Assembly (NCBI GenBank): GCA_051439605.1
Contig: JBFRWN010000018.1
Coordinates: 1 to 30,867 of the forward strand
Reading direction: 5' to 3'
Source: Synechococcus sp.
GTDB lineage: Bacteria > Cyanobacteriota > Cyanobacteriia > Thermostichales > PCC-7336
DNA: 30,867 nucleotides
Shown here piece by piece: positions 1 through 30,867 of the stretch (positions are counted from its first letter, which is position 1; each line of letters begins with the position of its first letter). A model generated the notes under the pieces. That model had not been told where the DNA came from and searched no databases. It saw nothing but the letters and a program-made list of their open reading frames with translations. The position numbers and the translations under genes were made by a program.

Positions 1-153
1 AAAACCAGTTATATCGAGCGCTTCAACTGTACGATGCGCCAGCGAGTTTCACGATTGGTACGTAAAACACTCTCCTTTTCCAAAAAGCTCGAGAATCATA
101 TCGGAGCTATCTGGATGTTTGTCCACAACTACAACGCATCCTTACTTGTCTAG
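1..153 (+). CDS. IS1-family transposase (InsB-like), C-terminal fragment; 5' part lies outside the window
   Basis: Frame 1 reads [50 protein letters not shown] (TAG at 151-153). The [24 protein letters not shown] motif is typical of cyanobacterial IS1 transposases. Not in the ORF track. Confidence 0.9.
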
Positions 154-160
154 GACTACC
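1..160 (+). mobile_element. Right end of IS1-family insertion sequence (terminal inverted repeat ends at about 160)
   Basis: The transposase stop is followed by GACTACC. The reverse complement of the end reads GGTAGTCCTAGACAAGTAA, an IS1-like GGT.. terminus, followed by an AT-rich target (CTTTTTTTAT). Confidence 0.8.
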
Positions 161-180
161 CTTTTTTTATAAAGATAACA

Positions 181-210
181 AATCCGGAGGCTGGGTAGCA
201 TCTCCGGATT
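181..210 (-). terminator. Probable intrinsic terminator of the 230..1165 gene
   Basis: Inverted repeat AATCCGGAG(181-189)/CTCCGGATT(202-210) about 20 nt after the stop, followed on the minus strand by a T-rich tract (TGTTATCTTT). Confidence 0.6.
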
Positions 211-229
211 GATCGTTCTTATCCGACAT

Positions 230-1165
230 CTAACGATTCAAAATTGCTGAGGCAAGACGATCGCGATCGATTGCGTAGGTATAGCCAAAGTGCTGGGCGA
301 TTCTGGAGCGAATGCCGGGCAGGGGAGATATCCCCCATTCAGAACGAGCAAAACTATCGGCGGCCTCCACCCGGATGCGAGCATCCTCCTGCGAAACTTC
401 ACCATTTTCGTAGGCTCTAATCAGCCCATCCAGATAATCTTCGTACTCTATGCTGTTGCGGAAGCTAAACTCAGAGGCTGCAGGCGCTGCCTGAGAACTG
501 GTGGGTAATGATGCTGTTGGCGGCGCACTAAATAAGGTGAGAGGCATTTGCAGTGCTAGGGTATGCACGCTTCCAGGGGCAATCCGTACAATTCTAAGTT
601 CGTCAGGGGAGCTCAGTCCCGAGAGAATGCCGAAGGCAGCGCCGGCAAACCCAGCTCGTTGCAAAGTGGGGAGGTCAGCCCCGGCAGCGCCTGCTAGAGA
701 GGTGCTGAGGTTACCAAAGACTGCACTGTTGGTTTTGGCCATTTGTTGAGCAGTAGCTCGAGTAATGGTCTGACCGGGGATAAAGTGACTTTGCGCTTGC
801 AGCGGCACGTATTGACCGTTTACAACAATAGATTCGGTAACCAACAAGGCTCCATCTTTATGCGGCAGGATGCGCAGGCTGATGGGGGTATTAGCAGGCA
901 CAATTGCACGCCCGTAAGCATCGAAGAGTGGCTGTGCCAGCGGCAGAGTGAGGGGAACGGACTCCTCGGCCCCCACATCAGCAACAATCTCACTAGGGAA
1001 TGACACCAAGAGAGCAGTCGTTTGGGGTAACGTCACCGCTTGGGTTGGCAAAGGGTATTGAGTGTTGCTGATACCAGTTTGGAGAGCTTCTGCAGCAGCA
1101 GGCAGGGTGCTTGCTCCGATTAAAGAGAGGGTCAGAGCCAGTCTGCACAGGGAAAACTTCAACAT
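230..1165 (-). CDS. Secreted hypothetical protein (signal peptide, beta-rich domain with glycine-zipper-like segment, Pro/Ser linker, small C-terminal helical domain)
   Basis: 311-aa ORF with signal peptide MLKFSLCRLALTLSLIGASTLPAAA, a GAAGA..GFAGAAFGILSG segment and a PPTASLPTSSQAAPAAS linker. Terminator downstream. Confidence 0.8.
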   Translation of the reverse strand: MLKFSLCRLALTLSLIGASTLPAAAEALQTGISNTQYPLPTQAVTLPQTTALLVSFPSEIVADVGAEESVPLTLPLAQPLFDAYGRAIVPANTPISLRILPHKDGALLVTESIVVNGQYVPLQAQSHFIPGQTITRATAQQMAKTNSAVFGNLSTSLAGAAGADLPTLQRAGFAGAAFGILSGLSSPDELRIVRIAPGSVHTLALQMPLTLFSAPPTASLPTSSQAAPAASEFSFRNSIEYEDYLDGLIRAYENGEVSQEDARIRVEAADSFARSEWGISPLPGIRSRIAQHFGYTYAIDRDRLASAILNR

Positions 1166-1240
1166 CGTGGGAGCCTCGAACGCGTTGGTGAGTGGACAGA
1201 ATCAGTGGGGAAAGGAAAGAGGAGTAAAGGGTCAATCTGA

Positions 1241-1636
1241 CTACCAGGCCAGCAAGTTCATCAGGTGGTTGCTCCGAACTTGAGTTTCGACAATATGCAC
1301 TTGCGTTGCGGCATTCGTTTCGGCGATATGTACTTGAGCGGCGGCGTTGACAACAGCCCCGCAATCCCGACTGGCAATCAGATCGGCAGAACTTTGAGAC
1401 CAAGTGGTGTTGCTGGCAAAAACATCCGAGACAGTTGTTTCCGTTGGGGTGAAATGCCCGTCGAAGACAGAGCCTTCAGAGTGAGATGCAGATTCCGATT
1501 GAACGTTGTGGGCTTCGTAGGTGTTGCAGTAATCACCTAAATTTTCAGGGAGCCAAGGATTGGCTTGAGCGGGCATTGCAGCGCTGACGCAAGCGGATGC
1601 AGTAATTAAAGAGCCGATAAGTCGGATGGATTTCAT
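1241..1636 (-). CDS. Small secreted hypothetical protein
   Basis: 131-aa ORF with ATG start, upstream GAGG and a signal peptide ending AQA. Same strand as and 75 nt upstream of 230..1165. Confidence 0.75.
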   Translation of the reverse strand: MKSIRLIGSLITASACVSAAMPAQANPWLPENLGDYCNTYEAHNVQSESASHSEGSVFDGHFTPTETTVSDVFASNTTWSQSSADLIASRDCGAVVNAAAQVHIAETNAATQVHIVETQVRSNHLMNLLAW

Positions 1637-2099
1637 TGCTTCGACCTCGTTGGGTTCGTGCTGTTACTGATTAACTTAAGGGCTCTGAAACGTATGGCCA
1701 GCGATCGCACTATCTGGAAACCTGCGATCGCGATCGCTCTGCAATCTTGCTGATTCACCACCCCAAGCGGAGTCCTGCCTCGTCAATCCCGTCAGCACAA
1801 TACGCAGGTATCGGGACAACCAGCGATAGGCCGAGCCGATTGGACAGACTACGGGCATGGAGATCGCAAGCCTCCCGCTATGTCTGCTCCCACTATTGCT
1901 GAAGACTGCAGTAGATGTTCGCGTTGGGGCAATGGCAGGGTGCGGGTTTACGTCAGATAGATGTGCGGTCGGGGCTAGTGGGGATTGCATATTGCCTGCC
2001 TGTATTCCCTAGTAGGAATGCGTAACCTCAAGCTATCGGGTTTGCCTCGTGGTGTGTTGAGGCCCCCTATGTTGAAGCCGCTTGGAGGCGAAGCTGGCA

Positions 2100-2270
2100 A
2101 TGAAGTACCGTCAAAATGCGATTCGCATCGGAATTTGGTTGGTAGCTGAAGTGCTGCTCAACTTCTACGGACTGGATAATCTCGCAGACTACAGCGAGTA
2201 CGTGTTCGAACGGCGGTATGGGGGTATGTCCGTACAAGCCCTGCAGATTGTTGTTGAAGCAGTTTCTTAG
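2100..2270 (+). CDS. Small (56 aa) membrane-associated hypothetical protein
   Basis: ATG at 2100 with GGAGG at 2084-2088. The core IWLVAEVLLNFYGLDNLADYSEYVF resembles a conserved small cyanobacterial protein family (recognised from memory, not searched). Confidence 0.65.
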   Translation: MKYRQNAIRIGIWLVAEVLLNFYGLDNLADYSEYVFERRYGGMSVQALQIVVEAVS

Positions 2271-2307
2271 TGCAGCGACTCTGTTGGGTAGAGGGAAAGC
2301 CCGACCC

Positions 2308-2355
2308 CGATCCGCACTCCTGCTAGCCTCTTAGCGCTAGCAGGAGTGCGGATCG
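2308..2355. repeat. Perfect 20-bp inverted repeat (hairpin) between convergent genes; possible bidirectional terminator or 3' stabiliser
   Basis: CGATCCGCACTCCTGCTAGC (2308-2327), 8-nt loop, GCTAGCAGGAGTGCGGATCG (2336-2355). Confidence 0.85.
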
Positions 2356-2404
2356 CTCACGAAGTTTGGGGAGGGTAAAGTCCGATTCCTGAAGCGACAA
2401 TGAC

Positions 2405-4306
2405 CTATCTTGATTCAGCCCATTCTGTCTCGACAATGGATGTTCCGGGAAATTGAATCGGATTTCCCAATCCCTGAATTTGTGCTTGCAACTGATTCAA
2501 CCTCTCCCGCTGACGGGGTAGACCGGATACCAAGCTGGCAGGAGCAACATCCTGGGCGATCGCAAAGGCGGCGGCATTCCCTGCTCCAGAACCAATGGCC
2601 CATTCTACTGGATGAACTCGGTAAGAGGCAGCCGCTATGTGTGTGGCCGCAATATTTTTTGCCCCCGCCAGGAGATTGTCAATTCGTTGCGGAATCAGGC
2701 TGCGCAGTGGAATTTGATAGGGATAGCTAAGCATTACCCCCTCGTAATCGATATCTGCAGGGTCGGGAGAGAAGTCTGCTTCTTGCACACAGGCATGAAA
2801 ATCAATTGGATACTGACCGACACCGACTGAATCGCTGAAGATGTAGGGACGCCCTCGTTGTAGCTCTGACTCCTCCACGGAAATATCGCTCTCGTATATC
2901 AAAAAACCATCGGGATAGCCGAACCCCGGTCGCCCTAACAGTCTGCGGCTTTCGCGAATATAGGGGTATTTCGACAAGCCGCTGGCGGTACCCATGGGTG
3001 CATCTGCCCCAGTCATCAAACGATAGCGGAAGTTGTAGTTGGGTTCGAACTCGGGATTGTCCCCCAACAGATAATCGGTGCGTCCCGCCATTAGCCAATA
3101 GAAATAGCCCAGCGCATGTCGCTCTCCTTGGGCCAGTGCCTCCTGACGCAATCCCCCTTTCCAGCCTCCAGGTGCTAGCTGACCGGAGTCCTCTAGTTGT
3201 GCTTGGGTCAAAATAAAGTTGCGATCCGGGCTGGAAATCCGCCAATCATTCCCCCAGGTCCAATTCTGCATTGACTGGTCGCCGACTCGAATCGCCTCGG
3301 CATCGTTAATGTTGCTGACGTCGACCTCCCCCTTAATCCGGCGGTAGGTAAATACAGCCGCAAAGTCAAACCGATCCTGCTCGAAGCTGTAATAGCGACC
3401 GTGTTCGGGTTGGTCGTAGAATTCTGGTTTGACCGGTACTTGAGGGGTGGCTGTATGCTCCATCACAAAGGTGTAGGTAAACCCTTGCGTGCAGTACGGG
3501 GTCGACTCCTCTTTCGCGGAGGGTTCCCAATAACGGGCCAGACTGTCGGTTCCCAATAGGTAAGGGACATCTGCTAAGGGCCACAGTTCCCCTGTTTCGG
3601 TGGCATCAATTACCATCCAGGGTACCTGAAGCCCGAGGCGATCGCTGGGGGGTACGAACGAGATGAGTTGTTTGTCCCAGTCTGAGTTGGGTTCGGGATT
3701 GTAGAACTCAAGAATATATTCGGACAAATTTCCCCGTTGTCCCCCGTCCAGTTCGGGACGTCGGGGGATGTTGGCGATCGCGTTCACGGATTCGACGAGG
3801 TTGTCGCTGGTTTCCACCGAAGATACGACTGTGTCGGTAAACAGCCTGAGTTGACCGGAATCGACATAGGGCTGCAGCATCTCCAGCAGCACTTGGTGTC
3901 CAACCTGCGGTGAGAAGCACAGCACGCTCACCCAGCATTTTCCAGGATTGGGATCGCCATCGTAAGCCTCCACCACGCGATCGCGGAACTCGCTATAACC
4001 TGAGGGGAAAAAATCGTTGTCCCGCTGTTGGGGACGCTCGTCTAATGCGGACACCCCCTGAGCAGTTGCCTGCCCGCCAATCCAATTGGTAATTTCCGTC
4101 ATGCACACTTGGCGACCCAATCGCAGGCTGTCATAGGCCGCCGCTACTCCCCCCAAACCCCCACCCGCAATCAAGATTTCGCATTCCACCGCTTGTCTTG
4201 CTGGCTCGTTCTGTGCATGGGTAGGTGAGGCTGATAAGGGCAGCAAGAGGCCAACCCCTACTAACACAGATAGCGATAGCGAACAATTCCTTGGGGATGC
4301 TTGCAC
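2405..4306 (-). CDS. Secreted FAD-dependent oxidoreductase (FAD_oxidored-like family)
   Basis: 633 aa with an N-terminal signal peptide, Rossmann motif ILIAGGGLGG, and WIGGQATAQGVSALDE, IDATETG, PYIRESRR and SYRVHPVEWAIG motifs typical of this cyanobacterial family. Confidence 0.88.
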   Translation of the reverse strand: MQASPRNCSLSLSVLVGVGLLLPLSASPTHAQNEPARQAVECEILIAGGGLGGVAAAYDSLRLGRQVCMTEITNWIGGQATAQGVSALDERPQQRDNDFFPSGYSEFRDRVVEAYDGDPNPGKCWVSVLCFSPQVGHQVLLEMLQPYVDSGQLRLFTDTVVSSVETSDNLVESVNAIANIPRRPELDGGQRGNLSEYILEFYNPEPNSDWDKQLISFVPPSDRLGLQVPWMVIDATETGELWPLADVPYLLGTDSLARYWEPSAKEESTPYCTQGFTYTFVMEHTATPQVPVKPEFYDQPEHGRYYSFEQDRFDFAAVFTYRRIKGEVDVSNINDAEAIRVGDQSMQNWTWGNDWRISSPDRNFILTQAQLEDSGQLAPGGWKGGLRQEALAQGERHALGYFYWLMAGRTDYLLGDNPEFEPNYNFRYRLMTGADAPMGTASGLSKYPYIRESRRLLGRPGFGYPDGFLIYESDISVEESELQRGRPYIFSDSVGVGQYPIDFHACVQEADFSPDPADIDYEGVMLSYPYQIPLRSLIPQRIDNLLAGAKNIAATHIAAASYRVHPVEWAIGSGAGNAAAFAIAQDVAPASLVSGLPRQRERLNQLQAQIQGLGNPIQFPGTSIVETEWAESR

Positions 4307-4642
4307 GATTCACCTCAACGGGAATTCCGAATACAACTGCTAGGGTGCAACATAACTAATATTTGTCGGGATTGGCTATTTATTTGCTTGAAAATTTTGA
4401 TTCAGGCAATAACTCCATTCTTTTTGCTTTAACGGGAACATTTGGTGTGATGCAGAGTCAATAAACTTTAATCAGTTACCAGCTCGATCGCATGCAATGC
4501 TTTCGTTCCAGACTTAACGATCTCGACCGAGATGGATGTTAGGTTTAGCCTAAGTAAGCAAAGAATCTGTTGTTCAGTATTGAGCCCGAGAATGAATGTT
4601 GAAGAGGGAGGGTTGCCCTTTTATCGCCTTGTTCTCATTAGA

Positions 4643-6235
4643 CTAATTGACTTCTGTTTCTGTTAAAGAAATAGACTCTGGTGCCAAACTAAAATCGTAT
4701 AAAGCAGTCGCGGCATCGGATAATTGCTCGAAATCGAGTTGAGTCCCCACCAAGTCTAGATCCTGTAAAACAAGATCGAGTTCCCCTTTTTCAAGGTCAA
4801 ATTCGGTGCCCAGCAGCCAAACTCGAGAGTTGCCACGTACCTGTAAGAGTTCGTTGATGACTTGTTGCCTGGTTGTGATGTCGTCTGGTTCAAGGCGAGT
4901 TTTCGGAGCAATCGCATGTTCTCTGAGTTGGGGGTATTTAAGGGTGTAGTACTCAAACGCCCTTTGAGCTCGGGGGAAAACGTAAATGACATCGTTAGCA
5001 GCGTAATGGTCATTCACGTATGCAATCAGAGGACGGAGGCGATGCACTGAATACTGATGGGGGTTGGCGATCGTGGCTAGCTGCCGTCCCGCTGAAGGCA
5101 TCCACAACAAACATAACAGGATCACTCCAAACACCTGACAGTATCGAGGTCGCTTCTTTATCTCTAGCGTCCAAGCAATTCCGCACGATAAAATTAACAG
5201 TGCGTAAGGAACCAGATAAAGAATTAATCGTTCTCGAAAAGGGTATTTCTGGAGGAATGACGCCGCTAGCGTTACCACAAATGGGGAGAGCAATGCTAGC
5301 AGAGTGAGGCGATTATTACGCCACAGCACAACACATCCGCAAATAAATGCCAGCATGGCTAATACTTCTGCAACTCCCAGGAATCCGAGAGGACGGTAAA
5401 AGAATCTCCCCATCGCATCCAACAGCCACACAATGTCGAAGATAGAGCTGGGATATCTTGCAGACCAAGATTCCACCAGTGATGAATTCCCCAATGCATC
5501 AGCAACGCTGATCCAATACATGAAGATAAAGCTGGCGATCCAGCATGCGTAGGCAAGTAGTCTCGACCTAAATAGTTGCCAGTAGTGGTTGACTGGATTT
5601 GCAAACAAAACCGTGCTTTCCGCTGCCACCAACGTGAAGGCAGCAGGATATGAAGTCAAGATACAGAGGGAACCAACGACCGAGACAAGCAGGGTTTTAA
5701 ACCGATTGAATGAATGTCGTCTAGAGCCCCACAGAATTGAAAACAGCAGTAGAGACGCACACAGGTCTACAATGTAAGGCTTGAGTTCGTTCGAGTAATA
5801 GACCGGATATCTTAAGACAGCAAATAAAGATATTGCTATGGCTGCTGCCGATCCTGGCACTATCAAGAAAGCCAAACGATAGAACAAAAATAAAGCCGCA
5901 ATTCCCGCCAAAAGAGGAAAGAGTCTGAGGGCCAGTTCGTTGTGCCCCAACAGTTGAGTCGCGAACCTCTCGATCCAAAGAAAGAGGGGAGGAGCCGCCT
6001 GATTGTGGTCGAGGGGTGACAGGAGTTCAATGTAGGACCGATCCCGAAGATTCATGGCGATGCCGAGCTCGTCGAACCAGAGGGAGCGGTTGCCAAAATA
6101 CAGCGATAGGCGAACAACAATCCCAAATAAGACTGCGATCGCCGCCCAGATTTTCCAAGGATCGCTGAGCACATCGCTGAACCTGCCACGATCGGGGGGA
6201 GGCGAAAGATGATTGTGCTCATCTTCATTTATCAT
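4643..6235 (-). CDS. GT-C fold membrane glycosyltransferase (GT39/ArnT/PMT-like), paralogue 1
   Basis: Polytopic membrane protein with NRSLWFDE loop motif, PPLF, ALRLFPL, ELKPY and YPFRERL. Start uncertain (ATG at 6235, or the upstream TTG at 6268). Confidence 0.85.
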   Translation of the reverse strand: MINEDEHNHLSPPPDRGRFSDVLSDPWKIWAAIAVLFGIVVRLSLYFGNRSLWFDELGIAMNLRDRSYIELLSPLDHNQAAPPLFLWIERFATQLLGHNELALRLFPLLAGIAALFLFYRLAFLIVPGSAAAIAISLFAVLRYPVYYSNELKPYIVDLCASLLLFSILWGSRRHSFNRFKTLLVSVVGSLCILTSYPAAFTLVAAESTVLFANPVNHYWQLFRSRLLAYACWIASFIFMYWISVADALGNSSLVESWSARYPSSIFDIVWLLDAMGRFFYRPLGFLGVAEVLAMLAFICGCVVLWRNNRLTLLALLSPFVVTLAASFLQKYPFRERLILYLVPYALLILSCGIAWTLEIKKRPRYCQVFGVILLCLLWMPSAGRQLATIANPHQYSVHRLRPLIAYVNDHYAANDVIYVFPRAQRAFEYYTLKYPQLREHAIAPKTRLEPDDITTRQQVINELLQVRGNSRVWLLGTEFDLEKGELDLVLQDLDLVGTQLDFEQLSDAATALYDFSLAPESISLTETEVN

Positions 6236-6354
6236 GGGGCATTCACAGATAACTTGCATAAGTTGCAATGTATCTGTTTATCTGCATGTTTGACCAAAAA
6301 CTGACTGTATCTCCCTTCCACCCAGCCACCGGAAACTGCTTGTCTACTCAAGTG

Positions 6355-6436
6355 TGTAGCTGCAGTCATTTCAATTAGAACAGCTTATTTTAGATCTAAC
6401 GATCGAGTGACCTAACTGTTGTTCAAACCCGCTTCA
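6355..6436. repeat. Degenerate copy or end of the 95-bp element family
   Basis: TGTAGCTGCAGTCATTTCAATTAGAAC (6355-6381) matches the end at 27300-27326 at 20/27 positions. A weaker opposite end may be present at 6409-6436. Confidence 0.5.
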
Positions 6437-7759
6437 GGCAACATATGCAGGCACCATTAAACAAATGCGGCTGCCTTGATTTTTCCCCAAAGAGTTCGCC
6501 GAAATCTTCCCCCCCATGGATTCAATCAACTTTCTACAGATCGTTAAACCGACTCCCGCCCCACCAACTGTTCGGCGTAGATAGTCCGCCTCTTGATAGA
6601 AGCAATCAAACACCTTTTCCAAACATTCCGCTTCAATCCCGCAACCCGTATCCGAGACAACGATTTCAACCATGCGATCTTGAGAGCTGCAAGCCCAGTC
6701 ATTTCCCCATCCAGAAGCACCGCACCCTGATGCACCACATCTTGCCGAAATCACAATCCTGCCATTCGCCCCCGAGAATTGATAAGCATTCTCTAACAGT
6801 TGCATCAACGTGAAGACGAGTTTGTCTTCATCTGCTAGCAAATCCGGAACCTGCTCGGAACAATCCAGCGTAATCGTGGGTAACACCCGCTGTTGATGCC
6901 GTGCTGAAAATCCAATCAGAGCGAGTTCGAGTGTTTCCCGCAGGTCAACCCGTTCTAGGTTGCTTGTCACCAATCCACGTTCCAATCGGGACAGTGTAAA
7001 AAAGCTTTGGATTAGCCGATTCAACCGGTCTAAATCCGATTCCGCCACCTCTAAAAATGCTTGTCGATCGGTTTCGGACAGGAGGTGAGCATCTTCGTTC
7101 AGAGTTTCTAAACTGACTTGAAGAGAACACAACGGAGTGCGCAGCTCGTGACCCACAATGGCCAGTAGCTTACTGCGTACCTGTTCGAAAGCCTCTTGCT
7201 GCTCTTCAACAGGTAACGCAGGGTCCGGGATAACGATCGGCTCTGAAAGCTGAAAGTCGGCTAGTGAGTTTTGCCAGTCAATCTCCTTACTCGATCTGCT
7301 GTCGCCCGTGCGACAAGAGGCTACGACTTGTTCTGAATGAACTGCCACTTTCAGCAATTCAAAAGAAGGATTCAAAGGACATGCGGATTGCAGATCGCTC
7401 TCGTCTATACCGTCAGACTGTTCGGACGCCGCAAATAACGCTAGGCATTCCCGCACCAACTCCCCCAGTCCTCTTGTTTCCTGCAGGGCAATGTCCAAAA
7501 TCGATATTTTTTTGGCAACAGAAGAAAAATTCCAACCTGTTTTCAAAGTCTCCAGACAGGCTTGCAAAGTGGATAGTGGTGTCCACAATTGCCAACCGAT
7601 AATGGCAATTACCTTGCTTTCCAGGCGTCCCAACGACTCGTATCGAGAAAGGTTATGACTATCCCTAGCGCTCAATCCTTGACTGAGTTGGCCGTGGTGA
7701 TGGTGTGACCTGACTGAAATCGTCATGTGTGCAATCCAGGATTTTGCCTGCTGCAACAA
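6434..7759 (-). CDS. Cytoplasmic histidine kinase with duplicated HisKA (first copy degenerate) and HATPase_c; no recognisable sensor domain
   Basis: H-box AIVGHELRTPL (His codon 7148-7150), N-box LLENAYQF, G1 SDTGCGI, F-box VFDCFYQ, G2 GGAGVGL. An upstream copy reads AIIGWQLWTPL. Start TTG 7759 or ATG 7726. Confidence 0.88.
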   Translation of the reverse strand: MLQQAKSWIAHMTISVRSHHHHGQLSQGLSARDSHNLSRYESLGRLESKVIAIIGWQLWTPLSTLQACLETLKTGWNFSSVAKKISILDIALQETRGLGELVRECLALFAASEQSDGIDESDLQSACPLNPSFELLKVAVHSEQVVASCRTGDSRSSKEIDWQNSLADFQLSEPIVIPDPALPVEEQQEAFEQVRSKLLAIVGHELRTPLCSLQVSLETLNEDAHLLSETDRQAFLEVAESDLDRLNRLIQSFFTLSRLERGLVTSNLERVDLRETLELALIGFSARHQQRVLPTITLDCSEQVPDLLADEDKLVFTLMQLLENAYQFSGANGRIVISARCGASGCGASGWGNDWACSSQDRMVEIVVSDTGCGIEAECLEKVFDCFYQEADYLRRTVGGAGVGLTICRKLIESMGGKISANSLGKNQGSRICLMVPAYVA

Positions 7760-8271
7760 CCTCCTTCAGAGAAGGGGACTGTGATTCAAGCCCTAAAGCC
7801 TCAGCCGGGAAAGCTCTGAAGGAGCAAGCTGATCGGGCTGGACGATTGTAAATAAATATTACAAAATGTATGTAAGGACATTAAATGTGTGTTCGGCATC
7901 AACCGAGCCGTCTGCAGTTTCCCGAGATTCAACATGCAATTGCAGCGTTCCTCTACAATTCCCCATCGAGCCGTTGATTCTGCCACTCAAGTCAGGCATC
8001 CCTGACAGGGGCAGGGCCAACATGTTAGGGATGGGATCTCCCTCGCGCCCTAAAAAAGGTCGACCCACTAAAAAAGTGGAAAGACAAGTGAATCAAAGAG
8101 CGCTATACGAACGAACACGGTATCCCCGCCTCAAAACTCCCTAGGCCGACTGTTTAGAACGGTCGAACTGATTCAGTGATCCCCCTTTAACCTAACCCCA
8201 TTCTAATTTCTGGTTATTTGCTCCAGGCCAATGATTGCAATCTGTTCACCTTCTACTCAGCCACTTACCTT

Positions 8272-8997
8272 ATGCCTTCTCTCTTAGTGATAGACAACGA
8301 TTCTTCACTTCTTGAGTTACTCGTTCATAACTTCAAACAGTCAGGTTATGACGTGCATACAGCCACTGAAGGAATTCAGGCTCAAGCCTTGGCATGTCAA
8401 CTTCTGCCCGATCTCATCATCCTGGAAAGAGTCCTGCCAAAGATAGATGGCCTAACGGTTTGCCAGCGATTGCGACGCAACGACCGCACCGCCCATCTGC
8501 CTATTCTGATGATGTCATCTCTCAGTCTGACAGCCAATATTGTGGAGGGGTTTAATGCCGGGGCCGATGACTATTTAACCAAACCATTTGAGATAGAAGA
8601 ACTCTCGATCAGGGTGCGGGCATTGTTACGGCGATCGCACAGGATGTTGGGTAAAACCCAATATTCTGAAATTCTGAGTGTTGGACCGCTGACATTAATT
8701 CCCGAACGCTTAGAAATTGTGTGGTTTGGCGATCGGGTTAGACTGACTCAATCTGAATTTGATATCTTGTTCTGCCTCTTGCAGCACCACGGGCAAGTGG
8801 TGTCTTTAGGGGAAATTCTTCAGGATGTATGGGGATACGAGCCCGATGACGACCCTGCAGCAGTTCGAGTTCACATGCGGCATTTACGTCGCAAGTTAGA
8901 AATAGAACCCAGCAAGCCAAAATACCTCAAAACTGTTTACGGTGCGGGCTACTGTTTGGAACTCCCCATTACTCTAGATTTACCCAAAACCGGCTAG
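8272..8997 (+). CDS. OmpR-family response regulator, divergent RpaA paralogue with Glu at the phospho-acceptor position
   Basis: Receiver plus winged helix. RpaA-like signatures include [55 protein letters not shown] and [13 protein letters not shown]. Likely start is ATG 8272 (MPSLLVID). Confidence 0.9.
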
Positions 8998-9136
8998 CAC
9001 AAATGCAATGGGAGGCTTAGCCGTTACAGGAGAAAGACCTGCCAGGGAAGACGGGCAAACAGAAGGCTCCCGAACAGACCAATACCTGCCGAGGTGGACA
9101 TTGAACGTAGCCCATCACAATCAGAACGTCTCAAAC

Positions 9137-10027
9137 TCAGTTGAAAAGGCCCAATTGACTGTCGGTGCGGGCCTCATTGAGGGCGTTCTGCACTTCTTTT
9201 ACCCCTAACAACTGTTTCACGTCCCGAATCAGGTCTTCCCCCCACAAGTTATCTCTCAAGGTCTGAACGTCACCGTAGGTGTAGTCCAGCTGCATCGCCT
9301 TAACCCCTAGTTCCACAGCCCGTTCCGTTTCCCCTTGCACGTAAAGGACCGTTGCCAGCGCCAGCACCGGTTCTGCTGCCGTATCGTCCAGCTCGATACT
9401 GGCCTCAAATTGAGGAATCGCAGCCTCCAGATTGCCTAACTGATATTCCAATAGGCCAATGTTGTTGATCGATGGCCAAAACTCGTCATCAATGTCTAGT
9501 GACGTTTGGTAAGCAGCGCGAGCTTCGTCATAATTCTTCAGTAGAAGATGGGTGTTCCCCAAATCAAATAGCCCCTGTAGACTTTCCGGCTCTAGTTCCA
9601 GCCCTCGCTTTAGCGAGTCAAGGGCCGCAAAATAGCTCCCTTGTCGAACGTAGGCAGACCCCAATGACAGCAAGAGTTCGGAATCATCGGGAGATATTTT
9701 GCGAGCGCGGTTCAATACGGCGATCGCCTCGTTAAAGTCACTTTGCTGCAGATATAATCGCCCTAATATCGTCAGGATATCTGGATTGTTGGGGGCTAAC
9801 TGAGAAGCTAGGGTGATGCGAGAAATCGTGGCTTCGGGGGATGCCTCCCGGATTTGATAGGCCCCCAGAGCATATAACGTCAAATCCAGACCCTGCTGTT
9901 CCATCTCCTGACTGTTGGGGACCAAGGGTCTATAGAGCACCTGCGCTCTGGCTGGCGAACTGCAGAGTGCCATACCGAGAGCCACAAAACTTGCGGCAAT
10001 GGCAGATTGAATCGGGCGAAAACGCAT
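9137..10027 (-). CDS. Secreted tetratricopeptide-repeat protein
   Basis: Signal peptide MRFRPIQSAIAASFVALGMALCSSPARA and multiple TPR units (LG..Y...G.Y..A.......L...P). ATG 10027 avoids overlap with the upstream gene. Confidence 0.88.
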   Translation of the reverse strand: MRFRPIQSAIAASFVALGMALCSSPARAQVLYRPLVPNSQEMEQQGLDLTLYALGAYQIREASPEATISRITLASQLAPNNPDILTILGRLYLQQSDFNEAIAVLNRARKISPDDSELLLSLGSAYVRQGSYFAALDSLKRGLELEPESLQGLFDLGNTHLLLKNYDEARAAYQTSLDIDDEFWPSINNIGLLEYQLGNLEAAIPQFEASIELDDTAAEPVLALATVLYVQGETERAVELGVKAMQLDYTYGDVQTLRDNLWGEDLIRDVKQLLGVKEVQNALNEARTDSQLGLFN

Positions 10028-10064
10028 AAACTTAAAAGTCCTCAGGGGGAGAGAGAGATGTTCT

Positions 10065-11213
10065 TTAGGGTTGTACGGGACGTTCCCAAACAAAACTCAC
10101 CCTCACGGTATCCCAATTTTCCTCTGTCTTCAGCACCTGAGCCCTTGCACTGGCCCCCGGAGGGACATCATTCGGGTCGAAGGCCACAACACGGGAGTCC
10201 ACTACCTGTTGATTCGATAAAAATTCAAACCGAGCCTGGGCGGATAGTGCCGTTCTCTGGCTATTGTTCACCGCATTGACCGTAATTCGGCTGCCTCCAG
10301 TGGGGGCAGCTTCTTCCTCGATATCTCCCACAATCACCAACTCAGTCTGAGAAACAGGAGAGGCCGCCACAGGGGAAGGGGTAGGGGGCGTCTCAGGGGG
10401 CAGGTTGGCGGCCGGGGGTGATGATGGAGCCTCTGATGAGGTGGGTGCTTGCTCGGTTGGGACGTTGGAAGAGGAAGAGGAGGGATCGGCGGCTGGGGGT
10501 GATGGTGGAGTTGGAACTTCCGATGGGGTGGGTGCTTGCTGGGTTGAGGTGTCAGCAGTGGCGGGGGTAGCAATAGCGGAGGCGGGGGGATTACTAGCGG
10601 GGGCGGAGGGTGCAGCTGCCTGCGAGCGTTCAGCAGTATAGAAAGCAACCGTTTTGGCCACTTCTTCTTGGAATAGCAAATACACATCGCGAGATTGGTC
10701 GGCGACGCGAGCTAGAGCGAGTCGATCGTCAGCAGTGGTCGGGATCTCCACCAGTTGGTTATCGACAGTGAGCAACAGGGTTTGCACTTGCTGGTTGATC
10801 AGGCGATCGAGGTAGGGAAACAGCGAGATCGTGCAGGCTTGGTCGAGGCTACCGATAGAAAGATTCGTACCGTCACTCAGAGTGAAGGCTGCTAGACCGC
10901 AGGACTGCGCCCCCTCTACTTCTAGAGGAACGCTGAGATTGCTTCGGTTGCTGTTCGTTACAGAAATCTGAAAATCCCCCTCTGTATGGGTCCAGCCATG
11001 AACCACATCTACCGCGGCACTGGTGGTTTCCTCTGTGAAATACTCTCCTGCCTGAACCTGTTGTAAGAGCTTGGGTTGAGAACCCAGACCGACGATCGCC
11101 GCGATGGAAACCGCTAAACCCACGCCTTCCCAAAGAACCCTCTTGCGCTTCCCACTGTTGCGAAGAAACTCAACCTGACCTGCCACCTGACTGTTTTGCA
11201 TGCGCGTCATCAC
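10065..11213 (-). CDS. Membrane-anchored or secreted protein with Pro/Ser/Thr-rich linker and C-terminal FxLYD-like Ig-fold domain
   Basis: 382 aa. Basic stretch plus hydrophobic segment near the N-terminus, long P/S/T/A linker, and C-terminus RITVNAVNNS..ARFEFLSNQQVVD...VPPGASA. Confidence 0.75.
   Translation of the reverse strand: MMTRMQNSQVAGQVEFLRNSGKRKRVLWEGVGLAVSIAAIVGLGSQPKLLQQVQAGEYFTEETTSAAVDVVHGWTHTEGDFQISVTNSNRSNLSVPLEVEGAQSCGLAAFTLSDGTNLSIGSLDQACTISLFPYLDRLINQQVQTLLLTVDNQLVEIPTTADDRLALARVADQSRDVYLLFQEEVAKTVAFYTAERSQAAAPSAPASNPPASAIATPATADTSTQQAPTPSEVPTPPSPPAADPSSSSSNVPTEQAPTSSEAPSSPPAANLPPETPPTPSPVAASPVSQTELVIVGDIEEEAAPTGGSRITVNAVNNSQRTALSAQARFEFLSNQQVVDSRVVAFDPNDVPPGASARAQVLKTEENWDTVRVSFVWERPVQP
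10407..10546 (-). repeat. Intragenic imperfect direct repeat encoding two T(Q/E)QAPT.SE.P..SPPAA units
   Basis: 10407-10459 and 10488-10546 share GGCGGCYGGGGGTGATG...GGTGGGTGCTTGCT.GGTTG. The second unit has 6 extra nt. Confidence 0.75.
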
Positions 11214-11426
11214 CCAAACCCACGTTTGAAAAGCTATCTAGCATCTGAAATCTGTTTTATCTTAGTCAGGGTACTAATGCCGCTGGCGATCGCGGAAATT
11301 TCACTACCTTAAACCGATGGCCTCGACTCTTTACTGCGGTTGCCATCGCAGTTATGCCAGCAATAGCTATGTTCAGCTAGGGTTCTGGATGGTTGAGATG
11401 ACCCAAGCGAATTGACGCTTGCTGTA

Positions 11427-11461
11427 GCCGTCTATTGGATATTTGATGTCCAATAGACGGC
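11427..11461. repeat. Strong inverted repeat just upstream of cbiD
   Basis: GCCGTCTATTGGA (11427-11439) / TCCAATAGACGGC (11449-11461), perfect 13 bp, extendable to 16 bp with one G.U pair. Confidence 0.8.
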
Positions 11462-11488
11462 CCAAATTTTCTCCACAAGAGTTTGGCT

Positions 11489-12643
11489 ATGGCCCGTTCT
11501 GGCTTCACCCTTTCCGTTTTTGCTGTCGCGGCGGCCAAAGCCGCTCTGCTCCACTTACTCAATTTCCTTGACACACCAGGTTCCTCCCCTGCCACTTCAG
11601 ACGACAATGGGTCATTGAAAGTTTCTCTAGACCTGTCCACAGGGAATGCACCTCATACAGCACCAGAACTTGTCTTGTCCGATGCTGTAGAAATCAACAT
11701 CGAGCAGGTGGCCCTGCTCTCAGAACAACAGGCCTTAGCGATCGCCCGCAGCGATCCTGGAGATAACCTCGATCTGACCCGTAACACTCCCATCTGGGCC
11801 CAGGTCCAGCTGGTCCCCCGAGGGCCATCTCTGCTGATATTGCAGGCGGGGGAGGGGCTGGGAAGGACTGATCAGGACCAGCCAGCTATTTATCGCTATG
11901 CCCAGCATCTGTTTGCTACCAATATCGAGCCCCTGATTCCCCCCCACTACACAGCAGTGGTGCGGGTGATTTTGCCCGAGGGGCGGCGGTTAGCCAAGCG
12001 AACATCGAATGAATCCTTTGGGGTTTTGGAGGGATTGGCGCTGTTGGGCACTAGCGGGATCTCGCAGCCGCTAGCGGCCACCGATGCCTTAGACCGATTT
12101 CGTCAGAGTCTGCGAGAACGGGCGAGGTCTCATCGCGATGTGGTGTTCTGTTTGGGCAGTAACGGTCACCAAGTGGCCCATCGATTGGGGATTGCCTCAA
12201 ACAGGATTTTGAAAACCGCCAATTGGGTGGGAGCCATGTTGGTGGAGGCGGCGCTGCTGGAACTCCAGACGGTCCTGCTCATCGGCTATCACGGCAAATT
12301 GGTCAAACTGGCGGGGGGGATTTTCCATACCTCCAGCCACCTAGCGGATGGCAAGTTAGAGATTTTGACATCGGCGGCACTACGGGCGGGGGCTGATGCG
12401 GAACTGGGGCGATCGCTCTTGCAAGCTCCGACTGCTGAGGATGCAAGGCTGCTTTTGGTGAAGTTGGGATGGGCGGATCGCGTATTTGAGGAAGTGTCTA
12501 AGCGCATTGAGCAGAACGCAACTGCCTACGTGCACAAATATAGCGATCGCCCGCTAGAGATTGGCGTCATCCTGTTCGATCGTTCGGGTGAAATTGTTAT
12601 GAAGACAGCCACCGCACAAAAGCTGATCGCCGCGGTGACCTAA
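11489..12643 (+). CDS. cbiD: Cobalt-precorrin-5B C1-methyltransferase
   Basis: MARSGFTL.VFA.AAA start, RSDPGDNLDLTRNTPIWA, RTSNESFGVLEGLALLGTSG and GYHGKLVKLAGGIFHT motifs. Next to other cobalamin genes. Confidence 0.95.
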   Translation: MARSGFTLSVFAVAAAKAALLHLLNFLDTPGSSPATSDDNGSLKVSLDLSTGNAPHTAPELVLSDAVEINIEQVALLSEQQALAIARSDPGDNLDLTRNTPIWAQVQLVPRGPSLLILQAGEGLGRTDQDQPAIYRYAQHLFATNIEPLIPPHYTAVVRVILPEGRRLAKRTSNESFGVLEGLALLGTSGISQPLAATDALDRFRQSLRERARSHRDVVFCLGSNGHQVAHRLGIASNRILKTANWVGAMLVEAALLELQTVLLIGYHGKLVKLAGGIFHTSSHLADGKLEILTSAALRAGADAELGRSLLQAPTAEDARLLLVKLGWADRVFEEVSKRIEQNATAYVHKYSDRPLEIGVILFDRSGEIVMKTATAQKLIAAVT

Positions 12644-12768
12644 TCCCCCAACCACTGGCCCTCCACATAGATTCCGCATCGTCTAAGTATGCCCTCCCCC
12701 CCGATACAATGACTAAGCTCCGTTCCAAAACGGTTCTCAAGTTTCCCAAGCAGTTAACGAGAGAGTTG

Positions 12769-13398
12769 ATGAGCGCTGAACGAACTCCAACTAACGCAGT
12801 TGCAGATAAGCACCGCCAAAAGATGTCACGCCGCAAGCAGGTGCAGGACCAGCGGCTGGCCAATATGACCGAGCAAAAAGGGTTGGTGATTGTCAATACT
12901 GGAGATGGTAAAGGTAAAAGTTCCGCTGCCTTTGGAGTGATCTTCCGTGCCCTCGGACACGGTCTCAAAGTGGGGGTGGTGCAGTTCATTAAGGGGGCTT
13001 GGGAGCCTGGGGAAGCCAAGTTATTGAAGTCGATGCATTCCCCATTGGTGGAATTTCACGCCCTCGGCGAAGGATTTACCTGGGAGACCCAGGATCGCGA
13101 TCGCGATATCGCCAATGTGCATCGAGCTTGGGAAAAGAGCTTGGAACTGATCGTCAGCGGCGACTTTCACGTGGTTCTCTTAGATGAAATTAACATTGCC
13201 ATCAAGCTGGGGTACCTCGATGTTGAAACTGTCTTAGCTGGATTGGCCCAAAAGCCCGAAGACGTGCACGTCATTTTGACGGGGCGGGGGGCTCCGCCGG
13301 AACTGATCGAACGGGCCGATTTAGTGACCGAGATGAAACTCGTCAAACATCCCTTCCGCGAGCAAGGGATCAAGGCTCAGCGGGGAATTGAATACTAA
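12769..13398 (+). CDS. cobO: Cob(I)yrinic acid a,c-diamide adenosyltransferase (CobO/BtuR)
   Basis: IVNTGDGKGKS P-loop, VVQFIKG, GEGFTW, LLDEIN, ILTGRGA, ADLVTEM..VKHPF and GIEY. ATG 12769. Confidence 0.96.
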   Translation: MSAERTPTNAVADKHRQKMSRRKQVQDQRLANMTEQKGLVIVNTGDGKGKSSAAFGVIFRALGHGLKVGVVQFIKGAWEPGEAKLLKSMHSPLVEFHALGEGFTWETQDRDRDIANVHRAWEKSLELIVSGDFHVVLLDEINIAIKLGYLDVETVLAGLAQKPEDVHVILTGRGAPPELIERADLVTEMKLVKHPFREQGIKAQRGIEY

Positions 13399-13462
13399 CG
13401 GGCATCGAATCCTAACGGGTATATAAAATGCAGACCCGAACACGTATGGAGATTGAAGCTTA

Positions 13463-14833
13463 GTGGCAATTGCGATCGCCGCCCCCGCCAGTGGCAGTGG
13501 GAAAACCACCATTACCCTAGCGCTGTTAACAGCCCTGAAAAATCGGGGGCTGCAGGTGCAGTCCTTCAAAGTGGGGCCAGACTACATCGATCCGATGTTC
13601 CACCAGGCAGCCACCGGCCTTCCCTGTCGCAATCTCGACCCTTTTCTCACTTCAGAAGACTACGTTCGTTACTGCTTTGTTCACCATTGCCGTCACAAGC
13701 AAGCAGCAGTAGTGGAAGGGGTGATGGGGTTATTTGATGGCAAAACAGATGGAGGAGAGTATGCCAGCACTGCTCACGTGGCCAAGCTGCTGGACCTCCC
13801 AGTCGTGCTTATCCTAGATGCTCAAAAGGTGGGTCGCACGGTTGCCGCGATTGCCTACGGTCTGACGCACTTCGATCCGAACCTGCGGGTGGCCGGAGTC
13901 ATCTTCAACCGAGTTGGATCCGATCGGCACGCATACCTGCTACAGGAGGCGATCGCCTCTATCAATCTCCCCGTTCTGGGTACGGTACGAACTACTCCGG
14001 ATATTCACTTGCCCAGCCGCCACTTGGGACTGATCCCCGCCGAAGAACAGGATAACTTTCCTCATCTCCTCGATCGCCTCGCCCATTTGGCAGACACGTC
14101 TTTCAACTGGGAACAGCTCGCGCCCCTGCTAGAGGTCCCTCAACAGGTCACGGTCCCAGCAGGAGATACACACCTGTGGCCCCAGCCGCCACCGCTACCG
14201 CGATCTCCGATCATCGGCATTGCCCGCGATGCTGCCTTCAACTTTCACTACGCAGACAATCTCGACCTGTTGGAGCATTTCGGGGCACGGCTAGAATATT
14301 TTTCTCCTCTGCAGTCCGGTTTCAATCCCTGCAGCCAATTCGACGGTCTGTATTTGGGGGGGGGGTTCCCCGAAGTGTTTGCTGCCGAATTATCCCAGCA
14401 ACTCAGCAGGCAAACTGTTCCTCCAGGGGGCATCCCCATCACCTATGCCGAGTGCGGTGGGCTGATGGTGTTGGGGCAGAATCTTATCGATCGCTACGAG
14501 AAAACGCACTCGATGGTTGGCTGGTTTCCTTACAGCACCACCATGTCTCGCAAACTTACCCTCGGTTACCGTTCCGCTCGGGTCATGACATCTACCCCTG
14601 CTGTTCACTGTGGCGAGTCAATTCGGGGACACGAGTTTCACCACTCCACCTGCCAGCCTCAAACGAGCGCTCGTTCAGGAATCTATGAATGGGGTCAGAC
14701 TCGGGAGGGGTGGAGCAGCGATCGCATACATGCCTCTTACCTGCACCTGCATTGGGGGGCACAGCCGCAGGTGGCACGACGATGGCTGCAGTCCTGCGCG
14801 CAGCATTCGCTCACCCGCCAGCTCGGGGTGTAG
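13463..14833 (+). CDS. cobB: Cobyrinate a,c-diamide synthase (CbiA/CobB)
   Basis: SGSGKTT, FKVGPDYIDP, VEGVMGLFDG, LPSRHLGL, YLGGGFPE, YAECGG (GATase Cys), GHEFH and ASYLHLHW. Confidence 0.96.
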   Translation: MAIAIAAPASGSGKTTITLALLTALKNRGLQVQSFKVGPDYIDPMFHQAATGLPCRNLDPFLTSEDYVRYCFVHHCRHKQAAVVEGVMGLFDGKTDGGEYASTAHVAKLLDLPVVLILDAQKVGRTVAAIAYGLTHFDPNLRVAGVIFNRVGSDRHAYLLQEAIASINLPVLGTVRTTPDIHLPSRHLGLIPAEEQDNFPHLLDRLAHLADTSFNWEQLAPLLEVPQQVTVPAGDTHLWPQPPPLPRSPIIGIARDAAFNFHYADNLDLLEHFGARLEYFSPLQSGFNPCSQFDGLYLGGGFPEVFAAELSQQLSRQTVPPGGIPITYAECGGLMVLGQNLIDRYEKTHSMVGWFPYSTTMSRKLTLGYRSARVMTSTPAVHCGESIRGHEFHHSTCQPQTSARSGIYEWGQTREGWSSDRIHASYLHLHWGAQPQVARRWLQSCAQHSLTRQLGV

Positions 14834-14886
14834 ACCGTTCTTCAAACCCCTCGGACAACTTTTGTAGCGGTAGCCCCACGCAACGA

Positions 14887-16044
14887 TCAACGGGAGCAAG
14901 ACTCGTCCAAAATCTGCAAAACTTCGTTCGCTGCCCGCTCAAGTACTCTTCTTTCACCTAACGCTGTTCGCAATTCGGCATAGTCCTGCTGCAATTTCTG
15001 CTGCCGTTCACGATTCGTTAGCAGTTCAAAGGCTTCGTCGGCAATTCTTTGGGGCTGTGCCTCGTGTTGCAACAGCTCTAACACCACCGGCCGCATCAGC
15101 ACTAAATTAGGGGGAGACACAAATGGGATAGACATCTTGAGGATGTGCTTGGCAATCCAGTAGGTGATGGGATTCACCCGATAAATCACCACCTGCGGCA
15201 CCCCCCGAATGGCGGTTTCTAGGTTCACCGTGCCGGATTTTGCTAAAACAAGGTCGACGGCCGACAGCATGGTTTTGCTGTCCTTTTCCACAAATTTCAG
15301 TTCGATTCCAGCCCGTTTTGCCTGCTTGGCGATCGCAGGTTTAAAGTCCGGACGAGACAGCGACACCCAAAACTCAACCTGGGGTAGACGGTCCTGCAGC
15401 AGCTTTGCAGACTGAATTAATGTGGGACTTACCCTGTGCAGCTCCTGCGAGCGCGAGGCGGGAAAAATTCCGATAGCCGTCGTTTCGGGTGACATCTCTA
15501 GCTGGGCGCGTGCCTGTTGGCGAGAGGGAGAATTCTCCAAGATGTCGATTAAAGGATGGCCCACCCAGCGCACTGTACCGCCAGCCTTTTGGTAGTACTC
15601 TGCCTCGGCAGAAAAGATGGCCAGAATCAGCCTCGAAAATTTGACCAGCTGGTTGGTGAGCTTGGGGGTGAACGTCCACACCCATTCTTGAGGGGCAATG
15701 TAGTAAATCACCGGTACGCCCATCTTTTTCAGACGTTCCCCCATGCGGTGATTGACCCCAACGTAATCCACCAAAATGGCCAAATCGGGGGGATTCTGGG
15801 CTAAATACCGCTTCACCTTCCACTCCAACCACAGGGTAGGAGCAATGAAGGGTAGCGCCTCTAAAATGCCAACTGCGCTGATTGCCGTAGAGTTGTGTAG
15901 CAGGGTAGCCCCCGCCGCTGCCAAGCGATCGCCTCCAACGGCAACGATTTCTAAATCGGGTCGCAGCCGTAACAAGGTCCGAACCAAATGACTGGCCTGC
16001 AAATCGCCAGATACTTCACCAGTACACAGAAAAATCCGGGGCAT
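14887..16044 (-). CDS. lpxB: Lipid-A-disaccharide synthase
   Basis: TGEVSGD, YYIAPQEWVW, WVGHPL, FPASR and KSGTVNLE. Follows lpxA. Confidence 0.96.
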   Translation of the reverse strand: MPRIFLCTGEVSGDLQASHLVRTLLRLRPDLEIVAVGGDRLAAAGATLLHNSTAISAVGILEALPFIAPTLWLEWKVKRYLAQNPPDLAILVDYVGVNHRMGERLKKMGVPVIYYIAPQEWVWTFTPKLTNQLVKFSRLILAIFSAEAEYYQKAGGTVRWVGHPLIDILENSPSRQQARAQLEMSPETTAIGIFPASRSQELHRVSPTLIQSAKLLQDRLPQVEFWVSLSRPDFKPAIAKQAKRAGIELKFVEKDSKTMLSAVDLVLAKSGTVNLETAIRGVPQVVIYRVNPITYWIAKHILKMSIPFVSPPNLVLMRPVVLELLQHEAQPQRIADEAFELLTNRERQQKLQQDYAELRTALGERRVLERAANEVLQILDESCSR

Positions 16045-16047
16045 CCG

Positions 16048-16887
16048 CTACGCTTCGCCCTTGCGATGGTTTTTTTTAGTGGGTAACGGACCCCGCCGTC
16101 CTTCGTCATGGATGGAGCGATCCAGGAAGTTGACTAGCTCCATCACCAATTCTGAGTCTGTCCAGCTAGCAAGCTCCTGGAGGGTAGCTTCCATATTGCC
16201 CTCGTTGCGATACAGCAATCGGTAAGCTTCCTTCAACTGTTTAAACGCGGGATCGGTAACCTTGAGGCCAGACCGCTTTAACCCCACCAAGTTCAGTCCA
16301 CGAATGCGACCGGGATTACCCTCTACCATCGTGAACGGGGGGACATCGCGATCGATACGAGCCATTCCTCCCACCATGGCCAACTTGCCGATATGCGTAA
16401 ACTGATGAATACCCAGTAGGCCACTGATTCTTGCCTGGGACTCAATTCGAACGTAACCAGCCAGTGCGGTCGAGTTCGCAATAATCACGCCGTCGGCTAT
16501 CTCGCAATTGTGTGCAACGTGGGCGTAAGCCATCAGCAAATTATCGTTACCGATGCGGGTTACTTCGCCCTCTTCGGTAGCGCGATTGACGGTGGTATAC
16601 TCTCGCAGCGAGTTGCGATCGCCGATCTCCACTCGACTGGGGGCACCGCGATATTTCAAATCCTGAGGTTCCAGACCGATAGCAGCACCGGGGTAAATGC
16701 GATTATCACTGCCAATGCTGGTCCAGCCGTCGATCACAACATGCGGATACAGTTTTGTCCCTGCCCCAATGCGAACGTGCTCCCCAACTACGCAGCCAGC
16801 CCCGACTTCCACAGTAGGGTGCAGTTCCGCCATCGGATGAACCGAGGCGGTGGGATGGATGCGTTCGGAAGAAGACACAGTTGTCAT
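16048..16887 (-). CDS. lpxA: Acyl-ACP--UDP-N-acetylglucosamine O-acyltransferase
   Basis: Hexapeptide repeats, PQDLKY, REYTTVNRAT, MAYAHVAHNC, IHQF and RGLNLVGLKR. Confidence 0.97.
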   Translation of the reverse strand: MTTVSSSERIHPTASVHPMAELHPTVEVGAGCVVGEHVRIGAGTKLYPHVVIDGWTSIGSDNRIYPGAAIGLEPQDLKYRGAPSRVEIGDRNSLREYTTVNRATEEGEVTRIGNDNLLMAYAHVAHNCEIADGVIIANSTALAGYVRIESQARISGLLGIHQFTHIGKLAMVGGMARIDRDVPPFTMVEGNPGRIRGLNLVGLKRSGLKVTDPAFKQLKEAYRLLYRNEGNMEATLQELASWTDSELVMELVNFLDRSIHDEGRRGPLPTKKNHRKGEA

Positions 16888-17023
16888 AGTTTACGTAACG
16901 AGGCCACTCCGCACGATGGGCCGACTGGCTGAAGCTATTGATTCCGACAAAAAGGAACAGTAGGTCATTGGAACAGGTTAAGGAAGTGAGACAAACCAGG
17001 GATAGGGTCAAGGTTCGCGGCAG

Positions 17024-17509
17024 CTAGTCCACCAGCGAGAACATCAGGTCTCCTTCCGTCACTAGTTTGCCATCCACTTCTGCTTTAGCCGACATCTTGC
17101 CGATGCGCTTGCGCCGGAGAGTTAATAACTGAGTGGTGATGACTAGGCGATCGCCAGGAACCACCGGACGTCGGAAGCGTACACCGTCAATACCAGCAAA
17201 CAAGGCCAGTTGGTTTTCTGCCTCAGACAGTTGTGTTAGAACAATCCCCCCTACTTGAGCCATTGCTTCAACAATGAGAACCCCTGGCATAATGGGGCGG
17301 CCGGGGAAGTGTCCCTGAAAAAATTGTTCGTTAAAAGTGACGTTCTTGATGCCAACCGCATAATCCCCCGGTACAAACTCTATGATGCGGTCAACCAACA
17401 GAAAAGGATAACGATGGGGCAGAATCCCCTGAATCTCTTCTGCCGTGAACACGATTTTGGAACCGGGTGAAGGGGTGGTTTGAGGGGGGGGGGGAGAAAC
17501 GGCTGTCAC
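17024..17509 (-). CDS. fabZ: 3-hydroxyacyl-ACP dehydratase
   Basis: [42 protein letters not shown] and FRRPVVPGD. Confidence 0.97.
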
Positions 17510-17617
17510 GGTAGATGGGTTGAATTGGGGTGATGTGCAAAATTTTGGGTCGGATAGACCGCGGGGTCAGGAGCTAGGCAATAGTTACCTGTCTTAAAGC
17601 TCGTTCCTGCTCCGCTG

Positions 17618-18496
17618 CTAGCGTTCACCAGCAAGTTCGATGAGCTGTCGAGCAAAGTGACCGTGAAGCGTGTGGCTGGCTTTATAGGCCAAAAAATGAG
17701 CTTGCCAACGGACACCTGTCAAGCTGAGATCGCCTAATAAATCTATCAGTTTATGGCGCACGGGCTCGTCATCAAACCTTAGCGGTGTCAACCACTCATC
17801 CTCGTTGCAGACGATGGCATTGTCTAAGCTGCCACCCTTTATGAGTCCTAATTCCATGGCTTTGCGGGCATTGGCTTCGGTGGTGAACGTGCGGGCGGGG
17901 GCAATCTGCTGGGCAAAGGTGCCAGGGGAGTTCACCCAGCTATACCACTGCTCTCCAATTGGGCTATTGGGAAAATCGATTCCGTAACTGTAGCGGGTGA
18001 CGGGGCTGGGTACGGCACTCACAAAGGCCTCCCCTTCCCACAACGTGATGGGTTGCTCGATTGCGATCGCCCGACGTGCCCCCGATTGCCCTTGCAGCCC
18101 AACCTCTGCGATCGCGATCGCCCAGGGTTGTGCCGATCCATCCAAAATCGGTACTTCAGGGCCATCCAGCTCTACCTGACAATTATCCACCCAACATCCA
18201 GCTAAGGCTGCCATCAGATGTTCGATGGTGCGCACCTGAGCCTCCCCCTGCCGCAACAGAGTGGATAATTGAGCGGGAGTAGCGCAGTCAAGACTTGCCG
18301 TTACCCCAGGCTGTGCGGGGAGATCGGTGCGCACGAAGCGGATGCCGCTATCAACCGACGCTGGATTGAGGCGGCAATTCACCATAGCTCCACTGTGCAG
18401 GCCCACCCCCTGTAATTCCACAGATCTCGCGAGGGTTTGCTGGCATGGGGGACCTGAACCGGAAGACAGTTCGTTGCGGGACTCGCTGGAGGTCAT
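17618..18496 (-). CDS. lpxC: UDP-3-O-acyl-N-acetylglucosamine deacetylase
   Basis: QQTL...GVGLHSG, TIEHLMAAL, EVPILDGSA, IAPARTF, GGSLDNA and RHKLIDLLGDL. The real start must be downstream of the tRNA (ATG 18496). Confidence 0.95.
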   Translation of the reverse strand: MTSSESRNELSSGSGPPCQQTLARSVELQGVGLHSGAMVNCRLNPASVDSGIRFVRTDLPAQPGVTASLDCATPAQLSTLLRQGEAQVRTIEHLMAALAGCWVDNCQVELDGPEVPILDGSAQPWAIAIAEVGLQGQSGARRAIAIEQPITLWEGEAFVSAVPSPVTRYSYGIDFPNSPIGEQWYSWVNSPGTFAQQIAPARTFTTEANARKAMELGLIKGGSLDNAIVCNEDEWLTPLRFDDEPVRHKLIDLLGDLSLTGVRWQAHFLAYKASHTLHGHFARQLIELAGER

Positions 18497-18591
18497 AGGA
18501 ATCGTTGAGCGGGATAGAAAGGGTTTCTTTATTATCCCTCTTGCAAACCGTTGGGATTTGTCCCGGCGATCGGGTATTATGATTGTCCGCT

Positions 18592-18672
18592 GGGCGAGTG
18601 GCGAAATGGTAGACGCACCGCACTCAAAATGCGGCGGGGAAACCCGTGAGAGTTCGAATCTCTCCTCGCCCA
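18592..18672 (+). tRNA. trnL: tRNA-Leu (anticodon CAA)
   Basis: Acceptor stem GGGCGAG/CTCGCCC, D-loop with TGGTAGAC, anticodon arm CCGCA-CTCAAAA-TGCGG (CAA at 18625-18627), long variable arm, T-arm GAGAG-TTCGAAT-CTCTC, discriminator A. CCA is not directly encoded. Confidence 0.97.
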
Positions 18673-18704
18673 TCCATATCATCTATAGTGTTGGACCTAG
18701 GTCA

Positions 18705-20423
18705 TCAAGGGCCCGCTCTGATAGAAATGCTGTTGCCAACTGACGCCAGTTGGCGCTTATAGCGAGATTGGAATGAATTCTGACACTCTGAACTTGTGTG
18801 GCTTAGATCGTATAAGTAAACAAATGCACCAACCTCTCGAAAGGAATCTATTTGCTCGCCCATACAATTGAGGTAGTTCGTAACTAAGTCGTTTTCTTCA
18901 TCGATCCAGGCATGAGAAAACAGGACCCAAACACGTGGATTTCCGCGCAGCCGATCTAAGTCTTTGTAATAGCGAACGCGTTCTTCCTCCGAAACGCTGC
19001 GACCATCAACCTCATCTAGGTCATCTACGCCTAAACTATAATCCCCTGCCTCATAGCCATAGGTTTTGGCATAAAACTCAAACTGACGGATGCCCCTCTG
19101 ATAAACGTATAAAATATCTTCCGGCTCTTGATGCTGTTTGACATACTCAAGAACAGGCTTAATCTCCTCTCTATGAAATGGCCGATGAAATAAAGGCAAT
19201 GTATTTTGTAGGGGTTGGCTCAGTATCAAAATGGAGACGACAAACCCAATTCCTTTCAGGGGTAGGTTGTGAATCTTACACAATCGATACATCCCTTCTG
19301 CAATTAAAATCATGATAAAAGGAGACAGAAAGAAGACTAACCGGCCCTCGAATGGATACTTGCGCAAGAAGGCGGCAAATAGCGTTATCAAAATTGGGGA
19401 TAAGAGTATCAGCAGTTCGCCTGACTTCCGCTTTGCGAAAGAAAAACTCCCCATTATGAATGCGAAGAGTCGCAACAGCGCGATCGCAACTCCATACCCT
19501 ATAACTTCGTTTCCCGGATTGGCATAGCCGAGGGGTGTGTAAAAGAAGAGGCCAACTCTTTCAACCAGCCATAAGAGAATATCAATTGGATTGTATGAAT
19601 CCGGGTAGGCTCCCTTTGACTGCCACGAATTTTGAAGTGTTTCGTTAGAACTCAGATTCAGTACTGACAACAGATAGAACAGTAAGAAACTGACAAGCCA
19701 GCTTGCATAAATAATGAAGTTCTGACGGGTTAGCATTTGCCTTTGGACAACCCCAAGCAGATTTTTCAAGCTAATCCAAACTGAGTTAATCCTAGATTTT
19801 GAAGTGAAAAGAGGTCTCGTTTGATTCCAGTCTGTAACGATTAAGCTACAGGTAACACCCACCAGTACAAAAATAGCTGGATGAGAGAACCATACAAGAC
19901 TGAAACCAGCTACAAGTAGAATAATTCTGTTTGATGTAGAAAATCGATATTGCAGTTGTTTGGCAATCCAAAAGCAAAGCAATGCGATGGTTACATCAGT
20001 TGAGTACTGCTTGACCTCAGTTGAGAAATAAACGAAAGAATCTGAGAAACCCACCAGTACTAGAGCCATTAGGATGACATCGTTTGTCAGGTATTGACGG
20101 GCAATATAGTAGAAAATAACGAGTGTTGTAATTCCTCCGATCAGGGGGAAGAGTCGAAGTGCGTATTCATTTGCCCCTAATACCTGAGTTGCAAACTTCT
20201 CAAGCATTAGAAATCCAAAGGGTGCTCCCTGATCGTAATCTAGAGGTTGCAATAACTCACGGTAGGATCGATGGATAATATTTAATGCTAAGACAGATTC
20301 GTCAGCCCAAAGAGAACGATTAAAACAATACTGTATAACTCGAACAGCACTCCCGAGGAAAATAATAATAACAGCAAATTGCTTGAAGTTAACCAGTCTT
20401 TTCTCTTGGTTTTTTGTGGGCAC
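18705..20423 (-). CDS. GT-C fold membrane glycosyltransferase (GT39/ArnT/PMT-like), paralogue 2
   Basis: NRSLWADE, ALRLFPL, EVKQY, YPFEGRL and RGNPRVWVL. Colinear with 4643..6235 and visibly more AT-rich than its neighbours. Confidence 0.87.
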   Translation of the reverse strand: MPTKNQEKRLVNFKQFAVIIIFLGSAVRVIQYCFNRSLWADESVLALNIIHRSYRELLQPLDYDQGAPFGFLMLEKFATQVLGANEYALRLFPLIGGITTLVIFYYIARQYLTNDVILMALVLVGFSDSFVYFSTEVKQYSTDVTIALLCFWIAKQLQYRFSTSNRIILLVAGFSLVWFSHPAIFVLVGVTCSLIVTDWNQTRPLFTSKSRINSVWISLKNLLGVVQRQMLTRQNFIIYASWLVSFLLFYLLSVLNLSSNETLQNSWQSKGAYPDSYNPIDILLWLVERVGLFFYTPLGYANPGNEVIGYGVAIALLRLFAFIMGSFSFAKRKSGELLILLSPILITLFAAFLRKYPFEGRLVFFLSPFIMILIAEGMYRLCKIHNLPLKGIGFVVSILILSQPLQNTLPLFHRPFHREEIKPVLEYVKQHQEPEDILYVYQRGIRQFEFYAKTYGYEAGDYSLGVDDLDEVDGRSVSEEERVRYYKDLDRLRGNPRVWVLFSHAWIDEENDLVTNYLNCMGEQIDSFREVGAFVYLYDLSHTSSECQNSFQSRYKRQLASVGNSISIRAGP

Positions 20424-20644
20424 CTGAACTTATCCTGAACTGTATTGAAAGGAGTAAAAGAGTAAATATGCTGAAACTCTTGTAGAAAAAATATATTGGT
20501 TGACCTCCTACATCCATACCATACGGAGGACTGCTATAAAGACAGCACTCAGCCACTTTTCGGAGGTGGGTTAACTCCAGACGCGAATTGCCCACGAGGG
20601 ATCGCACTGAGGGGGGGAAGGAAGCTCATTTCAAGCTAGCGATG

Positions 20645-21694
20645 TTAGCAGTTCCCTTCGAAGCCTGTATTGGGAAGTTTGCTCGCTCGATCGAGCCAGT
20701 CATCCAGCTTGTTCTTGTCATCGGCAGCGCAGTAGAGATGGAGTCCAAAATCTCGCGAGAAATCTTGGCAGAAATGAATCCCCCGGACGCTATTTCCACG
20801 CTCGTCTAGGGCTGGAGAAAATACCCCTACCCCAAGCGTGTGGGGGACCACAGCGGTGATACCTCCCCCCACTCCACTTTTGGCAGGAATCCCTACCCGA
20901 TAAGCCCATTCCCCCGCATAGTTGTACATGCCGCAAGTGTGCATGATGCTCAATACGTCCTGGACGTATTCGCACTGCAACGCGCGCACCCCCGTAATGG
21001 GATTAATGCCAGCATTAGCCAATGTAGCCCCCATCAAGGCTAAATCGTGGGCAGTAACCAAAATGGAACATTGCTGAAAATAGAGATCGAGGGTCTCGTC
21101 GATTTTGTCCCCAATCATGCCAAAGTTATGCATGAGGTAGGCGATCGCCCGATTTCGGCTACCGGTTGCCCGCTCGGACAGGGAGACCGGCACGTCGATG
21201 TACATTTTGCGGCCAGTATAGCGCTCGAACATCTCCAAAACGCGCGTGAGCCGTTCCGTGCTGCCACTACCAGGAATCAGATCGGTGGTGGCGATCGCTC
21301 CGGCATTCACCATAGGGTTAAAGGGTCGGTTGGTGGCTCGATCGAGAACGATCGAGTTAAATGCCTCACCAGAAGGCTCCACACCCACCCTGGCCCAAAC
21401 GCGATCTCGTCCGCAAGTTTCCAGTGCCAGACCGTATAAAAAGGCTTTTGAAATCGATTGAATCGTGAACTGTTGCTGGCAATCCCCTACTTCGAAAATG
21501 CGGCCATCGGTGGTAATTAGAGAAATGCCAAACCAGTCAGGATTCGCCTTGGCCAGTTCGGGGATATAGTCCGCCATCTTTCCTTCAGTGACAGCTGAGT
21601 ATTGCTCGTGCTTCTGAATTAAGTAGCGTTCGATGTTGGGGGCTTTAGTAAGATCGCTGTCCAGGCAAGTATCTAACTGTTGGGTATGCGGCAT
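20645..21694 (-). CDS. glsA: Glutaminase A
   Basis: [19 protein letters not shown] (catalytic SxxK), [25 protein letters not shown] and [10 protein letters not shown]. Confidence 0.96.
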
Positions 21695-22057
21695 GGTTTC
21701 CCCTTAAAGATCGGGATAGGTAGATAAGCAGAAGAGTTACAGCAACCCTTAACGGCAGTGGGTGAATGCACGTGGAAGCGTCTGGCCTTTCGGTTGGAAT
21801 TCATCCCACACCGCTCTTCATGATGCCCCATTCCTGCCCATTTCAAGTGGTGGCAGCTCAATCCAGTCTATTGCTTGTGGGTCAAGGCAATTCCGTCAAG
21901 ACAACGCATGTTAGAGAGTACCCTTAACGCAAGTTATTGCCTCTGTTATGCAAAAAATGGATCCTTAATTATTATCTCGCTTTTCAATCCTGAACTCCAA
22001 GGATTAAGAACTGTCGATACAATAGGCTGTCAATTCCTCCAGTTGAATCGATTCGTT

Positions 22058-23005
22058 ATGGCTCAAAGTTCGCCACCTAGTATTCCACAGCCGTTAAAGG
22101 TGGGGAGTATTGTCTGCACTGCAATTCGACTGTATCGATCGCAATTTTCTCGCTATATTCTTATTGCCTTACGCGCCGTTGCCTGGCCCATTGCCACCAT
22201 CGTTGCCACAACCGTTGTTCTGGGAGGGATTGTTGCCCTGTTAGCAGCTCCACTGGATGCTCCCACCCCCTTCTTAGGGTTAGCAATTTTCGTTAGCGTC
22301 ATTGTATGGTGTGGGTTTTATCTCTATAGTTTTGCCAAATTTCTAGCGAACTCTGCTCTGATCTCAAAACTGGCCTTCAATCGGCTCACCCATAGTACCG
22401 ACTCTCCCCGTCAGGCCTGCGAAGGGATCAAGCCCAAAACTTGGGCATTTCTGCGCATCGCAATCTATGTAGGACTTCTATACCTCCTTGCCTATATTGC
22501 AGTGTCTACCGTCGGTAGTATTATCTTTATCATTCCGATTGGGATTCTATCGGGGATAGAGGCTTCCCCATCAGTATGGGCATTGATTGCTTTGTTGGGT
22601 CTACTTTACGTATTAGCCTCGATTGGTCTGTTTCTTTGGTTGTTTGCTAGATGGTTTATAGCAGAAGTTGTCTTAGCTATTGAAGACAATAACGAGGCTG
22701 GTGAAAGTATCAGTAGAAGTTGGATCTTAACCGAGAAATTCTCATTCAACGTGATTCTGATAATTGGAATCGGTTTGCTAATCGCCCTGCCTTTTCAAAT
22801 TATACAATTTGTAGTTGCATTTTTGCCGGAGATGGCAGTTGTAGGATTTGAACTTGATAATTATAGCTACCTTGTAGTGGTGGTTCTATCTACTTTGCTA
22901 AACGTTTTTCTCGGCTTAGCTCTGTTGCCTTTTTGGCAAGTACTGAAAGCAGTGGTGTATCTCGAATTAAAAGCCCGAAAAGAGGAACTCAATCCAGCGG
23001 TGTAA
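22058..23005 (+). CDS. Integral membrane protein (DUF975 / GDPD-membrane-domain-like family)
   Basis: PLKVG.IV..AIRLYRS.F..Y N-terminus, about 6 TM helices, EVVLAIE, SISRSW.LT and KAVVYLEL..RKE C-terminus typical of this cyanobacterial family. ATG 22058. Confidence 0.8.
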   Translation: MAQSSPPSIPQPLKVGSIVCTAIRLYRSQFSRYILIALRAVAWPIATIVATTVVLGGIVALLAAPLDAPTPFLGLAIFVSVIVWCGFYLYSFAKFLANSALISKLAFNRLTHSTDSPRQACEGIKPKTWAFLRIAIYVGLLYLLAYIAVSTVGSIIFIIPIGILSGIEASPSVWALIALLGLLYVLASIGLFLWLFARWFIAEVVLAIEDNNEAGESISRSWILTEKFSFNVILIIGIGLLIALPFQIIQFVVAFLPEMAVVGFELDNYSYLVVVVLSTLLNVFLGLALLPFWQVLKAVVYLELKARKEELNPAV

Positions 23006-23064
23006 TCAGTTCAATCTATCTAAAAAGAGTTGTTTGTTAACTGCAAAATTCTCTTCAAAGCAAA

Positions 23065-23949
23065 TTAATTCACAGGCTGCTCAATAAAATCGAGCCCCAC
23101 GTCCAACCAGGTTGCTTGCATGATGGGGGCACTGGTAGAGATGTAATCCACTCCTAACTCGGCGATCGCCCGTAGCCGATCGCGCGTAACGTTACCCGAA
23201 GCTTCAGTTTTGGCTCTCCCTGCAATGGCTTGGAGGGCGGCTGCCATCCCCTCCAGGGACATGTTGTCGAGCATGATAATGTCAGCTTGAGCCGCGATCG
23301 CCTCTCTAACCTGCTCAAGTGTTTCGGTTTCCACTTCGATGGGCATGGGATAGGGCGATCGCTCTCGAATGGAGGAGACGGCGGCGGCGATACTGCCAGC
23401 AGCCAAGATGTGATTGTCTTTGACCATAGCGGCATCATCCAAGCCGTGGCGGTGGTTCGTGCCGCCTCCGACGGCGAAGGCGTATTTCTCTAAATCTCGC
23501 AGACTGGGGCGGGTTTTGCGAGTATCCACCAATTGAGTGGGAAGATCGGCAAGCTCGTCCACATAGTGCTTGGTCAAGGTAGCAATACCGCTGAGATGCC
23601 CCAACTGATTGAGCACCACCCGCTCTCCCATCAGCAAAATGGCGGCGGGGGCGGTGATTGTTGCGAGGGAGGTGTTGGCAGGGTGGATGTCCCCCTCTTG
23701 AATGTGGGAGGTGAAGGTAATGTCTGGGCTGCCGTAAAGATGGGCAACTCGTTCCCAAATCGCACGGGCGAGGGATAACCCGGCGATGGTGCCCGAACGC
23801 TTCAAGATAATTTGCGCAGTCCACACCGGAGATTGAGCTGGATCGGGGAAGAGCCCCAACGTAGCGCGATCTCCTCTGCCCCAGTCCTCAATGAGCCAGG
23901 ATTGGATCTGTGGAGCAAGCAGGGTAGGGGGAGGCAGGGGGACAGTCAT
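23065..23949 (-). CDS. nadC: Nicotinate-nucleotide pyrophosphorylase (quinolinate phosphoribosyltransferase)
   Basis: WLIEDWGRGD, GERVVLN, DTRKT, NHRHGLDD..MVKDNHI, IEVETE, IMLDNM, EASGN and GVDYIS. Confidence 0.96.
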   Translation of the reverse strand: MTVPLPPPTLLAPQIQSWLIEDWGRGDRATLGLFPDPAQSPVWTAQIILKRSGTIAGLSLARAIWERVAHLYGSPDITFTSHIQEGDIHPANTSLATITAPAAILLMGERVVLNQLGHLSGIATLTKHYVDELADLPTQLVDTRKTRPSLRDLEKYAFAVGGGTNHRHGLDDAAMVKDNHILAAGSIAAAVSSIRERSPYPMPIEVETETLEQVREAIAAQADIIMLDNMSLEGMAAALQAIAGRAKTEASGNVTRDRLRAIAELGVDYISTSAPIMQATWLDVGLDFIEQPVN

Positions 23950-24044
23950 TAGGCAGACAGATTCGCAAGCAGGAAAGTAGATAGCGCCATTCCAGCGCCC
24001 CCCAATTTTGGGGAATGACCGTCAAGATCGCAATATCGATCGCG

Positions 24045-25334
24045 TTATTGCTCCACCCAGACAGATACCGACCGCCCTTGGCACAGAAATTCCCCCCATC
24101 CCCAGACATCCGTCACCACCGTCTGACTGACGTGACCCAAAGCATCCCGAAATTGGGCGTTGGCTCGATTGACGTACATCCACTTGCTGCCGCTAGTCCC
24201 ATTACTCATCAAAACGGCGATCGCGCGAGGATGCTCGGAGTTACCGAGTCGCGTCCAACCCACAACATTGCGATCGTCAAAATATTCTTTTTGATCGCCG
24301 TAGGCAGATTGCCTGCGCAGCTGCATGAGCTGGTTCAAGATCCATTGATGGGAATCCAAAACAATAGAATATGGCAGACCATCTCCTCCTATCCCCTCAT
24401 ACTGAGCCCCGTAATAGTCGGCGTAAAAAACGCTGGGGTAGCCGTCTTTTCGCAGCAGAATAAGGGCGTAGGCAAGGGGCTTAAACCAAGCCTCAACCAC
24501 AGAATCGTAAATTTCTAGCGGTTGGCTGTGGTGGTTATCCACAAACGTAATTGCCTGCAAAGGGCATTGTTGCACTAACGACCCTGCCAAAATTTGACTG
24601 AGGTCATAGTTTCGACCCGATCGACTGGCGTGGTGAAAGTTGTAATGCAGGGGTACATCCAATAGCGCAAGGCGATTATCTAATTCTTCCAAAAACCACT
24701 GCAGAGGCCCCGCGTCCCCCAGCCAATATTCACCGAAATGAAACAGCTTGCGATCGTCAACGTCTTGTGTCGTACTTTTCTGGACTGTAGGGGTTTGGGC
24801 TGAACTATGTTCAGAACAACTTTGCCGTTCTGTAGGACTAGGGAGGTGGCTTTCGTACTGGCTTAAGGAATAGAGCCAGCGATTGATAGTATCGAAAGTC
24901 AGGTCTATTGCCGCATCTAAACGAAACCCATCGACTCCCGTCACCTCTAAAAACCAGCAGCTCCATTCTTGTAACTGTCCCCGCAAGATCCCCGCCTCGC
25001 CGTGGAAAACGATATCGGCATACACCTGTATCCCTTTTGCCTGCAGTTGTTCTACAGTCGAGGCTAACCTGCCCCCGGTGCTGTACTGCAGCAGTGCTCC
25101 ACGGGGTCCAGAGGCGTCATGACCCCTTCTCAGCCATACATCTGGCAAGCAATCGTCCAGACCGTCCTGCTGGCTTACAGTGTATGCAGGGGGTAACCAA
25201 ACTGCAGAGAAACCCGCCCGAGAGATCGCTGGAATGCGATCGCACAACTCCGACCAAAACTTGAGGTCGACGGGGAGAAAGCCATGAAAATACTGCAGGA
25301 TAGTGCCGTTCGTTGGAGCCATGCGAGGGGACAT
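24045..25334 (-). CDS. Alpha-amylase (GH13, liquefying-type) homologue, degenerate: domain B missing and NHD changed to NHH
   Basis: NGTILQYF, AVWLPPAY, VYADIVF, GVDGFRLDA, GEYW, DVPLHYNF, AITFVDNHHSQP, WFKPLAYALILLR..GYP and C-terminal beta domain. The ORF is uninterrupted. Confidence 0.85.
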   Translation of the reverse strand: MSPRMAPTNGTILQYFHGFLPVDLKFWSELCDRIPAISRAGFSAVWLPPAYTVSQQDGLDDCLPDVWLRRGHDASGPRGALLQYSTGGRLASTVEQLQAKGIQVYADIVFHGEAGILRGQLQEWSCWFLEVTGVDGFRLDAAIDLTFDTINRWLYSLSQYESHLPSPTERQSCSEHSSAQTPTVQKSTTQDVDDRKLFHFGEYWLGDAGPLQWFLEELDNRLALLDVPLHYNFHHASRSGRNYDLSQILAGSLVQQCPLQAITFVDNHHSQPLEIYDSVVEAWFKPLAYALILLRKDGYPSVFYADYYGAQYEGIGGDGLPYSIVLDSHQWILNQLMQLRRQSAYGDQKEYFDDRNVVGWTRLGNSEHPRAIAVLMSNGTSGSKWMYVNRANAQFRDALGHVSQTVVTDVWGWGEFLCQGRSVSVWVEQ

Positions 25335-25531
25335 TCACTCAGCTACTCTGCTCAATTATTATCTCCGGTTGTCGAACTAGAGCCACTATCGTTGCACCTA
25401 CAACCCTCCTTTGGGGCGGGGATGTTCAAGCGCTCGAACAAACCCGATTGTCAAAGTACCGATCGCCATCCAGAAAGTGAGGTGGAATCCTTAAGGGGAA
25501 CGAGATAGAGTGAAGCCCTAACCCTCGGTCC

Positions 25532-26113
25532 TTGATGGAGACTGAGCCAGTGACGACTTCAACTGTCGAAATCTTGGATGCTGCTGAAGTGCGCCGCACC
25601 CTTACCCGCCTCGCGTCCGAGATCGTCGAACATCACCCCGATCTCAGCCGGATTGTCCTGTTGGGTATCCGTACCCGTGGAGTGCCGTTGGCCCATCGCT
25701 TGGCGGGTCAAATTCAGCGACTGGAAGCCAGCCAGCGGGGGGAAGACTTTAGCAGCATTACCGTAGCGGTGGGTGCCCTCGACATCACGTTCTATCGTGA
25801 CGATCTGGAGCGGTTGCACATGCGCACCCCCGACCCCAGCGATTTGCCCTGCGACATTACCGATCGCCAAATCATCCTAGTGGATGACGTTATTTACAGC
25901 GGTCGCACCATTCGGGCTGCTTTAGAAGCCATCAATGGCTTTGGCCGACCGGAATTTGTCCGTCTGGCAACCTTGATCGATCGCGGACATCGAGATTTGC
26001 CGATCCATCCCGATTACGTGGGCAAGGTTCTTCCCACCGCCAAATCCGAGAGCGTGCGGGTGCATGTGGCGGAGGTGGATGGAGAGGATCGAGTCTTTTT
26101 GGAGCGGGCGTAA
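25532..26113 (+). CDS. pyrR: Bifunctional pyr regulator / uracil phosphoribosyltransferase
   Basis: [47 protein letters not shown] and [16 protein letters not shown]. Confidence 0.96.
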
Positions 26114-26148
26114 GACGAATGTCACTGAAATAGGCTCAATCAAGTTGT

Positions 26149-27282
26149 ATGAGAGATCGCACGATTAACCTCTCCATATCCAGTCTGCTGACAGTGTTTG
26201 TGGCGATCGCCAGCTGCCTGTTGTTGTGGCAGTTACGGGGAGTCCTCGTACTGCTGATGGTGGCGATTGTCTTGGCCACAGCCATTGCGCCGATCGTGGA
26301 TTACGGAGAACGAATTTGGCTGCCCCGTTGGTTATCGGCGGCACTATTTTACTTGTTTGCCATTCTGGTACTCGTCGGCGTGTTTCTGCTGATCGGCCCC
26401 CAGGTCTTCGAGCAATTGCAGCGGTTGATTCGGCAGGTGCCCATCGTCACCGAAAAGATTGTTGCCTTAGCCGAAGAAAAGCTCACCCCCGACGAATCTG
26501 CCGCCTTATCAGACCTAGTGCGGCAACTGTTCGATCTGCAAACCCTGACCCGCTGGACTATTCAAACCGGACAGGAGTTTGTGCTCAGGTCTTACAGCAT
26601 TACACGCGGCATTGTGGGGGCTGTGCTCAGCTTCGTGCTGGCGCTGTTCTTCTCGGGGTACATGCTGGCGGATAGCGATCGTCTGGTGCGGGGGCTATCG
26701 CAACTGCTGCCAGAACCTTGGGATAGCCGCATCCAGAGTCAAATGGGGGAGGTGGGCTACCGCATGGGGACGTACTTGCGGGGACGCTTGCTGGTGTCCA
26801 TTATTTTGGCGGTAGTGACCACGTTTGGTCTGCGCATGCTGGGATTAGCGGAATTCTCGCTGGCACTGGGGGCGATCGCGGGGGTGACCAACCTCGTGCC
26901 GTTTATTGGGCCCATCTTGGGGGCCATCCCTGCCCTAGTCGTGGCGATCGCTCAGGGGGGATGGTTGGTGTTGTGGGTGTTGATTCTGTATACCATCGTG
27001 CAGAACCTAGAAACTTACCTGCTCGATCCGCTGTTGGTGGGGTCGGCAGTCGGGGTGCATCCGCTGTATCAGCTTCTGTCAGTCATCGGGGGCGTGCAAG
27101 TTCTGGGTATTTTGGGGGCGGCGATCGTGCCCCCCTGGTTTGCTGGAGCCTCGGTGATCGTCGAAAATCTGTATTTGAAACCCAAACAAGAGGCGGCACG
27201 TCTGCGCAAACAATCCCCTAGTGGGGAGGTAACATCCCAAAACTCGACCTCAGATGACCAACTGGCTGATGTGGGTGCTTAG
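26149..27282 (+). CDS. AI-2E family (PerM/UPF0118) transporter
   Basis: Multi-TM protein with LATAIAP.V, YLRGR, NLVPFIGP, QNLETYLLDP and VGVHP motifs. Confidence 0.9.
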   Translation: MRDRTINLSISSLLTVFVAIASCLLLWQLRGVLVLLMVAIVLATAIAPIVDYGERIWLPRWLSAALFYLFAILVLVGVFLLIGPQVFEQLQRLIRQVPIVTEKIVALAEEKLTPDESAALSDLVRQLFDLQTLTRWTIQTGQEFVLRSYSITRGIVGAVLSFVLALFFSGYMLADSDRLVRGLSQLLPEPWDSRIQSQMGEVGYRMGTYLRGRLLVSIILAVVTTFGLRMLGLAEFSLALGAIAGVTNLVPFIGPILGAIPALVVAIAQGGWLVLWVLILYTIVQNLETYLLDPLLVGSAVGVHPLYQLLSVIGGVQVLGILGAAIVPPWFAGASVIVENLYLKPKQEAARLRKQSPSGEVTSQNSTSDDQLADVGA

Positions 27283-27299
27283 TTTGAGATGTTTATTAG

Positions 27300-27326
27300 G
27301 ACCTAATTGAAATGGGCACAGCTATA
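27300..27326 (-). repeat. Solo end of the 95-bp element family, sharing TATA with copy 1
   Basis: The reverse complement TATAGCTGTGCCCATTTCAATTAGGTC matches the left end of copy 3 (TATAGCTGGGACCATTTCAGTTAAGAC) at 22/27. Confidence 0.7.
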
Positions 27327-27417
27327 GTCTTTGACATTTTAGTTAGGACGACAGTTTCTATGCCCAGCCATAGATTGGGATAGCTAAAATGTCCTATGCG
27401 ACTTGACGGTCGCTACA
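27323..27417 (+). mobile_element. 95-bp MITE-like dispersed repeat, copy 1
   Basis: 83/95 ungapped identity to copy 2. Both ends read T(A/G)TAG-N16-TAGGAC from the outside in. Confidence 0.85.
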
Positions 27418-27423
27418 TATCAG

Positions 27424-27747
27424 CTAAAGCACTTCAATCAGTCCGAGGGCAAAAATGATTCCGGCGATCGCGCTGACAATTCCCATCAATCCAGCGGGCA
27501 TAAATTTGCCCGTTTTTTTGAGACGCATCAGAAAGACGGCACACAGGGAAATGGCACTTCCCAAGGCGATCGCTAACCCTCCCACCTGACTAGTTTGGCT
27601 AACGATATAGGCAATCACCAGCAGTGCTGCACTTACCAGCCCGCTCATCAGCGATACTTTACTCTTACTTTTGAGAAATCCAATTCCGCCACCGATGGCT
27701 ACAACAATGGCGTAGACCAAAATCCCTTTGAGGGCGATAGCAGTCAT
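27424..27747 (-). CDS. TMEM14-family small membrane protein
   Basis: YA..VAIGGGIGF.KSKSKVSLMSGL and R.KKTGKFMPAG motifs. Likely start ATG 27747 (the ORF extends to 27798). Confidence 0.9.
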   Translation of the reverse strand: MTAIALKGILVYAIVVAIGGGIGFLKSKSKVSLMSGLVSAALLVIAYIVSQTSQVGGLAIALGSAISLCAVFLMRLKKTGKFMPAGLMGIVSAIAGIIFALGLIEVL

Positions 27748-27932
27748 AACGGCAGTCTCGCAGGGGAACTCACACAACTGAGGCGATGGTAGCGCCATTG
27801 TCCGATCCTGGCTGCTGCTTTCGGGAGTGGAACGCAGTTTTGCGACGGTACAGGATATCCTCTACCCAAAAATTATCGTTTCGGAATTGGTAACTGAGAC
27901 CTTCTACCCCGTTGACTCCTCCACAGTGAAGA

Positions 27933-28027
27933 TATAGCGACCGTCGAGTCGCTTAGGACATTTCAGCTACCCAGCGCTCTGACTCGGTATCGACTTTTCT
28001 GTCTTAACTGAAATGGTCCCAGCTATA
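27933..28027 (-). mobile_element. 95-bp MITE-like dispersed repeat, copy 3 (inverted, more diverged)
   Basis: The reverse complement aligns without gaps to copies 1 and 2. TAGCTGAAATGTCCTAAGCGACTCGACGGTCGCTATA is nearly identical to their right halves. TATA at both ends. Confidence 0.82.
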
Positions 28028-28045
28028 AGAACTAGGAGTTATGCA

Positions 28046-28999
28046 ATGGGTCGTCAGCGATCGGTCAAATGGGTAGGGACGCTAGGAGCACTACTGGGCA
28101 CTGCTTGGATAGCCAGTTGTGGAGTTTCAAGTCTCCAGACAGATGAAAGTGGCCCTAGCAAACTTCAGCAGATGAATGCAGGGCTCAGCCAAACCCCGTT
28201 TCTAAGTGAGGGGGGAGCGATTGCGGCAGATACAGCAGCGCCCCTGACTGAAGTTCAAAGGGCTATGGGGAGTAACTCAACGATCGCCCCCAACCGGCCG
28301 CAACTGATTCGTCGAGCCTCCATGAGCTTAGTGGTGGATTCGGTGGATGATGCCTTAGCCGCAATCTCCGGGCTATTGGGTCAGTTCGATGGGGACCTAC
28401 TGTCGCTGAACGAATCCACCCCGAATTTCGATGGCGATCGCCATGCTGCCCACTTGCAATTGCAAGTCCCGCAAGCACAACTGGATGCCGCCCTCGACGA
28501 ACTCAGTCAGTTGGGAACTTTACAGTCCCAGAGCATCACGGCAGAGGATGTCTCCACTCAGATGGTGGATTACGATGCCCGCTTGCGTAACCTGCGCCAG
28601 GGCGAAGAGGCGGTGCTGGCACTGTTCGATCGCTCGGGCCGCCTCAGCGATGTTTTAGAGGTCACCCGCGAGCTGGGGACGATTCGCCAACAAATCGAAC
28701 AAACTGAAGCTCGCCTGACCCACCTGCAGAATCAGGTGACGTACTCGCAAATCTCCGTAACTCTAGAGACAAAACTGGCGGCAGTCCCCCGCGACCGGTC
28801 GTTAACCACTCAGCTTCACGAGGCGTGGCAGCAATCCACCCACTCGTTGGGAGTGCTCACCATCAGCCTGCTTGAAGGGGGCATCTGGTTCGTGGTTTAC
28901 AGTCCTTACTGGATTGCGATCGGCAGTGGAGCAGCGATTTCTGTTGTCTATTTGAAAAGAAAGTGGAAACGCCCTCGCCAAGAATCAGCCCAGGGATAA
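28046..28999 (+). CDS. DUF4349-domain lipoprotein
   Basis: AGGAG RBS then ATG 28046, lipobox-like IASC, QLIRRASMSLVV, EDVS..VD.DARL.NL, L..QV.YS.I and a C-terminal TM helix. Confidence 0.87.
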   Translation: MGRQRSVKWVGTLGALLGTAWIASCGVSSLQTDESGPSKLQQMNAGLSQTPFLSEGGAIAADTAAPLTEVQRAMGSNSTIAPNRPQLIRRASMSLVVDSVDDALAAISGLLGQFDGDLLSLNESTPNFDGDRHAAHLQLQVPQAQLDAALDELSQLGTLQSQSITAEDVSTQMVDYDARLRNLRQGEEAVLALFDRSGRLSDVLEVTRELGTIRQQIEQTEARLTHLQNQVTYSQISVTLETKLAAVPRDRSLTTQLHEAWQQSTHSLGVLTISLLEGGIWFVVYSPYWIAIGSGAAISVVYLKRKWKRPRQESAQG

Positions 29000-29037
29000 G
29001 GTCTTGCCAAGATTGAAAAGAAGCTGGGTGCTTATCA

Positions 29038-29132
29038 TATAGCCTTTAACATTTTAGTTAGGACGTAAGTCCCTATGCCCCGCTATGGATTGGGATAGCT
29101 AAAATGCCCTCAGCGACTTGACGGTCGCTACA
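29038..29132 (+). mobile_element. 95-bp MITE-like dispersed repeat, copy 2
   Basis: TATAGCCTTTAACATTTTAGTTAGGACG...GCGACTTGACGGTCGCTACA, 83/95 identical to copy 1. Confidence 0.85.
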
Positions 29133-29198
29133 GACAGCTCCGGCTCTAAGTCCAATTTGCTAGCGTTGCAAGCTAACCAAAGTTTCAATCTAGCCAAA

Positions 29199-29762
29199 CT
29201 AAGGTTGTGGCTCCGCAGCAGCATCCCCTTCATCAGCCTCATCTCCATCGAGAGTCTCGGTATCCACAATCTCGACCAGCTCTACGGCAAAGTTCAGCTC
29301 CTCCCCGGCCAGAGGGGGATTGGCATCCAGCTTCACCGTTTCGTCGTCAAACTCGAGCACCTTGGCTGGGATGGGAGTCCCTCCCGGACCCGCCAAAAAT
29401 ACCGTCATGCCCACGACTAGTTCGCCATCCTCTTGCTCCGGGTCGCGAGGTAGATCCAATACAAGTTCGGGCCGTGGTTCTCCGTAGCCTTCTTCAGGAG
29501 TGAGGGTAAACTCTGTGGATTCCCCCTCCTGCAAGCCGGTCACGCCGCGATCGAACCCCGGAACAACTTCCCCAGCCCCCAGCGTGAACTCTAGTGGCTC
29601 TCGCCCTTCAGAGGAATCCGCCACGCTGCCATCCGATAGCTTGAGAGTGTAGTTCACCCGTACCAAATCCCCCGATTGAGCTTCTCGTGCATTCAGAGGG
29701 TTCTTACACCCCGCCAGCACCACTAACATCACAACTGACAGAAAAATTCCGATCCGACGCAT
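29199..29762 (-). CDS. FKBP-type peptidyl-prolyl isomerase (SlyD/FkpB-like) with lipoprotein signal
   Basis: Lipobox LAGC, V.VNYTL.L.DG...DSS..REPLEF.LG.G.VVPGF, PEEGYGE, insert-in-flap region, LDANPPLAGEELNF and an acidic tail. Confidence 0.9.
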   Translation of the reverse strand: MRRIGIFLSVVMLVVLAGCKNPLNAREAQSGDLVRVNYTLKLSDGSVADSSEGREPLEFTLGAGEVVPGFDRGVTGLQEGESTEFTLTPEEGYGEPRPELVLDLPRDPEQEDGELVVGMTVFLAGPGGTPIPAKVLEFDDETVKLDANPPLAGEELNFAVELVEIVDTETLDGDEADEGDAAAEPQP

Positions 29763-29820
29763 TGCGGCCTCAACACAAACAATATGGCCCCATCGTAAAC
29801 GGTGGTTACTCCGCTGACCA

Positions 29821-30705
29821 TTATCCCCGGCTGGCTAATACCCGCATTTGCTTCAGATAGTCGTCTTGCAGTTGAGCCAGCCCCAAAAACTGACCTGCGC
29901 ACGTAACTTTTAGCAGGTTGGGGTTGTGGGGGTCAGGATGGGGGAGTTTTTGGCCGCAGCACCAGCGGTGGGCTTCCTCCTTCTCAAGCTCTATTTCCCC
30001 CAGTTCTGCAAATGCCGCAGAGATCGGCTGCAGCATTGTTTCAGGATGGTCCGTTTCCAGTAGAGTCTGCAAAGCGATGCTATCCGCATCCACGAAAGGT
30101 CCGCTGCGGGTACGATGGAGGCGACTCATCAAGGCTCCCGTCCCTAGAAGGTGCCCTAGGTCGCGGGCGATCGCGCGAATGTAGGTCCCTGCTCCGCAAT
30201 CAATCTCTACATCCACCTCTGGGAAGTCTCCCCCCCGCCAAGCCAAAACAACAATGCGATCGATCTGAACACTGCGGGGCTCTAGCTGCAACGATTCTGC
30301 TGTTGCTCCCTCCCGCGCCAGTTCGTACAGTCGCTTGCCCTGACGACGAATAGCGCTGAACACGGGAGGAATTTGCTGGATGTTCCCCACAAAGTTGGCT
30401 AAGGCAGCCCGTACAGTGGCTTCATCTAGGGTTGGAACAGGTTGACGCGCCGTAATCTCTCCAGAGGAATCATCTGTAGTGCTGCTTTGCCCCAGCACGA
30501 ACGTTGCCCGATAGGACTTGCCCCCCGGCAAAAACTGCAGGTATCGGGTAGCGCGTCCAATCGCTACGGGTAACACCCCCGTAGCATCGGGATCGAGGGT
30601 GCCCCCATGCCCCACCTGGCGGGTGTGGAAAATGCGGCGCAATTTACCCACGCAGTCGTGGGAGGTCCAACCGGCGGGTTTATTTAAATTGAGAAATCCT
30701 TCCAT
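29821..30705 (-). CDS. truB: tRNA pseudouridine(55) synthase
   Basis: GFLNLNKPAGWTSHD, VGHGGTLDP.ATGVL, K.Y.A, Q.PP.FSA...GKRLYELAR and GTYIRAIARDLG. ATG 30705 (or TTG 30723). Confidence 0.97.
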   Translation of the reverse strand: MEGFLNLNKPAGWTSHDCVGKLRRIFHTRQVGHGGTLDPDATGVLPVAIGRATRYLQFLPGGKSYRATFVLGQSSTTDDSSGEITARQPVPTLDEATVRAALANFVGNIQQIPPVFSAIRRQGKRLYELAREGATAESLQLEPRSVQIDRIVVLAWRGGDFPEVDVEIDCGAGTYIRAIARDLGHLLGTGALMSRLHRTRSGPFVDADSIALQTLLETDHPETMLQPISAAFAELGEIELEKEEAHRWCCGQKLPHPDPHNPNLLKVTCAGQFLGLAQLQDDYLKQMRVLASRG

Positions 30706-30867
30706 GCTGGCTGGAGACTCCAAACACCCGTGCCATCATACTGACTTTTCCTGCTAAGTCCTCCAGGCTATAGAGGACAGGGTTTCTAGGCCATGTGTTC
30801 AGCCCTAGGTTAAAGTGACTCCAACAAGAACGAGCGATGGAGTAGAGGGATGGAGTCAGGCAATTGG

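Follow-up and report, generated by a model that had tools for sequence, protein, structure and literature searches.

A 30,867-nucleotide stretch of DNA from a marine Synechococcus sp. (contig JBFRWN010000018.1; hereafter the window) encodes, at 8272..8997 on the plus strand, a 241-residue regulator of the OmpR family (P0001; ORF from ATG to TAG) that descends from the circadian master regulator RpaA and carries glutamate at the phospho-acceptor position of its receiver. RpaA is nearly always present as a single copy and works only when phosphorylated by the clock. Judged from its sequence, P0001 is a rare, constrained, RpaA-derived pseudo-receiver that belongs to a rare RpaA paralogue clade and is not RpaA itself. 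With moderate confidence, we regard it as an abundance-controlled, clock-independent regulator. The RpaA-derived variant is what is new here, the pseudo-receiver class being already known.

The receiver domain of P0001

P0001 comprises a Response_reg domain (residues 5–115) and a Trans_reg_C domain (residues 154–229), the receiver and winged-helix arrangement of the OmpR/PhoB family, and its best PDB match is S. elongatus RpaA (9dvt, E 8e-99; the next match is at 9e-41). An AlphaFold model derived from 7 sequences is of moderate quality (pLDDT 65.6) and confirms only the fold. In the alignment, the position of RpaA Asp53 is occupied by Glu52, encoded by GAA at 8425..8427 (plus strand) within a characteristic stretch of 11 residues, whereas the Asp paralogues and rpaA display GAT or GAC at this codon. 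The second acidic residue of the pocket, the metal-binding RpaA Asp10, is replaced by Asn9 (8296..8298, plus strand) and by Gly in the orthologue P0002. The acidic pocket of P0001 reads IDND, while S. elongatus RpaA (9dvt) displays LVIDDDS, with DLIMLDLMLP surrounding the acceptor. The side chains at the switch and +1 positions are Ser82-Ser83 (8515..8520, plus strand; Thr83-Ala84 in RpaA, by alignment), and Ser82, Tyr101 and Lys104 are all retained. In RpaA numbering, DD1, the switch Ser, Tyr102, Lys105, E111, R115 and R117 are unchanged. Thus, the Glu codon, the IDND pocket with its retained Ser switch and Lys, and the IDDD and DLIMLDLMLP motifs of RpaA are as the earlier note had described them, both in the ORF translation and in the alignment to 9dvt. 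On the dimer face, Ile90 of helix 4 (8539..8541, plus strand) takes the place of RpaA Lys91; this position is hydrophobic in all 16 clade members, is Lys in 204 of 212 RpaA-like sequences and is Ile in the independent Glu-type RpaA of genus g96 described below. An additional change, L54R, is common to P0001 and P0002 and is matched neither in g96 nor in PhoB.

The position of RpaA Asp10 (DD2) is described as metal-binding in a 2025 review (PMC12632262), which defines pseudo-receivers as proteins that score as receivers while lacking at least one of five active-site residues. P0001 scores 83.8 bits against PF00072 (cut-off 30.2) with both D and DD2 gone, and is classed as a pseudo-receiver because the metal-binding residue is missing (Asn/Gly) in addition to the acceptor Asp. 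RpaA orthologues are recognized by an Asp53 that SasA/CikA phosphorylate, where P0001 has Glu52, together with Asn9. In agreement with the phosphorylation-independent factor proposed by the earlier note, the residues for Asp phosphorylation are missing.

Authenticity and constraint of the glutamate

Of four runs compared, X1 may be the source. A contig from run X3, which comes from a different study, extends over 8373–8686 with a single differing letter, at 8622, and a contig from run X2, of the same study as the possible source, extends over 8413–8747, also with one differing letter, at 8499. For run X6, no listed piece covers codon 52. The orthologue P0002, encoded on an ENA contig, is 82% identical to P0001 and displays LERDL with Glu at the acceptor position and an IDGD pocket (Gly at position 10). 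Because both the contig of the second study and this orthologue carry Glu, the concern that the residue might be a sequencing error or private to the strain is dispelled; an error at codon 52 is ruled out by the X3 and X2 contigs together with P0002. At least a third of the words of the locus is present in six runs, all of them metagenomes of marine sediment and belonging to three studies.

Comparison of P0001 with P0002 reveals 91 of 100 identical residues in the DNA-binding domain and 97 of 120 in the receiver. Other samples show three variants of the regulator gene, every one synonymous, compared with 12 synonymous variants out of 20 for the neighbouring kinase gene, and dN/dS between the P0001 gene and an Asp paralogue is 0.14, with dS near saturation. 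Another assembly encodes an identical P0001 protein together with a kinase that has 11 substitutions in 440 residues (Fisher p 0.01), the two genes being placed side by side there on the basis of contig size.

Relationship to RpaA

P0001 is 64% identical to the RpaA of its own genome (G000) and 62% identical to S. elongatus RpaA, and it is changed at 28 of the 133 positions that are at least 95% conserved in 38 canonical RpaA proteins (11 in the receiver and 17 in the DNA-binding domain). The earlier statement that the protein follows RpaA closely was accurate as to descent and overstated as to likeness. The genome contains three RpaA-like genes, namely a canonical rpaA (on contig C28), an Asp-type paralogue (on C26, 62%) and the gene of P0001; kaiA, kaiC and sasA were also found, so that the canonical rpaA whose presence the earlier note wanted confirmed is accompanied by these clock genes, and the output path from Kai through SasA to RpaA is judged complete. 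In a maximum-likelihood tree of 69 selected rows, P0001 pairs with P0002 (100/100) at the end of a long branch (0.62), and the closest group to this pair consists of 14 Asp paralogues, all 16 proteins forming one clade (100/100). The 16-protein clade lies inside the 61-row cyanobacterial RpaA group with a support of 92/86 (unstarred), and not with RpaB or other OmpR regulators, which agrees with the ancestry that the earlier note had proposed to examine by phylogeny. Conservation of the glutamate, on which it had also called for a survey, is divided: Glu is kept in P0002, but 14 of the 16 clade members have Asp. A recent copy of the genome's own rpaA is rejected, as is grouping with the rpaA of its own genus (AU p 0.0096, 31-row quick tree). 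RpaA orthologues are further characterized by a single conserved copy, which in this genome is the gene on C28, P0001 falling in the paralogue clade.

Extra RpaA-like copies were found in one of 30 relatives (G001, with two Asp copies) and, by a count of rows, in one of the 183 genomes of the class that gave a match, where six candidates were scored for each genome. Of 212 distinct sequences resembling RpaA (blastp score of at least 250), 3 have Glu at the acceptor site. The paralogue clade was retrieved again by a profile search, which added no further Glu member, so that two Glu-type proteins were found in the clade, and none of the 80 loci returned by a metagenome scan with P0001 (58–63% identity) was of the Glu type. 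In non-photosynthetic relatives in the phylum (L117–L123), one or two Asp-type regulators resembling RpaA are present, at E of about 1e-56 to 1e-74.

DNA-binding domain and interaction surfaces

The winged-helix DNA-binding domain (8668..8967, plus strand) retains the recognition-helix core R-V-H-x-R-H-L-R, while the start of the helix is altered from IET to PAA. With respect to the TAAA-N7-TTAA boxes by which RpaA targets such as PkaiBC are recognized, the core R200–R207 is kept and I196P, E197A and T198A are changed. The position equivalent to 198 contacts bases in PhoB, and the DNA specificity of P0001 may consequently have shifted. The 17 conserved positions that differ in this domain, together with the start of the recognition helix, make a partly different regulon probable, of which only a part would be expected to coincide with that of the clock. 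Since P0001 belongs to a separate clade and the start of its recognition helix is changed, clock promoters are not necessarily among its targets. Many of its changes at conserved positions are common to the Asp paralogues.

The RNA-polymerase contact residues of RpaA have been defined (PMC12916501), and the corresponding positions E134, E146, E165, E186, Y190 and D194 read E, E, D, D, Y and D in P0001, four being identical and two Glu-to-Asp. The dimer-face segment (RpaA 91–122) is identical to that of the genome's own RpaA at 27 of 32 residues.

An independent D53E RpaA in a picocyanobacterial genus

In g96, an unrelated picocyanobacterial genus (family f3), the syntenic main rpaA displays D53E, T83S and K91I in three of five genomes (G353:C9, G431:C30 and G430:C12; L116/L132, L133 and L134, respectively) and is of the Asp type in G432 and G429 (L135 and L136). 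kaiA was found in none of the three Glu genomes and in both Asp genomes, and the same division applies to SasA above the cut-off. Neither kaiB nor kaiC was found in G431 or G430, and G353 has one kaiBC pair without kaiA; the two Asp genomes possess kaiB and kaiC as well. All of these genomes are drafts, 99% complete, from which gene absence is read, and the Glu genomes represent one evolutionary event. The g96 Glu-type rpaA is under constraint (dN/dS 0.08–0.21) and has only one or two changes at conserved positions of the DNA-binding domain. A common origin with P0001 is rejected (AU p 0.0002).

Besides D53E, the g96 Glu-type RpaA is changed at the conserved receiver positions 10, 55, 81, 83, 84 and 91. 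Five of these six positions are also changed in P0001 (hypergeometric p 3e-4), T83S and K91I being identical, while the three Asp paralogues checked share one of the six; K91I is older than Glu in the clade of P0001. The g96 Glu genomes are possibly a natural clock-less lineage with an always-on RpaA. Since Asn at DD2 with Glu at D is the typical signature of pseudo-receivers, the overlap may instead reflect relaxed constraint on the pocket after loss of the Asp rather than activation. Loss of kaiA as the sole correlate of Glu is ruled out by the small kaiA-less genomes G188, G198 and G435, which have Asp. The DICT family is absent from all five g96 genomes, Glu and Asp alike, and is thus uninformative in this respect. 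A second, diverged rpaA-like gene is present in all five (L121, L163–L165), from a duplication independent of that in the window; the four that were read have Asp and differ from RpaA in the recognition helix (H202Q).

A divergent kinase with a tandem DHp domain

On the minus strand, at 6434..7759, a histidine kinase of 441 residues (start codon uncertain) is divergent from the P0001 gene. It displays an N-terminal pseudo-DHp followed by an intact HisKA and a HATPase_c domain, retains the H, N, G1 and G2 boxes and has no sensor domain. In the dead N-terminal DHp the position of the His is occupied by Trp (GWQLWTP; 7592..7594, minus strand), most homologues having Tyr, while the intact H-box, GHELRTP, carries His204 by alignment (7148..7150, minus strand). 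A pattern scan of the upstream region that the two genes share (7760..8271) found neither an RpaA-box-like repeat nor a sigma-70 consensus, the box pattern being crude. Among the best 120 matches, 32 homologues are full-length and the rest are mostly DICT-GAF kinases or fragments of the C-terminal part. Within the family (P0121–P0151), the DHp copy ahead of the intact one has Tyr, Trp or Ser instead of His, and the third residue after this position is invariably Trp. The cyanobacterial DICT-GAF kinases are the closest non-tandem relatives of its HisKA/HATPase region (39–47% identity), from which the window kinase differs by having a His-less DHp copy instead of sensor domains. CikB, a possible counterpart of these DICT-GAF kinases, has been put forward as a regulator of RpaA.

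The Asp paralogue on C26 is also divergently paired with a kinase gene carrying the same dead DHp (108–524 of that contig, minus strand; L033), which is truncated after this domain, close to where the contig stops; a search of the assembly for the missing part found nothing. The genome thus holds an intact kinase beside a non-phosphorylatable regulator and a broken kinase beside a phosphorylatable one, and cross-wiring between the two loci is possible. Four further regulator/kinase pairs, all with Asp, share the exact size of the longest contig (34553, 16479, 8038 and 5450), an indirect sign of their linkage. At E of 1e-60 or below, the kinase was found in 2 of 401 genomes of the class (four candidates scored per genome), a genome-contig scan returned three unrelated kinases, and no tandem-DHp kinase was found near the two Asp paralogues of G001 or in a search of that genome.

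Comparison with known receivers

Substitution of Asp by Glu is in itself ordinary, as it is the commonest change in aspartate-less receivers (26%; PMC4395418) and Glu replaces the acceptor Asp in 3 of the 71 receivers of this genome. The same paper notes that Glu by itself frequently does not suffice and that ChxR does not owe its activity to it, and PMC12632262 gives DD2-to-Asn with D-to-Glu as the typical pseudo-receiver signature. The two other Glu receivers of the genome are at C13:71378-73891 and C126:8991-10883. The earlier reading missed how commonplace Glu is in pseudo-receivers, as well as the separate paralogue clade and the paired divergent tandem-DHp kinase.

PDB entry 2jb9 is E. 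coli PhoB D10A/D53E, changed at the same two pocket positions as P0001 although engineered, and is presumably one of two constitutively active PhoB mutants whose structures give a paper its title. That paper is cited in PMC4395418. When kaiBC is missing, light/dark viability is restored by the engineered D53E allele of RpaA and not by D53A (PMC5400509). P0001 resembles S. elongatus RpaA (9dvt; PMC12916501) and the D53E allele in fold, Thr/Ser-Tyr-Lys switch, recognition-helix core and Glu at position 53, but unlike the allele it occurs naturally and in addition to a normal rpaA, has also lost Asp10 and is paired with a kinase gene of its own. With ChxR, NblR, CmrT and WhiI (PMC4395418 and PMC12632262) it shares the typical signature, an OmpR-type output and presumed phosphorylation independence; in contrast to that class, it descends from a circadian master regulator and is divergent from an intact kinase gene rather than orphan. 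The pseudo-response regulators of the plant circadian clock, in which Asp is typically replaced by Glu (PMC12632262), are also clock-linked receivers, but their output domain and lineage are unrelated and the likeness is one of analogy only. Our literature search, whose coverage of subscription papers was poor, found no natural D53E RpaA, rpaA paralogue family or RpaA-derived pseudo-receiver; the supplementary lists of PMC4395418 and PMC12632262 might include RpaA-like ones.

Proposed mechanism and alternative explanations

From sequence and analogy, it is plausible that P0001 is constitutively on, and the natural D53E RpaA of g96, PhoB D10A/D53E and engineered RpaA D53E lend this always-on reading more support, though indirect, than the window alone. 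P0001 would be a phosphorylation-independent transcription factor originating from a lineage-restricted rpaA duplicate. Glu52 would engage the retained Ser82 and Lys104 while Ile90 would add a hydrophobic patch on helix 4, and we propose that the receiver would in this way favour the active dimer without a kinase. The dimer would bind RpaA-like direct repeats and could contact RNA polymerase like RpaA, its output being set by abundance and not by the clock. The neighbouring kinase would be unable to phosphorylate P0001 and would more likely serve an Asp-bearing relative. More tentatively, a natural phosphomimetic RpaA (D53E, T83S, K91I and a change of Asp10) may have evolved at least twice by the same route, running the essential RpaA regulon in g96 after loss of kaiABC and sasA, and here forming a clock-independent, always-on branch of RpaA-type transcription that coexists with an intact clock and has a tandem live/dead-DHp kinase dedicated to it.

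P0001 could otherwise act as a competitor or attenuator that binds RpaA-type boxes, or heterodimerizes with RpaA or the Asp paralogue, and thereby damps or redirects clock output in the manner of WhiI/BldM or CmrT. The near-identity of the dimer face to that of the genome's own RpaA, the two possible Asp partners, the two alpha-CTD contacts shortened from Glu to Asp and the existence of heterodimer models for pseudo-receivers (PMC12632262) are all in keeping with such a role. Y190, D194, E134 and E146 are kept, however, which is unnecessary for a pure blocker, and, in the g96 genomes in which sasA was undetected, the one RpaA-type protein whose DNA-binding domain is unchanged carries this set of substitutions as well; we consider competition unlikely, though worth weighing. 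It is improbable that P0001 is switched by its partner, with the tandem-DHp kinase or its dead DHp holding the pseudo-receiver on or off, or with P0001 acting as a decoy for the kinase. Both the pairing and the dead DHp are older than Glu, all four further partners have Asp, the full-length tandem kinases outnumber the regulators and the Asp paralogues of G001 do without such a kinase, which together weigh against the divergent pairing here and on C26, the four pairs of matching contig size and the intact catalytic boxes.

A decaying duplicate lacking any selected function, in which Glu would be a neutral step in the erosion of the pocket, could account for the very patchy distribution, the long branch to the Glu pair and the truncated kinase of the sister locus. 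It is very improbable, given that the ORF is intact in two lineages 82% identical, that the DNA-binding domain is more conserved than the receiver, that the variants are uniformly synonymous and that the protein is unchanged in the assembly whose kinase has diverged.

As a natural, constrained and non-phosphorylatable protein, P0001 is a test case for Asp-to-Glu as a real phosphomimic, a status that the 2025 review (PMC12632262) lists as open for pseudo-receivers. The g96 case suggests a route to dropping the circadian oscillator while retaining RpaA output, and positions 10, 83 and 91 are second-site changes that might give stronger clock-independent RpaA alleles. If inactive, P0001 would be another ordinary pseudo-receiver from a rare paralogue family.

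Other features of the locus

Origin of the contig from a distant contaminating organism is unlikely, as the flanking genes are 67–82% identical to those of same-genus genomes, although these have other neighbours at the flanking genes and the neighbourhood is not conserved. Downstream of the regulator, a TPR gene (9137-10093, minus strand; L193–L195) has counterparts adjoining kai genes in three of five relatives checked (G002, G004 and G005, not G001 or G003); it does not adjoin kai genes in the window. Two similar multi-pass membrane proteins are encoded in lower-GC parts of the window, at 4643-6268 and 18705-20423 (minus strand), the product of the former, which abuts the kinase gene, matching PMT_2 glycosyltransferase. 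The protein encoded at G001:C173:2515-3588 is 100% identical to part of that encoded at 2408-4306 of the window, while G001's own orthologue is 81% identical, and C173 is likely a mis-binned contig or a recent transfer.
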